Of a stretch of 64,000 nucleotides of DNA, positions 1-64,000 are shown piece after piece. Both the position numbers and the translations under genes were made by a program. The stretch is taken from sequence record ON287376.1. The stretch is one strand, 5' to 3'. Every line of letters starts with the position of its first letter. The stretch's first letter is position 1. The notes under the pieces were generated by a model that did not search any database, was not told the DNA's origin, and saw nothing but the letters and a program-made list of their open reading frames with translations.

Positions 1-26
1 ATTTAGTAATAACTGTAACTAATGGA

Positions 27-542
27 ATGAACAGTTTAACAGATACATTACGAGTAGAGCTGGATAACTTTCCAGTAGCTCGTATCAAGGGATGGGTAAA
101 GATCATCAGTGAACGATATGGATTAGCTACTCTACCTACGCTGTACTACATGGACTGGGGGAAGGTGGTTGATGACATTAACGAACACCCTCATACCGTT
201 CTCAATGTAGGAGGAGACAGCAGTATTACCTGGGAAGCGGGTAATACATGGCCAAAGGGTGTAAACTCTGATGGTACGTTATCGGCTGGACGTACCATTA
301 AGTTCCATCCAACCACATGGTCAGAAATCATGTTTGCTACTCAGGATAACTTTTTAGAAGTAGAAGGTTTCATTCTGGTAGATAAAACGGGTGCTGTATA
401 TGAGTACGGTATCTTAAATGAACGTAATTTCATTAACCTGGGTGGATTTGATTTCCTCTCTAGCGATTACAAAGCGTTTGCCTACCATCGTAGAGAAGGC
501 GTAGTCACCCTGATCGAACGCCATAGTCCACCAACCGCTTAA
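27..542 (+). CDS. Hypothetical protein (171 aa)
   Basis: ORF track; first of three co-oriented, closely spaced ORFs; no recognisable motif. Confidence 0.75.
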   Translation: MNSLTDTLRVELDNFPVARIKGWVKIISERYGLATLPTLYYMDWGKVVDDINEHPHTVLNVGGDSSITWEAGNTWPKGVNSDGTLSAGRTIKFHPTTWSEIMFATQDNFLEVEGFILVDKTGAVYEYGILNERNFINLGGFDFLSSDYKAFAYHRREGVVTLIERHSPPTA

Positions 543-559
543 TTAATTAGGAGCACGAC

Positions 560-850
560 ATGATTGAAGTAACTTGTGATTCAGTAGCAGATAACTTATT
601 CTCTGTAACATTGAGTAAGCCATCTGAGGGCAGGCTTAATTCTAGCTACTCTCGTAAAGTTTCTTTCCGTATCGATACGAAAGTATACTCCATTCGCTTA
701 GCGAGCATCTCTGCCGTTCACCAGGCTGCACGCAACGGCGGTGAAGGGGTGATTACTATCATCACCCAATCGGCGAAGTACACGTTCAACTACCGTAAGG
801 GCGGCCAGGAAGCAATCAATGAGTTCTTGGCTGCATGGGAACAGATCTGA
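560..850 (+). CDS. Small protein, possible bacterial PH-like (bPH) domain
   Basis: AGGAG RBS before ATG; pattern SIRLASISAVHQ...GVITIITQSAKYTF plus C-terminal helix resembles bPH domains (by eye). Confidence 0.7.
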   Translation: MIEVTCDSVADNLFSVTLSKPSEGRLNSSYSRKVSFRIDTKVYSIRLASISAVHQAARNGGEGVITIITQSAKYTFNYRKGGQEAINEFLAAWEQI

Positions 851-1104
851 TGGAATACTCCATTATCAACCCTAATGGGAAACTCCCCGTACTACGCATC
901 AAAGTCAGTGGTGTTTTGAGTCATTACTCGATTATGGGAATTACGGGTATCAGCTACGCCAAAATGGCCATGCCGTTAGGTACTGTACAAGTGACGATTG
1001 ACCGGGAAGGAACAAGTAATATCTTCCAGGTTCCGGCAAAAGATGTCCCATTAGTAGATGAGATCGTTACTCTCTGGGTAAATATCATCAACGGTATCAA
1101 GTAA
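850..1104 (+). CDS. Small protein (84 aa), possible bPH-like paralog of the upstream gene
   Basis: ATG overlaps upstream TGA (TGATG coupling); YSIMGITGISY...GTVQVTIDREGTSNIFQV plus helix pattern. Confidence 0.7.
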   Translation: MEYSIINPNGKLPVLRIKVSGVLSHYSIMGITGISYAKMAMPLGTVQVTIDREGTSNIFQVPAKDVPLVDEIVTLWVNIINGIK

Positions 1105-1119
1105 GTAATTTGTCATAAA

Positions 1120-1145
1120 CCCACCTACCCTAACCGGTAGGTGGG
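1120..1145 (+). terminator. Intergenic hairpin/terminator
   Basis: CCCACCTACC-CTAACC-GGTAGGTGGG, 10-bp perfect stem just after stop codon, preceded by CATA. Confidence 0.7.
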
Positions 1146-1227
1146 AGTTGTATTATCCTAAATCTTTTTCTTTTGTCCTTACGTTAAAATGTACGCATGT
1201 TTGACTTAATGTAGACATTAGGGAATT

Positions 1228-2142
1228 ATGAGGGAGTTTCGGAAAATGGCCGGGACAAAGAAATTAATCATTACACCAACCTTCAAACTAAAAAAGTTAT
1301 TGAAGGATATGGTAGGCTCAGAGCCAGGTTTTAATCTAGTCTGGCAAATGGCCGTAGACTACATGGTGAAATGCATCTTGTCTGGTGCCCGTAAAGAAAC
1401 GCTTCCCGAATTCATGCAGGAAGCATACGGCGAATTAGATGCTTCCACGAGTTATTACTTCGCAGATCTGTTGGGATTCAAATTGGTTGAGTCCTCGTAC
1501 AGAAAAGATTCATTTACATTCTCCTTGGCATTATCTGGGGAATCTAAAAACGTCCCTGATCTTTCTAAGGTTACGAAGATCTCTCGTACACCTTACGATA
1601 ACGGATGGATGAATGGCGTAGTTTGGTTCCGACCTGTACACTGCGCATTTTACTACGTTAAAGCAACCCGTAACCCATTAGCTGACTTTGTACAGGAAAG
1701 TGCATATCTGGTCGGCAAACACCACAAGGTGAATATCTACCAAAAGATATTTGATGCGGGTGATGATAAACGTATTAAAGGGATTTACTTTGAAGTAGCC
1801 GATCGGAAGGAATCCGAAGATGTAGGTAGTCAGATGTCTAACTACGTCAGAAACAATAGAGGGATCTACGAAGAGGGAGAAAGACGTGTCGGGGAATTAT
1901 TACCTGACCGTAAAGATCAACCCAATACCCAACACCAGGGGAATGGGAAGAAGCCTGACTTTGGTATCGGGAGAAATCAGGTATGTGTAAAAGGTAAGGA
2001 ATACCGTAATGTAGTTTCGTACCACAAAGAGACTCGTTTACCGATGCCGCAGATCTACCGTCGATTGAATTCCCGTCATCCTGAATGGATTGATTGGTTC
2101 TTCATCGGCTCTCCTAAAGATACTAGAAGGAAGTCAGTGTGA
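1228..2142 (+). CDS. Degenerate (probably inactive) GIY-YIG endonuclease-like protein with C-terminal NUMOD1-like HTH
   Basis: 46-aa gapless match by eye to the GIY-YIG core of 12732..14078, with catalytic positions substituted; C-terminal VCVKGKEYRNVV...IYRRLNSRHPEWIDWF module; true start may be ATG 1246 (AGGGAG RBS). Confidence 0.6.
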   Translation: MREFRKMAGTKKLIITPTFKLKKLLKDMVGSEPGFNLVWQMAVDYMVKCILSGARKETLPEFMQEAYGELDASTSYYFADLLGFKLVESSYRKDSFTFSLALSGESKNVPDLSKVTKISRTPYDNGWMNGVVWFRPVHCAFYYVKATRNPLADFVQESAYLVGKHHKVNIYQKIFDAGDDKRIKGIYFEVADRKESEDVGSQMSNYVRNNRGIYEEGERRVGELLPDRKDQPNTQHQGNGKKPDFGIGRNQVCVKGKEYRNVVSYHKETRLPMPQIYRRLNSRHPEWIDWFFIGSPKDTRRKSV

Positions 2143-2393
2143 AAGTATTGGAAAGTAAAGAAGGACACGGTGTTTTCCTTATCCAAACGTACAAGTGCGT
2201 TTTCGATGCAATCAAGTGGTTCGCAGACCAACTAGGTTCAGAAGACCTAGATGAAAGCATCTTAGAGAAATCACTGACCGGGATCGCTATAGAGACAGGG
2301 GTAAGCTTGTTTCCTGCGATCTTAGAAGTCATGGAGACGGACAAGGTAATGTCCTACCGAGTCATTAATCTCGATGGTCTTAAACTTAGCTAG
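2139..2393 (+). CDS. Hypothetical protein (84 aa)
   Basis: GTG start overlapping the upstream TGA, AGGAAG upstream; followed by hairpin. Confidence 0.65.
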   Translation: MKVLESKEGHGVFLIQTYKCVFDAIKWFADQLGSEDLDESILEKSLTGIAIETGVSLFPAILEVMETDKVMSYRVINLDGLKLS

Positions 2394-2395
2394 TC

Positions 2396-2430
2396 CATAA
2401 GCCGGCTGGGGAAACCTGGCCGGTCTATGT
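2396..2430 (+). terminator. Hairpin cassette flanked by CATA and CTATGT
   Basis: CATAA-GCCGGCTGGG-GAAA-CCTGGCCGGT-CTATGT. Confidence 0.65.
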
Positions 2431-2461
2431 TGTTTATGTACAATTAAGAGGAAACACCACC

Positions 2462-2620
2462 ATGCCTAGTACCAGTAAGAAACAAGAGCAATTCATGGCC
2501 GCCGCTGCCCACGACAAAGAGTTCGCTGAAGAAGCAGCCATTCCCCAGAAGGTTGCTAAAGAATTCCATAACGCCGATAAGCGTAAGAAGAACAAGAAAG
2601 CGATCTTGGCAAAACGTTGA
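2462..2620 (+). CDS. Small protein (52 aa, MPSTSKKQEQFMAAAAHDKEF...), absent from the ORF track
   Basis: AAGAGGA RBS; my translation MPSTSKKQEQFMAAAAHDKEFAEEAAIPQKVAKEFHNADKRKKNKKAILAKR*; resembles a small hypothetical family I recall from many phages. Confidence 0.8.
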   Translation: MPSTSKKQEQFMAAAAHDKEFAEEAAIPQKVAKEFHNADKRKKNKKAILAKR

Positions 2621-2766
2621 TTTAGATCTTTTTTTACGCAACAAGTTTAAGTATGTAGAAGCTGCATCAAGTAATCATTTAGTTCAATTAACTCCAGGGT
2701 CGATTGTCGGTAACTAAGTGAGATTCAGCTACAAGCGGGGATGGATCCCCACTAAGTATTGGAGAG

Positions 2767-2863
2767 CTTTAAGGGTACGATCTCAATCGTCCGGGTTGTG
2801 GAACAACTTCCGCACACTAGTGCGTTGGTTTAGGGTTCGACTCCCTACCGGAATGCCTTAAAG
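2767..2863 (+). ncRNA. tRNA-like cloverleaf embedded in a longer stem
   Basis: T arm TAGGG-TTCGACT-CCCTA (2831-2847); closing TCCGG/CCGGA; arms GTTGT-GGA-ACAAC and CGCAC-ACTA-GTGCG; outer stem CTTTAAGG/CCTTAAAG. Confidence 0.6.
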
Positions 2864-2934
2864 GTAGCGCATGATAAATGCGAGCAACTAACACGAGGCG
2901 ACATTACGCGCCTACTCCAATCAAAACGAATTAC

Positions 2935-3017
2935 GGGGGAGTTCCAGAGTGGTCAAATGGAGCAGACTGTAAATCTGTTGTCTTCGGACTTCGGTGGTTC
3001 GAATCCGCCCTCCCCCA
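2935..3017 (+). tRNA. trnY: tRNA-Tyr(GTA), canonical class II, CCA not encoded
   Basis: GGGGGAG/CTCCCCC acceptor, GCAGA-CTGTAAA-TCTGT anticodon arm, GTC-TTCG-GAC variable arm, GGTGG-TTCGAAT-CCGCC T arm, A73. Confidence 0.95.
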
Positions 3018-3025
3018 AGAATAAT

Positions 3026-3121
3026 GCGACGATTAGCTCAGTTGGATAGAGCGCGGTTATTGCCCCCTGGGCAAACATCGGAAACCGAGGCCCCGTGTTC
3101 AAATCACGGATCTGTCGCCCA
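3026..3121 (+). tRNA. Atypical tRNA: Arg-like D arm, 24-nt anticodon loop, G-1:C73, bulged acceptor, CCA encoded
   Basis: GCGAC-GAT/ATC-T-GTCGC + CCA; D arm GCTC-AGTTGGATA-GAGC; CGGTT/AACCG stem; T arm CCGTG-TTCAAAT-CACGG. Confidence 0.75.
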
Positions 3122-3127
3122 AACAAT

Positions 3128-3206
3128 GAACCGAGTAGCTCAACTGAATAGAGCACCGTCCTGCTAAGACGGAGGTTAGAGGTTTGAATCCTTTCTCTGG
3201 TTCCCA
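3128..3206 (+). tRNA. Atypical tRNA with GCT (Ser) anticodon on a class I body; G-1:C73, bulged acceptor, CCA encoded
   Basis: GAACC-GAG/CTC-T-GGTTC + CCA; CCGTC-CTGCTAA-GACGG anticodon arm; 5-nt variable loop; T arm AGAGG-TTTGAAT-CCTTT. Confidence 0.8.
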
Positions 3207-3212
3207 AACAAC

Positions 3213-3376
3213 GACACTGATCTCAAGAAGATCGGCAGCCTTACCCAACCGTGTCGCGGCGATCGCCAGCAATCGGTATTTAGTGCACGGTACGTAGACA
3301 AGCCTTTGAGCGAAGTTCCGCGTCCCGAGCCGCCGGCAGCCCATAAGCCTCAGTGAAATTCTGAGGGGTGTCACCA
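3213..3376 (+). ncRNA. 164-nt RNA with tRNA-like acceptor/T domain (6+6 bp) ending ACCA
   Basis: GACACT/GGTGTC + ACCA; CCTCAG-TGAAATT-CTGAGG; GATC-TCAAGAA-GATC 5' hairpin; internal ACCGTG/CACGGT helix. Confidence 0.6.
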
Positions 3377-3381
3377 AAGAT

Positions 3382-3445
3382 GTCCTCATTGCAGAGGGAG
3401 GTTGATTGTAGTCAGCCTGTTGTGAAACTAATCTGCAGTGGGGAC
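3382..3445 (+). ncRNA. Structured RNA element (14-bp closing helix with inner hairpin)
   Basis: GTCCTCATTGCAGA/TCTGCAGTGGGGAC, 14 bp including G-U pairs; inner GGTTGAT-TGTA-GTCAGCC. Confidence 0.5.
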
Positions 3446-3466
3446 GCCTTCCCTTTCTAAAGTTTT

Positions 3467-3552
3467 ATCGAGATAGTCTACTTAAACCTAGTGAGGAATT
3501 CGACGGCGGATACGTCCGTAAGACTGCGTAGGTTCGATCCCTACTCTCGATC
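3467..3552 (+). ncRNA. tRNA-like RNA with 23-nt D loop and 4-nt anticodon loop
   Basis: Perfect ATCGAGA/TCTCGAT acceptor; T8 A9; GTC/GAC D stem; GCGGA-TACG-TCCGT; GTAGG-TTCGATC-CCTAC T arm. Confidence 0.7.
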
Positions 3553-3568
3553 CGATTTAAAAGAACAA

Positions 3569-3696
3569 TGACGCCTGCACGTAAAAAGCAAACTGCGCCA
3601 GCTGGGCGCGGTGGGGGCTAAGTGCCAGCAACTGTTGTGGCGAGATCGCGGCAACAGCACCGGAAAGCCAGGTGCGATTCCTGGGGGCGTCACCCA
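3569..3696 (+). ncRNA. 128-nt tRNA-like RNA (8-bp acceptor + 5-bp T stem), ends C-CCA
   Basis: TGACGCCT/GGGCGTCA + CCCA; CCAGG-TGCGATT-CCTGG; internal hairpins ACTGCGCC/GGCGCGGT and CTGTTG...CAACAG. Confidence 0.65.
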
Positions 3697-3698
3697 AT

Positions 3699-3776
3699 TA
3701 GGTACGTAAGTCTCAAGTGGCCGCATTCATCTGCCCGCTGCCTAAAGACTTTGTGGAATGGATTCCGCGTACCTAA
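3699..3776 (+). ncRNA. tRNA-sized structured RNA with acceptor/T-like stack
   Basis: TAGGTAC/GTACCTA 7 bp abutting GTGGA-ATGGAT-TCCGC; AAGTCT/AGACTT inner helix. Confidence 0.45.
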
Positions 3777-3811
3777 AAACCAGTAAGTTAAACTAATAGG
3801 ACGATTCTACG

Positions 3812-4321
3812 ATGACTATCCTTAATCGCGATATGATCATGCAAGAACTCTTAAACTCAATAGATCCTGATGCAGGCCCATGTCTTGGGCTTAGCAGGGA
3901 AAAAGAGTTAGCCGAAATTTATACGCTAGGATTCAAGGCACCTCGCCAAACGGGGTCTACGTATTGGCTTATCGAAAAACTCATTGAGGATCGTAACTCA
4001 ATTGTAATTTTGATTAATAGCGACTTTAAAGAACACTTCCTAGCGGATGTTGAGAAATACCCTAAAATCATTTTCGACAAGTGTCTTAAATATGGACCAT
4101 CTGTTGAACGGGGTATTCTTAATGGCGACAAAGACAATATAATCGATCGTTGCTTCACTGCCAGGGAATTCTTAAACGCTGACCTAGAACGTCACCGCTA
4201 CGCCACATCGGTCTTCTTTGATGGCGCGTCGACGATTGCTAGTAAGATTAATCTTAATGCGTATTACCGAAAGTTGGCCAAAGAAGTAAAAGGTTATCCG
4301 GTTACTTGGCTGATTAACTAA
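3812..4321 (+). CDS. Degenerate P-loop (terminase-ATPase-like) domain protein
   Basis: AGGA RBS; APRQTGST resembles PRQxGKT Walker A with K>S; SVFFDGA resembles a Walker B lacking Glu. Confidence 0.6.
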   Translation: MTILNRDMIMQELLNSIDPDAGPCLGLSREKELAEIYTLGFKAPRQTGSTYWLIEKLIEDRNSIVILINSDFKEHFLADVEKYPKIIFDKCLKYGPSVERGILNGDKDNIIDRCFTAREFLNADLERHRYATSVFFDGASTIASKINLNAYYRKLAKEVKGYPVTWLIN

Positions 4322-4413
4322 AGAACACTTGATGTGCTGGTAAAGGTTTAGTCACCTTTTTTAAGATCGTCCGCTAATGATTGATACTAGCGCATCTTTT
4401 TTATTGAAGAATC

Positions 4414-4638
4414 CCGCCGATCGGGTAGCGTACGTCTGGCGTAGTCATTACTCTAATTGAGTGGGGCTACGAGGGGTTTACCAGTCGATCGGTGGTACCA
4501 AACTCTGAGCAGGTTGCAGCCGGCTGGAGTAAATAGGGGACTGCGAGTCCCCAGGTGCATAAAGGCCCAGAAATGGCGCCCGGCACAAGACGCAGCGCGT
4601 CGGTATCGAGAGGGGCTTCGGCCCCTCTCTTTATTTTC
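4414..4638 (+). ncRNA. Candidate orphan structured RNA ending in an intrinsic terminator
   Basis: CCGCCGATCG/CGATCGGTGG 10-bp helix enclosing the GTAGTC/GGCTAC hairpin; GGGGACT-GCG-AGTCCCC; GACGC-AGC-GCGTC; no RBS-supported ORF. Confidence 0.5.
4608..4637 (+). terminator. Rho-independent terminator
   Basis: GAGAGGGGC-TTCG-GCCCCTCTC followed by TTTATTTT. Confidence 0.85.
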
Positions 4639-4655
4639 TTCAACGGGAAACTGTT

Positions 4656-5132
4656 ATGAAATTCATACTGGCATTGAATCCTAAAGATCCGGCAATTAAA
4701 GGTTACGAATCAGATCTTCTTAAGATGATCCAGATTATGGATAAACGAGAAGCTACTTACTGGAAAGAGTCAGCTAACTTAGATATCCTTAGTCGTGAGA
4801 TGGAGTGTAAAACCTTAGAGGAACGTTGGGTAGACGATACTCAAATACTAATGCTCCTTGTGAGGGGTAATCCTGTAGGTTTCGTTGAGTACACGACCGC
4901 AGTAGTTAACGCTAGTTCTAAGTGGCTTTCTATATGTTATCTGTACGTACAACGAGAGTACAGAGGGTTTGGATATGGATCTGCACTAGTTGATCAAGTA
5001 AGGAACTTTGCCAAGATCCAACAAGTAGATCAATTGTCACTTTCAGTCAAGTCAAGAAATAAACGAGCCATTAAGTTTTACAAGAGATACGGTTTCTCGG
5101 AACAGACTAAGTACTTCTGTATGAAACCTTAA
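4656..5132 (+). CDS. GNAT family acetyltransferase
   Basis: LYVQREYRGFGYGSAL acetyl-CoA motif A; SVKSRNKRAIKFYKRYGF motif B. Confidence 0.9.
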   Translation: MKFILALNPKDPAIKGYESDLLKMIQIMDKREATYWKESANLDILSREMECKTLEERWVDDTQILMLLVRGNPVGFVEYTTAVVNASSKWLSICYLYVQREYRGFGYGSALVDQVRNFAKIQQVDQLSLSVKSRNKRAIKFYKRYGFSEQTKYFCMKP

Positions 5133-5146
5133 TTAGGAGAGTAACG

Positions 5147-5347
5147 ATGATTATCTTCCCTGGGATTACTGCGGTAGAGAAAAGTCAACTGAGCGTCGGT
5201 ACGCTCATTAATTATACCGGGCTAGGACTCAAGTTTAAATGTGATGTCTGCGAAGAGAAGTTAACCGTAAGCTATTACAAAGACAGTAAACCCGAAGATC
5301 GGATTATCTGTTCAAAGTGCAGCGGTTCTTCTTTCAGCACCTACTAA
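5147..5347 (+). CDS. Small zinc-ribbon protein
   Basis: AGGAG RBS; CDVC...CSKC double CxxC. Confidence 0.75.
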   Translation: MIIFPGITAVEKSQLSVGTLINYTGLGLKFKCDVCEEKLTVSYYKDSKPEDRIICSKCSGSSFSTY

Positions 5348-5350
5348 GCA

Positions 5351-5390
5351 AACATAGGGAGAGGGAAAACCCTCTCCCTCTATAATGTTT
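5351..5390. terminator. Bidirectional terminator between convergent genes
   Basis: AACATA-GGGAGAGGG-AAAA-CCCTCTCCC-TCTATAATGTT. Confidence 0.8.
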
Positions 5391-7314
5391 AAACGCCGTC
5401 AGGAATATTGAGCATGGAGTTAACCTGATCCGTAGACCACTCGAGAATATCGAATGTACGGGAGTTAATGTTCTCCTGGTCACCGGTATCTAAGACGAAC
5501 TCAAATACGAACGTAGGAGCGTCCTGATCAATCCTGTCAATACGACCTATCGCTTGTTCCATGTTGTAGCTACGGAACGGCACGTTCAATGCCAGGATGG
5601 TATTTGCCATTGTCATCGGTACGGCACTGGAAAGAGATTGGAATGTAGTAACCATCGCCCGCTCTTTACCCGTTTCGAACTTCTTGACTTCACTATCAGC
5701 AGTACCTTCAGAACTACCGTGAACTACCAGTGGTTGAATGCCTTTACCTTTAAGATATTTGGCACACTCATCAACTACCTTAACGTACGAAGTAAAGACG
5801 ACAGTTTTCTTCTCAGCCTCCTCGATATACTTCTCGATTTTAGCATGACGCATAACTGCCTCAACTGCTTCCTCACGCCGTTTGGATACAAGTGACCCAA
5901 GACACTCCCCTCTGACTTTCAATTCAACATACTTGATTACAGAGAGATAGGATCGCAGTTTCTTCCTACGTTCATTATCCAAAGCAGGTAAAAGAACATT
6001 CTTCTCGTACTTATTAACAAATACGATAGTGTCCCGGATTTTAGGATAATCAGTAGTCTTAACTATCACGTTGAACATCTTACGATAAAGCGCGAACTGT
6101 TGCTTCTGCTGAGGACTCTTCAACGCCTTCTCAAAGATGGCAAGGGACTCGTTGTAATACTTCAGAGCATTACCTCGCTGACCTTCCCAGTACTTCAAAC
6201 GATCCTTGATAAACTTCTCCATATCTTTCTTGAGAGTAGTCAACAAGAAAGGAGTTGGGTCGGGTATCTTAACAGGGACACGTTCGATCTTAGGTTCGGT
6301 TTTAACAACCTCAGCTTTGAAGACGATATTACCCAGACGATGACTAATGATGTCGAATACCTTATTACTGGACTTACCGTATAACTTACGGAAAGCCTCT
6401 GCAACATCATCGTTCATGAGCGGATCGATTGTCCTTAGCATGGTGATCGCTTCAGTACCGTATGCCTTAAGCGGGGTTGCCGATGCCCAAATAGTCGACA
6501 TGGGTTCGATGATCTTCCATGCTTCGTACATGATGTTATTTCGACCACTTGTCTCTTCGTTCAACGTGTGGGATTCATCGAGTATTAGCGTGACTTTCTT
6601 ACCACGGAACTTACTCGCAATCTCTTTGAAATAACGTAGGTCTTCTACGTGGAAGATCAGGAAAGGAGGGGGATTTCCTTTTAACTCTTTGTCCCGATCG
6701 TAGATCCAGTACTTAGGAGGATTACGAAAATCTTCCTTCATCGACTTTTCCCAAACACGATAGACCGCACGTTTGAGCGTTATGATAATCGTGAAGTCTG
6801 ACCCTAACATCTGGGACAGAGCCAGAGACGAATAGGTCTTACCTGTACCAGTTTTCATAGCCAGCGTATAGCCATGAAGACGGAATCTCGGCACTACGTT
6901 ATCGTATTTATCAAAGAACTCAACCTGGTGTTCCTTAGGCGTGAATTTGAACAACGATAACTTAGAACGATTAAGGATTGGATCGTGTTCTTCTTGAGTA
7001 CTCTTCAGCCAGGTGTTTTCTAACATGGCGTTTTTAACGGACACCAGAGATCGTTTGGAGGTCTTGTTTAACTTAGGGAACTCCAATAACTTGTCGACAA
7101 TGTAAACGAACTCTACTGCGAAGAAACTATAAAACTCAATCTCGTAGGGAGAGACTTTAATGAACATCGATTTGACGATCCTGTTTGTCCGCCACAGAGA
7201 ATAGATGTCCGCAAACATGTTCTTGGTTTTCAAAGCCGAAACAGTAATCTTCCCATTACTCTCCACGACCTTAACCGAACCAATTAAAGAACGAATTGGG
7301 TTAAGAATGCCCAT
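5389..7314 (-). CDS. Superfamily 2 (DEXH) helicase
   Basis: AMKTGTGKT Walker A; LILDESH motif II; ASATP motif III; EQAIGRIDRIDQ motif VI. Confidence 0.9.
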   Translation of the reverse strand: MGILNPIRSLIGSVKVVESNGKITVSALKTKNMFADIYSLWRTNRIVKSMFIKVSPYEIEFYSFFAVEFVYIVDKLLEFPKLNKTSKRSLVSVKNAMLENTWLKSTQEEHDPILNRSKLSLFKFTPKEHQVEFFDKYDNVVPRFRLHGYTLAMKTGTGKTYSSLALSQMLGSDFTIIITLKRAVYRVWEKSMKEDFRNPPKYWIYDRDKELKGNPPPFLIFHVEDLRYFKEIASKFRGKKVTLILDESHTLNEETSGRNNIMYEAWKIIEPMSTIWASATPLKAYGTEAITMLRTIDPLMNDDVAEAFRKLYGKSSNKVFDIISHRLGNIVFKAEVVKTEPKIERVPVKIPDPTPFLLTTLKKDMEKFIKDRLKYWEGQRGNALKYYNESLAIFEKALKSPQQKQQFALYRKMFNVIVKTTDYPKIRDTIVFVNKYEKNVLLPALDNERRKKLRSYLSVIKYVELKVRGECLGSLVSKRREEAVEAVMRHAKIEKYIEEAEKKTVVFTSYVKVVDECAKYLKGKGIQPLVVHGSSEGTADSEVKKFETGKERAMVTTFQSLSSAVPMTMANTILALNVPFRSYNMEQAIGRIDRIDQDAPTFVFEFVLDTGDQENINSRTFDILEWSTDQVNSMLNIPDGV

Positions 7315-7368
7315 TACAGTTTACCCGATAGTTGATTAGCCTAGACATAGAAAATCTCGAAAAGTATT

Positions 7369-7382
7369 CACGTATATATTAC
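7369..7382 (+). promoter_or_regulatory. phiKZ-type early promoter motif
   Basis: CACGTATATATTAC, identical at 12638-12651; TATATTAC core matches the phiKZ early consensus as I recall it. Confidence 0.65.
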
Positions 7383-7416
7383 AACCATGATAGAGGCCAT
7401 TAGTAGGTAATGTCAG

Positions 7417-8085
7417 ATGGGCAATCTAATAGTTAAGTTCGATTACCCAGCGGGTATACGGGCTAAGATAAAAGAATGGGTTAAGAATAATCCGTTCTTC
7501 GAAGCATTGATCTTTTCGATGGTAATCGAATCTAAGATCGATACCATGTTCGCTTGTCCTGAAATAGAAGGGCTCGCTGATAAGTTTAAAGGGAACTACG
7601 AATCCCTAGAGGATCATCTTGACGGTAAAGAATTCAGCCATGCTAAACCGACTGAATTAGGATTGGACGTAATAGCTAACAAGGATAAAGATAAACTCCT
7701 TGACTATTCTCCGATGAGGTCGATAAACGATATCCGTTTCTTCAAAGACCAAGAAGAGATGAAGAAGTGGTTTAAAGGCCCAGGTAAACACTTCTCCAGA
7801 TTTATCCTGATTTGTTCAACTGTGGTATTAAAGGAATATGGAGTAGTAAACTCCAATCAAGGAAACGACCTGGAAGAGTGTTTAAAGATCAACGGCAAGA
7901 TGTTCGATTACATCACAGCCAAGAAAGCACAGTGGGCAGTATTGAACTTTAACGTGAATGGAAATGAGGGAGCGATCAATAATTCGTCTAGAGTTATCGA
8001 ACGTTTAATCACCTTAACCATGAACGCTAAGAGAAAAGCACGCGGCAGAGACGCCGGTAAATTAATCGCACCAATCGAAAACTAA
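7417..8085 (+). CDS. Hypothetical protein (222 aa)
   Basis: ORF track; directly downstream of the early promoter motif. Confidence 0.75.
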   Translation: MGNLIVKFDYPAGIRAKIKEWVKNNPFFEALIFSMVIESKIDTMFACPEIEGLADKFKGNYESLEDHLDGKEFSHAKPTELGLDVIANKDKDKLLDYSPMRSINDIRFFKDQEEMKKWFKGPGKHFSRFILICSTVVLKEYGVVNSNQGNDLEECLKINGKMFDYITAKKAQWAVLNFNVNGNEGAINNSSRVIERLITLTMNAKRKARGRDAGKLIAPIEN

Positions 8086-8095
8086 GGAAATACAA

Positions 8096-8503
8096 ATGAA
8101 AAACATCACCAAAACTATCGCAGCTATCGCATTCGCAACCGGCGCTATGTTCGCAGCCAATAACGCATATGCCGCAGACGGCTACAAATCTCCAGATGTG
8201 AAATACGCCAAACCATGCGTAGCCGACGCTCGCCAGAAGGCGCAGCTTATGGCTAACACCTACCAGGAAATGAACCAGCTGGATTACGAAGCTGAACTGA
8301 AACTGGTCGACCCTACCTTCCCGGCGGCATTCCGCAATCCGGTACGCAAAGAGCAGTTCGTTCACCCGATCGAATTCAAAGTGCTGTTCGTCCGTGGTTT
8401 CGAAACACGTATCCGCGTGATGTACTCCAACTCCTCAGCCACTGATCCTAACATGTGTGTATTCCAGGGCATCGAATTCCTCGACCTGACCGACGCAAAC
8501 TAA
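8096..8503 (+). CDS. Predicted secreted/periplasmic protein
   Basis: AAGGA RBS; Sec signal peptide MKNITK-hydrophobic-AYA|A; two Cys in the mature part. Confidence 0.8.
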   Translation: MKNITKTIAAIAFATGAMFAANNAYAADGYKSPDVKYAKPCVADARQKAQLMANTYQEMNQLDYEAELKLVDPTFPAAFRNPVRKEQFVHPIEFKVLFVRGFETRIRVMYSNSSATDPNMCVFQGIEFLDLTDAN

Positions 8504-8530
8504 TTCTACCAATCCGAAATAGCGGTCTTA

Positions 8531-9073
8531 ATGGCCGCTAATAAATTTAAGGAGCTTAACGTGACTAAACGATTTATTCTGCTGAAGGACATTTTTGGAG
8601 AAAACTGGAAACGAGGTGGCGTAGTAGACTTAGCCGAAGTGGTCATGATTGCACCGGCTAATATCGCGGTACCGCGTACACTCGATGATATCCGCATCAT
8701 CACTCGTGGCGGTGCAGAAACTCGCATCATCGTTGAAGATTTAAATCAGTCCTCTATCGTAGCCGCTAACGATAAGTTGGTACAGGCCTTCATGGATTAC
8801 GTTACCGCTCAAGCAGAGGGGCCGGAACTTCCCCCGGAACAAATTAAACCAACACGGGAAGAAAAGCTGGCTCGGTTCAATGAAATGGTCATTGCTGAAA
8901 TTTCAAAGTTAACTGACTATGGTCGGTTAAGCGCATTTCACCTGAGCATTACTGAAACAACGGAGTGGAATCAAAAAGATCTCAACGATCTTGATTCCTT
9001 CCTTAAGTATCGTCCGGGTGCGTGGACTAACCAATATCGTAAAATCATGGAGTGCGAAGATGATCTTTGGTAA
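8531..9073 (+). CDS. Hypothetical protein (180 aa)
   Basis: ORF track; co-oriented operon. Confidence 0.75.
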   Translation: MAANKFKELNVTKRFILLKDIFGENWKRGGVVDLAEVVMIAPANIAVPRTLDDIRIITRGGAETRIIVEDLNQSSIVAANDKLVQAFMDYVTAQAEGPELPPEQIKPTREEKLARFNEMVIAEISKLTDYGRLSAFHLSITETTEWNQKDLNDLDSFLKYRPGAWTNQYRKIMECEDDLW

Positions 9074-9362
9074 CTACAAATCAGCCACGATCCAACGTTC
9101 AGACGTACCTGATCTGAAATCACTGTACATCATGGTACTGCTCAACTCTCACGCTGTCGACCATCTGGCTGAATACGCTATGGTGCGCGATGAGACAACC
9201 GTCGGCGTATTCGCTGTTAAACCAACTGGCGAGACTGTAGAAGACTCGCTCACCATTATTCGTTTAACCGGCGGGGCTGTTAAGTTCATCCTTTCCGAAT
9301 CCATGATTGAGTTTACCGTCGATCAATCCTTCCTCAAACGTTTTATCTCAGGAATTCAATAA
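9060..9362 (+). CDS. Hypothetical protein (~100 aa; start moved to ATG 9060)
   Basis: GGAG 7 nt before ATG 9060; overlaps the end of the upstream gene. Confidence 0.65.
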   Translation: MIFGNYKSATIQRSDVPDLKSLYIMVLLNSHAVDHLAEYAMVRDETTVGVFAVKPTGETVEDSLTIIRLTGGAVKFILSESMIEFTVDQSFLKRFISGIQ

Positions 9363-9838
9363 TGGCCAGAAAAGTAGAAGTTACTTCCCTTACCGATGAT
9401 GCCGGTGAACTAGCCTTAACGCTGACCTACGAAGGCCACTCGGAAACTGCGCGCTTTACCACCGAAGAGTTGAAACCTCTCGATGGATTAAAGTACGCGC
9501 TCTGCCTTTTATTTGCAGACGATTGGAAAGAAGAAGGTTTCATTCGCCGGATGCATATTACTGAGCTAGTAATCAAGTACGATATTACTATCTCTAAAGA
9601 AGCGGAGCTTGCGGCGATCCAGTTGAACAATGGTTTCAAAGAACTCTTCCGTGAATTCCCAGGCTCCGTCGGCAGCAAAGAAGACCGCGTTGACGCACTG
9701 ATCCAGGCTATGGTGGCGGACATCAACACTCGCGCCCTGCACAATCATCAACATGGCGATCCTTGGACTCTGGAAGACTGTAAGAAAGGTGCCGACCTGG
9801 GCCGCAAAGTAGCATTTCAGTTGAAAGAACTATTGTAA
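9362..9838 (+). CDS. Hypothetical protein (158 aa)
   Basis: TAATG translational coupling; followed by terminator. Confidence 0.75.
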   Translation: MARKVEVTSLTDDAGELALTLTYEGHSETARFTTEELKPLDGLKYALCLLFADDWKEEGFIRRMHITELVIKYDITISKEAELAAIQLNNGFKELFREFPGSVGSKEDRVDALIQAMVADINTRALHNHQHGDPWTLEDCKKGADLGRKVAFQLKELL

Positions 9839-9845
9839 CATAATC

Positions 9846-9871
9846 GCAGAGTACCCTTCGGGGTACTCTGC
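9846..9871 (+). terminator. Terminator hairpin (24-bp core duplicated at 14087-14110)
   Basis: GCAGAGTACCC-TTCG-GGGTACTCTGC. Confidence 0.8.
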
Positions 9872-9909
9872 TTCATCTAAAGTAACTATTTCTTTTTTTG
9901 GAGAATTCA

Positions 9910-10554
9910 ATGAAAACTAAAGTCGAACGTATAAAGGCTGTGTGCGATAAACTGAATCCCGAAAAAGAATACTTCTTTACTGGGATCGGTTCAACCGAAG
10001 TAACCGAAGACGAGTTCTCTTTAATGAAAATGCTCGCCTCAGTAATCTCAGTTACTTTCAGAATCGGAGTTCGTTCAGGCCGTGCTCCTGGATCAGACCA
10101 AGCCTTCCAAGCTGGCGTGGAGTATTCCAACCATAAATGTAGTTTGAACAATCTCCCCTTAGCGCCATTGGAGATTTATTTACCCTGGAAAAAGTTTGAG
10201 CTTGATAACCCGAATACCTCTAAGGATAATTCAATTTGGGAAATGGATCACTACGACAAAGCCTCAGAGATCTGCTCAACTATTCACCCTATCTTCGACA
10301 GACTCACGGATGCCCAACGTAAGTTCCATGTACGTAACGTTTATCAGACCTTAGGTAAAGACCTAAACTCTCCGTCCCTCTTTGTGCTCTATTGTGCAGA
10401 TGAGGATAAACACGGATTACCTAAGGGAGGAACTCGCACGGCTACTAAGTTAGCAGTAGATAGAAACATTCCTGTTTTGAACATCCGTGGTAAAACGCTA
10501 ACGTTTATAATGGACTGGGTTCTAGAGATACTGGAGAGTCGGTTGTTATGTTAA
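9910..10554 (+). CDS. SLOG superfamily (DprA/Smf-like) protein
   Basis: FTGIGS; VRSGRAPGSDQAF; EIYLPW; HVRNVYQTLG; KGGTRTATKLAVDRNIPVLN motifs typical of phage SLOG proteins. Confidence 0.8.
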   Translation: MKTKVERIKAVCDKLNPEKEYFFTGIGSTEVTEDEFSLMKMLASVISVTFRIGVRSGRAPGSDQAFQAGVEYSNHKCSLNNLPLAPLEIYLPWKKFELDNPNTSKDNSIWEMDHYDKASEICSTIHPIFDRLTDAQRKFHVRNVYQTLGKDLNSPSLFVLYCADEDKHGLPKGGTRTATKLAVDRNIPVLNIRGKTLTFIMDWVLEILESRLLC

Positions 10555-10585
10555 TTCGACAACCATGTGAAAAGGAATAACCAAA

Positions 10586-11455
10586 ATGTTAAGATCAAAA
10601 ATCTTAGCGCGCTCCGCAGTCAGCAACGAAAGTTTCCTCGACTCCTTGAGAGCCAAAAAAGAACCAGAAACTAAAACGTTGCTGACGATCCCAGAGAAGA
10701 CGATCGAAGCTACCGGGTATCTGGAAAAACACAAGAACGATGTCGAGAATAAACTCGGCTCCGCTGAGTGGGTAGCTGAGCATTCCGATATCTCAACGAT
10801 CAATCCGCTTTGGAGCCTGGTTCTCCTTAATGGGGAACTCCCAGAGAACATCGGTAAAGCGCTGACTGATAACTTCAAAGAAGCCATCGACTACGCCAAA
10901 GAAGGCGCGAAGGTACTCGAAGCTCGCAGTAAAGAGATCCGTGGCATCGAGAAGAAACTGGACGAAGACTACCAGGCCGATAAAATCGAGAACGCTTCTG
11001 CCGCTATCCAAAGCGCCTACTCGGACATCAAATGTCCACTGGAAGGCCTTAAGTTCGACAAGCCGATGCTCGGCGGTTTCGAAGTAGAGATGGACGGCGC
11101 CAAACGCAAGTACAAATTCCATGACGGTAAAGTCGCCCTGGAAGAACTACCTGCTGCCCAAGATATCGCCAAAGCGGTTAAAGTCGCTTTCGGTATCGTA
11201 GAAGAAGGTATGAAGTTCCTGAACGAATGGGACGACTACAAACTCTTCGACGTTCCCGGTATCGATACTTCCGAAGGTATCTGGCGCGACCAATCCGTCA
11301 AGCACAACAACAAAAAGACCCGCGAGATCTCCGACTTCATCGATAGTGAGGGTCATGTAGAAGTCGCTGAGCTGTTCTACGTATCTCCTCTGCGTGCTGC
11401 GATTGATTCTGCGGTGGCCTTTATCCGCATGGTCAACGAATCGAGCAAGAAGTAA
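10586..11455 (+). CDS. Putative internal head protein with prohead-protease site
   Basis: AAGGA RBS; N-terminal VSNE|S motif; C-terminal helix like the paralogs at 33-40 kb. Confidence 0.6.
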   Translation: MLRSKILARSAVSNESFLDSLRAKKEPETKTLLTIPEKTIEATGYLEKHKNDVENKLGSAEWVAEHSDISTINPLWSLVLLNGELPENIGKALTDNFKEAIDYAKEGAKVLEARSKEIRGIEKKLDEDYQADKIENASAAIQSAYSDIKCPLEGLKFDKPMLGGFEVEMDGAKRKYKFHDGKVALEELPAAQDIAKAVKVAFGIVEEGMKFLNEWDDYKLFDVPGIDTSEGIWRDQSVKHNNKKTREISDFIDSEGHVEVAELFYVSPLRAAIDSAVAFIRMVNESSKK

Positions 11456-11482
11456 CGCCAACCTAATGAAGAGTCGGACGAA

Positions 11483-12619
11483 ATGAAATACACTCGCGAA
11501 ATACTAAAGAATAAAACGCAGGGAGTTAACAACCCCTCCCAGCCAACTATGGAATCCTTCTCTCAATTCCTGGACAACCACATTACTTTAGAAGCAGCCT
11601 CTTCGGTCGCCAATGAGAGTAATGCGCTGATGGCGGGCATCCTTATTGACTCCATGGGATTAGGCGAATCTATCTCACTGGAATCTGAAAATGTAAACTA
11701 CGACGTTTCCCTGGAAGCTGCCAAAGAACAAAACCATGCCAATATGCAGAAGAAGGCATCTGAGTTCAACAGTGGCTTCATGGGTTGGTTGAGTAAAAAG
11801 TTCAGTGCCCGTGGCAAGCTGTTCAGCGAACTCGATGAACTCATCGAATATCTGGAAGGTAAAGAGGGCGAAATCTCCATCGATGGTAATGCCTTCAAAA
11901 TAGACTTCGGTGGCGGTAACGTAAAACAACTCATGGAAGATTTTGCCAAGGCCTACAAAACCCTTGCAGAACTACACATGACTCGCTGCTCTAAGTCAGT
12001 AGAAATGCTTAAGGGCGGTAGTAACCTGGCTGACGCCTATAAAGGCATCCTGGCCCCTTTCGTATCTGGCATGTCTCGTGTCGTTTCAGTAAAGACTGGT
12101 CAGCGCATGGGCGAAAGAGAAGTTCTGGGTGAAAAGGCTTTGTTTGTATATGCTAACAAAGGCCGTGTCGGTACCACTAACTTCATGGGTATCTACATTC
12201 CTGTTGATATCAACGATATCCGTAACAGAGCAGGTGAAGGCCTGAGTAACATCCGGGACGTAGCTCATTTCTACACCAAAATCTCCGAGAACACTTACGT
12301 CACGTTTGACGACTTCATGTCCCCAGCTCCGTTCGAATCGCCTAAGACGTTCCAGGAACTACTGGAAATCGTCAAAGCTTATCGTGCGGTTATGGACGAC
12401 GTAATGGATAACGGTCGTAGTAAAGCCCTGCAACGTTTGGTAGATGAAGAAAACAAAATCATCAAAAGCCAGAGGAAACCAGAAGCTGAGAAATTCGCCA
12501 GCTGGCAGATGTCAGCGAGTAACTTCTCTACGGCTAAGTTGTTCTTCGAGTCGTGCGAAACAGCCATGGTTAAAAAGTTCAAATCCCTGAAGCTAATGGC
12601 CAAGGCCGCAAGTAAATAA
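11483..12619 (+). CDS. Putative internal head protein, multiple S/T-x-E cleavage sites
   Basis: TMES, TLEA, SLES, SLEA clustered in the first ~80 aa. Confidence 0.65.
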   Translation: MKYTREILKNKTQGVNNPSQPTMESFSQFLDNHITLEAASSVANESNALMAGILIDSMGLGESISLESENVNYDVSLEAAKEQNHANMQKKASEFNSGFMGWLSKKFSARGKLFSELDELIEYLEGKEGEISIDGNAFKIDFGGGNVKQLMEDFAKAYKTLAELHMTRCSKSVEMLKGGSNLADAYKGILAPFVSGMSRVVSVKTGQRMGEREVLGEKALFVYANKGRVGTTNFMGIYIPVDINDIRNRAGEGLSNIRDVAHFYTKISENTYVTFDDFMSPAPFESPKTFQELLEIVKAYRAVMDDVMDNGRSKALQRLVDEENKIIKSQRKPEAEKFASWQMSASNFSTAKLFFESCETAMVKKFKSLKLMAKAASK

Positions 12620-12637
12620 GTAAAATGAATCTTCCGT

Positions 12638-12651
12638 CACGTATATATTAC
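12638..12651 (+). promoter_or_regulatory. phiKZ-type early promoter motif upstream of the GIY-YIG gene
   Basis: CACGTATATATTAC, exact copy of 7369-7382. Confidence 0.65.
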
Positions 12652-12731
12652 TCTAATGTAGGGGATTAGCTACCCCCTATTAAAAAATCTTAACCTTGGC
12701 TTTCTTAGCCTCCTTTGCAAAGGATTTTTAA

Positions 12732-14078
12732 ATGAGTAAAGTAATACTGGCGGAAGATTCCACCCTAATCAATAAAAGTAGTTTACTCCTGGGCCAACCA
12801 AGCCCAGGGGTTTATGACCTTCTGATGACGATTGCGATCAACGCACTTCGTAAGCCTGAGGTCTTATTACCTGGCGCCCTGAAGGACGTCACCGAGCTGT
12901 TCAATACCGAGCGATGGGGTAAGGAGGGGTCTATTCCTCTTGCCTCCCTGCCGCCTTCTATAACGTCTGTATCGGGAGCTGAATTCTCAATCAACACCAA
13001 AGAAACGATTTTCGAGGATGGTGATTACGAGAAGATCGTGGATATAATTCCGATTGACGACTTGATGGGAGATTTCGGATTCAACCGATCCGAGGGCGCT
13101 TTCGCTGGCGTCTATATCTTGACGTTCTCGAATAAACCGATCTCCTATATTGGATCGAGTGTAAATGTATTCAAACGTCTAAGGGAACATCGTAATAACC
13201 TGGCTGGCGATAGGCACTACAACAAGCGACTTCAGACCTTCTATAACCTGCACAAAGATGACCCTGTAGTTAGGATCAAAGTACAGGTTATTCGTACCAC
13301 TGAAACCCAGACTCCTTTCTGGTTAGAGAATGAGACTTTGAGTTACGTTAAACGTAAACAAGCCGTGTTCAATATCGGAGATACTGCTGAACTGCCTAAG
13401 CTGGGCGTTTCGGTAAGTGAGGAGACTAGGAGTAGGATGTCTGAGTCTGCCCTAGGTAAGAAACTCTCTAAGGTAACGCGGGATAAAATGGCGGCGGTTA
13501 GAAAAGGAAAGGTTAACTCTGAAGAACATGTGTTGAAAACAACTAAAGCCCTTAGTAAGGAAATAATGGGCGACGGGATTAAGTATCCGTCTGCATCTGC
13601 AGCGGGTCGTATTCTCGGCATCAACCAGTCTACCATCACACGTAGATTGAGTAGTAAAGGTTATCCTGGATGGTACCTAATTGGTTCTGAGCATGACCCT
13701 GATGTTAAGTCAGGTAAAATAGAACAGACCACCGAAAAGAACGCAGATAACTTAGGGTATCGTATTGACGGTAAAATATACTTTACCTCAACCGAAGCCG
13801 GTAATGAGCTAGGGTACTCTTCATCTACTGTTAAACGTAGAGCAGATGATCCCCGGTTCCCAACTTGGGAGAGGATTGAAATAAATGATCCAGCTAGATT
13901 AGTTAGATCAACCTCTAAAGCCGTGGTAGTCGACGGAGAACACTTCTTGTCCTTACGTATAGCGGCAGATTCACTAGGTGTTCACCCAAGGACAATTATC
14001 GATTGGATGAACCATCCAGTTAACCATCCCAACACGTATTATGTTGGATCGGATAAAGATCCTTTAATTAAGAAGTAG
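12732..14078 (+). CDS. Free-standing GIY-YIG homing endonuclease with NUMOD3 and three NUMOD1-like repeats
   Basis: GVYIL...YIGSS...KRLREH core; SEETRSRMSES/SKVTRDKM NUMOD3-like repeats; three DG.x.(F/Y).S...A...LG HTH modules. Confidence 0.9.
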   Translation: MSKVILAEDSTLINKSSLLLGQPSPGVYDLLMTIAINALRKPEVLLPGALKDVTELFNTERWGKEGSIPLASLPPSITSVSGAEFSINTKETIFEDGDYEKIVDIIPIDDLMGDFGFNRSEGAFAGVYILTFSNKPISYIGSSVNVFKRLREHRNNLAGDRHYNKRLQTFYNLHKDDPVVRIKVQVIRTTETQTPFWLENETLSYVKRKQAVFNIGDTAELPKLGVSVSEETRSRMSESALGKKLSKVTRDKMAAVRKGKVNSEEHVLKTTKALSKEIMGDGIKYPSASAAGRILGINQSTITRRLSSKGYPGWYLIGSEHDPDVKSGKIEQTTEKNADNLGYRIDGKIYFTSTEAGNELGYSSSTVKRRADDPRFPTWERIEINDPARLVRSTSKAVVVDGEHFLSLRIAADSLGVHPRTIIDWMNHPVNHPNTYYVGSDKDPLIKK

Positions 14079-14111
14079 AACATAGCCAGAGTACCCTTCG
14101 GGGTACTCTGG
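14079..14111. terminator. Bidirectional terminator between convergent genes
   Basis: AACATAG-CCAGAGTACCC-TTCG-GGGTACTCTGG. Confidence 0.8.
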
Positions 14112-14152
14112 ACTACTCTTCACGGTTACTTATTTTTTTTGGCTAGACGGGC

Positions 14153-15541
14153 CTAGAATAGGTCACGTCGCCAATTCCATTTCTCTGTCTTAACTGCCTT
14201 CCCGTGCATTGCGCTCATCATCAAACTCATGAAAACGTTACCGGTCTCGGTCGCTAATGAGCTCAGAGACTGCCTAGAATCGACGTAGCGCTCACCAAGG
14301 CACTTCACGCAGAAGTTACCATCAACTGTATTACAGAACTGCGGAGAACGCATTACAGTAGGTTTTCCGTAAAACTGCTCAATGTTTGTTGGAGTAACCT
14401 GAACCATCTTACCATTAACAAGTGCGTATGCCCAGAGATAGCCGGAAGCATTATCTGCATCGATGATGTGCTCGACTCCCAAGGTAGAACCGCAATCGTC
14501 TTCTGCAATGTTGGTGTTCAGGAAGAAGCGAGACAAGAACTTCGCAGCCTCACCACCCAGCGCTGTCAAGAAGCCACGGCTGTAAGAACCATCGATAAGT
14601 GAGTTAGCCATCTGCGGTAAACGTTTGATGTCCCATTGCTCTGCCAGGGAACGATCGATAACCGTGATCTTGTTGGGATCGTTAAAGTCACGTTCGATAC
14701 CGTGCATTACGTAGGACTTCATGCGCGTGATGTCAAAGTCTTTACCGTTCTTCAAGAACCCTTTCTCCGGGTCTTGATCCTGGAAGGCTTTATCCATATC
14801 TTTCAGCTCACCCATGATCTTCGCTACGACAGTTGCATCGTGGAGTTGATCCTTGTATTGCTCCAATAACTCGTTACGACGCTTGATGATATTTTTATCG
14901 GTCAAGATCGTGTAAGGAGTAGCAGCAGGGGCAGCCAATTGACACCAGCCAGTTACCGAGTAGGCAGCTTGGTAATATTTCTTTTCCAGATCGTCGGTGT
15001 AGATCTTGGTAGCGTCACGCTCTTCCCCTTGTTCAGGAGTAGAAGTAAGCAACTCAGCGATTTTAGATTCGATAGCACCGATCTTGATTTGACCAGCCAT
15101 GAAAGGAATCGTAGCACCGAAGCTGTGGCAGAGTATAGTTTGGTTCACTACCACGTTACCGTACCAGGTAGTCAGTTCCCGATCTACGTTTACCAGGTCG
15201 CCTTTGTTCAGTGTGATTTCATCTTTGAACCGGAAGAACGGATAGTTTAACCGGACTTCTTGGAGAGGTTCCCAGGCTTGCGTATCACGATCGAAGAAGA
15301 CCACGCGGTCATCGTCTTTGAAGAGTTGATACGGATAGCGTTCGAACGCATAGCGATCAGGTTCGTTGTCGTAGACAATCTTTCCGTAAGGATCCTGAAT
15401 CATTAGCTCTTTAGCCGTGATGAGGTTTTCTACCTCAGGACGATTAGGGAGCGCAACCATGGCGAAACATTCTACCATCCATTCCTTGTATTGGTAGGCA
15501 CCCGCACGGAGCGCCTTAAGGAAGTAATCTCGCTTAAGCAT
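14153..15541 (-). CDS. Split RNA polymerase beta-prime C-terminal subunit (virion RNAP; phiKZ gp80-like)
   Basis: IAEDDCGS; MRSPQFC...FCVKCLG zinc site; MSAMHG trigger-loop-like motif; start moved to ATG 15541, coupled to upstream stop. Confidence 0.88.
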   Translation of the reverse strand: MLKRDYFLKALRAGAYQYKEWMVECFAMVALPNRPEVENLITAKELMIQDPYGKIVYDNEPDRYAFERYPYQLFKDDDRVVFFDRDTQAWEPLQEVRLNYPFFRFKDEITLNKGDLVNVDRELTTWYGNVVVNQTILCHSFGATIPFMAGQIKIGAIESKIAELLTSTPEQGEERDATKIYTDDLEKKYYQAAYSVTGWCQLAAPAATPYTILTDKNIIKRRNELLEQYKDQLHDATVVAKIMGELKDMDKAFQDQDPEKGFLKNGKDFDITRMKSYVMHGIERDFNDPNKITVIDRSLAEQWDIKRLPQMANSLIDGSYSRGFLTALGGEAAKFLSRFFLNTNIAEDDCGSTLGVEHIIDADNASGYLWAYALVNGKMVQVTPTNIEQFYGKPTVMRSPQFCNTVDGNFCVKCLGERYVDSRQSLSSLATETGNVFMSLMMSAMHGKAVKTEKWNWRRDLF

Positions 15542-16376
15542 AGACAAACTCCGGGAGAGGCAGGGAAGCAATTTTACGGGTGACGGCTAACAGCTCAGCA
15601 CCGTTGTAGTAGAACTCCATCTTAGAAGCCACGTTGGTTCTGACTTCATCTGGAGGAGTATCCGAAGCAATTGCTGAGAACAGAGCGTACTTAGCAATCA
15701 GTTCGCTATCGGTCGGTTTGAGATAACCCAGGAAATAATCCAGGTAGTTATCCATAGGCTCGCCAATAATACCGCCTTCAGTAAAGTAGGTACGGGCAGA
15801 TTCGATTTGGAGTTCCTGAAGAGCCAAACGAACACGCTCAACCAGCAGAGCATCGGCACTAGGGATTTGTTCATCGAATTGATAAGCGAGGTCAGCAAAG
15901 GCATCTTTCCATTGACGAACCAAGGTAGTCGATACGTCTTCGATGAAATCGAGCAAGCGCTCTTGCTGAATCTCAGGACTCACCGTACCGAGGATACTGA
16001 CTACCGTTTCTTTGGCTGTCAGACCTTCATCAAGGAGATTACTGAGCGTAGCCATGTCTTCGTATTGGTCAACGCGGTAAAGTGCTTTAAGCGTATCGCC
16101 AAGCAGGAATAGCGCATCGCGATAATCCATGTCATCAGCCAGGTAAACGCCAAAGTCTTCGATACCTTCGGTAACAACCTGAATAAGGAAGTTATCCAAC
16201 TGTTCACGGTTGTTGGTGGTGTCGTAACTGTCCATGAACCCGACGAACTGACTGAGGTTCATTTCCATCAATGAGGGGTCTAATTGCATCAAGAAAGGGA
16301 GCAACCCTTTATATGCCGATACCCTTTCAGGCGAGTTAGTCTTTTCGACGTAACTCATTAAGTCTTCTAAGATCAC
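15534..16376 (-). CDS. Conserved virion protein (phiKZ gp79-like by size and synteny)
   Basis: 280 aa, co-oriented and overlapping the vRNAP beta-prime gene. Confidence 0.6.
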   Translation of the reverse strand: MILEDLMSYVEKTNSPERVSAYKGLLPFLMQLDPSLMEMNLSQFVGFMDSYDTTNNREQLDNFLIQVVTEGIEDFGVYLADDMDYRDALFLLGDTLKALYRVDQYEDMATLSNLLDEGLTAKETVVSILGTVSPEIQQERLLDFIEDVSTTLVRQWKDAFADLAYQFDEQIPSADALLVERVRLALQELQIESARTYFTEGGIIGEPMDNYLDYFLGYLKPTDSELIAKYALFSAIASDTPPDEVRTNVASKMEFYYNGAELLAVTRKIASLPLPEFVYA

Positions 16377-16410
16377 GTGATGACCCTCAACGTTATTGAA
16401 TAAATATTTA

Positions 16411-16425
16411 CATAGGTACCGTATG
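16411..16425. promoter_or_regulatory. Back-to-back TATG late-promoter motifs in a divergent spacer
   Basis: CATA-GGTACC-G-TATG quasi-palindrome between divergent genes. Confidence 0.5.
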
Positions 16426-16468
16426 AGATGTAGTCTTTTATATCAAAATTCTGATAAAGGAAAATAAG

Positions 16469-16882
16469 ATGCCAGTAAGCCGAAAACCTCGTAAGAAAAC
16501 GAAGGCGGTGAAAGCTACATCTCGCCCCGAAGTAACCAGGGAAAAAGTCCTGGAACAAATCGAAGTAATCCGCCAGAAGCTGATTGAAATTTATCAACTT
16601 CTCGCTTATTACACCAAGCTGAAAGAAGCCGGGACCGTACCGGAAGACCAGCTGGAGTTATTCTCCGAAAAGATTCATACGATTGGCCAAGAGTTCAACA
16701 CTTATGCGACCAGTCTGGCTAAGTTTAAGAAAGAAGTGGAAGCTTTGGAAATAGGCTCAGACTGCGACCACTTGCGCGAAGTACTTAGTGAGTACCTTGT
16801 CAGGATGTCAGCTTTCCTGGTGCCAATGGCAGAGTGTACTGATATTATCCTTAAAGTAGAAGGAAAGAAAGATGTCAACTGA
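16469..16882 (+). CDS. Hypothetical coiled-coil protein (137 aa)
   Basis: AAGGA RBS; basic N-terminus MPVSRKPRKKTK; helical heptads. Confidence 0.75.
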   Translation: MPVSRKPRKKTKAVKATSRPEVTREKVLEQIEVIRQKLIEIYQLLAYYTKLKEAGTVPEDQLELFSEKIHTIGQEFNTYATSLAKFKKEVEALEIGSDCDHLREVLSEYLVRMSAFLVPMAECTDIILKVEGKKDVN

Positions 16883-18617
16883 TTTAACTCCAGGCATGGA
16901 TGTAACCCCGCCTATCGACAACGAACAACCGGCAGCAGAACAAGTTATTGCTCCGGGAGTGGAAGTAGAAAAGAAGAACATCTTCGACGACTACGAAGTC
17001 GAAACTGATGAACTTCCACCAACTATGCAGGTTGAACAACCAGCGCCGGTTGAGAAAGAAACTCCGGTAGAAATCCCGGAAGCAGATGTACCGGTAAAAG
17101 AACCGGAGCCTATTGAGGATCCTATCTATCCGGTAGAAGACGGTACCCTGAAGATTCAAGGTGACGTCTATAAACTGATCGACTCCAAAACCGGCGTGCA
17201 GTCCGGCATGGTATTGTTGAACACCACGCGTGAAGACTTCAACAACAAAACCGAACGCATGAGCGAAGAAGAAAGTAACAACATGGAAATTCTTCCGTTC
17301 CTGCTGACTGGTACCAGTGCCCAAGACACCGCTTACCCAGGCGAAGGTCTGATCAAAGCTACAACTCGTATCGGTAGCCGCTGGCGTCAATACCTGACCC
17401 AGGCTAACGACTCAACGCAACTGGGCCCTCGTCGCCATCGCTTTGCGCTGACTAAAGAACAAGGCGCAGTAGTAAGTGGCCACGGTGCAGTAGACCTCTT
17501 CATGGCAGGTACTAACCTGGGTCGCTCCGTACAGATCCCTCTGTGGCATTCTGGCTTCTGGGTAACTCTGCGCGCACCAACGGGTGCTTACCTGGCAGAG
17601 ATCGACCGTGCTCTGGCTTTCTCCCGTGAAGAGATCGGCCTGGATACTAACGGTGCTGTTGGTTCTAACGATGCGTTGGTATTCGACGAAGTTCTGTTGG
17701 ACTCCGCATTGAAGTTGGTAACCAGCTCTACTCTGCCATTCTCCAAGAACCCATTGGAGCTGAAAGAGTTCATCGCTAAGAATGATATCCCGGTACTCAT
17801 CTGGGGTATGGCGATGGCTGCATTCCCTGACGGTACTCCGATTGCAATTCCATGCGCCGAGTGCCACGATGTACAAACTGTTCATGCAAACCCGCTGCGC
17901 ATGTTCTGGGTTGATGAGTCTCGCTTCACTGCGAAGCAACTGGCTCACATGGGCCGCACCAATAAAGTCCAAACGAAAGTTGAAGACTTGGTTAAGTACC
18001 ATGAAGAGTTCGAAATCCTGAACACTGCTAACTGGGAATACAACGGTCGTGTGTTCTACTTCAACGATCCGTCTGCAGATGAGTACCTGGTACGTGGCCG
18101 CGAGTGGATCAGTTCGATTAACCGCGCACTGTCAGAATCTCTGCGTTCTCAATACGATGATGCTGAGCACCGTGCCGCAGCAGTTCAGTCGGCGCTGTCT
18201 ACCGAAGACCTGTGCCGCTTTGCACATTACATCAAAGAGATCAAGGTCCCGTCCCAGGATCACGAAGGTGGTTACTACCTGATTCAGGACATGCCTACTA
18301 TCATTGATGTCCTCCGTCAACTGGCCGCAGACGCGAAAGGTTCCATGGAACTGATGGGCGCTATCAACGACTTCGTCAATGACTCCATTGGTGCGTTGGT
18401 TGGGTTCCCTAACGTCGCTTGTCCAAGCTGTGGTAAATACCACTTGAACAAGAAAGGAGAAAGCACGGTTATCGTTCCGTTTAACCCTGCCACCGGTTTT
18501 TTTACCCTTGCACAACACAGGATCCGCGTCTCGGGTGGAATACCACTGACAAACCTACAGACATTAGGAGTGAGCGCTTTGGTAACCAGGGTCTCGGAGA
18601 GCGGGCTGCCGGTATAA
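16872..18617 (+). CDS. Putative baseplate-hub/tail assembly chaperone (T4 gp26/gp51-like CxxC protein)
   Basis: AAGGAAAG RBS; acidic/Pro-rich N-terminus; IPCAECH and ACPSCGK zinc motifs. Confidence 0.5.
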   Translation: MSTDLTPGMDVTPPIDNEQPAAEQVIAPGVEVEKKNIFDDYEVETDELPPTMQVEQPAPVEKETPVEIPEADVPVKEPEPIEDPIYPVEDGTLKIQGDVYKLIDSKTGVQSGMVLLNTTREDFNNKTERMSEEESNNMEILPFLLTGTSAQDTAYPGEGLIKATTRIGSRWRQYLTQANDSTQLGPRRHRFALTKEQGAVVSGHGAVDLFMAGTNLGRSVQIPLWHSGFWVTLRAPTGAYLAEIDRALAFSREEIGLDTNGAVGSNDALVFDEVLLDSALKLVTSSTLPFSKNPLELKEFIAKNDIPVLIWGMAMAAFPDGTPIAIPCAECHDVQTVHANPLRMFWVDESRFTAKQLAHMGRTNKVQTKVEDLVKYHEEFEILNTANWEYNGRVFYFNDPSADEYLVRGREWISSINRALSESLRSQYDDAEHRAAAVQSALSTEDLCRFAHYIKEIKVPSQDHEGGYYLIQDMPTIIDVLRQLAADAKGSMELMGAINDFVNDSIGALVGFPNVACPSCGKYHLNKKGESTVIVPFNPATGFFTLAQHRIRVSGGIPLTNLQTLGVSALVTRVSESGLPV

Positions 18618-18658
18618 TCGAAACCTACCACGGCCTAGGGAGTCTTCAGAGTAAGATA

Positions 18659-18988
18659 ATGTTACGGCGTGCGTACGATCTGGATAACGGGATTTATTCA
18701 GAAGCCTACGACAAAGCGACACCTTACTCTATTATTGAGATGAACCAAGTGGAGGCAGCAGCTAACAAAGGTAAGTTCGTAGAGCTACTGGAGTTCTTCC
18801 GTCTTCATGAAGTGGGTAAGGAGCTAAATATGTCCTTTACTGAATTCATCAATCTCGATAACGACATAATCGAAACCATTAAGTTATGTTGCACGCGTTG
18901 GCGTTCAGAGGATGATAGTGCCACCCGTGAAGCATTGCAGAAAAGTGGGATCGACCCTAGGACGGGTAACCCTATTAAACCCGCGTAG
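18659..18988 (+). CDS. Small protein, possible tail assembly chaperone partner
   Basis: ELNMSFTEFINLD pattern reminiscent of tail chaperone C-terminal domains; directly follows the CxxC protein. Confidence 0.45.
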   Translation: MLRRAYDLDNGIYSEAYDKATPYSIIEMNQVEAAANKGKFVELLEFFRLHEVGKELNMSFTEFINLDNDIIETIKLCCTRWRSEDDSATREALQKSGIDPRTGNPIKPA

Positions 18989-19052
18989 CGATAATGCCGC
19001 TTGGAAACAGGCGGCTAATCCTATGTAATAAACATACCTCAAGGAATTTGCC

Positions 19053-19715
19053 ATGAGCAAAAACAGACAAGACCGTATGCGTAGCCGTATGGCTGAAGCA
19101 AACGAACTTTCGGATCAAGCCTCCAAAGTAGAGCAAGACCGAGTCAATACCCGCGAAGTACCGGAAGGCACCGACAGCGCTGCCAGCGTTGCTCAGGACT
19201 CTCCGATTGGTGTATCTGTACAAACAGCTGCCCCTGAGCAAACAGCTCAGGTTAAGACTGTTGCTGACGTTTACGCCGGTAAGAGCGACACTGTTCGTTC
19301 TATCATTATCCATCTGGAAACCTACACGCAGGAAATGGCGCCGGGCCGTTACATGACTCCTGACCAAATCCTGAGCAATCAGAAAATGCTGTTCCGCAAT
19401 CTGCAGCAACTGGTTAACCTGCCAGACGCCGGCGAGTTCGCTATCTGCTTCAGCCGCCTGCTGAAACTGGTAAACGAAAACCGCAACAAAGCATTCGCTA
19501 TCAACATGGTGATGCGTAACATGTCTGCGATGCCTCAGGGCGATAACCAGCTGAACAACTACCGTTTCTTCCTGGACACGGTAATCGCGTTCTCTGATCC
19601 GGCACATCGCCGTCTGAACATCAAAAAATGGAACCTGCAACAAGCGTCTCTGTTTGCCCTGCCGGCATTCCGTGATCGCCTGGCCGGATTCATTCGTGAG
19701 ATCTGCGGCGAGTAA
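19053..19715 (+). CDS. Conserved hypothetical protein (220 aa), highly expressed-type codon usage
   Basis: AAGGA RBS; upstream hairpin (18996-19015) plus CTATGT; CTG/AAC/TTC-rich codons. Confidence 0.75.
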   Translation: MSKNRQDRMRSRMAEANELSDQASKVEQDRVNTREVPEGTDSAASVAQDSPIGVSVQTAAPEQTAQVKTVADVYAGKSDTVRSIIIHLETYTQEMAPGRYMTPDQILSNQKMLFRNLQQLVNLPDAGEFAICFSRLLKLVNENRNKAFAINMVMRNMSAMPQGDNQLNNYRFFLDTVIAFSDPAHRRLNIKKWNLQQASLFALPAFRDRLAGFIREICGE

Positions 19716-19721
19716 TAACGT

Positions 19722-19766
19722 CATATCCCCTCCTACAGACTTCGCGGTCTGTAGGAGGGATTTATG
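19722..19766. terminator. Bidirectional terminator
   Basis: CAT-ATCCCCTCCTACAGAC-TTCGCG-GTCTGTAGGAGGGAT-TTATG, 15-bp stem with one bulge. Confidence 0.85.
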
Positions 19767-20277
19767 CGTTCGCTTTAACGAAGGTAGACTTTGCTGCGTA
19801 GAACCCTAACTTAGTCAGGAATCCCATTAGTGAGACTGAGGATAGGTACCCAGAGATTTCAACCATAGACCAATCTTCGGCGTGGATGAATCCATCGACC
19901 AGATAGCGTCCAGCTCCTTTGTTTCGATGCTCAGGTAGAACAAATACCCGATCAATAATAATTTTCTTAATACCTTCATCCGTTGTTTCCTTTCTTGCAT
20001 TAATGAAGCCAATTGGTAGCTCATTGTCATAAACAAAGTAATTGCGTCTAGTGACATCGTCACCCCAGTAATGAAGAATGTGTTCTCGATTGCCACCTAG
20101 GCTAAACGGTCGATAACCAACCGATTCCTCTATAGCGACTTGGTATTCCTTGTAGGCTTCCTTTGCCAGTCGTGCGTATTGCAACTCTCGACGAGAGCCA
20201 AGTATCTTTCCAGACACTTCACGAAAAACAAGTAGGGTGGAACCCACCCTACGTTGTGTTCTTAACAAAGTTCGCAT
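19762..20277 (-). CDS. GNAT family acetyltransferase
   Basis: IDRVFVLPEHRNKGAGRYLV motif A; FLTKLGF; start overlaps the DNA polymerase stop. Confidence 0.85.
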   Translation of the reverse strand: MRTLLRTQRRVGSTLLVFREVSGKILGSRRELQYARLAKEAYKEYQVAIEESVGYRPFSLGGNREHILHYWGDDVTRRNYFVYDNELPIGFINARKETTDEGIKKIIIDRVFVLPEHRNKGAGRYLVDGFIHAEDWSMVEISGYLSSVSLMGFLTKLGFYAAKSTFVKANA

Positions 20278-22022
20278 TAAGCGATACCTTTAGCTGCTTT
20301 GAATCGTTGCAGTAATTGCATAGCCGTCGGAGCGTTACAAACATTGACCATGATATCAACCGAGTTAACTTTACCAGAGACTAAGTTAAGACCTGCACGT
20401 CGTTGTTCTTCCATACTGACACCACGGATACGACACATTGCCCACTTGGTAGTTTCCTGAGACAAGTTCATCCAAACACCAGTAGACGGATAAGAAGACT
20501 TAACGTCGATATCCAGAACCCAACGAATGATCTTAGTGACCGAGTTAGGCATGTCTTCCAGTAGTTTGTTACCCATGTCAGGGTGAACCATGTGAGCCGA
20601 TAGCGTAGAGATCCAACCGTCCAACGGAACGAGATGTTTATCCATCTCTTTTTCCATCTTATCGGAAACACCACTCAAGATATAACCACGATCCAGTAAG
20701 TCGAAGTAGAAGTCATCTGCTAACTTACGGCCTTGAGAACCATAAGAGTGCAAATCACTGTAACCACATTGAGCCGGGAAGGTGGAACGTAAGTCGAGTG
20801 TTACTTCGTCCAACAATTGTGCACCGATGTTATCGAACATGTTGTACACGCAATAAAAGATCTTGTTGTGACGTTGCATGTGTTTGTGCCAGTCCAGGCC
20901 TGTCGCGCGTAGATCGCCATCGCCTTTTAACTTACCAAACCCAAAGGTCTTCTCCAAGATTTTACCCAAGGCATAAGAGGACTCTTTGTTAAGGTGTTTA
21001 CGTACAGCACGACGAACAGACATCTGGTCGACCCAGAAGAAGTTACTAGGGCAGTGAACTTTGTGCCAACGGTCACACGGGTCTTTTGACTCAGCAACAC
21101 CGTTTGCATCAAATACCTTAGCCGCACCTTCAATCAATTTGAAGTAACGGAAGTCCTTAGGAACTTTAGGATCGCAGAAGATCTCTTCTGGAGTAAAACC
21201 ACGACGCTCAATTGCCTGAATCATTTTACCGGTATCGTACGGTAAGTTCCAGATGGACAGCATGTCAGGCTTAAGAACGTTGTGCAATTTATCGAAGATC
21301 GCTTGAACTGCTTCGAACTCATCGTCGACAATCTCGACGTGGATATTAAAGTCGTGAACAATGCCACGTTTAGAGAAGAAGTCAAATCCTTCTTTACGAT
21401 TATCGATTTCATGCAGAATAGGTTTTACTTCACGCTCGTAACACGCCTTAACCTCTTCGACGAAGTTAGGGTTTGTTCCGGCGTAGTGTTTGGTAACGAA
21501 TTGATAAACTTCATTACCGCATGACACAGAGATCATGTTGATCTTGTTAGTACCGTAAGTCACATCGAATTCGATATCGAGGTGAGCAACACGATACTCT
21601 GACTTTAAGTCAGGATACTTGTTCATGTAAGCGTGCTTAAGAAGAACCGTAGAGGTTACATCCGTACCATAAAGGTAAGGGTTACGGTTTAACATCTTAA
21701 GGCCGCCACGCATTTTCAATTTACGTTGAATGTCACCGACCATTTCAGCCTGAGTACATTCATAACGACGAACGTTATCCAGTTTCTCCCAGACACGTTT
21801 GTCTTTGTGACGACGTTGAGATTCCAGCGTAATGAAATAAGGACGCTGGTAGTTACGGATGAAGCGAAGGTTAGGTAACTTACGTCCATCCTTCAAGTGA
21901 ACTACTTCTTTAATGACTACTAAGTCATCGGAATAACTATCTTGCTTTGGTGCGTAAGACGCGTGCTTGAACTCAAAACCAAGGATATCATCTTTGGTGA
22001 AAGCGGGTTTTACTTGAGACAT
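20277..22022 (-). CDS. Split family-B DNA polymerase, 3'-5' exonuclease + palm motif A part (phiKZ gp82-like)
   Basis: HLDIEFD (ExoI); IWNLPYD (ExoII); YNMFD (ExoIII); LDIDVKSSYPS (motif A). Confidence 0.88.
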   Translation of the reverse strand: MSQVKPAFTKDDILGFEFKHASYAPKQDSYSDDLVVIKEVVHLKDGRKLPNLRFIRNYQRPYFITLESQRRHKDKRVWEKLDNVRRYECTQAEMVGDIQRKLKMRGGLKMLNRNPYLYGTDVTSTVLLKHAYMNKYPDLKSEYRVAHLDIEFDVTYGTNKINMISVSCGNEVYQFVTKHYAGTNPNFVEEVKACYEREVKPILHEIDNRKEGFDFFSKRGIVHDFNIHVEIVDDEFEAVQAIFDKLHNVLKPDMLSIWNLPYDTGKMIQAIERRGFTPEEIFCDPKVPKDFRYFKLIEGAAKVFDANGVAESKDPCDRWHKVHCPSNFFWVDQMSVRRAVRKHLNKESSYALGKILEKTFGFGKLKGDGDLRATGLDWHKHMQRHNKIFYCVYNMFDNIGAQLLDEVTLDLRSTFPAQCGYSDLHSYGSQGRKLADDFYFDLLDRGYILSGVSDKMEKEMDKHLVPLDGWISTLSAHMVHPDMGNKLLEDMPNSVTKIIRWVLDIDVKSSYPSTGVWMNLSQETTKWAMCRIRGVSMEEQRRAGLNLVSGKVNSVDIMVNVCNAPTAMQLLQRFKAAKGIA

Positions 22023-22159
22023 GTAAACCTCATCGAATAAAATAAAAATCTTCTACACCAATAGACCAAGACATTTTTTCCTACACCACCCCGCAAGACG
22101 GCCCTTTCTTGTGTAGCCCTATTTCCTTTATTGTACCTCAAAGAGGCGAGGAATTTGTA

Positions 22160-23482
22160 ATGAATAACCAGTGGTTTAAACCGGCTTCAGTCGTCTCTGT
22201 AGAGGCAATTGATTTCCAAACAGCTGATGTCTTGTGCCGTGAACTTGAAGTTCTCGTAGAGGAATATCGTTTCTCTAAAAGCAAAGACGTTCCAGCTGCC
22301 GAACGTAATAAAGTTTTCTCTGACCTGGCCGCGAAAGTAATCGGCAAACGTATTAAGGCTAAGAAAGTTACCGTCGATGTTGTCAACGCTGACTCGACTT
22401 ATAACGCCTACGCCATGCCGCCAGATCTGGCTAAAAGCTCTGTTCTGATCAAAAGTTATTTCGGTCTGATGGAACAAGCATCTGCAGGTAAGAACGCAAT
22501 CAAACGCGACGCTAACGCAATCGGTTGGGTTGATCTGCGCAAAGTAGAACTGGGCGGTATCTTCCAAGAGATCCCAATCCGTCTCGGCGTGTACAGCGCA
22601 GTCATCGGTAACGAGTACATGACTCCAGCCGAAGCTGTCGGCGTAATCATGCACGAAGTAGGTCACATCTTTACCTACTACGAAATGCTTTCTACTGCAA
22701 TCTCCACCGCGCTGGTATTGCAGGATTCTGTTAGTCGCCTGATGAAAACCAACAGCGACGAGCAGCGTGTTAAACTTGTCCACAAACTGGAAACTGATTA
22801 CGACATCCGTTTCGAAAATGCGAACGAGTTGGTAACGGCTGAGTCCACCGAAGTCATGACGGTTAACATCATGTCTGAGCTCAACGAGAAGATTCGTTCT
22901 GAGTTTGGTTCTACCATCTACGATAAACGTAGCTGGGAATCTATCTCTGACCAATTCGCCTCTCGCATGGGCTGCACGGTAGCTCTGGCTACTGGCCTGG
23001 AGAAGATCCTCCGTATGGGTGAAGCCTCCTCGTTCATGTCCGGATTCTCGTTCTATTCCCTGGAAGTAATTAAGACCATTCTGTTCCTGGGATCAATGGG
23101 TCTGGGTATTGCAGTTGGCCCTGCCGGCATCGCACTGAACGTCTTTATCCTTTCCTTGATGGCCATCATCAACCCGCATGAGCGTCTTTACGACCGTCCG
23201 CGCGAACGTATCATCCGTATGCGTAACGAAGTTGTCCTGAAGATGAAGAACAAAGATATCCCGGTTGAAATCCGTAAATCTCTGGCCGAAGACCTTCAGG
23301 TTATCGACCACGTTCTGGAAGGTCTGACCGACCGTGAAACTTTCGTCGAGAAAGTATGGCTGCTGGTTTCGCCATCTACTCGCCGTCAGAAAAAGATTAC
23401 CAAGGAACTTCAGGAACTGGAGTCTCTGGTTAACAACAGCCTCTTTGCTCGTGCAAATTCATTAAAACTCCTGGAAGGGTAA
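22160..23482 (+). CDS. Virion head protein with HEXXH metallopeptidase motif and hydrophobic segment
   Basis: GAGGA RBS before ATG 22160; VSVE|A site; MHEVGH...ESISDQFASRMG; hydrophobic stretch ILFLGSMGLGIAVGPAGIALNVFILSLMAII. Confidence 0.7.
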   Translation: MNNQWFKPASVVSVEAIDFQTADVLCRELEVLVEEYRFSKSKDVPAAERNKVFSDLAAKVIGKRIKAKKVTVDVVNADSTYNAYAMPPDLAKSSVLIKSYFGLMEQASAGKNAIKRDANAIGWVDLRKVELGGIFQEIPIRLGVYSAVIGNEYMTPAEAVGVIMHEVGHIFTYYEMLSTAISTALVLQDSVSRLMKTNSDEQRVKLVHKLETDYDIRFENANELVTAESTEVMTVNIMSELNEKIRSEFGSTIYDKRSWESISDQFASRMGCTVALATGLEKILRMGEASSFMSGFSFYSLEVIKTILFLGSMGLGIAVGPAGIALNVFILSLMAIINPHERLYDRPRERIIRMRNEVVLKMKNKDIPVEIRKSLAEDLQVIDHVLEGLTDRETFVEKVWLLVSPSTRRQKKITKELQELESLVNNSLFARANSLKLLEG

Positions 23483-23488
23483 TTAACG

Positions 23489-23929
23489 ATGAACCGCCAA
23501 TTCGTTCAAGAAGTAACTGCTACACTGACTAAGCAGGTCGGTGTAAAACGCTCCGCAGTGAGCCAGGCTCTGCTGCTTACTCTGGCCTACGGCCTGCTGA
23601 TCCCGCCACAGATCTCGGAAGACCCAGCTGCTTATTACCAAGAACATTACGAAGACAAAGTACGTCGCTTCGTAAACGAGTTCAATGAGCGCTACCTGAT
23701 CGACGTGGGTATGGTTATCGAAGGTACTCGCCAAGTCTGGCTTGATCGTTACCGCGCCAACTATATCCACGACGAAGGTCAGATCACCGACTTCCTGGCA
23801 GGGAATAACCCAGGTCGTAAATATCTGATGAGCATGGATCAGACTCTGGAAGAATCTGCATCTATCGCTAAAGCGGCCGCTGTTCTTTACCCACAGATCT
23901 CCGCGTATCTGATGGGTATCGATAAATAA
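23489..23929 (+). CDS. Putative virion protein (146 aa)
   Basis: In the structural operon, 6-nt spacer from the upstream gene. Confidence 0.65.
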   Translation: MNRQFVQEVTATLTKQVGVKRSAVSQALLLTLAYGLLIPPQISEDPAAYYQEHYEDKVRRFVNEFNERYLIDVGMVIEGTRQVWLDRYRANYIHDEGQITDFLAGNNPGRKYLMSMDQTLEESASIAKAAAVLYPQISAYLMGIDK

Positions 23930-23944
23930 TAGAAGGATGAAATC

Positions 23945-24955
23945 ATGTCCTCAGCCTATCGTGCGTTGGATTCTAAAAGACCGCGCCTTTCTGGTCAGAC
24001 TTTAGTTGACCTGAGTGACCTGGTAAAACGACGTCAACACACGGCCGTAGGAGAGGGTGATTCCTTCGGTAATAACGTAGGGTCGGTGTTAACTTCACTG
24101 ACCTATATCGTTGACGGCCTGATGATATTCAGGAAAGTCGCCCCAGTCCTCTCAAAGCAGCGAGTGTTACTTTCTGAACTAACTGAACTTTTACAGTTTG
24201 TCAGAACCACTCGCCGTTTAACTGGAATTGAGTCTAACCCAGAACTACGGTCTTTAATCGATTCGCTGAATGTACATCGCACTTACTTCTTTGAAGGCAT
24301 CTGCGATAACTCAGCGACAGTTAAACCCTACCTTGATGCAGTTCTCTCAATGACCCGGTTAATCCCGGTTCTGAGCGATTGCAATAATTCGCTCTCAGCA
24401 GCCCTCATTTATCCTTTCATCGATGACTCAGATGAAGTTCTAGGTAATGCCTTAGAGACGCTTAAAAACGTTTCTGAGAACGCCTACAACGTTAATTACG
24501 AGTCGAGTGGCCCTAACCTATTCAAACTAGGTAAGACCCTTCCTGAGTTATGGGAAGAGGAACTGGTCAATACTCCATCGATCGAAATCTCGTGGGCTAA
24601 CGAGAAACCCAACTTAGGGATCGTTGATCAACTCTTTAACCAGATCGGATCAGCTCCGCTGGAATCTGCGATAAGATCACTAAGTCAAGTCAGATCCCTC
24701 TACACGGTTCGCCCTGTGAACGAGGAGATTAAAAACGTGCTCTCTAAAGAGTACGGTAAACTGGCTTTGTCATGGGAAGCGATTGCAGATCGCGTACAGA
24801 TTCTCTTGTACGTGGTATTGGGGATGTCTAACATCCTGGAGAAATCGGTAGAAGTGTCTGGCGTTTATTTGTTCCATCAGTTTGAAGAAGACGAGCCCAT
24901 GTTAAACCTGGTTACTGCAAGGTGCGAACACCTTTTAGGAAACAAGAATGGATGA
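23945..24955 (+). CDS. Hypothetical protein (336 aa), probable virion component
   Basis: AAGGA RBS; within the head-protein operon. Confidence 0.65.
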   Translation: MSSAYRALDSKRPRLSGQTLVDLSDLVKRRQHTAVGEGDSFGNNVGSVLTSLTYIVDGLMIFRKVAPVLSKQRVLLSELTELLQFVRTTRRLTGIESNPELRSLIDSLNVHRTYFFEGICDNSATVKPYLDAVLSMTRLIPVLSDCNNSLSAALIYPFIDDSDEVLGNALETLKNVSENAYNVNYESSGPNLFKLGKTLPELWEEELVNTPSIEISWANEKPNLGIVDQLFNQIGSAPLESAIRSLSQVRSLYTVRPVNEEIKNVLSKEYGKLALSWEAIADRVQILLYVVLGMSNILEKSVEVSGVYLFHQFEEDEPMLNLVTARCEHLLGNKNG

Positions 24956-26165
24956 GATAGTAAAGTCCGTTCCGGGTATCTTTAGCTTCATCGGTAGCGA
25001 CGGTCGTGATTTGCGCGATCTCGCTATGGAACTCAATGACTCCTGGTCGATGTACATCGTTAAACGTAACGGTGACAACGCTCGGTTGTCTGAGTTAGAA
25101 AAGACCCTGGAAAAAATTAAACGTGAAGGTGCCGACCGCCAGAGCATGACCGCCCTTGAGTCCATGTCTGACTTTGGCCCACTGAACCCGCGTTACCCGC
25201 TCTCTAGTTACACGCTGAAACCGTCTATGACTAACTCCAACGTTGCAGTTGAAGAAGTCAGTAGCCGTATCGTGGATGTTGTTAAGTCCATGATTAAGAA
25301 CTTAGTGGAGTTTATCCGCAAAGCGCTTAAGATGATTAAAGAGCACCTGCCTAAGTTCATGAACCGTCGTAAGCAGCAAGCTGAGAAAGTGACTGAACGC
25401 ATGGCGGAAGAAAAGCCAACTGACTTCGTGGCTAAAAACGAAGGCGAAGAAAACGATCAGCTCAAAGAGTTGGCTGGTAAGGTAGAAGGTGAGTTTAATC
25501 AGTTACTGAGTCACTTAACTGATTCTGCGGATCGGATGGTTGTTGAGTATAAACGTACTACCGATTCGTTCCACGGCTACCTGGTTGATGCAATTGATGA
25601 ACTGAGTGACATTACCCAGATCATCGAATCACTGCAAGCCAACCGCAATGTTACTGAAAAGCAAATTGCCGACGTCCCTGAAAAGATCGCGTACCAGATC
25701 AATGAGATCAACCGTTTCTCTTCTTACCTCGGTACCAAAGTCGAAGATAACCGCGAAGCGATGCGCGCTATCCGCGACTGGATCAGTACAGCAGAAGAAA
25801 AGAGTGAACGTCTTGACGCTTACGACTTCGATCGTATCAAGCGAATGATGCATCACTTGGAAGAACTGCTGACTAACGATAAAGGCGCACTGTTCTACAG
25901 CGACCGTACCGTTAGTGCGTTGAAAGAACTTGGCGATCGTCTCGAAGATTCCGCTAGCAAGATGAACGATGCAGCTGACCGGATGCATCCTGATGCCAAC
26001 AGCGATTGGCCGGATGTCCGTAAGCTGATCAACAGCGTTGCCGGGATTAACGAACTGCACACTCGTGTTATTCGTTTCTTCGAGTTCGGCGATACCTTCT
26101 ACAACCAAGGCTATCGTTTCTACGTTACCTTGGATGGCTGGTTGGCAAAAGCTGAGAAGAAATAA
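24948..26165 (+). CDS. Putative internal head protein
   Basis: TALE|S and VAVE sites followed by amphipathic helix VVKSMIKNLVEFIRKALKMI, as in the head paralogs. Confidence 0.65.
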   Translation: MDEIVKSVPGIFSFIGSDGRDLRDLAMELNDSWSMYIVKRNGDNARLSELEKTLEKIKREGADRQSMTALESMSDFGPLNPRYPLSSYTLKPSMTNSNVAVEEVSSRIVDVVKSMIKNLVEFIRKALKMIKEHLPKFMNRRKQQAEKVTERMAEEKPTDFVAKNEGEENDQLKELAGKVEGEFNQLLSHLTDSADRMVVEYKRTTDSFHGYLVDAIDELSDITQIIESLQANRNVTEKQIADVPEKIAYQINEINRFSSYLGTKVEDNREAMRAIRDWISTAEEKSERLDAYDFDRIKRMMHHLEELLTNDKGALFYSDRTVSALKELGDRLEDSASKMNDAADRMHPDANSDWPDVRKLINSVAGINELHTRVIRFFEFGDTFYNQGYRFYVTLDGWLAKAEKK

Positions 26166-26203
26166 ACATAGGCCAGAGGACCAAACGGTCCTCTGGCTAT
26201 GTT
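26165..26203. terminator. Bidirectional terminator with ACATAG/TATGTT flanks
   Basis: AACATAG-GCCAGAGGACC-AAAC-GGTCCTCTGGC-TATGTT. Confidence 0.85.
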
Positions 26204-26205
26204 GT

Positions 26206-29103
26206 TTAGTTGTAACGACGACCAGTGTGGTCACGCCAGTCAATCGCGATATCTTCACGAACCTGATAAGTACCGTCACCTGCGTATTCCAGCAAACGAC
26301 GAACTGTAGGCTGTACCGATTGGTCTACTGCAGTGAAGGTGTTAACCTCACGACCATTGCTCATGATGGTCATCTCAAAGCCACGAACGTTCTCATCACG
26401 TTGATCCTTAAACGCAGAGATGATATTCATGGTAGAGACAGTCTCTTTACGAAGCTCGGTGTTGATGATACGACTGATCGACTTACGTAACTCTTCACGA
26501 TACTTGGTATCACGCCAAGCAATATCGGTAAGGAGTACCTTGGTTTTGAACGACAGAGAACCAGAGATGAATTGGCTCTGACCATCATCCACGATAACTT
26601 CCACTGAACCCAAACTCTGTTTAGGGAAGAACGAGATGTTGGTTTGTTCCAGACGACCACGAGCAACTTCATTCAACCGAGGTAGGATGTCGTTAACTAC
26701 GCTATTAGGTAAGAATGCAGCATCTGATTTCTCAGAGGCACCGTCAGCGTAGTAGTAGTTACCGTCCATGACAAAGATATCGATAAGACGAATAGTCGGA
26801 CGAGCAGAAACCGGAACAGGCTGACCATTAGCATCCAGGACTGGATCCCCTGCTTTGAACTTGATGACTTGTTGGCCATCTTTATCCAATACAGGATCAC
26901 CGGCTTTGTGCTGCAGGATCAGTTTGAATTCACCGTTAACGATTTCGTACTTAGCCGTACCGTCAGGATTCATTTCAGGAACGTCTTCATCGTAGAACTG
27001 ATAAACGTTAGTGGCGTAGGTTTGATAAACGTAGCTACCTGCCAGAACACGGGAACCAGCCCAGAGGTTATCCAGGGATTTACCCAGCTCCAGAGTAACA
27101 CGTTCTTCCATTAACCCAACCGGATCCTTACCTACCAGGAACTTACCTACAATCAGATCAATAGCGGTCTGCTGTAAACCAGGAGGAGAGTAATCCGTCA
27201 CCACGTTAATCAGAGTGAACTCCTGTTCCAGCGGAAGTGGAAACTCACGTGGCGTTGCTTCGTACATCGCAAAGTTAGTAACAATGAGACGATCTTCACG
27301 GTCAATGTCGAAGTCAGTTTTGATCTCGAATGTCCAGATGACGTCTTTGTTAATAACTCCAGCGTAAGTACCGTTCAGATAAGCGTAGTCGGACTCACCT
27401 GGTGGAACGAATGCCAACTGCAGATAACGGTTAGCCGGATCGATAGCCAAGTATTTATCATCGACTGTAGTTTTAACAGTCAGACGATAACCGCCATCGA
27501 AACGAGTGATAGCGAACTCTTTCGTCGTGAGACTAATACCGGCACTAGCATTATCGCGAATAAAGCTACGGCGAATGATAGACGGGTTAGCCAAATAATA
27601 CGGACGCAGAGCGAAGTTGTTGTTCGTTGCATCCAGAACGTAGTGGAACGGAGAGTAAACGTAACTACCGCCATTCACTGCGTTGATCAACGACTCTGGA
27701 GTTTTGTTAATAACTTCAGGCCGCGCATTATCAGCTACAGTTTTCAGCACGCCATTCTCGAAGGAATAAAGAACCCTCGGAGACAACGTTATGCGATCAC
27801 CGTTATCGTAGACACCCTGCAAACCAGCCAGCTCAGTCATTGAGGTCTGAAGCGTACTGATCGCAGTTGCAATACCGGAAGAGAACGGAGAGTTATCTGG
27901 AACAGCCATGGAGGACGTTGCCAGGTACAGACGTTCGGTGATGTCATCGCGAGACTTCAGAATATCGAAGCCCGCCCGGTTCAGTTTCGCTTCAATCTGC
28001 GCAGGGGTGATTGGGATACTGATCTTCGTTGCGTTATTGATAACACGCTCACGTTGCTCTTCAAACGTCAATCCGTTCATACCGCCACGGATGGTATCAT
28101 CAGAGACAAAGACGTAAGAGAGGTTAGGTACCGCCGCAGAATAACCGTTGAGGGACGGGACATCCATATCGTCCCCCCAAATCACACCGAATGTCTCAGA
28201 AGCAAAGTTACTGAGATCCTGAACGATGTCGCCTTTGGTACTGTAAACGTCAACGCGCAACGTACCGGTGATTGAACGGTTAGTCAGATAGATCGGAGGG
28301 ATAGTCAAGTTAATGAAACCTTCCGCTACCTGGAGAATTGCCGTCGGGTTGTTTTCATCGTAGACTTGCAGGGAGTGGGTAGTAGACATTTCTGTCCAGT
28401 TACCTTCCTGGCCGAAGAAACAACGCGTGTAGAAGTATTGGTCGTTGAACGGAATAGCAAAGCGAGTCCGAACATCCATTACTTGTTCCAGCGTCACCGA
28501 ACGCTCCAGCTGATAAACCGGAATGTAGATCAACATGTACTTCGTACCCTGAGGGTCGTTGATCATTTCCCACTTCAGCATGTTATCGGTCAGCGTCTGA
28601 ATCGGGGAAGTTGCATCGGTGTTGTAGGATACCTGAATACCACCGTGCGGCAACTGACGAATCTCCAACGGGTAGAGTAAAGTCAGCGGAGTTCCGCTTG
28701 GGGTGATCTGAGTATAACGAGGAATGATCACTCGCTTAACCTCAGTATTCGGAATAACCTTCATCGCACGAATAACTTCGTCGTATGCAACGTAGTACAT
28801 CAGAGTTACTTTACCAGGACTACCGAAACGTTCCAGGTAATCTGCATCTGACATATGGCCGTACAAGTCAGAAAAGTTGTTGGCGAGTAAAGGATAGTGC
28901 CGGCGGTCGTTAGCCAAAGAAACGTTGATGTGCTCAACTGCTTGCGTGGCACTGACTTCAAGTAAGTGGACAACCGGAGAGTTAACGTCAGTCAAGACGT
29001 CCCCGTCCAACTTACTGGCTAAGAACTCCAAGCCAACTCGTTGAAAGGAAGCTGGGTTCCAGGGCGCTGCCCGGAGCTTAGCTTCTAAATCGTAATCAGC
29101 CAT
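26206..29103 (-). CDS. Baseplate wedge protein (baseplate-J/T4 gp6-like; phiKZ gp87-like)
   Basis: 965 aa; IRGGMNGLTFEEQRERV...ITPAQ resembles the baseplate-J GGxDxE...R motif; synteny. Confidence 0.65.
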   Translation of the reverse strand: MADYDLEAKLRAAPWNPASFQRVGLEFLASKLDGDVLTDVNSPVVHLLEVSATQAVEHINVSLANDRRHYPLLANNFSDLYGHMSDADYLERFGSPGKVTLMYYVAYDEVIRAMKVIPNTEVKRVIIPRYTQITPSGTPLTLLYPLEIRQLPHGGIQVSYNTDATSPIQTLTDNMLKWEMINDPQGTKYMLIYIPVYQLERSVTLEQVMDVRTRFAIPFNDQYFYTRCFFGQEGNWTEMSTTHSLQVYDENNPTAILQVAEGFINLTIPPIYLTNRSITGTLRVDVYSTKGDIVQDLSNFASETFGVIWGDDMDVPSLNGYSAAVPNLSYVFVSDDTIRGGMNGLTFEEQRERVINNATKISIPITPAQIEAKLNRAGFDILKSRDDITERLYLATSSMAVPDNSPFSSGIATAISTLQTSMTELAGLQGVYDNGDRITLSPRVLYSFENGVLKTVADNARPEVINKTPESLINAVNGGSYVYSPFHYVLDATNNNFALRPYYLANPSIIRRSFIRDNASAGISLTTKEFAITRFDGGYRLTVKTTVDDKYLAIDPANRYLQLAFVPPGESDYAYLNGTYAGVINKDVIWTFEIKTDFDIDREDRLIVTNFAMYEATPREFPLPLEQEFTLINVVTDYSPPGLQQTAIDLIVGKFLVGKDPVGLMEERVTLELGKSLDNLWAGSRVLAGSYVYQTYATNVYQFYDEDVPEMNPDGTAKYEIVNGEFKLILQHKAGDPVLDKDGQQVIKFKAGDPVLDANGQPVPVSARPTIRLIDIFVMDGNYYYADGASEKSDAAFLPNSVVNDILPRLNEVARGRLEQTNISFFPKQSLGSVEVIVDDGQSQFISGSLSFKTKVLLTDIAWRDTKYREELRKSISRIINTELRKETVSTMNIISAFKDQRDENVRGFEMTIMSNGREVNTFTAVDQSVQPTVRRLLEYAGDGTYQVREDIAIDWRDHTGRRYN

Positions 29104-30256
29104 TATTTTTTCCTAAGTCGATAATAGATTGATCGTAACCAAAACCTGCCAGTGGATCAGGTGGCATTTCTTCGTAGTGGTACAGAGGAACTGCAGACCC
29201 TACTCCACGTAGACGCTCGTAAACATCCTTCTCAATGAACCAGCATAATTCGTAAGTACAAGGGTGAATCAGCGGATACGAGTAGAAGTTACAGAGGTCA
29301 CGTTGTTCTGGAGTAACACGATAATAGTTGTTACTCTTAACCCGAATCTCTTCACGCGTTAACCGTGTTTTGTTAACGATTTCCAAGTCCGGATTAAATA
29401 GAGCAGTCGTTGTGTTGAATGCTTCAATCAACAACGGGTCATTATAGATAGCCCCGACGCTGTTAAATTGTACGGTCACTGTATCATTGCTGCGATCGTA
29501 GTTATCGTCGTTATCGAAGTTGAATGTACCGCCCTGAGGGTTAGTACTAGGGAACGAATAACCAGTCCCGGCTATCTGCTGAACAAAGCGACGAGTTGGG
29601 TCGAGAATTAAGCGATAAACTCGGCAGGTATAATCGATACAGTTACGATAACGATTTCGTGGCCATGGAACCATTTTCTTAGTACGGATGTTTTCCATGT
29701 AAGATTCCCAAACATCGAATAAACGAATGAATGGGTTACCGTCCATGTTAGTAAACGATGCCGTTAACTGAAAAGCTCCGCGAATACGATACGGGCCATC
29801 TGCCATAGTCCACTGCTCACCCAAAATACCTTCAGGTGACGTATAAGTACCAACGGCGTTATCAGGGAAACCAGACAGTGATTTCAGGCCGTTAGTCAGG
29901 ATACTAATAAATGCAGCCTTAGGATTGACGAGAGGAGTCGAATAACCAAAAGCCGGGTCGACACTACCATTAGGGTCTAAATACGCTCTAATGGCCGATG
30001 GGATCGTAATTGGGTCACTACTGATCAACGGAGTCAGGTGTCTATCTTGTGTAACATTATCGCGATGTAGGTTAAGGTCAGGCTTTGTAAAGAATGTCAG
30101 ACCAACCTGGTCTTTATTCGCCGCAACTACCGCACCGCGAGCACGATAATTATAACCAAAAAAGTTTTCGTAGACCTGACCGTACTTGGAACCAAGCCCG
30201 CCAGCCCTGAAAACCATATCTAGATTTTTACGAAGCGTATCGTCGTAAGACGCCAT
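29096..30256 (-). CDS. Tail-tube-fold baseplate protein (phiKZ gp88-like)
   Basis: FFTKPDLNL; FQLTASFTNMDG..IRLFDVWESYM; IDYTCRVYRLILD pattern of tube/tube-initiator folds. Confidence 0.6.
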   Translation of the reverse strand: MASYDDTLRKNLDMVFRAGGLGSKYGQVYENFFGYNYRARGAVVAANKDQVGLTFFTKPDLNLHRDNVTQDRHLTPLISSDPITIPSAIRAYLDPNGSVDPAFGYSTPLVNPKAAFISILTNGLKSLSGFPDNAVGTYTSPEGILGEQWTMADGPYRIRGAFQLTASFTNMDGNPFIRLFDVWESYMENIRTKKMVPWPRNRYRNCIDYTCRVYRLILDPTRRFVQQIAGTGYSFPSTNPQGGTFNFDNDDNYDRSNDTVTVQFNSVGAIYNDPLLIEAFNTTTALFNPDLEIVNKTRLTREEIRVKSNNYYRVTPEQRDLCNFYSYPLIHPCTYELCWFIEKDVYERLRGVGSAVPLYHYEEMPPDPLAGFGYDQSIIDLGKNNG

Positions 30257-30284
30257 TTTAAAAAACTCCTATAGAGGAAGCGAA

Positions 30285-31502
30285 ATGAAATTATCACTGA
30301 ACTTGCCGTTGACGCCTATGGATGTTGTAGGCGGGTTGAAGACAGGCGTAATCCCAGAAGCGATAGCATTGTCTACTGCTGCCAAAGTTGGCGCAAAGGT
30401 CGGCGGTGCAATCGTAGATAACTTTAAGGGTTCTGCTAGCGATATCTCGCAAGCTCGCGCACTGATGGCGGACTCCCTGATCGATTACGCTCAACCTACC
30501 CGTGTCGAACCACTGACCTTGGTAGATGCTGCTCTCTACCAGCAACCGTACATGGAAGATATTCTGCAATCTCTGCTGAACGTCTTCGCAGGCTACTACA
30601 CTCAAGCTATTGCGCTGAGCGCAGAAGTCGCTGGCGTTACTGTACTGAAACGCCTGGAACAATTTAACCCGCGCCGTGATCCGCGCAACTCTCTGGCTGA
30701 ATATGCGTTCGGTGCAATCACCAGCGTATCAACTGAATCGGCTCCGGCTGTTTCCAACGAAGCTTTCCGTTTCGGCCTGCCTGCACTGGAAAGTGAAGGT
30801 GGTCCAGGTAAGAAACCTTCTACCGTTGAACTGGCCAACCGTGAGACGCTGAACTCCCTGCGGGAAAACAGCAACCTGGCTGTTGGTAAGATGATCGAAG
30901 TTTCGGTCATTGTTGACGATAAGACCTTTAAGGTACCTGTCAACGTTCGGTTACATACCATCCCGGTTCCTTCGGTCGCCATGACCAACATTCTGACTGC
31001 CGGCGCACAAAACCGCAGCACCAAAGAACGTTACTACGAGATGAAAGCAGGTAACTTGCGTTTCCTGAAAGATTTCATCGGCGTGGGCGATCTGTTGGAT
31101 GCACACCGTAAGAAGATCCTGAAAGATCCTACCGGTCTGTACCTGAAGTCTTTGAACGACAAGCGCAACAACACCATTTCCGGTTTCCTGTCTGGTCGTC
31201 CGTCTGTAGCCCAGGCGTCCCAGATTAACGTGATCACTGAAGAGACGGCAATCGCCATCGAACGTGAATTGGGTATTAAACTGAATACCTCTCGCGGCCG
31301 CAGTATCATGGAAGACAACAGCTCTCAGATGCTCCTGGTCGTAGTTGATCGTGACTACAATCAAGTAACCATCTACCACCGCGGCGTTCCTGGCGCTACT
31401 GTTATGTCAGTGGATTCCATGAAAAACGCCGGTAAAGGTAATGGCCCTGACGTCATGAAGCTGTTTGAAATGTACAAGCAGACTAAAGCCCCTACTTTCT
31501 AA
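30285..31502 (+). CDS. Internal head protein (phiKZ gp89-like)
   Basis: GAGG RBS; internal VSTE|S, VSNE|A, PALE|S site cluster; synteny. Confidence 0.65.
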   Translation: MKLSLNLPLTPMDVVGGLKTGVIPEAIALSTAAKVGAKVGGAIVDNFKGSASDISQARALMADSLIDYAQPTRVEPLTLVDAALYQQPYMEDILQSLLNVFAGYYTQAIALSAEVAGVTVLKRLEQFNPRRDPRNSLAEYAFGAITSVSTESAPAVSNEAFRFGLPALESEGGPGKKPSTVELANRETLNSLRENSNLAVGKMIEVSVIVDDKTFKVPVNVRLHTIPVPSVAMTNILTAGAQNRSTKERYYEMKAGNLRFLKDFIGVGDLLDAHRKKILKDPTGLYLKSLNDKRNNTISGFLSGRPSVAQASQINVITEETAIAIERELGIKLNTSRGRSIMEDNSSQMLLVVVDRDYNQVTIYHRGVPGATVMSVDSMKNAGKGNGPDVMKLFEMYKQTKAPTF

Positions 31503-31513
31503 AGGAACCGAAA

Positions 31514-32428
31514 ATGAAATTAAGTGGATTCTTCAAATCGTTGGTTCCTAACTTCGAGCGCTCTCGTGTACTCGATGAACTGGAACTGGCTCGTCGTCAA
31601 CTGATAGAGGAAACTCTGCCGGTATTCAAAGACACTGCTGAACAGAAAGTCTTCCCAGGCCCGAACCCATTCAAGTCTGCCCAGGTTAAGCGCATCAACT
31701 CCGTATTCATGCGCGAAGCAAACACGCGCATCAACATGGTCGAAGCGTTGGCTCGCATCCTGAGCTCAATGGCTGAAGGGATGCCTGAACTGGAAACTTA
31801 CGTTGAGAACTCTTTCAAGAGCAACAGCGTAGTTAAAGCCGGCCTGACTTACAACAAGATCACCCTGATCCGTTTGATTGGTCTGACTGAGTTCTTCTGC
31901 CAATATAGCCGCCGTGTACTCCTGTACATCTACGGTAAAGAAATCCCTGCCGCTTCTCGCGATCAAGCAGGTATGCCAGAACCCTTCACCAAAGGTGAAG
32001 TGAAATGGCTGGAAGATAACCTGGTTAACTTCTCTCGTTGTGCGAAAGTATTCGCTCAGCCAATGCGCCAGATCCTGAACACCCTGGATGCCGTTCCGGA
32101 TATCGTTTACGACCCGGATAAAGAAGCTGATGTTGAAGCTACTATCGGCCAAGCCAAAGTCGACCCGCTGCGTCTGCAGACTGGTTGGGTTCCGGTTGTT
32201 TCCGATCTGATCTGGTGGATTGGTTCTGGTATCGTAGAATACCAGGCTAACCGTTACAATGCAGCCAAAGAAGAAAAGACTGCACTGGAACTCCGTCTGG
32301 CTCAGTTGCGCGGTGCACGTAACGGTAACAACGACGCGGCACAAGACCGTACTATCGAAGTTACCGAGAAACGTCTGCGCGACCTGAACTATAAACTGGT
32401 TAAGTGGGAAAAGGAATACGGCATCTGA
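31514..32428 (+). CDS. Internal head protein (phiKZ gp90-like)
   Basis: AAGGA RBS; 304 aa with C-terminal coiled coil; synteny. Confidence 0.65.
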   Translation: MKLSGFFKSLVPNFERSRVLDELELARRQLIEETLPVFKDTAEQKVFPGPNPFKSAQVKRINSVFMREANTRINMVEALARILSSMAEGMPELETYVENSFKSNSVVKAGLTYNKITLIRLIGLTEFFCQYSRRVLLYIYGKEIPAASRDQAGMPEPFTKGEVKWLEDNLVNFSRCAKVFAQPMRQILNTLDAVPDIVYDPDKEADVEATIGQAKVDPLRLQTGWVPVVSDLIWWIGSGIVEYQANRYNAAKEEKTALELRLAQLRGARNGNNDAAQDRTIEVTEKRLRDLNYKLVKWEKEYGI

Positions 32429-32429
32429 T

Positions 32430-32969
32430 ATGAAGCTGCAATCTTTCCAATATACGCCGATGGGCTTTCGTAGCCCATTATACGGCGAGCAAAAAACTGA
32501 GCCTGTTCCAGACCAACTGATCATGGAGTCTTGGCAACAGATGCTCACGGATCGGGGTGAAGCTACGAACGCTTGGGCTTTTCGCCGTAAAGTCATTAAC
32601 CGCGCATTAGACCGTCTGCGTTATTTCCCGGACTGGTTGGCTGCTCAGGATAACAACACCAAGTTGTCCAAGCAGATGCGTGCGTTTCTCGAAGATACCG
32701 TAACTTACATCAACACGGGCAAACGCCCGATGTCTCTTACGGTTCGGATAGCCTGCTTGGCTACTGAGCGATCGATGGATAACATACCCACGTTTATCCC
32801 GTCGCGCCACACGCCGTCACTGCGTAAAATGCTGACCGTAAAGGCAGAAGATTACATGTGGCACTGGTTGAAGCACGATGGTGGCTTTAACGATATGGTA
32901 TGTACGCTTAACGTACTCTTCGGCGATATCGACGCCGAGGCTTATAGTACACGAAATCTTAGTATCTGA
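32430..32969 (+). CDS. Virion protein (phiKZ gp91-like by synteny)
   Basis: 1-nt spacer from upstream stop; same operon. Confidence 0.6.
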   Translation: MKLQSFQYTPMGFRSPLYGEQKTEPVPDQLIMESWQQMLTDRGEATNAWAFRRKVINRALDRLRYFPDWLAAQDNNTKLSKQMRAFLEDTVTYINTGKRPMSLTVRIACLATERSMDNIPTFIPSRHTPSLRKMLTVKAEDYMWHWLKHDGGFNDMVCTLNVLFGDIDAEAYSTRNLSI

Positions 32970-32980
32970 GGAGTTAATCG

Positions 32981-35254
32981 ATGAAGTTTACAAAAAGTAT
33001 TCTGGCTAAGCGCGCTTCCGCCCCGGCCGTAGAGTCTGAAGTAATTGATCAGGCTAAAATCGATCAGTTGGCTGAAAAGAACGCTGACATCGATGAAGTC
33101 GCTACCGGCGGCGAAGGTATCCAAACTGCAGAGCAGAAACCAGATACTACCAAAGACATCACTATGTCTGAAGTAGACCAGGTCGTCGCTGGCGAATCGG
33201 ATCCTAAAAACGTAGTTGGCGAACAGTCCGACGAGAAAGCTCCAGTTGTCAAAGACGCTGGCGCAGATCTGCCGGGTGCTGTAGGTAAAGGTGACGAAGT
33301 TGCTGATAATAAAGGCAACACCGAAGTTCCGGATACCGAGAACGAAGACGAAACCGGCACCGCCCCAACTGAAACCAAACCAGACCCAGAAGCAGACAGC
33401 AACGAAGCTGTTGCCACTGGCGAAGAAACTGCTCCGTCTAAAGAAGACGCGGCCGCTGCTGTTGCAGCTGACCTGGAAGCAGATCCGGTAGATTCCCCGG
33501 TAACTGAAGAAGAAGGCACCGAAGCCTCTGCTGACGATACTGCCGAAGCCGCCGAAGAAGAAGCTAACCTGGACAACGCCGAAGCCGGTGCAGATACTGA
33601 AAGCGATCCGGCCAACAGCGCTGAAGGCGAAGCTACCGAAGCCGAAGACCAACCAGGCGAAGAAGGCGCAGCTGAAGCTGCCGCTGAAGTTTCAGACGCT
33701 CCTGTAGAAGTGGCCGCTGTAGAAGTTGACCCAACCGAAGCAGGTGATACCACTGCAGCTGACGAAGTCGACGCTATCGCAGTTGGCGACGACGTAGTTG
33801 TTCCGGTTGAAGTTAACGAACCAGGTGAACCTGTTGTTGCCGAAGTCCAGTTCGAAGAGCCTGTTGGCGAAACCGAAATCGTTGTTGCTACTGGCGCCGC
33901 GACTGATGGTACTGCTGATACCACGGCTGCTATCGTAGCTGAACCTGAAGCCGCACCGGTTGCTGTAGTAGAAGGCCCGGAAGCTACCCCTGACTTCGTT
34001 GCTGTTGCTGACGCCACCGATGGCGTTGTTCCAGCGGCTACCGAAGTAGACGAAGCGTTCGAATCTGCCGACGTTATCGAAACCGATATCGTTGAGCAAG
34101 AGCCTACCTACGAAATCCTGAGCGAAGCCGTACAGACCTACCCAGAAGTTGTAGCTGTACTGGACAACGCACTGGCTAACGGCGGGATCTCTGTAGAAGC
34201 TGCTGCCCTGCTGAACATCTTCACTCAACGTGACGGTATCCCGGCTGGCATGAACGTCGCTACTGAGTCCTACGGCGGTTACGCTCGTTCTCAGACCCGC
34301 ATCGCGCTGGAGAGCATCAAAGAGTCTCTGCGTCAATGGTGGGCTGACCTGGTTAAGTGGGCTAAAGAGCAACGCGATCGTCTGGCTGCGTGGCTGAAGT
34401 CTCTGTTTGATGCAAGCGCTGCTATGCGTAAAGAAGCAGAAGCAATCATCAAAGATGCAGAAGGCCTGACCACCGACGCTACTGGCGACATCGAAGTTAA
34501 AGATCCTTCCGCTCTGGTTAAGGACGGCGCGATCTCTACCGATATCGCTCGTGACGTAACTGAGCTGGCTCAACTGATCGGACGCGTATACGTTCCACTG
34601 GGCAACGCCTGCATGGAAGGTTGTGGCAAAGCTGCTACCGTAATCGCTGATCTGAAAGGCGACGAAGAGAAAGGCGCCGTTGCAACTGAAATCGCTCGTG
34701 CATTCGAATCGGCCGACGCTGCGTTCCGTTCTAAACTGAACGAACCAGGTGCGACTGACGGCTTCCGTCAATCCAAAGTTCAGATCGGTGAACGTGTACT
34801 GCGCGGTAAAGTTGGTGACCATAACTCCGACGTAACTCTGTCTGACTTCGCCACCGGCGACGAGTGCCTGGCATTCGTACCAGTAACCGAAGAAACTCCG
34901 GCTGACCTGACTGTCAAAGCTCTGAAACTGGGCGATGCGGTTGATACTGCGAAAGCGGTACTGGCTCTGCTGGACGCTATCGAAGAAACCAAGAAGATGG
35001 AAGCACCGTGCAAAACTGCAGCTGATAAAGTTGACGCTGCCGGCGAACATCTGGTTAAACTGGCCGAAGAAGACAGCACCAACAGCGAGCTGGTAAGCGA
35101 ACTGCGTTCTGTCGTGATGTCTCTGCAAAAAGAGATGTCTACTCCGTTCTCTCGCTCCATGAAGTACTTCGCGGCTGTTGCTCGCGCTGCACTGAGTGCC
35201 GCTCGTCAGTCTCTGCCTAAAGCAGGTGCTGCTGAACAAAGCGAAGAAGCGTAA
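32981..35254 (+). CDS. Abundant internal head protein (phiKZ gp93/SPN3US gp53-54 family) with ~385-aa acidic propeptide
   Basis: GAGGAG RBS; Ala/Glu/Asp-rich N-half; VATE|S...IALE|SIKESLRQWW family motif. Confidence 0.75.
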   Translation: MKFTKSILAKRASAPAVESEVIDQAKIDQLAEKNADIDEVATGGEGIQTAEQKPDTTKDITMSEVDQVVAGESDPKNVVGEQSDEKAPVVKDAGADLPGAVGKGDEVADNKGNTEVPDTENEDETGTAPTETKPDPEADSNEAVATGEETAPSKEDAAAAVAADLEADPVDSPVTEEEGTEASADDTAEAAEEEANLDNAEAGADTESDPANSAEGEATEAEDQPGEEGAAEAAAEVSDAPVEVAAVEVDPTEAGDTTAADEVDAIAVGDDVVVPVEVNEPGEPVVAEVQFEEPVGETEIVVATGAATDGTADTTAAIVAEPEAAPVAVVEGPEATPDFVAVADATDGVVPAATEVDEAFESADVIETDIVEQEPTYEILSEAVQTYPEVVAVLDNALANGGISVEAAALLNIFTQRDGIPAGMNVATESYGGYARSQTRIALESIKESLRQWWADLVKWAKEQRDRLAAWLKSLFDASAAMRKEAEAIIKDAEGLTTDATGDIEVKDPSALVKDGAISTDIARDVTELAQLIGRVYVPLGNACMEGCGKAATVIADLKGDEEKGAVATEIARAFESADAAFRSKLNEPGATDGFRQSKVQIGERVLRGKVGDHNSDVTLSDFATGDECLAFVPVTEETPADLTVKALKLGDAVDTAKAVLALLDAIEETKKMEAPCKTAADKVDAAGEHLVKLAEEDSTNSELVSELRSVVMSLQKEMSTPFSRSMKYFAAVARAALSAARQSLPKAGAAEQSEEA

Positions 35255-35283
35255 TAGTACCTCGACCATCACGTAGTAAAGAT

Positions 35284-35321
35284 CAGGGAGGGAGGTTTCT
35301 CCCTCCCTGGTTTTCTATGTT
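35284..35321 (+). terminator. Terminator hairpin followed by CTATGT
   Basis: CAGGGAGGGAG-GTTT-CTCCCTCCCTG-GTTTTCTATGTT. Confidence 0.75.
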
Positions 35322-35349
35322 CATCCTCCTCCTCTAGGGCAGAGAAATC

Positions 35350-36804
35350 ATGAAGATTAATCGCTATCGTCAGACATTGGCAAGTCGTCCAAGTGTGTCT
35401 GTCGAATCAGATTCACAAGACGTCCACATCATCGATCATCAAGGCGAGCTAGTTCCAAAAGACACTGGCCCGGTTAAAATCCCAGATGGTACATTCGCAC
35501 CACAGCACATTGCTAATCTGGACATTCCGAAAGATATGGACTTCTCCTCTATCGTTGAAGAAACCGATTTCAACGACAAGATCAAAACCTACGAAGGCGT
35601 CGTCAACACTATCGAGAAAAACATGCCGCGCGGTGTGTCACTCGAAGCCGCTACATTCCTTAATCTCTTCGCAGAGAAAGAAGGTATCCCGGTGCAGATG
35701 TATGTTTCTAACGAATCGTACGATACTTTGGGTAGTAGCCAAAGTGCCGTTGCGCTGGAAGGCTTTAAAGAAGCTATCCGTGAGTGGTGGGCGCGTTTCC
35801 GCGAATGGCTGAAGAACATGGGTCAGCACCTGGAACAATGGGCGCAGCGTGTACTTACTGGTGCAGACCGTCTGGTAAGTCGTGCCCAGATCATTCTGGA
35901 TAATGCCGATGACCGTACTCCAGGGGACGATCGCATTAAGTCCAACCGTATCGGTAAACTGGCAATTGACGGACAAGTCACCGACGTACCGCGTCATCTG
36001 CGTGACCTGGCTAATATCTGCCGTGCTTCCTTCATCGATATTCAGAAAGCTGCTATCGACAACGGGAAAACTATCGCCAGCCTGGTTGCTTCTGTAGATC
36101 CAGCCAACGCTGACTCTGTAGGTAACACTGCAGATAAGATCAACAAAACCATTGAGCCGCCAATTAACTCAATGTCTTCATTCATGAAGAAGTCGGAAGA
36201 TCCTAGTATCGCCGAAATCTTACTGCGTGGTAACGAAGGTATCTTTGCTGAGACTTACATTTCAGACAAGCTGCTGGGTAACTGCACTATCGCTGCTGTA
36301 CACGTTAAAGCGAATGAGTCGGCTCAGCCGGTAGAGTACATGCGCAACGTGGCTAACGCAGTCCGTAACTGGCGCATTGAGTTCCTGGACGATACGGAAG
36401 AGTCTAAGAAATGGAACATGGGTACTTCCGGTGTAAACGAAGAAGAAGAGAACGAATTTAATCGTCTCTCTGCTGCCGATTGTCGTGCAGTTGCCGAGTC
36501 TGTTAAGAACATCGGTGAAGTTCTCCGTGGCTTGGAAGGTTTGGTATCCGATCGTCAGAGTACGCTGAATGAATTGAACCGTGCTGGTTCTCATCTTCAG
36601 AACGTGAATGGTGACGACGAAGACCAGAACGTAGGTTCCGTTGTTTCGTCTCTTCGTACCATCGCCAGCTCCGTTGCTTCCCGTCTGTCTGGCCCAAGTA
36701 CCAAACTGGCTTCTTACTTCGGTAACATGGCACGTATCTCTCTGGAGTATGCCGAGAAGTCCCTGAAAGCCAAGTCGACAGATCTGTCTGGCGTTGCTGA
36801 ATAA
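35350..36804 (+). CDS. Internal head protein paralog
   Basis: VSVE|S, VSLE|A, VSNE|S, VALE|GFKEAIREWW; LAIDG; C-terminal YFGNMARISLEYAEKSL. Confidence 0.75.
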   Translation: MKINRYRQTLASRPSVSVESDSQDVHIIDHQGELVPKDTGPVKIPDGTFAPQHIANLDIPKDMDFSSIVEETDFNDKIKTYEGVVNTIEKNMPRGVSLEAATFLNLFAEKEGIPVQMYVSNESYDTLGSSQSAVALEGFKEAIREWWARFREWLKNMGQHLEQWAQRVLTGADRLVSRAQIILDNADDRTPGDDRIKSNRIGKLAIDGQVTDVPRHLRDLANICRASFIDIQKAAIDNGKTIASLVASVDPANADSVGNTADKINKTIEPPINSMSSFMKKSEDPSIAEILLRGNEGIFAETYISDKLLGNCTIAAVHVKANESAQPVEYMRNVANAVRNWRIEFLDDTEESKKWNMGTSGVNEEEENEFNRLSAADCRAVAESVKNIGEVLRGLEGLVSDRQSTLNELNRAGSHLQNVNGDDEDQNVGSVVSSLRTIASSVASRLSGPSTKLASYFGNMARISLEYAEKSLKAKSTDLSGVAE

Positions 36805-36811
36805 AAACAAA

Positions 36812-36835
36812 TAGGGCGAGTTAATCCTCGCCCTA
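36812..36835 (+). terminator. Intergenic hairpin
   Basis: TAGGGCGAG-TTAATC-CTCGCCCTA. Confidence 0.65.
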
Positions 36836-36862
36836 AGATCAACTTTAAGATGGTAAGAAGAA

Positions 36863-38065
36863 ATGATCGATAAAATTGCAAGTGATGCAGACAACCTGAA
36901 CGAGATGCGAATCGCGTTGGAATCATTCGGTGAAACTATTCCGGAAGATGCCAAAGAGATTGCCAACCTTTACTTGGGTAATCCAACAGGTACTGAGGTA
37001 TCGGTTGAGTCTGTCAAGGACAAAGCTAAAGAGCTCATCAAACGTCTGATCAAATGGCTGCAGGAAATGTACGCCAAGGCAAAAGACTGGATGCGCCAAT
37101 ACAACCCTTCGATATTGAAACTGAAGCATCGTTTGGAGAAAGCGAAGACTGCCGTTTCAGAAGGAGAGTTCCGCCACGGTGAAGTGAAGTTCCGCTCAGC
37201 TAATCGTTTAGCAGTAGACGGTACTTTGGGTGATGGTATTGCATTCCGCCTGAACCAGGCCGTTGACATGATCAACAGTTTCTACATCGACTCTCGTAAA
37301 GACTCTGTGGCAACTGTTAAGAAGTTGATTGCCATGGCCGAAGACTTCATTACTGAGCACCCTGGCCATAGCGAAGGGCTTCGTGACGATACTGTCGAGT
37401 TCCGTAAGGAAATGATAGAGGCCCTCAAACCTCTTGCTAATCGCATCGAGAATACTTTCAAAGGATATCGTCAATCTAATGAAGTAGTTCGTCGTCTTGG
37501 TTTACCGAGTTCCTTTAACGTTAAGTTCGATGATGCTCACATGGTTTCATCCGAGCTTATGCCGGGTAACTACGCTATCTTTACGCTGATGGTTAACCAT
37601 ACTCCGATCATCCGGTTTAATGATGAAGGCGTCACCGAAACTCAAGCCATTGGCCGTCTTAGCGACGCATTGAAATATCTATACCCACATCTCGCTCATG
37701 TAGCGGATCAGGGTAAAGATATTCGTGCAGCTGAAGCCTTGGATAAGAAAGGTGCGGAAGATGTATTGAAGGAAGTCGAGAAGATCATTCAGATTAAAGA
37801 GTCCTTCTCTAAATTCCCGGCAGCCGAACTTATTCGTGACGTGACCAGAATGGCGGAGAAAGCACTTAAGAGCGACTACTACGTCTACGAGGCGATTAAT
37901 ATCTCTCGCGGCCTGATTGCTCTGATTAACTTCGACTCTGGTAAAGTCATGAGCTACCTGACGTCTTTAGCCAACGCCGCACTGGACTACGTAAACGCAT
38001 CGCTGGGTCAGGTCACGGAAGAGGAAGTCGTACCAAACTACCCAGCACTAACTCATAAGGCTTAA
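36863..38065 (+). CDS. Internal head protein paralog
   Basis: IALE|S, VSVE|SVKDKAKELIKRLIKW; LAVDG; YLTSLANAALDYVNASL. Confidence 0.75.
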   Translation: MIDKIASDADNLNEMRIALESFGETIPEDAKEIANLYLGNPTGTEVSVESVKDKAKELIKRLIKWLQEMYAKAKDWMRQYNPSILKLKHRLEKAKTAVSEGEFRHGEVKFRSANRLAVDGTLGDGIAFRLNQAVDMINSFYIDSRKDSVATVKKLIAMAEDFITEHPGHSEGLRDDTVEFRKEMIEALKPLANRIENTFKGYRQSNEVVRRLGLPSSFNVKFDDAHMVSSELMPGNYAIFTLMVNHTPIIRFNDEGVTETQAIGRLSDALKYLYPHLAHVADQGKDIRAAEALDKKGAEDVLKEVEKIIQIKESFSKFPAAELIRDVTRMAEKALKSDYYVYEAINISRGLIALINFDSGKVMSYLTSLANAALDYVNASLGQVTEEEVVPNYPALTHKA

Positions 38066-38067
38066 CA

Positions 38068-39249
38068 ATGAGCATCCTGGAAGATAAAACGGGGATTGTC
38101 CCTCCGCATATGCAGAAGCGGTTAAATGAACTGCACTCTCTGGAAGTGGCCTGTGAAGATTGCGATTGCGAATCGGGTATGTCTCCGGACGCGTATGAGA
38201 TCTTAGCAGAGATGGCTCCAAGTTACGATATGGTTCTTCCACCTGCGCCAGAAGGCGACGGCCTGGGTATGAAACAAATCGCACTGGAATCCATCCGTTC
38301 CACCCTGAAACAATGGTGGGAACAACTCAAGGCTTGGGTTATCAAAATGCGCCGTACTATCATGTCCTGGGTACGTACTACCCTGCAAGGCATTGACGGT
38401 TTGGTTAAGCACGCTGATATCCTTCGTAAGTCGGTAGAAGCCAACAGTAACTTTGGCGGTAGCGATGTTGAAATCAAACACGCCAATCTATTGGCCATTG
38501 ACGGTCAGCCGGTCAACGACTTGGCTCGTCAGTTGGAAGAGCTGCGTAAGATCAACGAAGTCGGGATGGAACGTTTCACTAAGCAAGGCCAGACCTCTGC
38601 GCGTGATTTGACTAACGACTTGACCAAGTTGGATTTCCGTCAGGCGAGTAAAGCGGTAGAAGGTTACGTAGATGCATTCACAATCATCTGCAAGACCAAA
38701 GTAAACCCGAATGTATCAGAAGATCTTTTCGGTATGGATCCCCGTGAAGTAGACGAGCTGCGTATGTCGGATACTTTCCTGGGTAACTACTGCTTCGTGT
38801 CGGTGAAAGCTAAACGCGATACTCACTACACGAACTCCGAGATCGAGAACCTCCAAGCGGTAGTCGATTACGCTAAGCGTTCTAAAATCCGTTTCTATCA
38901 GGACGGTAATAAAGAAACTTACGAAGGCTCCCTGCCATCCGTAGATCAGCGCACAGCGGTTTCAATCATTGATGCAGCTGTGAACCTGGCTAAGTCTGTA
39001 AAAGCCTCTAACAGCCAACGCCAGGCCGAAGAACGACTGGAAAACGAATTCCTCAAGAAGGCCGACGCAGCAGCTAAAGTCTATCTGGAAGAAGACGCTG
39101 ACGCGGCTCAGGCTCGTGCAGTACGTTCCCTGTTCTCCGTTGTGCTGACCATGATCAACGGTTTAGGTTTCCACTTCAGCGATTACCTGATCTCTACGGC
39201 CAAGTCTTCTTTGGCTTACGTAAACGAACTGAACAACGCAGAGGCTTAA
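38068..39249 (+). CDS. Internal head protein paralog
   Basis: IALE|SIRSTLKQWW; LAIDG; YLISTAKSSLAYVNEL. Confidence 0.75.
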   Translation: MSILEDKTGIVPPHMQKRLNELHSLEVACEDCDCESGMSPDAYEILAEMAPSYDMVLPPAPEGDGLGMKQIALESIRSTLKQWWEQLKAWVIKMRRTIMSWVRTTLQGIDGLVKHADILRKSVEANSNFGGSDVEIKHANLLAIDGQPVNDLARQLEELRKINEVGMERFTKQGQTSARDLTNDLTKLDFRQASKAVEGYVDAFTIICKTKVNPNVSEDLFGMDPREVDELRMSDTFLGNYCFVSVKAKRDTHYTNSEIENLQAVVDYAKRSKIRFYQDGNKETYEGSLPSVDQRTAVSIIDAAVNLAKSVKASNSQRQAEERLENEFLKKADAAAKVYLEEDADAAQARAVRSLFSVVLTMINGLGFHFSDYLISTAKSSLAYVNELNNAEA

Positions 39250-39250
39250 G

Positions 39251-40486
39251 ATGGACGAGGGTTTTGAGATTAACGTCTCCCCTTACGATCTTCTGTTAGC
39301 TGAATCTGAATCTGAACGAATCAGTTTGGAGTCGGAAGCTATTGATGATGAAATCCAAGAGATCGGTCGTCGCACTGATCTTTACGATGAAGTCGAAGAA
39401 GGCGTAGATCACGAAGGGGACGTGACGCAACATGAGCTAGCACTCATCAGTCAAGCTACTGCTGCGTTGTTTGGCGATATCAACAACGGCGGAATGCCGT
39501 CGATGGAATCGGCAGATGGTACTATCTCCATGGAAGCGTTTGCTGACCTAGCGCGTAACATGAAAGTTTCTGCCCGCGACCTGTTGGTTCGTCTGTGGAG
39601 ACTGATTACCGATTTCTGGGAAAACATGGGTACGCGTGTCTCTGGCGTTTCTGCTGGCGCTAATGCAACTCGTGAACGTGCTAAAGATATCATCGGTATT
39701 CAACCGAAGGTATCCAAGTTCGACTCAGGTATCACCGCTGCACGTTACCTTAACTTCCGCGGTAAGAAGACTGATAAGTTCTCTAGCATCTACGAGAGCT
39801 TAAAAGAACTCGAGCACACAGTGGAGTCATTGATGAGCACTTGGGCAATCGACGTTGTTAAGTCCGGCGATGAAGTACTCCGTATCCTGAACAAAACTCT
39901 GAGTTCAACCAACCCAGAGAATGCACAGGAGATCGAGACTAGCCTACTTAGCGCTAACGACATCACTAGCCAGCTAATGGCGAGTGTTCACCCTAACCTT
40001 CGTAAGGAAGTCCAATTACCCGCTAACGGTACGTTGGTCTTCAATCTGATCGATTCTAAAGATGTACGCTCCCAAGTTAATAAAGCTCGCGCACTTCAAC
40101 GCTCAGGCTTTACCTTTAACTCAGGTGTTGTTGAAACCGAAGGGGCAACTGAAGTAGATGTCTTTACGGTAGATCAGATTCGTGAACTCATGGATGTCAG
40201 CCTGCGCATTACTGAGATCATCCGTCGTTACCGCGAACGTAACAAATTGAACAAACTGGCAGAGGATACTCTGACGTTAGTGCGTTCAGCTAAAGTCATG
40301 TCTGGTAACCTGGAAAACGATATCTCAGACAACCGTCAGGGAGCAGCTAAGAATGCATTGTACAACTACGGTAATGCTTACGCTTCATGGAGCCGCCAGC
40401 CTACCTTACCGATTATCTCGTTGACAATCACTTACCTGCGCATCGTACAGTCCATGTGCAACCGTTCGATTAACGCTTACTTGTAA
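39251..40486 (+). CDS. Internal head protein paralog (more divergent)
   Basis: ISLE|S, PSME|S, ISME|A followed by a Trp-containing amphipathic helix. Confidence 0.7.
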   Translation: MDEGFEINVSPYDLLLAESESERISLESEAIDDEIQEIGRRTDLYDEVEEGVDHEGDVTQHELALISQATAALFGDINNGGMPSMESADGTISMEAFADLARNMKVSARDLLVRLWRLITDFWENMGTRVSGVSAGANATRERAKDIIGIQPKVSKFDSGITAARYLNFRGKKTDKFSSIYESLKELEHTVESLMSTWAIDVVKSGDEVLRILNKTLSSTNPENAQEIETSLLSANDITSQLMASVHPNLRKEVQLPANGTLVFNLIDSKDVRSQVNKARALQRSGFTFNSGVVETEGATEVDVFTVDQIRELMDVSLRITEIIRRYRERNKLNKLAEDTLTLVRSAKVMSGNLENDISDNRQGAAKNALYNYGNAYASWSRQPTLPIISLTITYLRIVQSMCNRSINAYL

Positions 40487-40487
40487 A

Positions 40488-40521
40488 GCATAGAGGAGAG
40501 GGTTAATTCCCTCTCCTTTTT
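40488..40521 (+). terminator. Rho-independent terminator
   Basis: GCATAG-AGGAGAGGG-TTAATT-CCCTCTCCT-TTTT. Confidence 0.85.
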
Positions 40522-40574
40522 ATTTTACGTATCGGAGGCTTTCTTTGAAGTTAACTTCTTTTAAGGAATCTAGT

Positions 40575-41651
40575 ATGAACGTAGCTGTAGTGCTGTCCCT
40601 GAACAATGGACCGATGTCTATTAGTTTCATCGCACCTAACAATGCACCGACCATTGAAGATATTTTCAAAGGTAAAGGTCAATTCGCCGAAGTAGGCTCA
40701 ACAGACGTAGGCTTCAGTTATCTGACCCCTACCGATAATTTCCTGACCATGATGGATCTCTACGGTAACCATTGTGGTACCAAACTGACGGAGCAAGAGA
40801 TCGATCAGCATTTCGTTGCTACCGTAACCAAAAAACTCACCAGCGCCGGTTATATCCTGTATCCCGAAACTCCAGATACCCTGGCAGCTCCGTCTACCGA
40901 TCCGCGTATCCTGCGTGGCGTATTTAACGACTTCGTCATTGAGTCCAGTAAACTCGAAGACGATAAAATCGAATACCGCGTATCGGCCGGGGAAACAACG
41001 TTCTTCATCGTCGGTATCAATAGTCAAGAAGGTGCCCGTGGCGTTTCTGCAATGATCGATGACTACGTCGAATCTCTGCGTTTCCTGCAAACCAACCTGG
41101 ACGAAACCGCGGACATGTTCCCTAGCGAAACCGCTGTTGCAGAAGTTGCAGCACCTAAAGTGGAAGAGCAAGTCCCCGTTCAACAGGAAGAAAACTACCT
41201 GACCAGCCTGGTCAGCGAGCTGGGTGCCGACGAACCTAAAAGTAACACCAAATCTTTCGTTGACTCTCTGGTAGAAAAAGTTGCAGAGCCGGCTAAACCA
41301 GTAAAGCAGGAAAGTCCCGCCGAAGTAAACGAAAACGTCGTTAACCGCGCCGTTCTTCTGGTGGCACGTCGGGGCGAACCATGTTCTCTGGAAGTTATCT
41401 TCACCGGGAACGATGCTGCCGCAATGAAGGACATGAACTTCCTAGGCTACGTCACCGACGCCATCAAAGGCCATGGTCAAGCCGTCTACGTCGCGTCAGA
41501 TGATCGCCACATCCTGATCTTGGACGATAAGCTGGCTAAGAACTACCTGCTGCTGTTGACCAACGCCGTTAAAGACATGAAGCTGAATGTCCAAATCGAC
41601 CGCCGTTCTCCAGAACAGGAACCGCTGCGTACCGACACCGTTTACCTGTAA
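40575..41651 (+). CDS. Hypothetical protein (~358 aa)
   Basis: AAGGA RBS before ATG 40575; low-complexity linker between two domains. Confidence 0.7.
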   Translation: MNVAVVLSLNNGPMSISFIAPNNAPTIEDIFKGKGQFAEVGSTDVGFSYLTPTDNFLTMMDLYGNHCGTKLTEQEIDQHFVATVTKKLTSAGYILYPETPDTLAAPSTDPRILRGVFNDFVIESSKLEDDKIEYRVSAGETTFFIVGINSQEGARGVSAMIDDYVESLRFLQTNLDETADMFPSETAVAEVAAPKVEEQVPVQQEENYLTSLVSELGADEPKSNTKSFVDSLVEKVAEPAKPVKQESPAEVNENVVNRAVLLVARRGEPCSLEVIFTGNDAAAMKDMNFLGYVTDAIKGHGQAVYVASDDRHILILDDKLAKNYLLLLTNAVKDMKLNVQIDRRSPEQEPLRTDTVYL

Positions 41652-41659
41652 TATATTGA

Positions 41660-41692
41660 GAATGCGGGCCCTTAGGGGTTCGCATTCTTATG
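41660..41692 (+). promoter_or_regulatory. Hairpin followed by TATG (terminator plus late promoter candidate)
   Basis: GAATGCGGGCCC-TTAG-GGGTTCGCATTC-TTATG upstream of the neck genes. Confidence 0.5.
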
Positions 41693-41739
41693 ACATCCCG
41701 CCCAATACGGCGCGAGCCCGGCGAACAGGAAATGAATTT

Positions 41740-43290
41740 ATGCCCCAGTTAGCGCTTCCTATCCCTGACGTCTATGCGTCCGTAACAAGACGAGTTAACG
41801 TCAGTATCATTCGTGCTATCATGAATGTGACGGGTATCAAAGACGATACCTTTATTGAATTCGCAGGTGAGAATGAAGCAGTACCGACTTGGTTGACTAC
41901 GTTGGATCAAAAGGTCTATAACGAGAACAACACCGCCAAGTTCCCATTCTACCAAAAAATAAAAGTCGATTACCAAGAAGAGGTGAACGACGATCCGATT
42001 CTCTCTACCGCCTATCACTACAACGATTTGATGCTGGCATGGAACGACCCTAAGAGAAAGATTAACGTCTCTCCGTTCCGTGAGCAAGTGAAGGCCACGC
42101 TTAACTTTACTTATCGTACTATCGATAAGAACGCTGCCCAAAACTGGCGTAGCATGATGCGTCGTAAGATCATGCGTCACTTCATTGACGAAACATTCAA
42201 CGCTGCATTCTACTACGTTATGCCAGTACAGGTAGTTGCCATGTTAGCTATCTTCCATGAAATGAAAGAGAAGATTGCAGGTGACGGCGATACGTTTGAA
42301 GATTACCTGAAGAATAACGCTGTAGGTGATCTCGCCACAATGGTGGATAACGCAGGTCGAAATGCGACTTACGTTTTCCGTGAGCAGCAGCTGGATATTT
42401 TGGGTAACTTCGAATTCTCTGCGCCGCCTATCGAAGAGAAACTACCTGACGGCAACTGCTATGATATTACCTTTACGTATCGTTTCAGTTATGACCGGCC
42501 AATCGGCATGATCGTGAAGTATCCTTTGGTCATCCACAATCAGTTGATTCCACCCGGACTTCGTAAAGACCGTGGGTTGTATTCTCCTGCTGACCAACGT
42601 GGTTTGAGCAGTGGTTCTACTCGTCGTTATTACGAGCTGTTCAAGAACTTCACTTGGTCTGCAGCTGACCCAATCTTTAACATCATCCCGTTCTACGATG
42701 ATTGGATGCCTACGCAAGTTGTGGCGGATACCTCGCCAATTGCGCAGTTCCTCATTCGTGTCGATCAGGATAACCCCAAAAAGGTTATTAACCTGAGAGA
42801 GCTCGGGAAGAACAAGTTTAACGAACAGTTCCTCGAATACATCCGTGATCAACGACTCATGGTTCCTCGAGCAACTGCGTGCGCAGCCCATATCTCGGTC
42901 TATGAAAATGACAGACCAATTGATCAACGGGATATCTTCATTGATGAAGACCTGAATATTTTCTGTCAGTACGACCTTGACGTTAAGTCGGTCTACCATG
43001 TCCGAGTGAACGTTTTCACTCAGCTACTCAACCTACAGCCATTTGCAGTTCGGTATCTCCAGGAACACCCAGATACCCTGAACATGATTGTGGATGCATT
43101 GGATCCATTCTTCCTTAAGAACGGCGGAGTGTACCCTAAAGCCCTGAATGGTAAGTTTGTTACCATGGATGAATATTTCCGGGTAGCCAGAGAGTTGCGC
43201 GTAACCGCAGAACGGTTCTACTCATTAACGTATAAGTCGATTATCCTGCCAACTGTGCTAGGGTATCACTTCCAGGTTGTCAAGGAGTAA
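41740..43290 (+). CDS. Virion neck/tail-junction protein (phiKZ gp98-like)
   Basis: AGGA RBS before ATG 41740 (track start lies inside the upstream gene); size and synteny. Confidence 0.6.
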   Translation: MPQLALPIPDVYASVTRRVNVSIIRAIMNVTGIKDDTFIEFAGENEAVPTWLTTLDQKVYNENNTAKFPFYQKIKVDYQEEVNDDPILSTAYHYNDLMLAWNDPKRKINVSPFREQVKATLNFTYRTIDKNAAQNWRSMMRRKIMRHFIDETFNAAFYYVMPVQVVAMLAIFHEMKEKIAGDGDTFEDYLKNNAVGDLATMVDNAGRNATYVFREQQLDILGNFEFSAPPIEEKLPDGNCYDITFTYRFSYDRPIGMIVKYPLVIHNQLIPPGLRKDRGLYSPADQRGLSSGSTRRYYELFKNFTWSAADPIFNIIPFYDDWMPTQVVADTSPIAQFLIRVDQDNPKKVINLRELGKNKFNEQFLEYIRDQRLMVPRATACAAHISVYENDRPIDQRDIFIDEDLNIFCQYDLDVKSVYHVRVNVFTQLLNLQPFAVRYLQEHPDTLNMIVDALDPFFLKNGGVYPKALNGKFVTMDEYFRVARELRVTAERFYSLTYKSIILPTVLGYHFQVVKE

Positions 43291-43295
43291 TTGAC

Positions 43296-44648
43296 ATGTC
43301 CTTGTTCGATGAAGATGAAAAAGCTTCCAGTATCAATCCCCCGCAGGTGCTTCCTAACGAAACGCCCTTTAAGGGGATCTCGATCGATACGCAATACACT
43401 CCGGTATCTACGATGCTCACTGCTATCGAAGGCCGTAGTTGGATTGTCGATTACTTCTCTCAGGTACTTAATGGTGACGATGAGACTTCTAGTCACCAGA
43501 TGACCCGCTTGGGGATTCACCAGCAATACAACCTGATTCAGAACCTGGAATTGATGGTAACCGATCCGTTACCGGCTAACCCAACTTACGATACGACCAA
43601 TAACGAGTTTACTGGCCGTGGCGTAGCTAACATGTACCCAGGCGTTCGCCCTAACGTAGGTGACATGTTTACTGCCTCTCTTCTGGATGGCAAGTTAGGG
43701 TTGTTCCAAGTCACTGAGAACATTCAGCAGAGAACCATCTACCGGCAAACGACATTCACGATTGAATACGTATTGAAATCAATACTGTCTCGTCGTGAGT
43801 TCGAAGTGATGATGAGTAAGGTTCAACGTACTTACCATTTCCACAAGTCGTTCCTGGATAGCGGGATTAACCCAATCCTAACCGATGAAGCCCATAACGC
43901 CGTAGAGGAGTTTGAGTCGATTCGTAAACGCTTACCTCGCCAGTACATGACGCAGTACTTCAATAAGGAGTACGGTACTCTCCTGGTTCCCGATCAAGGT
44001 CAACGTCCGGTCTACGATCCGTTCTTGACTAAGTTCGTTACTAACCTCTGGTCACGTTTGGAAGTGGGTACGTTTAACGGGATGAACAACCTGAACGTAA
44101 TGGACGGGATTATCCGTGAGTTCAGGACGATCTACGATGCATTGCTCCACAACGACCCGTATTTGATCGATGTAGTAGAAGCGAAGATCCCTATCGTCGA
44201 TACATCAACGTTCTTCCGTAACCCGTATTACGGCCCGGCCTGGTATGTAGGTATTCCTTTTGTCTTCTATCCGAAGAGCAATCCGGATGACTACATGTAC
44301 AGCATGAGTGAAGCAGTACCGAAAGCCAAGGTATTGCAGCCAGGTAAAATTCCTGAACGTAACGGCCCTCCGCGTGACCCTGATGCGAAGCCTTCTATTG
44401 AGAATGGCATCAAGTTAGTTAACGCTGACGAGTACTACGTATTCAGTGCTGACTTCTACAGCAAGTCAGAAAGTCAATCGGCATTAGAAACGCTGGTATG
44501 GCAAACTCTGGATAACGGATCTATTGATGCTAAGACATTAATCGGTCTGTTCAAAGACTCCAGGGATTGGTCTAATCTGGAAAGGTTCTATTACCTACCG
44601 ATCATGTTTGCAATCATACCGGCCGCATTACGAGGTCTTCCATCATGA
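43296..44648 (+). CDS. Virion neck protein (phiKZ gp99-like)
   Basis: AAGGAG RBS; MYPGVRPNVGDMF...GLFQV head-closure-like beta pattern; synteny. Confidence 0.6.
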   Translation: MSLFDEDEKASSINPPQVLPNETPFKGISIDTQYTPVSTMLTAIEGRSWIVDYFSQVLNGDDETSSHQMTRLGIHQQYNLIQNLELMVTDPLPANPTYDTTNNEFTGRGVANMYPGVRPNVGDMFTASLLDGKLGLFQVTENIQQRTIYRQTTFTIEYVLKSILSRREFEVMMSKVQRTYHFHKSFLDSGINPILTDEAHNAVEEFESIRKRLPRQYMTQYFNKEYGTLLVPDQGQRPVYDPFLTKFVTNLWSRLEVGTFNGMNNLNVMDGIIREFRTIYDALLHNDPYLIDVVEAKIPIVDTSTFFRNPYYGPAWYVGIPFVFYPKSNPDDYMYSMSEAVPKAKVLQPGKIPERNGPPRDPDAKPSIENGIKLVNADEYYVFSADFYSKSESQSALETLVWQTLDNGSIDAKTLIGLFKDSRDWSNLERFYYLPIMFAIIPAALRGLPS

Positions 44649-45214
44649 CGAAATCTGCAGGCGAACTTATCTTCAGCAAATACTTCAACGTAGAGATGTA
44701 CGAATACGATGCAGTAGATGAAACGATGATAGGTCGGCGCGGTAGTTTCACGACAGGTTCCCCTTACCTGGATCAGATGGCATCTAAACGCCGTACTCGC
44801 GTATGGCGTACCATCAACCAGCTTCTGGATCTTTATCAGGCAGGTTCTGAGTTCACTATGGTCGATGGCATGAAAGCTATCACCCAGATGCACGAGATCA
44901 TCCAGGAGCACATCCACGACGTTGAGATGTACATGAAGTCCATGGCAAGTAGCATGTACTCAGAAGACCCCGAGGTTACTCAGGAGCGCCTGCGTGACCT
45001 CCAGTCATTGGACGAACTGGGTCGGCACATCTACAACAAAGTTCGTACCTCTAAGATGCCTGAGGTTCATAGCGTCTTCCGCGGTTACATTGACTTTAGC
45101 CCAACGTTGATCAAGCCGGCCTCGTCGATTGAGATTAAACGCGCAGCTGACTACATCCCTGTTACTGAGCGTATCAAGTACGCTCCTGTACGTAAAAGGA
45201 ACTTCTATAAATGA
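44645..45214 (+). CDS. Conserved hypothetical protein (phiKZ gp100-like by synteny)
   Basis: ATGA overlap with upstream stop. Confidence 0.6.
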   Translation: MTKSAGELIFSKYFNVEMYEYDAVDETMIGRRGSFTTGSPYLDQMASKRRTRVWRTINQLLDLYQAGSEFTMVDGMKAITQMHEIIQEHIHDVEMYMKSMASSMYSEDPEVTQERLRDLQSLDELGRHIYNKVRTSKMPEVHSVFRGYIDFSPTLIKPASSIEIKRAADYIPVTERIKYAPVRKRNFYK

Positions 45215-46545
45215 ACTCCGCCCTGTTGAGAAAACAGGCAATGGAAATAACCGGGTCGGGGAGCTATCCCCGATTCCGATTCCGTCTTATTTTCACATTG
45301 CCTAGACGTAAGTTGGAAGTAACTCGGGTTATTGAAAAGTACACAGAAGCAGATTACGTATCTAGCTTTACCCACGATACGGAAATGCGTATTGCGGTTA
45401 TCACATCGGATTACAATCTGTTGTACGCTAACCGTGACAACCTGAATGCAGTGCTCATTCAGGAACAAGTAGACCCGGTTTCCAGCACACCGATCACCTC
45501 TGGCCTTCGTTACAATACGCAGTTTAAAGTTATCCTTAAAGATAACACTGTGGCTCAGATGTCTTCTGACTCATCGTTAACGACTGCACCGTATTCTGAC
45601 GGTAAAGATGAACTGAGGATGGTAAGGATTCAATTAGTGGATCCCATCGCCGTCTCAATGAATACAAAGTACGCCCAGGGCATTTTCCGTTATGCTAAAC
45701 CATCGGACGTACTTAAAGGGATGATCCTCTCCCAAACTAAGATCGACTCAGATCAAGGATTACCGCCGTTATTATCGCTAGACATGGTTGATCCAGAGAA
45801 CGACGGTCAAAGCGATATCGTTGGTGATGTTATCATCGAGAACGGAACTCGTATGGTAGGGTTGGCTGCATTTATCCAGGATCAGATCACGGGTATCTAC
45901 AACCACGGTATTGGGTCATTCATCCAGAACCAACGTTGGTACATCTACCCGATCTTTAACACGAGACGGTACACGAAGACTACCCGACGTTTGACTATCA
46001 TTCAGAGTACTTCTCTAATGATCCCTGCGTCAGATCGTTCGTTTAAAATGGTAGGGAATGACATTACGGTAGTTTGTGCTGGTGCAGTTAAGATGCAGGA
46101 CTTGTCCGTATCAAACAGCATAAACGGTGAAACCGCCATGCACTTCACTCGTGCAAGCGGCTTCTTGGATAACCCTACTATTAACGACAACAACCAGTCC
46201 GTCTACAACCGTCAAGAGATCAGTGCCGACATTACCGCTGAACCTCGTAAGGATAAACGGACAATGGCTAACGTTAAAGGCGTGACCGATAACTTGGCTA
46301 GAGTCCAATCTGAACTTGCCTCTAAACGAGGTATGGTTATGGTAACGACTTGGCAACGTTCCGATATCCGGTTACTTACCCCTGGGATGCCCGTAAGAGT
46401 TTATTACGACAACGGCGGTAATGTGACCGCGTTAGAAGGTGTACTCATCCAAGCTAACGAACAATGGACTGGGGAACAACCTGGACTGCTGGCCAATACG
46501 ATGAAAAGTGCCGCTGCACTATTCCTCTACCTCGAGAAGGTTTGA
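45211..46545 (+). CDS. Baseplate hub protein (phiKZ gp101-like)
   Basis: C-terminal LLTPGMPVRVYY...LEGVLI hub-like beta barrel; synteny. Confidence 0.55.
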   Translation: MNSALLRKQAMEITGSGSYPRFRFRLIFTLPRRKLEVTRVIEKYTEADYVSSFTHDTEMRIAVITSDYNLLYANRDNLNAVLIQEQVDPVSSTPITSGLRYNTQFKVILKDNTVAQMSSDSSLTTAPYSDGKDELRMVRIQLVDPIAVSMNTKYAQGIFRYAKPSDVLKGMILSQTKIDSDQGLPPLLSLDMVDPENDGQSDIVGDVIIENGTRMVGLAAFIQDQITGIYNHGIGSFIQNQRWYIYPIFNTRRYTKTTRRLTIIQSTSLMIPASDRSFKMVGNDITVVCAGAVKMQDLSVSNSINGETAMHFTRASGFLDNPTINDNNQSVYNRQEISADITAEPRKDKRTMANVKGVTDNLARVQSELASKRGMVMVTTWQRSDIRLLTPGMPVRVYYDNGGNVTALEGVLIQANEQWTGEQPGLLANTMKSAAALFLYLEKV

Positions 46546-46557
46546 GATATATATCAC
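46544..46557 (+). promoter_or_regulatory. Variant early promoter motif
   Basis: GAGATATATATCAC resembling CACGTATATATTAC, upstream of the GNAT. Confidence 0.35.
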
Positions 46558-46596
46558 TCCTTTGAATATTAACTTTAGCAAATCAGTTTAACGAAT

Positions 46597-47151
46597 ATGT
46601 ATACTTTGCGTCTTTTCGATAGTTCCGTCAACGAAGTGGAAATGTTAGAATTAATCACTTCTCACAAAACGTCACTCGATCGTTTGATTGGCACCCTGAA
46701 CAAGTACCACGAAAAGTTGAACGGTATTGTAGTCGACTCAGAATCATTCTACGACCACATGTCCGAGCTTAGTTCTACCACAGGTTCTTACCTTTTAGCA
46801 GTAGTTTTGTACAAGGAAATCCCAGTTGCTTTCTGCACGGCCTTGTACGAGAACGGAGAGCTCCTTATAGAGCGTTTGTTCGTCGATGAGGATCATCGCC
46901 TAGGTGAGATAGGAAAAACGCTCTACGAGGCTTTGGTGGCGCTTTCTGAACCAACGTACATTAAGGCCTTCTGCGTTAACGGGAATAATAAAGGTGCTGC
47001 CTTCTTTGAATCCATCGGTTTCGTTATGAGTCCGACAGAAAGCTCTCGTCGCTGCAAGGTATTCGAGAAGAAACCTCAACAAGAGGATTTTATCCTAAAT
47101 GAAATTCCCCGAGAACAAAGCCAACGTCAAGAAAGTAACCGACTTAATTAG
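46597..47151 (+). CDS. GNAT family acetyltransferase
   Basis: IERLFVDEDHRLGEIGKTL motif A; NNKGAAFFESIGF motif B. Confidence 0.8.
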   Translation: MYTLRLFDSSVNEVEMLELITSHKTSLDRLIGTLNKYHEKLNGIVVDSESFYDHMSELSSTTGSYLLAVVLYKEIPVAFCTALYENGELLIERLFVDEDHRLGEIGKTLYEALVALSEPTYIKAFCVNGNNKGAAFFESIGFVMSPTESSRRCKVFEKKPQQEDFILNEIPREQSQRQESNRLN

Positions 47152-47938
47152 TGCTTCCCTTGCGCGTGCAAAGTCCCAACTCCAACCAGGTCGTGTTGAA
47201 GTCATCAGTGAAGTTACTCCCTTCGAACGCGATCCCTGGAAGCTGATTAGTTCACGCTTCGTTGGATTCGAATTACCCGATGGCTATATCGTGCCACGGA
47301 TGGTTCAAGGGACTAAGACTTATCAACCCGATCCCGATCGTATCTCAATGGCTCGAGAGGGTCTTAAGGAAATGAAACTGGCCTTGTTAGGTTTAGGTAT
47401 TCAGTTCCATGAGAACGATTCGGAAACCAACCACGAAGTATTCTGGGAAAACGTTTATACTTGGACAAGTGAAATTGTCTGGGTAGATAAAGTCGTACCT
47501 GAAGACATCGTTTGTAAAGTCCTGTTCGACAAAGCTCCTCCTGTTATCGCTAACCGCATCTCAGGAACCGCTATCGGCGACGTAAGTAAATTATTACGCG
47601 GGATGGTATTTTATGACAAAGCTACATTAGTTGCAAAGTTCCCAGATTATCTCGAGTTGCCTACGAACATGTTTATGGTCGATGGGTTAAAGGTTTCAGT
47701 ATTCCGTACGGGCAATGGTTACGCAAACGGCACAACGCCTGTTGCGATTAATAACTTAGCTGCAGCGGAATCCGTGTCGCGTTCTGTAGTTGGATATTTA
47801 AACCTCCAGCTTACGGAAACAGAACGTGGCACTTACCTACAACAGAGTTGGTTTGCGAGAATTTCCGCCTTGGCGCAATCGTCGGTGTTCGGGAATCTCT
47901 ACTGGAGCTATGTACTACGTGGCCTTGGTAAACAGTAA
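47099..47938 (+). CDS. Hypothetical protein (279 aa)
   Basis: GAGGA upstream; overlaps the GNAT 3' end by 53 nt; followed by a hairpin/T-tract. Confidence 0.7.
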   Translation: MKFPENKANVKKVTDLISASLARAKSQLQPGRVEVISEVTPFERDPWKLISSRFVGFELPDGYIVPRMVQGTKTYQPDPDRISMAREGLKEMKLALLGLGIQFHENDSETNHEVFWENVYTWTSEIVWVDKVVPEDIVCKVLFDKAPPVIANRISGTAIGDVSKLLRGMVFYDKATLVAKFPDYLELPTNMFMVDGLKVSVFRTGNGYANGTTPVAINNLAAAESVSRSVVGYLNLQLTETERGTYLQQSWFARISALAQSSVFGNLYWSYVLRGLGKQ

Positions 47939-48004
47939 GACTTAAGATTTTGGAGGAGGGGTAAAACCTTCCTCCACCTTTTTTACTGAGCGAGTATGTA
48001 AAAA

Positions 48005-48187
48005 ATGAGCACTCAATCGAACGGCGTAATTCTTTCTTTCCATGTGGATGCTTCCGGTGAAACAGAACTGGCTCCGCGTGCGTACCAAGAATCTATCCTC
48101 CATTACCGTTTTAACATGGAATGGGATACGATCAACAAAATGTCCGACCAAGAAGTCGAGGCAATGTTCCTGAAGTTAACCGACTAA
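48005..48187 (+). CDS. Small hypothetical protein (60 aa)
   Basis: Preceded by GTATGT; followed by hairpin GCAGGGG-TTAATT-CCCCTGC. Confidence 0.55.
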   Translation: MSTQSNGVILSFHVDASGETELAPRAYQESILHYRFNMEWDTINKMSDQEVEAMFLKLTD

Positions 48188-48244
48188 AGGCAGGGGTTAA
48201 TTCCCCTGCTCTATTTTGCACTTTTATTAATAGAGGAAAGAACC

Positions 48245-48814
48245 ATGTCCAACGTATTCAGCATCAGTGATTTATTGAAGATCCATCAGGAAGAGGTTAT
48301 CGCAGATCCTAAAGTAGTAGAGATGGATCCAATGAAATCAATAGAGGCTCTCCTCGGCAATCTGGAGCGCGTGTGTGATGATATCCATACGTCGGTAAGG
48401 AAGTTTGCAGAAGATAACGTAGGGTCGGTTGTACGGCTTTCCAAGCGTGCTGGTACAGAAGACTACATTCGCAAGCAGTTAGTTCATCTGCAGATCCTTT
48501 CAATGAACAAGGCTAAGAAGCTCTCTACGCGTCAACTGGCCGACTTCATTAAGAAGGCTTACTGGCGTATTGAACAAGCAGAACGTCGCATTGTACGTAA
48601 CCTGGATAAGATTGGTCAGGAATACGGATATGACGAACGCCAGGCTGCTGAAGAAAAAGCTTTGGCTGAAGTTGACCAAGGTAAAGTTGTCAATCTCCCC
48701 ATCGCCCAAGATACTAAGTTCAACATGAATACCTTATCTCCTTACGATCGCATTTATCGTAACAGCGTAGATAATCCTCAGAACGGCGAAGCTGGAAGAG
48801 ACTTCGGCGACTAA
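48245..48814 (+). CDS. Hypothetical protein (189 aa)
   Basis: GAGGA RBS; helical. Confidence 0.75.
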   Translation: MSNVFSISDLLKIHQEEVIADPKVVEMDPMKSIEALLGNLERVCDDIHTSVRKFAEDNVGSVVRLSKRAGTEDYIRKQLVHLQILSMNKAKKLSTRQLADFIKKAYWRIEQAERRIVRNLDKIGQEYGYDERQAAEEKALAEVDQGKVVNLPIAQDTKFNMNTLSPYDRIYRNSVDNPQNGEAGRDFGD

Positions 48815-48816
48815 CC

Positions 48817-48860
48817 AACATAGCTCCCTCCTCTACCTTCACGGGTAGAGGAGGGCTGTG
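48817..48860. terminator. Bidirectional terminator
   Basis: AACATAGCT-CCCTCCTCTACC-TTCACG-GGTAGAGGAGGG-CTGTG. Confidence 0.8.
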
Positions 48861-48882
48861 ACCGCAGTCACTCTTTTATTTT

Positions 48883-50442
48883 TTAGTGTGGTTGGAAGTC
48901 ATTGATATCTTCGAATGATTGGTGCCAACCTGCGCCGCCGCCCTCACTGGCAGTTTGTGCTCCAGGTTTCTTCATGGAGAGATCTTCCCCATCGATATCA
49001 TCAGGAATACCGATTTCAGTAAAGCGATAAGTACAACGTTGATGCTCTAACGGAGTGTTATCCACACCACGGTGTTTACCACGACCAATGTTGAGGTAAG
49101 CTACACCGTCAACGATTTGTTTCTGAATGTTGATCTCCATGTCAACTTCTTGCGCGATCGTCTTACATTCGTTGTAGTACGCTCGGTTAAGAATTTCATT
49201 CAGGAACTGGTTAGGTCGATCACGTTCAATCGCAAGTGCTTCGGTAGACAACTGGTGAGGGGTAATGAACAGAACGTTGTGCAGTACCATGAAGTTACGA
49301 GTACGCTTGAACAACGCTTGTTTATCACGACCGGTAATCCCGCCGTTATCGAAACCCTTAGTTGACATCATCGCCAGGTAGTCGAACGTACAGACAATAA
49401 TCTCGTAGTTGTCTGCTTCCAAACCCAACACCAAAGATTGCAGTGAATCGAAAGTGAACTCATCTGGGTTAATACGGAACATCAAGAAGTGCCAGCCGTT
49501 CTCAGCAAACTTGTCGTGCATATACTGAGCAGCTTCATTCGGATCAATATCCTTCAAAGCGATCGGACGACCAATGGTCGGTTCGATACATTGCTTGTAC
49601 ATGGTACGGATGTTGATCGGAAGGTCGTTCTCAGAAGAGATGAGTACGATAGCCGGTTTCTTATCCGGGTTCTGCAACTTAGGCTTGTTGTATAAAGCAG
49701 CCCCTTTGGTCATCATCATTGTCAGACCAGATTTAAAGTGGTGCTGTAAACCACCTACCAGGATTGCTTCACCACGACGACCACCACCTTGTTCACCGAA
49801 CATTCGGTTAAGGCCTTGTAGACCGAACTTGATGATCTCTTCTTTAGATACCTGCTTCTTAGCTTTCTCAAACATGGCACGTACTGAGTCCACGTTTGTA
49901 AAGTCAACGAAGTCCATTACACCCGGAGCGTTCTGTGGAGAGTCATTCTTCTCCATGGCGTAATGTTCAAACTGGTTAACCATCGAACGAGCAATTTCGT
50001 TTAGTTCGAAGTCACCTTCTCCGTAGAGAATCTTTTTGGTGTAATCTGCCAGCTTGAGTTTAAACTCTGACTTACGAGAAAACTCGTTCAAGTCCATGAT
50101 CAATGTACGGCAATGACGTTTGATCGCCTCTTCATCCATCTTGGCGTTCAGACCTTGCTCTATCATGTCTATGATAGAAGGTTCTTCGCTAGCCAGGATA
50201 CGGACGTTCTGAGAGATCAACTCTTTGCTCTGAGCCAAAGAAGGGTTAGCTGACATTTTTAGAATCAAGGTCTTCAGTGAGTTGAAGATCTCGATGGTTT
50301 GTTCTGTGTCAGATAAACCTTTCTCTACCTTAACATCTTTGAGGACACGCTTTACTAAACTCTTACTATCGCTACCCGCCTTAGCTTGGGTTTCCCAGTA
50401 CAACAACATCAGAGCATTTACAATAAGCAGTCGGTAGTTCAT
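48883..50442 (-). CDS. dnaB: DnaB-like replicative helicase (phiKZ gp118-like)
   Basis: GAGG RBS before ATG 50442; variant Walker A GGLQHHFKS; TFDYL Walker B; ITPHQL motif; IGRGKHRG arginine finger. Confidence 0.85.
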   Translation of the reverse strand: MNYRLLIVNALMLLYWETQAKAGSDSKSLVKRVLKDVKVEKGLSDTEQTIEIFNSLKTLILKMSANPSLAQSKELISQNVRILASEEPSIIDMIEQGLNAKMDEEAIKRHCRTLIMDLNEFSRKSEFKLKLADYTKKILYGEGDFELNEIARSMVNQFEHYAMEKNDSPQNAPGVMDFVDFTNVDSVRAMFEKAKKQVSKEEIIKFGLQGLNRMFGEQGGGRRGEAILVGGLQHHFKSGLTMMMTKGAALYNKPKLQNPDKKPAIVLISSENDLPINIRTMYKQCIEPTIGRPIALKDIDPNEAAQYMHDKFAENGWHFLMFRINPDEFTFDSLQSLVLGLEADNYEIIVCTFDYLAMMSTKGFDNGGITGRDKQALFKRTRNFMVLHNVLFITPHQLSTEALAIERDRPNQFLNEILNRAYYNECKTIAQEVDMEINIQKQIVDGVAYLNIGRGKHRGVDNTPLEHQRCTYRFTEIGIPDDIDGEDLSMKKPGAQTASEGGGAGWHQSFEDINDFQPH

Positions 50443-50496
50443 TCTGTCCTCTATAGTCTTACTATGTGCACGCATCCATTACCATCGGAGGAATTT

Positions 50497-51063
50497 ATGC
50501 GTATCGATTCTGTGAGTCGGCTGCGAGTAGGTATTGTACCTTCGTGGCTCGCGGAAATAGTTTCCATGACACCAGACCTGGAGTTTTCCGATCTGTTGGT
50601 GTTCCATGAATTAGCTGACACTAAAAGTTCTATATTATCAAAAGACGAAGTATTAATTTATGCGTTGACGCAACGCTATCTCAATACATTTGCCGAAGAT
50701 GTTTTTTCTGACACCATTGCACTCAGTAATACTATGGAAAACAGTGCGTTCATTAATGATCACGCTGCCCGTATGTTGGCGTTGGAAAAAGAGACGCTGC
50801 TGAAAGATCAAATGGCGCAGGGTAAAGATCAACTGGGTATCTCCGGTAACCAAGATCTTATCCTGGGCAAAGAGTTCTACGTCCCGCTGATGCAGGGAAC
50901 CGAGACTTTACTTCTTATAGGGAGTAAATCCGCCGTTTATGAAGATAAACGCGCTTTCCTGAATGCAGTAGTCGAAGCCATTGCCGGATCCGTCTCTTAC
51001 CCAGACTTCCGTCATTACAACTTCTTCAGAGAGTACTTGAAGTACGCGATCACTAAATACTGA
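50497..51063 (+). CDS. Virion protein upstream of MCP (phiKZ gp119-like by synteny)
   Basis: GGAGG RBS before ATG 50497; divergent from dnaB. Confidence 0.6.
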   Translation: MRIDSVSRLRVGIVPSWLAEIVSMTPDLEFSDLLVFHELADTKSSILSKDEVLIYALTQRYLNTFAEDVFSDTIALSNTMENSAFINDHAARMLALEKETLLKDQMAQGKDQLGISGNQDLILGKEFYVPLMQGTETLLLIGSKSAVYEDKRAFLNAVVEAIAGSVSYPDFRHYNFFREYLKYAITKY

Positions 51064-51182
51064 TCCGCACATTCCCAAATAGTATGTAACTGCTATTACA
51101 GCATTGTTATGTAAAAAGTGCATATACTGTGCTGTTAATCAATTCAGTTCCTAAATAACGTTATTTAAAGGAAAGAACCACA

Positions 51183-53477
51183 ATGGCAAGACCATCGAAA
51201 AGCGCACTGCGCGGCAACCTGACCAAAAATCTGGTTGAGAAAATCCACAATGCGGTAATGCGCAACGTAAACAGCCTGGGCGAAGGCTCTGCCGCTGGCG
51301 TGATGTCCGTATCTCTGGAAAGCTACAACGACCTGGGTGTTAACGCTGCTGACGTTGACAGCACCCTGGATAACCTGACCCAGGATCTGGCCGAAGCGCA
51401 AAGCGATGCGGTTGGTGCAGTAAACGCAATCGAGCAAGGTCAGTCTGACGGCGCCATCGTTCATGGCGGCGAGTTCATCGAAGAGAACGGTAACAAAGTA
51501 GCTGTTGAAGCTGCCGCTGTTCTGGCGATGTCCTTCAAAAACCCAGGCGCTTACTACAAGGACGGTTATTCTAACCCGGCCTTCGAAAGCGGCGTTATCG
51601 TCCACAACATGGTTTCCTCCGGTGCCAACGGCGCCATCGCGACTCTGCCGGAAAGCAGCCGTCCGTCGTTCGAATCCTTCGACGAAAAAGAAACCGAAAA
51701 ATGGCGTGAACACAGCTACGCTATCAACATGATGGCCGCTAAACAGCACCCATTCGCTGAACTGTTCTACCGCACTCAGATCATCACTCCTGACCAGGCC
51801 GGCTTCGTAATGTCTATCCGCCGTAACATGGTCTGGGAAACCTACCAGGGTACTGGTCTGAAAGGCGACGCCGTTAAATTCCAAAAACGTAACATCCTGC
51901 AAGGTCTGCTGGACTACACCGTTCTGGAAAGCAACAGCACCGAACTGATCCCGTGCATCCACACCGGCGAGAACGATGACCAGTTCATCGACCCAGCCCT
52001 GGTTGCGCCGCGCAAAGTTGTTCAGTCCAACGAAGAGTTCGAAACCAACTACCTGAAATTCGGTGTTGGCTTCAACCTGCCAATGCTGGCACAGACTCCT
52101 TCCCGTCTGCAGAAAGGTTCTCCAACCTTCTCCGACTCTCTGGACAGCCGTATCGCGCTGAAAGATCTGCTGGTAACCGTTTCCAAAGGCGGCACCAAAG
52201 AAAACGTGAACTTCTTCGTGAACCGCGACCAGTACGCCGCGTACACCGCAACTCGCGAATACAACTTCCGTCAAATGCAGCTGAAATTCCTGTCGACCGT
52301 TTCTGTTAACGCAGAAACCAAAACCGTTGAAGGCGCGGAATCCGCTAACCTGAAAGGTCTGATCGACGCTGGCTACAGCATGGAACTGGCTGTTGGTATC
52401 GACGGCGAAGTAAACGTTGAAACCGGCTCCGGCGAAACCTACGCACGTCCTCTGAAAATCGCTAAGATCTTCGACAAAGACGGCGTTGAAATCGCACTGT
52501 CCGACGCGCGCGTTGCCGCTCTGATCGCTGGCCTGACTTTCGAAGCTGCGGGTTACACCCTGGAAGCTCGTCTGACCAACATCAACCAACTGGAACTGGG
52601 CCTGGCAATCGACTCCGACGTGATGAAACACGGCTTCATGATCCCAACTCTGCCGCCGCTGGTTATCATCAAGCCGGCTCTGCAAGACGAAGAGAAAGTG
52701 TATCCGCGCATCGAAGCGCTGACCACTGCTTACCGTGTGCAGATGCGTAACAACGCAGTAACTACCCTGCTGAACCGCCGCGATACTCTGAAAGCCTACC
52801 TGGGCGTTGGCGTACCGCACCCGATCGAATCTAACCAAGGCCTGGAAGGTGTCGGCCAATACTACGTGCGTCCGTACTACATGGAAGCCGAAGTAGACAT
52901 CCTGAAAGATCTGAACAACCTGACCTCGGCTGCTAAGCAGACTGACATTCAGGGTCTGTTGGTTAGCAAGATCAACGAAATGGTTTACACCGCTGACCAG
53001 CTGACTGGTTACACCGCTGCTCTGGAAGCTGCCTTCCCAGGCCGTACTCCTAAGCCGCACGTAGCTATCGGTACCGACATGCGTCTGCCGCAGTACCTGC
53101 AGATTCCTGGCGACGACCGTACCGTTGGTATTGGTTACGACTACACCATCGCTCGTATCTCCGACCTGCGCATGAAAGATCAGATCATCATGACCTTCGT
53201 GCTGCCGAACGTTGACGAGCCGCACCCGCTGCAGCACGGCGTACTGGGCCTGATTCCGGAATACCTGGTTAACTTCCAGATGATCCGTAACCAGCGCATC
53301 GGTAACGAAATCCGTCTGACTCCGCGCTACCGTTACTTCAACTTCCTGCCGATCATGCTGTCTATCACCGTGAAAAACCTGGAAGAAGCAATTGCGGCGC
53401 GTACCGCTCAGGCTAACGATGTTAAAGTCGTTAACGCCGACGAGTTTGGTAAAGGCGGCGAAGCTCCGAAACCTTGA
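51183..53477 (+). CDS. Major capsid protein (phiKZ gp120-like)
   Basis: 764 aa; extreme optimal codon bias; AAGGA RBS; propeptide with SLE/AFE/SFE sites (PSFE|S at residue 164); HK97-like C-terminus EIRLTPRYRYFNFLPIM; located between DnaB and RNAP beta. Confidence 0.9.
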   Translation: MARPSKSALRGNLTKNLVEKIHNAVMRNVNSLGEGSAAGVMSVSLESYNDLGVNAADVDSTLDNLTQDLAEAQSDAVGAVNAIEQGQSDGAIVHGGEFIEENGNKVAVEAAAVLAMSFKNPGAYYKDGYSNPAFESGVIVHNMVSSGANGAIATLPESSRPSFESFDEKETEKWREHSYAINMMAAKQHPFAELFYRTQIITPDQAGFVMSIRRNMVWETYQGTGLKGDAVKFQKRNILQGLLDYTVLESNSTELIPCIHTGENDDQFIDPALVAPRKVVQSNEEFETNYLKFGVGFNLPMLAQTPSRLQKGSPTFSDSLDSRIALKDLLVTVSKGGTKENVNFFVNRDQYAAYTATREYNFRQMQLKFLSTVSVNAETKTVEGAESANLKGLIDAGYSMELAVGIDGEVNVETGSGETYARPLKIAKIFDKDGVEIALSDARVAALIAGLTFEAAGYTLEARLTNINQLELGLAIDSDVMKHGFMIPTLPPLVIIKPALQDEEKVYPRIEALTTAYRVQMRNNAVTTLLNRRDTLKAYLGVGVPHPIESNQGLEGVGQYYVRPYYMEAEVDILKDLNNLTSAAKQTDIQGLLVSKINEMVYTADQLTGYTAALEAAFPGRTPKPHVAIGTDMRLPQYLQIPGDDRTVGIGYDYTIARISDLRMKDQIIMTFVLPNVDEPHPLQHGVLGLIPEYLVNFQMIRNQRIGNEIRLTPRYRYFNFLPIMLSITVKNLEEAIAARTAQANDVKVVNADEFGKGGEAPKP

Positions 53478-53544
53478 ACTCTCGGAGAGGCGTTTGAGAA
53501 CCCTCTTAGCGGGTTCGATCCTGCCTAGGCCACAAGCCAGTAAT

Positions 53545-53574
53545 CCAGGGACCTTCGGGTCCCTGGTTTATTTT
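53545..53574 (+). terminator. Rho-independent terminator after MCP
   Basis: CCAGGGACC-TTCG-GGTCCCTGG-TTTATTTT. Confidence 0.85.
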
Positions 53575-53600
53575 GCCCTATTTCCATATCGACTTAAGTT

Positions 53601-53614
53601 CATGTATATATTAC
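53601..53614 (+). promoter_or_regulatory. phiKZ-type early promoter motif
   Basis: CATGTATATATTAC (13/14 match to the other two copies), upstream of the nvRNAP operon. Confidence 0.65.
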
Positions 53615-53699
53615 TACCTTGGAGTTGTGATGGAGTCGCGATCCATTACTAAGTTCTAACAGATCTGTTTCAACAAATTCTATTGGGGGTAGCATTACC

Positions 53700-54737
53700 G
53701 TGACACTTAAGAAGAGCACATGGAGAACAAACAGTACTATCCTGAACCCTAAACGGTTGGATGTACTGAATAAGGAACTGGAGGCATCTCAAGTAACAAT
53801 CGAAGTACGAGTTGTTAACTTGTTGAACCATCCGGTTATGGTTAAAGAAAACACTGGCAATCGTCATGTAGTAAATCCAAAGAACGTACCTGCCGCTGGT
53901 CGCTGTATTGCGATCAGTGTTGTATTTTCTTACGCCAACAGCTTAGTTAAAATTAACGCTGACCACGATTACTCTGAGGAGTACATTCACGATGTGCTCG
54001 AACGGTATAAGGGATTTGCTAGCGTCCATGTCGATGACACGGATGTTTTCAATCGCTTTAATCGTAACTATTCTCGTCTGGTAATGGCTTTCGACGAGCG
54101 TAATCTGAAGTCCTTAGGTAATCTGCTGGAGATTGCAGAATGGGGTATTAGTATCGACTGTAGCAGAGATGCGGCGACTAGAACCCTGGAGTCTGAATTT
54201 ATCGAGGCTCATTTACCGAATGTGAAACCCGATAATGATTGTCGTTATAGTGGCGTATGTGTCACTTTAAACGATCCTGATAATCGGCTACCAAGAGCAT
54301 TCTATCGGATTGGCAGTGAGGTATTCGAGATAGACCTAGATCGAACAGCCGGTTGTGAGCCGGGCGTCGAGCTGGCTGCTTGGAACATCATGATGCCGTC
54401 GATGGTGCCGATGGAAGAAACCCGAATGAAGTTCTCTATCGACGAAGCATTGTCAGGGGAAAATCCATTGGGGTTGAAAGTATTCACATCTTTGGAAGAG
54501 GCTTATGCTTCTCCAGAAAACGAACTCAAACGAGTTAAGGACGAAGTAGCGAAAGAGAAAGTCAAACAGCGAGATGATAAGCGTACCAGTGTTCGAGAAG
54601 AAAAGCTGAAATTCGGTCATGGTATCCTTAAGATCTTTAATGAGGCCGTGAAGACTACGTTACCGATATTAGTGAGTTGGGGAGCCAAGTTGTTTGGTAT
54701 CTTTAAACGTTCTTCTTCAATAATGGCTTTAATCTAA
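53700..54737 (+). CDS. Conserved hypothetical protein with coiled coil and amphipathic C-terminus
   Basis: GTG start with GGGGT upstream; first gene after the early motif. Confidence 0.7.
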   Translation: MTLKKSTWRTNSTILNPKRLDVLNKELEASQVTIEVRVVNLLNHPVMVKENTGNRHVVNPKNVPAAGRCIAISVVFSYANSLVKINADHDYSEEYIHDVLERYKGFASVHVDDTDVFNRFNRNYSRLVMAFDERNLKSLGNLLEIAEWGISIDCSRDAATRTLESEFIEAHLPNVKPDNDCRYSGVCVTLNDPDNRLPRAFYRIGSEVFEIDLDRTAGCEPGVELAAWNIMMPSMVPMEETRMKFSIDEALSGENPLGLKVFTSLEEAYASPENELKRVKDEVAKEKVKQRDDKRTSVREEKLKFGHGILKIFNEAVKTTLPILVSWGAKLFGIFKRSSSIMALI

Positions 54738-54754
54738 CTGTGGAGTAATCGATT

Positions 54755-56368
54755 GTGGATAATCGCTTGTATCAAGACATCATAGCAGACCTTCCTCAGT
54801 TTAACCCCGATATCGCAAAGGGTTATTCTGTAAAGGACATGGAAGACGCGGAGGAGTATATCCATCGTATCTTCGAATGTGCTTCTGCTGACTTCCCGCC
54901 TATCTTCAAATTTGTGGGACTCCGTAGACTAACGCCTGAAGAGGAACAGCGTGAAATCGAACGGACTAGCGAGCGAATCCCGGAACGTGATGTCTCTCAG
55001 ACAGACGTTTACATGTGTGAGGCTATCTTCGACTTCGACGGTCAGAAGGTAACTCGTAATATCAACCTGCCGTATATGCGTGAAGCTGGTACGATCTTCC
55101 TGCGCGGAAGTCGTAGCACAATTCACCCGATCCTAGCCGACCTGGTGTTCAGCGTCTCCGACCTCGGTTTGTTTACGATGTTGTTGAGAGCTAAGTTTAC
55201 CCTTACCCGCACCAACTATGGTGTCCTGAAGGATGGTGAGTCTATTACTCACTTCGTGGTAGCTGGGAACATTTACCAGAGCAAAGAGAGTGTTGCGGAT
55301 TCCCGCAAGGCCAACAAAGTCGAATCGACTATTGGCCATTACCTGTTTTGCAAGTATGGCGTTACCGAGACATTCAAACGGTATTATGACACTGATGTCA
55401 TTATCGAAGAGAAGCGTCCGGGACTATCGGAGATCTATCCGGTAGAGGACTATGTAATGTTTACGACTATGGGTTTGCCGCCTCTCGAAAAACGACGCCG
55501 CGAACAGTCGGATTGGACTCCGACTAATCTAGTACTCATTATCCCTCGGGACAAATGTGAGGAACATCCAGGGGTATCTCTTCTGGCCACTCACTTCTTC
55601 TACGTAATCGATCAGTTCCCAAGCCGTTTCACTTTGGAACACATCGATCAAGATGGCACCTGGCGCATCGCAATGGGGTATATTTTACACCGCGCCAAAG
55701 AGAACGAAGGTAAGCTGCTTAACGAAATCGATAAGCACTTAAACTCGCTCGACCGTTACGTCGACTATGAAACAAAACGTCACCTGGAAATGGAAGGTAT
55801 TCAGGTAGACAATCTGTACGATCTGTTCGTTCATGTACTTGACACGATTACAAGTCGTATTGTTAACGATAACTCTGGCCGTATGTGGGGTAAGCATTTA
55901 TTAGTTAAACGTTATGCACTGTCCGGTATTACTGAAGCGATCTTTAACTTCACCTGGCAGCTGGAAAAAGAACGTGATTCTCTGACGTTCCGTAGACTGC
56001 GTTGGACATTGTCCCGCATGATTACTCCAGATGCATTCCTGGGTATCCAAAGTAAACACGGGGAATTGGGTTCCGTCCAATATCCTGGTGATTGCATGAT
56101 CTTCAAACACACCTGCGTCTCTATTCGTCAGATGAACGCGGTGACGGGCAAAGGTAAAACGAAGAGCTTCAAACCTAACGAGCTCGCCTATCAACTCGAC
56201 GGCTCTATTGCCGAAGCGGGCTCTGCCTGTAACTTTGCGAAAGGTTCTCCTGATGGCCGTAGTCGTCTTAACATGTTCCTCCACATCGACAAAAATGGAC
56301 GTATCGTCCGTAACCCAGATCTGGTGGAACTTATCGACCAAGCCCAGAAAGAAATTTCGAAATACTAA
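54755..56368 (+). CDS. Non-virion RNA polymerase beta subunit, N-terminal part (phiKZ gp123-like)
   Basis: GGAG RBS + GTG; NLPYMREAGTIFLRG (beta GTFxING-like); SPDGRSRLNMFLHIDKNG fork-loop region. Confidence 0.8.
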   Translation: MDNRLYQDIIADLPQFNPDIAKGYSVKDMEDAEEYIHRIFECASADFPPIFKFVGLRRLTPEEEQREIERTSERIPERDVSQTDVYMCEAIFDFDGQKVTRNINLPYMREAGTIFLRGSRSTIHPILADLVFSVSDLGLFTMLLRAKFTLTRTNYGVLKDGESITHFVVAGNIYQSKESVADSRKANKVESTIGHYLFCKYGVTETFKRYYDTDVIIEEKRPGLSEIYPVEDYVMFTTMGLPPLEKRRREQSDWTPTNLVLIIPRDKCEEHPGVSLLATHFFYVIDQFPSRFTLEHIDQDGTWRIAMGYILHRAKENEGKLLNEIDKHLNSLDRYVDYETKRHLEMEGIQVDNLYDLFVHVLDTITSRIVNDNSGRMWGKHLLVKRYALSGITEAIFNFTWQLEKERDSLTFRRLRWTLSRMITPDAFLGIQSKHGELGSVQYPGDCMIFKHTCVSIRQMNAVTGKGKTKSFKPNELAYQLDGSIAEAGSACNFAKGSPDGRSRLNMFLHIDKNGRIVRNPDLVELIDQAQKEISKY

Positions 56369-56400
56369 TTTAAATCTTAAGTCTTGCTAGGAGTAGTAAA

Positions 56401-58584
56401 ATGAGTGACTATAAATTTTCCGATCGTGACGTTGCTAATTTCGTTAAAGAAATCCTCGACACTGAATCTCGCCGTAATGAACTGATCGGCTATCTGGACG
56501 ATCTGACTCGTGATCGTCGTTCAGATGTTGGTGAGAAGCTGATGCGTTATGCAATCAGCGCTTATGCTCTGGAATATAACCGTACTAAGAAGTCTTCCGA
56601 AGACATCGTGTACGATCTGGTTCTGTGGTATGCAGCTGCCCGTGCAGCAGACGACCGTGGGTTCACTCGTAACCTGAGCAATGCTGAAATGGATGACCTG
56701 GCCGATATGGGTCGCATGGCTCTGGAGATCATCGATGAGCTGGCAGAGATGAACGAATCTCGTGGCCGTGGTTATGGTCGTGATGATCGTCGTGGTGGTG
56801 GCCGTGAAAGTTCCTTCGGTCGCGCAGCACGCGAACAAGATCGTCGCGGTTATTCTGCCGGTGGTTCTCGTGGTTATGGCGGCGGTCGTCAGGAAGGTTA
56901 TCGTTCCGACTATAGCTCTGCTGCAGCCCGTGGTGTAGATCAACGTGCTCCGCAACGTCCAGTCTATGGCGAACGTACCCATGCTCGAGAAGAGGCTCAG
57001 CCACGCGTCAAAACTGCATTGGATGTTATGGCAGAGATGCACCTGAAACGCCGTCAAGCTGAAGCGGGCATTCAGGAACCGGAACCTCAACCACGTCGTC
57101 AGGAACGTCGTGTAGAGGAACCAACTCGCCGTGAACTTGCAACTCGTAATCCAGTAGACGCAGTTCGTCGTAACCATGTACCTGCTTACGAGCGTGTAAC
57201 TCCTGAAACCATCACCAGCAAACCAGAGTGGACTGCTGACCCGAATGGCCCAGTAGCAGGTAACGCTGACTTCATCCCAGATGACATCGGTCAGTGGGGC
57301 ACTACTGAAAGCGGTAAAGTTCTGCCAAGTCCTGAGCGTCCTATCACTCAGTACGAAATCCTGAACAACTGCTATGACCTGAACGATATCGAAGTTGTGG
57401 AAGCAATTCCAGAACGTCCACGTTTCAGTTGCAACGGTGCAGCCCCTTCCTGGGAAGCTGATGAAGTAGCGCCACAATGGAGCATCAGCAAAGACGGTTA
57501 TCGTGTACTGGCTTTCCGTAAACTGTCTGAAGAGGAAAAAGAGAAAGTGCGTAAAGAAATCCACACTATGCCGGAAATCATCGGCGTACGTAATGGCCCA
57601 GGTAAATCTCATCCACAACGCGAAGCTATTCTGCTGGCAGCTGGTAAAACCACCCGCTTCAATCTGGAAGAAGCACGTCGTCGTGAAGAAGAAGCTCGTA
57701 AAGAGTGGGAAGACGTTGTAGCTGTTCTGAAAGCAGAAAACGAAACTCTGCCAGAAGAAGAGCAAAAACCAATCCCGGATCTGGATCTGAGCGATTACAA
57801 ACCGACTATCGACGAAACTGTGAAAGTAGGTAAAGTGATCAAGGCATTCGGCCACGATGCGCTGGAAGTTAAGATCATGGATCTGCGTACTGAGCTGGAT
57901 ACCGAATCCTCTCTGGATCTGCGTACTGAAAACTATCGTCCTCTGCACGATGCCGGTTCCGCTGAAGCAGCGCGTGAAATGATCGAAGGTCTGCGTGGTC
58001 TGGTGATCACTGGTTCTCCGGTCTCTAACGTAACTCTGCCGCAGATGCTGCGTAGCTTCGAAAATCGCGTAGATGGTCTGCCAGGTCATCTGATCGTGTT
58101 CATCAAGCGCCACATCGTGAATGTCATCAACGATATCCTGGGCATGGAAATGGGCAGTACTCTGACCATCGACGACGTTAACGATCTGCGTACTATCGAA
58201 GCAGATATGGTTAAAATCGCCGGTGAAGAGTTCGCTGCTAAGTTCTCCGAAACGGTTAACGAAAACATCCGTCGTTTCGAGTTCCTGACTACTGGTGAAG
58301 ATATGGGTAAACCAACCTATATCGTTAGCAAGAAATCTTCCGGCGTTCTGACCCTGCCGATGACTATTGCTGACATCAGCATGAAGAAACGTCCTGGTAT
58401 CAAACTGATGTCTACCACGGTAAACCGTGATAGTGCACCAAAACTGTATCAAGCCCTGAACATGATGAACATGGCTCACGGTGGTTTCAACAAAGAGCTG
58501 TATCTGACCGACGGCACCTGGGTTACTGTAACCAAAGATGCTATGGCTAAAGGTCAGTTCGTACTGGCTTACAAAACCGCATAA
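56401..58584 (+). CDS. Conserved 727-aa protein with RGG/RG-rich disordered region
   Basis: AGGAG RBS; GRGYGRDDRRGGGR...GGSRGYGGGR segment; strong codon bias. Confidence 0.8.
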   Translation: MSDYKFSDRDVANFVKEILDTESRRNELIGYLDDLTRDRRSDVGEKLMRYAISAYALEYNRTKKSSEDIVYDLVLWYAAARAADDRGFTRNLSNAEMDDLADMGRMALEIIDELAEMNESRGRGYGRDDRRGGGRESSFGRAAREQDRRGYSAGGSRGYGGGRQEGYRSDYSSAAARGVDQRAPQRPVYGERTHAREEAQPRVKTALDVMAEMHLKRRQAEAGIQEPEPQPRRQERRVEEPTRRELATRNPVDAVRRNHVPAYERVTPETITSKPEWTADPNGPVAGNADFIPDDIGQWGTTESGKVLPSPERPITQYEILNNCYDLNDIEVVEAIPERPRFSCNGAAPSWEADEVAPQWSISKDGYRVLAFRKLSEEEKEKVRKEIHTMPEIIGVRNGPGKSHPQREAILLAAGKTTRFNLEEARRREEEARKEWEDVVAVLKAENETLPEEEQKPIPDLDLSDYKPTIDETVKVGKVIKAFGHDALEVKIMDLRTELDTESSLDLRTENYRPLHDAGSAEAAREMIEGLRGLVITGSPVSNVTLPQMLRSFENRVDGLPGHLIVFIKRHIVNVINDILGMEMGSTLTIDDVNDLRTIEADMVKIAGEEFAAKFSETVNENIRRFEFLTTGEDMGKPTYIVSKKSSGVLTLPMTIADISMKKRPGIKLMSTTVNRDSAPKLYQALNMMNMAHGGFNKELYLTDGTWVTVTKDAMAKGQFVLAYKTA

Positions 58585-58666
58585 TCCACTTAATATGTAG
58601 CGTGTGCTCTCGTCGGTGATCCGGCGAGGGCTTCACGTCAACTATGAGAGACCCAAGGAGGTCCAA

Positions 58667-59032
58667 ATGAACACCAATTATACTACCGCTAGTAACGTCC
58701 TTTCTTTCGTTCAAAACCTGTATGCGGACGAAGCACGCCGCTACGGCATTAAGGTAGCGCGTCACTCTGACGTAGAACTGAACCAGTTCTTTAAAGTAAT
58801 GGATCTTAACGGTCTGTTGAAAGATGCACTGGACAGCGTTGTGAAATACATCCAGACTTACGAGTCTGTTCACAATGCCGGTGAGAAGTACAAATCCATC
58901 CTCCTGCCTGATGCTGTAGGTTCCGCTTACCGCACCATGCTGTTGATCACTCGTCTGACTAAAGAAGGTTACAACGTTAACTTTGCTGTAGAAGACGAAA
59001 ACGGTTTCAGTTCCCTGCTGAAGACTAAATGA
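58667..59032 (+). CDS. Hypothetical protein (121 aa)
   Basis: AGGAGGT RBS before ATG 58667; upstream hairpin (58605-58630) and CTATG. Confidence 0.75.
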   Translation: MNTNYTTASNVLSFVQNLYADEARRYGIKVARHSDVELNQFFKVMDLNGLLKDALDSVVKYIQTYESVHNAGEKYKSILLPDAVGSAYRTMLLITRLTKEGYNVNFAVEDENGFSSLLKTK

Positions 59033-59038
59033 CAAAAT

Positions 59039-59066
59039 AGAGTAGAGGCCATTTGGCCTCTACTCT
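59039..59066. terminator. Bidirectional terminator
   Basis: AGAGTAGAGGCC-ATTT-GGCCTCTACTCT between convergent genes. Confidence 0.85.
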
Positions 59067-59096
59067 GTGTCAGCTATTCAGCTTTTCTTTTTTTGC

Positions 59097-61895
59097 TCAG
59101 GGTGGTGCCAGGTTGTCGTCTTCAGCGGCTTGGAACGGATCTTCGTTTGCACGGTCACCGCCAAATTCATCTTCACGACTACCAAAGTCATTACCACTCA
59201 GGTCACCCTCGCCGAAGTCTTCGAACTCGTCTGAACCCGTATCGAATTCTGAGTCACTGGAGCTATTGTCGCTACCCCAATCACTACCGCCTCCGAAACC
59301 GCCTTGGTTAGCATTTTCAATTGCTTGACTCAAGTCAGGGTTAGTTTCCTTCGTAACTTCCAAACGGTTCTCACGGAGCTGACGAATAACTGCAGCGGTG
59401 TCACCCAGGTTATGTACCAGGTTAGCCATGTGCGCATTCAGCTCTTTAGAGAAGTCAATCGCAGGGTTATCTTCGCTACCTACACGAGTCAGTTCACTCA
59501 GACCAAAGTCCATCCCCGTCTTAGCCAGGTACTCACGTTTGAAGTAAGCGGCCACGTTAGCTTTGAGGTGATTGATCTTATCTTGGTCTTCGTCGCCCAG
59601 AGAAGGCCCGATGAGTTCTGGCGAGATGTAGTTCTCAACCATGTCATCAATCCATTGAGAGACTTTGTCGTATTCTTCTTTCTGGTTCTCGATCCGGTTA
59701 GATTCAGGACGAGGAAGTTCCAGATAAAGGACGCGGAAGAACTCTTCAATGGCATCGGTATATTGCAGTGAGTATGGGTTACCCATATCGTTGCAACGGT
59801 ACTCTTCTGGGAGCTGGTCGTTGTGTTCACGGAAGATCTCTTGGATACGGCCAACCAACGTACCGTCAGACAAGGTATAGGACTTAACAAACTTCTTACC
59901 GTGTTTGCAAGTGTCATCCTGAATCATCATGATACGTTTTGCATAAAGCTGGTTGGTTGTCCAGCGGGAGATAGCAAAGTCTGCCTGGGTAGTCATGTCC
60001 ACCATTTCTGGTGTTACGAACAGACCCATGTATTGCTGACGTTGCAACTCACGAGAGAACTCTGGATCGATTTGTTGACGTTGAGATTGGAACTCAGAAA
60101 CATCGACAGTCGTGTTAGGCATACGCGGGTTACCTTGGACTTCAATAACCACACCCATGGAACGAATAACACGGAACATCTCAGCAGCAGACGTTACGTC
60201 TGTTGGAGTACCGCCAGCCTGTTGACGCATGAATTCATCGATCATGACGTGATACGCTTTGTCCGGATCAGGGTCACGAGGGTCAATGTTCATGGTAACT
60301 TTAGTACGGCCAACTGCGTTCTTAACCCCAGCCATGAAGTTAGCAAAAGTTGTCATTGCACGCAGAGCGGATACTTGCTTGATGTCATCCATCAAGGATT
60401 TACCCATGCCGTTCTTGTCGTAGTCGTATGCAAAGTACGCAACGTTCTCAACAGGTACGAATACCATATGGGTACGTTGGTTAGCAAACTTACGGAACAG
60501 GAACAGACGCATGATATCTTCGTTCCAGCCCAACTTAACGTTACGGCCGAGCAAACCGTTTTTAATACGGTTAAGTACGTTCTCTTCCAGAACCTGGTCG
60601 AAGATACGCACACGCTCAGCGGCGTTAGTTTTATCGGCATCGTAGCAAAGACCGGAACCCAACATCTTAGTCTGTTGAATAAGTGAAGAGGTCTGGTTCA
60701 TCTGACTGTCGCCGTTAAGACCATTGTTACCGTTCTTAACAGCACGAGCGATCTCGTCGGTTACATCCAACGGGTGACCAAGTTCATCCAGGAGAATAAT
60801 GTAACCTAAGTGGTTGCGAGGCTCACCTTTAGGGAAGCACGGAATACAAGATTCACTTGGTACTTTAATAACCAGCGGGTGACCAATAGAAGAACGAGAA
60901 GCTTCAGCCGCCGTTGTCATTACCTTAACACGTTCCATCGCACTACCGTTGTCGCGATAGAGACTGTTGGCAAGGGTGCGGATCTCCTTGATATGACCGT
61001 TACCGCCGCTAAAGGACTCGTTGGAAATACGAGTAGTCGAACGGAAAGAACGGTTCATTCGCTTCTGGTTGATCCGGTCACGAACCTTACCTAAACCGAG
61101 AACTGCAATGTTATCGGTAATGGTACATGCGTCGTTGATACGCGTAGGCGTTTCACGGTCACCGGCTGGGTTCCAGAAGAAGTTTTCCATGCTAGGAGTA
61201 CTGACTTCACGTCGCTTCTCTTTCTTGGCTTCTTCTTCAGTAAGACCTGGGTCGCCCAAGATACCTTTACCGGTATGTTTCAACGTACCGTCTTTAAACT
61301 GTGATGCAATGTGGGCCGCGTACATTTCGTCGGTCATTGCGGCAGATTCGTTAGAGACGCCGTTATAGGTACGGTCGTTGATGATATCGTCGATTACTGC
61401 TTCAGGAACGATAACGCCAATCCAAGCACCGTAGTCGAACAATGCTTCACCGATGATCTCCGGCAGTTTATCGCGGAGAGGGTAATAACCACCATCACCG
61501 AAATGTTCGCGGATAACTTCCGTGATTTCATTCAGTATAGTAGGACGAATTTCTGAATCTTCTGTTTTAAAGACCAGCTCGCCGTCGAACATGTCTACAG
61601 GAGAAAGGGTGGTGGAAATGATCATTTGTTTGATCAGTTTCAAATCGCTACTCAGCTGCAGGATAGTTTCTGCATCCAAGTTCTTCTGAGCACGGTTTCC
61701 GACGATGTGGTCGAAAATAGTCTCATTATGTACCTTAACACCTTCACCCTGGCTATGATCACCGGTTAAATGGTCACGTACCATCTTCGTCATGATAGAC
61801 GTGGCAGCAGGCGTATTTTCTAACCATTTCGTGGGTTTACTCCGAACACTCGTATCGGGACCACTACTGGTAAGAGTAGGTTTCTTCATTATCAT
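59097..61895 (-). CDS. Portal protein (phiKZ gp129-like)
   Basis: 932 aa; N-terminal VSNE/PSME/ISNE sites; AYDYDKNGMGKSL and RTKVTMNIDPRDPDP portal-like segments; acidic C-tail; synteny. Confidence 0.75.
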   Translation of the reverse strand: MIMKKPTLTSSGPDTSVRSKPTKWLENTPAATSIMTKMVRDHLTGDHSQGEGVKVHNETIFDHIVGNRAQKNLDAETILQLSSDLKLIKQMIISTTLSPVDMFDGELVFKTEDSEIRPTILNEITEVIREHFGDGGYYPLRDKLPEIIGEALFDYGAWIGVIVPEAVIDDIINDRTYNGVSNESAAMTDEMYAAHIASQFKDGTLKHTGKGILGDPGLTEEEAKKEKRREVSTPSMENFFWNPAGDRETPTRINDACTITDNIAVLGLGKVRDRINQKRMNRSFRSTTRISNESFSGGNGHIKEIRTLANSLYRDNGSAMERVKVMTTAAEASRSSIGHPLVIKVPSESCIPCFPKGEPRNHLGYIILLDELGHPLDVTDEIARAVKNGNNGLNGDSQMNQTSSLIQQTKMLGSGLCYDADKTNAAERVRIFDQVLEENVLNRIKNGLLGRNVKLGWNEDIMRLFLFRKFANQRTHMVFVPVENVAYFAYDYDKNGMGKSLMDDIKQVSALRAMTTFANFMAGVKNAVGRTKVTMNIDPRDPDPDKAYHVMIDEFMRQQAGGTPTDVTSAAEMFRVIRSMGVVIEVQGNPRMPNTTVDVSEFQSQRQQIDPEFSRELQRQQYMGLFVTPEMVDMTTQADFAISRWTTNQLYAKRIMMIQDDTCKHGKKFVKSYTLSDGTLVGRIQEIFREHNDQLPEEYRCNDMGNPYSLQYTDAIEEFFRVLYLELPRPESNRIENQKEEYDKVSQWIDDMVENYISPELIGPSLGDEDQDKINHLKANVAAYFKREYLAKTGMDFGLSELTRVGSEDNPAIDFSKELNAHMANLVHNLGDTAAVIRQLRENRLEVTKETNPDLSQAIENANQGGFGGGSDWGSDNSSSDSEFDTGSDEFEDFGEGDLSGNDFGSREDEFGGDRANEDPFQAAEDDNLAPP

Positions 61896-61948
61896 GATTT
61901 ACCAAATCCTTATTTCTCTCATGTGTTCGCATAAAGACAGGAGGCCGC

Positions 61949-64000
61949 ATGGCGGATACCACGCAACGATTGTACGTTGATGGCGCAATGAGTCTAGCGC
62001 AGACGATGACAATCAAGTTCAACGCCGGTGCGGTAGCGATCAACAATTATTTAACCGAAATAGGTTACACCGTTGACCCTAATGTTCCATCCACTTGGCG
62101 TTACTACATGAACCTTGCTGGCAAGTATCATGTCAGTAATCAGCAAATGAAAGTGACCTCCTTGGACACCTTGGAGGAGATTGACTTCACATATGATAAC
62201 CTCTTAATCCACCGAGCTACTAAAGCAGCCTATAAGTACGGTTCCCGTTACTACAATGAACTTGTAGAACAATACCCAGAACAGGAATTGTTAATTCGGG
62301 GTGTTTTATGGCCAGTGGATATTGACAAGGCGATCGATGCCAAGGACTTCACTATCCTTTATTACGATAGTGACGAGGTTGATCCCAATGAAACGTATTT
62401 GATCCAGGATCTCCAAGAATGGATTTACCGGTTTACGTATCGTTGGTATCTAGTATTCGCTGCAGCTGTACAAAAATATTACCCGGCGACGTTTTTTGGG
62501 ACTTTATTTATTCACCTAGTAGGTGAGATAATCAGTATTCGTGAGAACTATTGCCGTACTCAATACGTGCATAGCTATCACCTTTGGGCGTACCTTGGTT
62601 CCCATGGCCGTCTGAATGCGTACAAGGATTACGTCAACATTACCCAGGCGTTGTGGTTGTACCGTAATATTCGCTACATCGATAACCACGCCGGTAAAAC
62701 GACTACCTTCGATGATCTTATCCTTAATATCTTGACAGCCCGTAACATCCCGCTGACAGCTTATTTCCTGCGCCATAACTCTAAGGATGTTCCTGAGTCT
62801 ATTCTTCCTGAAGGGGAAGTAGCTAAGGATCCTAAGAACTACCTGGCAGAGTCCGTTCAGGGTATCGAACGAATCTCAATTGGGGAAGCTCTGGATAACG
62901 AAGTTAACTCGGCTAAGGATAACGATAAGTATCTGGCCAAGCAGAAAATCGATGTTCCTATTCGAGTGGCTAACGCCATTACCGGTGAGCTGCCTACTAA
63001 GGTGCTCGAGTCGGTCATGATTGACCGTTCTGATTCTGTACCGCACAAGTTTGTTGATACGTTAATGGGTGAGTGGATCTATCTGGCGACTGAAGGTCGT
63101 TACGTAGCGAACATCACCATCCCTAACCCGGCTACGCAAGAAGCCATGTCGATGACGGTAAGGGAAGCCTTGATCCTTTGGGTCTACTGTGCGATGCGTC
63201 AGTTTGAAATGGTACTGGAAGACGTCCCTGATCTGACAGCCTGGTTTGTGCAACGTCTAGCAGCTCCTGAGTTCTCTGAACTGCGTGGTGTGTGCGAACC
63301 TAAGTATGTTAGTGAATCGGCTATCCTGATGGCTCTGACTGAGCATACCCCGGTGTCCACTATTATCTCGACTGAAGCGTTCTACAACACAGTAGCTCAG
63401 ATTCAAAGTAACATTAACGCCCATCGCGTCATGTACACACGTCAGCAAGACTTCCGTGCTCGTGGTCAGATGGAAGTGATGACCAATCGCTTTTACATCA
63501 ACAAGAAATGTCAGTTGTCAGCTACACCGATTAAATACGCAGACTGGTTCCACACCAAGAACTGGGATATGGAGTTGAGTTCCCCAGAAGCGTATTCCGA
63601 TTTCTGTTTCCAGTTAATAGAAGTTGCAACGGGTGCTAACTTGCGCTCGACAATATCGGTGTCCGATGTACACAGCGCCATGATAGCGATCATGACTCAA
63701 CTGTCCAGTTACTCTGTACAGTACGTCCACAAAACTAACGCTTCTCCAAACATCATTGTTGATAACCTGGCGATTCGTTTTGGTGGCATTGAGTCCCGCC
63801 CTAGCGCTGACTTTAAAATTGACCAACGCGTTGAAATCATTAACCAGTACCAACGTGGTAAACTCTCTCCTGACAAGTCTGCATTTGAAGGGATTGAGAT
63901 TGGCTCGAAGTATATTCATGCACCGCACTTCTACCGTGTGTTCTCGTCCGTGGACTTCCTGCCAGATACCCATGTTGCTACTCGTCACCAGATTGAGATC
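61949..64000 (+). CDS. Baseplate wedge-type virion protein, partial (runs off the window; absent from the ORF track)
   Basis: AGGAGG RBS, ATG 61949 (MADTTQRLYVDG...); frame open in the parts I translated (first ~270 codons and last ~33); ALWLYRNIRYIDNHAGKTTTF resembles P2 gpI/T4 gp7-type motif. Confidence 0.75.
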   Translation, partial: MADTTQRLYVDGAMSLAQTMTIKFNAGAVAINNYLTEIGYTVDPNVPSTWRYYMNLAGKYHVSNQQMKVTSLDTLEEIDFTYDNLLIHRATKAAYKYGSRYYNELVEQYPEQELLIRGVLWPVDIDKAIDAKDFTILYYDSDEVDPNETYLIQDLQEWIYRFTYRWYLVFAAAVQKYYPATFFGTLFIHLVGEIISIRENYCRTQYVHSYHLWAYLGSHGRLNAYKDYVNITQALWLYRNIRYIDNHAGKTTTFDDLILNILTARNIPLTAYFLRHNSKDVPESILPEGEVAKDPKNYLAESVQGIERISIGEALDNEVNSAKDNDKYLAKQKIDVPIRVANAITGELPTKVLESVMIDRSDSVPHKFVDTLMGEWIYLATEGRYVANITIPNPATQEAMSMTVREALILWVYCAMRQFEMVLEDVPDLTAWFVQRLAAPEFSELRGVCEPKYVSESAILMALTEHTPVSTIISTEAFYNTVAQIQSNINAHRVMYTRQQDFRARGQMEVMTNRFYINKKCQLSATPIKYADWFHTKNWDMELSSPEAYSDFCFQLIEVATGANLRSTISVSDVHSAMIAIMTQLSSYSVQYVHKTNASPNIIVDNLAIRFGGIESRPSADFKIDQRVEIINQYQRGKLSPDKSAFEGIEIGSKYIHAPHFYRVFSSVDFLPDTHVATRHQIEI

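Follow-up and report, generated by a model that had tools for sequence, protein, structure and literature searches.

What a transfer RNA would carry, and what it would do for its owner, when its anticodon belongs to serine and its body does not, is the question raised by a gene of vB_SmaM-Kodama (ON287376.1), a Serratia jumbo phage in the genus Moabitevirus with a genome of 275 kb. The window analysed here is the first 64 kb of that record, and window coordinates are record coordinates. A sequence-only reading of the window had placed a GCU (serine) anticodon on a body that seryl-tRNA synthetase (SerRS) should not charge, and had proposed that the product, if charged and competent for EF-Tu, would insert arginine or histidine at AGC/AGU (AGY) codons, or would otherwise act as a decoy.

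The gene lies within a 1.2-kb intergenic stretch (2621-3811) that contains a tRNA-like element, a class-II tRNA-Tyr, a tRNA-like gene termed X and the GCU tRNA gene itself (Table 1); in the whole Kodama genome two tRNAs were detected by Rfam, the tRNA-Tyr and the GCU gene. ARAGORN predicted a tRNA with anticodon gct at 3128-3206, and the Rfam model RF00005 matched 3129-3202 with 47.5 bits (E 9e-9 in 1.2 kb; gathering score 29), the alleles of phages Moabite and 2050HW scoring 41.4 bits against the Rfam tRNA model. The cloverleaf is the minimum-free-energy (MFE) fold of the Kodama gene, with the anticodon stem formed by 3156-3160 and 3168-3172. At the syntenic place Erwinia phage ChrisDB carries 13 tRNAs, including a canonical 90-nt class-II tRNA-Ser(gct), whereas the Moabiteviruses retain two, and a 169-aa CDS of the same size follows the array at the same position in ChrisDB and Kodama. 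The block upstream of the tRNA-Tyr (2748-2933, the whole of its aligned part) is almost invariant in eight phages and is recognisable in ChrisDB. A search for RNA-seq runs of infected cells gave none; in an RNA-labelled wastewater metagenome run, coverage was confined to 2700-3032, two sampled positions aside, with the GCU gene uncovered, and the depth on the tRNA-Tyr came mostly from short, divergent contigs.

Table 1. Features of the GCU tRNA gene and of the surrounding tRNA array in the Kodama window
Feature	Position	Strand	Basis
Conserved tRNA-like element opening the array	2788..2855	+	sub-threshold mascRNA-like Rfam match
tRNA-Tyr(GTA), canonical class-II	2935..3017	+	sole other Rfam-detectable tRNA of the phage
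Paralogue X, tRNA-like, Arg-type D arm	3026..3121	+	sequence, fold, tRNA-Arg BLAST neighbours
Class-I tRNA gene, non-canonical, anticodon GCU, from G-1 to CCA	3128..3206	+	ARAGORN, Rfam, MFE fold, 8 genomes
5' acceptor strand, G-1 (3128) and positions 1-7 (AACCGAG)	3128..3135	+	sequence; MFE pairing with 3195-3203
D loop AACTGAATA, A19 at 3147 (not G19), A20 at 3148, U20a at 3149	3142..3150	+	sequence
Anticodon loop C32 U33 G34 C35 U36 A37 A38; anticodon 3163-3165, U33 at 3162	3161..3167	+	sequence
Variable loop AGGTT, 5 nt, class-I, without SerRS arm (CCGTT in Moabite)	3173..3177	+	sequence
T arm, stem AGAGG/CCTTT, loop TTTGAAT (3183-3189), U56 at 3185	3178..3194	+	compensatory changes
3' acceptor strand CTC-T-GGTT, U3198 bulged (A in Moabite), C73 at 3203, CCA at 3204-3206	3195..3206	+	sequence, fold

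The structural description given earlier was borne out. The 7-nt loop CT-GCT-AA and the 5-nt variable loop were both in place, and the D loop with A20 is of a type shared with phage tRNA-Arg. The TTT that had been noted in the T loop is explained by a matching change of G19 to A, by which the tertiary contact 19:56 becomes A:U instead of G:C; the A19:U56 variant also occurs in a Klebsiella phage tRNA-Arg, and the Totoro-type allele of the gene has G19:C56 where Kodama has A19:U56. The acceptor is an 8-bp helix composed of G-1:C73 and pairs 1-7, with U3198 bulged and the encoded CCA single-stranded in the MFE fold. The 3' acceptor strand has one surplus base, and G-1:C73 together with all seven acceptor pairs is possible only when U3198 is bulged out; the alternative register, adopted by Rfam, has two mismatches.

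Recognition by SerRS depends on a large variable arm, G73, G2:C71 and C11:G24 (PMC9976931). The GCU gene has no long arm, carries C73 and A2:U71, and possesses C11:G24 alone; without its determinants, SerRS should not recognise the predicted product, in agreement with the original claim. A phage-encoded synthetase that might serylate or arginylate the tRNA was not found in the two families searched: the 275-kb genome gave no match to PF00587 (class-II tRNA-synt_2b) or PF00750 (ArgRS), so any charging would fall to host enzymes. The canonical tRNA-Ser(GCU) of ChrisDB has an identical CU-GCU-AA loop and a syntenic array position, but the Kodama gene is class I, with another D arm and acceptor, C73 and no long arm. 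The bodies being unrelated, we rejected the possibility that the Kodama gene descends from a canonical Ser(GCU) tRNA, as carried by related phages, that shed its variable arm. That the gene is an ordinary serine decoder, serylated by an unconventional route in replacement of that canonical tRNA, is very improbable in our judgement, even though the tRNA-Ser(gct) in the syntenic array suggests that the anticodon is in demand: the long arm, G73 and G2:C71 are missing, the phage lacks a class-II synthetase core, and the body is unrelated to the serine tRNA of ChrisDB.

Arginyl-tRNA synthetase (ArgRS) identity is formed by A20, C35, U/G36 and A/G73, with position 34 outside the set (PMC9976931). 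Judged by these rules, the ArgRS determinants named previously are present as A20 (3148), C35 (3164) and U36 (3165), but the discriminator is C73 and not the ArgRS-type A or G found in 76/76 of the control tRNAs described below. Outside the genus, the nearest BLAST matches to an 85-nt query were mostly annotated phage tRNA-Arg genes with anticodons ACG or TCT, and their alignment revealed a common D loop A-N-Y-U-G-R-A-U-A (A20-U20a) and a common anticodon loop CU-NCU-AA. The same query had no BLAST match in E. coli genomes, and an exact-pattern scan of IMG/VR for close relatives found none outside the genus. Phage and bacterial tRNA-Arg genes (UCU, CCU, ACG) share with the Kodama gene the A20-U20a D arm, the CU-NCU-AA loop, the 5-nt variable loop and the T-stem pairs; the Kodama gene differs from them by G34, C73, the G-1:C73 pair and the acceptor bulge, and by relatives in which U33 is not conserved, against U33 in 76/76 intact controls. 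Weak EF-Tu pairs in the T stem were considered as a sign of a non-ribosomal role and ruled out, as A49:U65, G50:U64 and A51:U63 are common in ordinary phage tRNA-Arg and nothing in them suggests exclusion from EF-Tu. On these sequence comparisons the body is arginine-type and of arginine-type ancestry. The anticodon GCU pairs with AGC and AGU and with no arginine codon, so that body identity (Arg) and anticodon (Ser) point to different amino acids.

These features suggest a mechanism in which a class-I arginine body (A20, C35, U36) has acquired a wobble G, whereby GCU would pair with the serine codons AGC/AGU. The host ArgRS would most likely aminoacylate the GCU tRNA, or HisRS could do so should G-1 survive RNase P, and the charged molecule would decode weakly, placing arginine at serine codons. 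Our preferred reading is a dual-identity tRNA, probably charged with arginine, that acts as a weak missense tRNA at AGY; it is held tentatively and with slightly less than even confidence, and what we infer in it are the charging, the site of processing, binding to EF-Tu, decoding on the ribosome and any benefit to the phage. We regard the original interpretation as partly supported, its identity logic having held in these comparisons and its decoding step being putative. Several observations speak against an efficient decoder, among them C73, which does not serve ArgRS as a discriminator, and the bulge in the acceptor, which may impair ArgRS, HisRS or EF-Tu.

The HisRS identity pair is G-1:C73, and its transplantation suffices for HisRS recognition of minihelices (PMC9976931). 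By the same rules this pair, as the earlier reading had it, is present in the GCU gene, encoded, followed by an encoded CCA and formed in the bulged MFE helix. As in bacterial tRNA-His, G-1 stands opposite C73 in an 8-pair acceptor helix, and RNase P might cut early because G-1 pairs with C73; HisRS could then charge the product, resulting in histidine at AGY or in a role based on HisRS binding. The rarity of C73 in this body type (0/76 Arg-type controls, 3/66 GCU-type copies) and the presence of G-1:C73 in X also fit such a histidine acceptor. We nevertheless consider it improbable, since the HisRS anticodon determinants GUG are replaced by GCU, the D loop is Arg-type, a bulge breaks up the 8-bp helix, A20, C35 and U36 favour ArgRS, and the genuine tRNA-His of ChrisDB is dissimilar in body.

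The AGY codons of the phage genes bear on all decoding proposals. AGT and AGC together account for 33% of Kodama serine codons (about 1,800 codons), and the AGY share is 33-34% in Kodama and Moabite versus 32% in ChrisDB, which has the canonical serine tRNA. In 49 orthologue pairs of Kodama and ChrisDB, AGY columns were aligned with S in 21%, R in 6% and H in 1.6% of cases and were indistinguishable from TCN columns (S 22%); sense-codon recoding, with AGY meaning Arg or His, was ruled out because AGY aligns with serine as TCN does. Codon changes between Kodama and Moabite showed nothing unusual. As AGY is serine in the phage genes, insertion of arginine or histidine would be mistranslation, the phage's own proteins included, and with about 1,800 such codons efficient misreading would damage them. 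The avoidance of AGY that would be expected of a weapon against host mRNAs was not seen in Kodama or Moabite, which counts against the missense decoder and agrees with a non-decoding role. A point in favour of the ordinary serine decoder is the use of AGT, which makes up 18% of Kodama serine codons; a GC-rich host is expected to use AGU far less than the phage does.

Alleles of the GCU gene were compared across eight genomes of Moabitevirus and three runs from public sequence archives, namely a silage metagenome and two runs labelled by organism codes (X7 and X10). Moabite differs from Kodama at 8/79 positions (33, two variable-loop bases, 49, 65, 56, 57 and the bulge), and a Totoro-type allele with an intact acceptor, present in the silage metagenome, also differs from Kodama by eight changes (16; 19+56; 49+65; 53+61; 57). 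Intact alleles differ from one another solely in loops, at the bulge or by compensatory changes (at 49:65 and 53:61, and at the tertiary contact 19:56); three pairs are altered on both sides and no stem pair is broken. Over five distinct alleles 96.5% of the pair cells are paired; when substitutions were placed at random by simulation, all 22 pairs survived 8 changes in 1% of trials and 14 changes in 0.07%. Between Kodama and Moabite the gene has diverged by 10%, versus 5.7% at four-fold sites genome-wide, which indicates a variable or exchange-prone cluster in which the fold was kept through much change. Conservation in eight genomes and three runs, with compensatory changes, shows that the gene is not a chance product, and by this sequence evidence its fold is under selection.

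The 5' acceptor strand is invariant in 7/8 phages and replaced in Totoro, whose GCU gene is joined to the 5' acceptor strand of X and has lost the cloverleaf fold. An HNH endonuclease gene there takes the place of the 3' part of tRNA-Tyr and of most of X. With its GCU copy chimeric and its tRNA-Tyr also disrupted, Totoro indicates that the GCU gene is dispensable, at least for plaque formation; the disrupted copy is a further point against the missense decoder. It also belongs to the evidence for decay, according to which a former tRNA-Arg(UCU/CCU) underwent a wobble mutation in an unstable cluster and is functionless now. The cluster is in flux, with 13 tRNAs in ChrisDB versus two in the Moabiteviruses, a tRNA-Tyr that has lost its anticodon in Haymo and is split by HNH in Totoro, and the chimeric GCU copy of the latter. 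A decaying remnant is quite unlikely all the same: G34 is kept in all alleles, and the later divergence of about 10% is confined to loop and compensatory changes, which a dead gene would not show. Stem-breaking at the neutral rate, as expected of a pseudogene, was not found in the intact alleles, the Totoro chimera alone being broken.

Within the anticodon loop, every allele has G34, C35, U36, A37 and A38, though the tree is so short that this carries little weight. Position 33 is T in Kodama, Haymo, Totoro and the silage relative, C in Moabite, 2050HW, BUCT660, vB_ParM-25 and runs X7 and X10, and A in Yaphecito, in which the rest of the aligned tRNA-array region is the same as that of Moabite. 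It is the sole position of the GCU gene with three states among close relatives. Under the missense decoder, the change of U33 to C or A in sister phages may be read as a tuning down of decoding; its loss is read equally well as a sign that selection does not act on decoding.

In paralogue X a 24-nt insert with a 6-bp hairpin replaces the anticodon loop. X and the GCU gene have the same 5' and 3' flanking motifs, and the acceptor of X is built as in the GCU gene, with a closing G-1:C73 pair, four pairs, a bulged U, three pairs and CCA. Three acceptor pairs differ between the two genes, each compensated on both strands. X is present in Kodama and in the silage-metagenome relative, the latter without listed differences. 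That X shares this unusual acceptor and cannot decode is, in our view, the strongest argument that the acceptor end is selected for something beyond codon reading; it favours a non-decoding RNA and weighs against the missense decoder, as X keeps the acceptor design without an anticodon loop.

In such an RNA the acceptor and elbow (G-1:C73, bulge, CCA and L-shape) would be selected and the anticodon would be incidental, the molecule serving as a decoy, sponge or substrate. Candidate partners would be a tRNA-targeting defence nuclease or nucleotidyltransferase, an aminoacyl-tRNA synthetase, or RNase P acting to process the transcript of the array. That phages counter tRNA-targeting defences with tRNAs of their own is known (PMC10264068, PMC11555353), which lends the proposal plausibility, as do the three states of U33, the base most needed for decoding, and the other tRNA-like elements of the array, one of them nearly invariant across the genus. 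Against it stand the invariance of G34-A38, to be given little weight on a short tree, and T-stem pairs that are those of a normal elongator tRNA-Arg. We consider a non-decoding role somewhat unlikely when taken by itself, and nearly as likely as the missense decoder.

Arginine-type GCU tRNAs are not confined to Kodama and its sister phages. Public collections were scanned for class-I anticodon arms of the form C-N-GCU-AA downstream of an Arg-type D arm, which gave about 150 matches: 4 viral contigs, 45 loci in bacterial genomes (each species represented by one genome) and 103 contigs from metagenomes. The same pattern with a TCT, CCT or ACT anticodon provided the controls. Among 107 unique GCU-type copies that could be analysed, 66 were intact cloverleaves and 41 were broken, and the broken share of 38% compares with 5% in the controls, which is in favour of a decaying remnant. 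The intact copies nearly all have A73 or G73 and ordinary 7-pair acceptors. C73 occurs in 3/66 of them and in 0/76 Arg-type controls, and the bulge in 1/66, so that the bulged G-1:C73 acceptor is specific to the Moabitevirus genes. A base other than U at position 33 (C33 or A33) was found in 27/66 intact GCU-type copies (41%) versus 0/76 intact controls, and in 24/53 versus 0/16 clusters at 85% identity (p = 6e-4), with four GCU clusters polymorphic at this position. Non-U33 is commoner in intact (27/66) than in broken (5/41) copies, which argues against simple decay and thereby against the remnant explanation. At Bradyrhizobium-like orthologous chromosomal loci the tRNA was kept while the flanks diverged to 70-78% identity. 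IS1595-type transposase genes adjoin 13/67 of the intact GCU-type loci counted; a functional pair of GCU tRNA and IS1595 transposase was rejected, since two transposase families are involved and some orthologous loci have neither, and the association was read as a context of mobile DNA. Arg-type GCU tRNAs were not described in the literature searched, and from sequence the Kodama gene is a member of a broader set, undescribed as far as those searches go, in which the constraint on U33 has been lost.

At six of 129 loci (L182, L194, L196, L210, L219 and L252), which come from different phyla, an intact leucine-type tRNA stands beside the GCU tRNA, in two cases only 3-8 nt from it. This neighbour is class-II, with a D arm TGGCGGAAT..GGTAGACGC, A73, CCA and an anticodon loop CU-UUA-AA, which is ochre-reading. 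On viral contig L329 a Leu-type(UUA) gene is followed by a 135-aa ORF and then by the Arg-type(GCU) gene, an arrangement also present in L194 and L219. The 117 control tRNA-Arg(TCT) loci had no Leu-type(UUA) gene and 22 tRNA-Leu(TAA) calls, and Kodama has no Leu-type(UUA) gene. The cassettes are surrounded by mobile DNA, with IS1-like and IS1595 transposases, a terminase and a Cro/C1 repressor. Recoding at these loci was considered and discarded, as the terminase and transposase ORFs are without in-frame stops and nothing suggests a private genetic code. The leucyl-tRNA synthetase (LeuRS) ignores the anticodon, and ArgRS does not use position 34; both tRNAs would thus be charged by synthetases indifferent to the altered base, and the pair looks like a mistranslation cassette. 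Ordinary acceptors, arginine discriminators and ochre-type partners give the wider GCU set the appearance of decoding, which is at odds with a non-decoding role. The Kodama gene could be viewed as the cultured-phage representative of an undescribed, horizontally mobile class in which position 33 switches between U, C and A and which, at some loci associated with phages or IS elements, would form a programmed mistranslation module together with Leu-type(UUA); this extension we think unlikely.

By analogy, the closest precedent for the weak missense decoder would be the tRNA-ProX family (ProA, ProT, ProN) of Streptomyces and Kitasatospora, which are natural dual-identity mistranslating tRNAs (PMC10404621, PMC11415595). 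Like the GCU tRNA they combine the body of one amino acid with the anticodon of another, and host enzymes can charge them despite the foreign anticodon. The validated mistranslators carry A33 (PMC11415595, PMC10404621), comparable to C33/A33 in the sister alleles of the GCU gene and in 41% of the intact GCU-type copies. In contrast to the arginine-type Kodama tRNA with its GCU anticodon, tRNA-ProX has a proline-type body and A34 anticodons, and a dedicated ProRSx is encoded alongside it, whereas Kodama has no PF00587 or PF00750 match. The Kodama carrier is a lytic jumbo phage and its acceptor has G-1:C73 and a bulge, unlike tRNA-ProX, for which alone of the two mistranslation has been demonstrated. 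Alloacceptor anticodon shifts, or remolding, in mitochondria and eukaryotic nuclear genomes (PMC3923123, PMC4783518) likewise leave a body that resembles another acceptor family. Remolded tRNAs end up correctly charged because the anticodon is an identity element there; the Kodama shift is from Arg to Ser, and SerRS, which disregards the anticodon, depends on the arm that is absent here.

Deliberate mistranslation by dedicated bacterial tRNAs has been documented so far for essentially one family, tRNA-ProX. If charged with arginine or histidine, the Kodama tRNA would give the first case of a lytic phage that maintains a missense tRNA, and the wider set would show dual-identity tRNAs to be a recurrent product of mobile DNA. 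If it is a decoy, it would be a new kind of player in the conflict between phages and tRNA-targeting defences. The label 'tRNA-Ser' given by annotation pipelines is almost certainly wrong as to charging, and it affects analyses of phage codon usage and tRNA complement. Should the module reading be true, AGY would be read as arginine and UAA as leucine, and this would be used against host translation or to manipulate it. Taken together, a conserved example in a phage, loss of U33 across the family and the association with tRNAs of the ochre-suppressor type make programmed mistranslation by mobile elements directly testable.

A total of about 150 class-I tRNAs of the arginine type with the anticodon GCU were found by pattern matching in genome and metagenome contigs (L178-L302), among which 38% of the unique copies were structurally broken and 41% of the intact copies carried C33 or A33. 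Genes for IS1-like or IS1595 transposases often adjoined these tRNAs, typically on the same strand and 45-200 nt downstream, and an additional class-I tRNA with the anticodon ACU was found at one locus (L180). Intact class-II tRNAs of the leucine type with the ochre anticodon UUA also adjoined Arg-type(GCU) tRNAs, in bacteria from several phyla and in one viral contig (L329), and none was present at 117 control loci with tRNA-Arg(TCT). At three of the paired loci (L194, L219 and L329) the two tRNAs enclosed a conserved ORF of 135 aa, for which no Pfam match was obtained. The Leu-type(UUA) pattern matched ten genes in IMG/VR. Coordinates are listed in the table.

Coordinates of tRNA genes, tRNA-like elements and neighbouring features
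Feature	Location	Remarks
Leu-type(UUA) beside Arg-type(GCU)	L196 2311-2483; L210 3164-3325; L194 5837-6480; L219 4392-5035; L252 117-733; L182 531-617; L329 1602-2232	
Conserved block	window 2748-2933	~185 nt; tRNA-like core 2788-2855
tRNA-Tyr and its variants	window 2935-3017; L002 1835-1911; L004 1911-2516	
X, tRNA-like gene	window 3026-3121	
T-arm-like hairpin stretches, downstream of GCU tRNA	window 3468-3556 and 3560-3700	GTAGGTTCGATCCCTAC; CCAGGTGCGATTCCTGG
GNAT-family acetyltransferase gene	window 4656-5132	
ChrisDB unannotated tRNA-like gene 1	L029 4290-4385 (record 4340-4435)	39.6 bits
ChrisDB unannotated tRNA-like gene 2	L029 3451-3505 (record 3501-3555)	55-nt partial match, 29.9 bits

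Within the tRNA array of Serratia phage Kodama, the tRNA-like gene X, called neither by ARAGORN nor by Rfam, combines an Arg-type D arm and a normal T arm with the same acceptor as the GCU tRNA (G-1:C73, bulged U and CCA), the three pair differences between the two all being compensated. Where the anticodon loop would lie, X has an insert of 24 nt containing a 6-bp hairpin, and the gene was found only in Kodama and in one relative from a silage metagenome. Both stretches downstream of the GCU tRNA contain T-arm-like hairpins plus matching terminal helices, and neither was matched by the Rfam tRNA model at E <= 1. The array is followed, 1.4 kb downstream, by a gene for an acetyltransferase of the GNAT family; the GNAT fold is common to tRNA-dependent aminoacyl transferases and to toxins that acetylate aminoacyl-tRNA.

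The block upstream of the tRNAs is nearly invariant in all eight Moabitevirus genomes, its conservation being far above that of the adjoining tRNAs, and a counterpart is discernible in the related Erwinia phage ChrisDB (L029, ~3637-3767). It includes a tRNA-like T arm and acceptor followed by two hairpins; the tRNA-like part gave a sub-threshold, mascRNA-like Rfam match of 30 bits, and 12 nt of the T arm are missing from Moabite and Yaphecito. The ChrisDB array also contains two unannotated tRNA-like genes, the first of which has a loop reading CTCATAA together with a long extra arm, and thus non-canonical tRNA-like genes occur outside Moabitevirus as well.

Two very different alleles of tRNA-Tyr, a Kodama type and a Moabite type, were present within the genus. 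A deletion of 8 nt has removed the anticodon from the tRNA-Tyr of Haymo, and in Totoro the D arm is interrupted by the insertion of an HNH endonuclease gene. In Moabitevirus the tRNA cluster is a hot spot for both exchange and decay.
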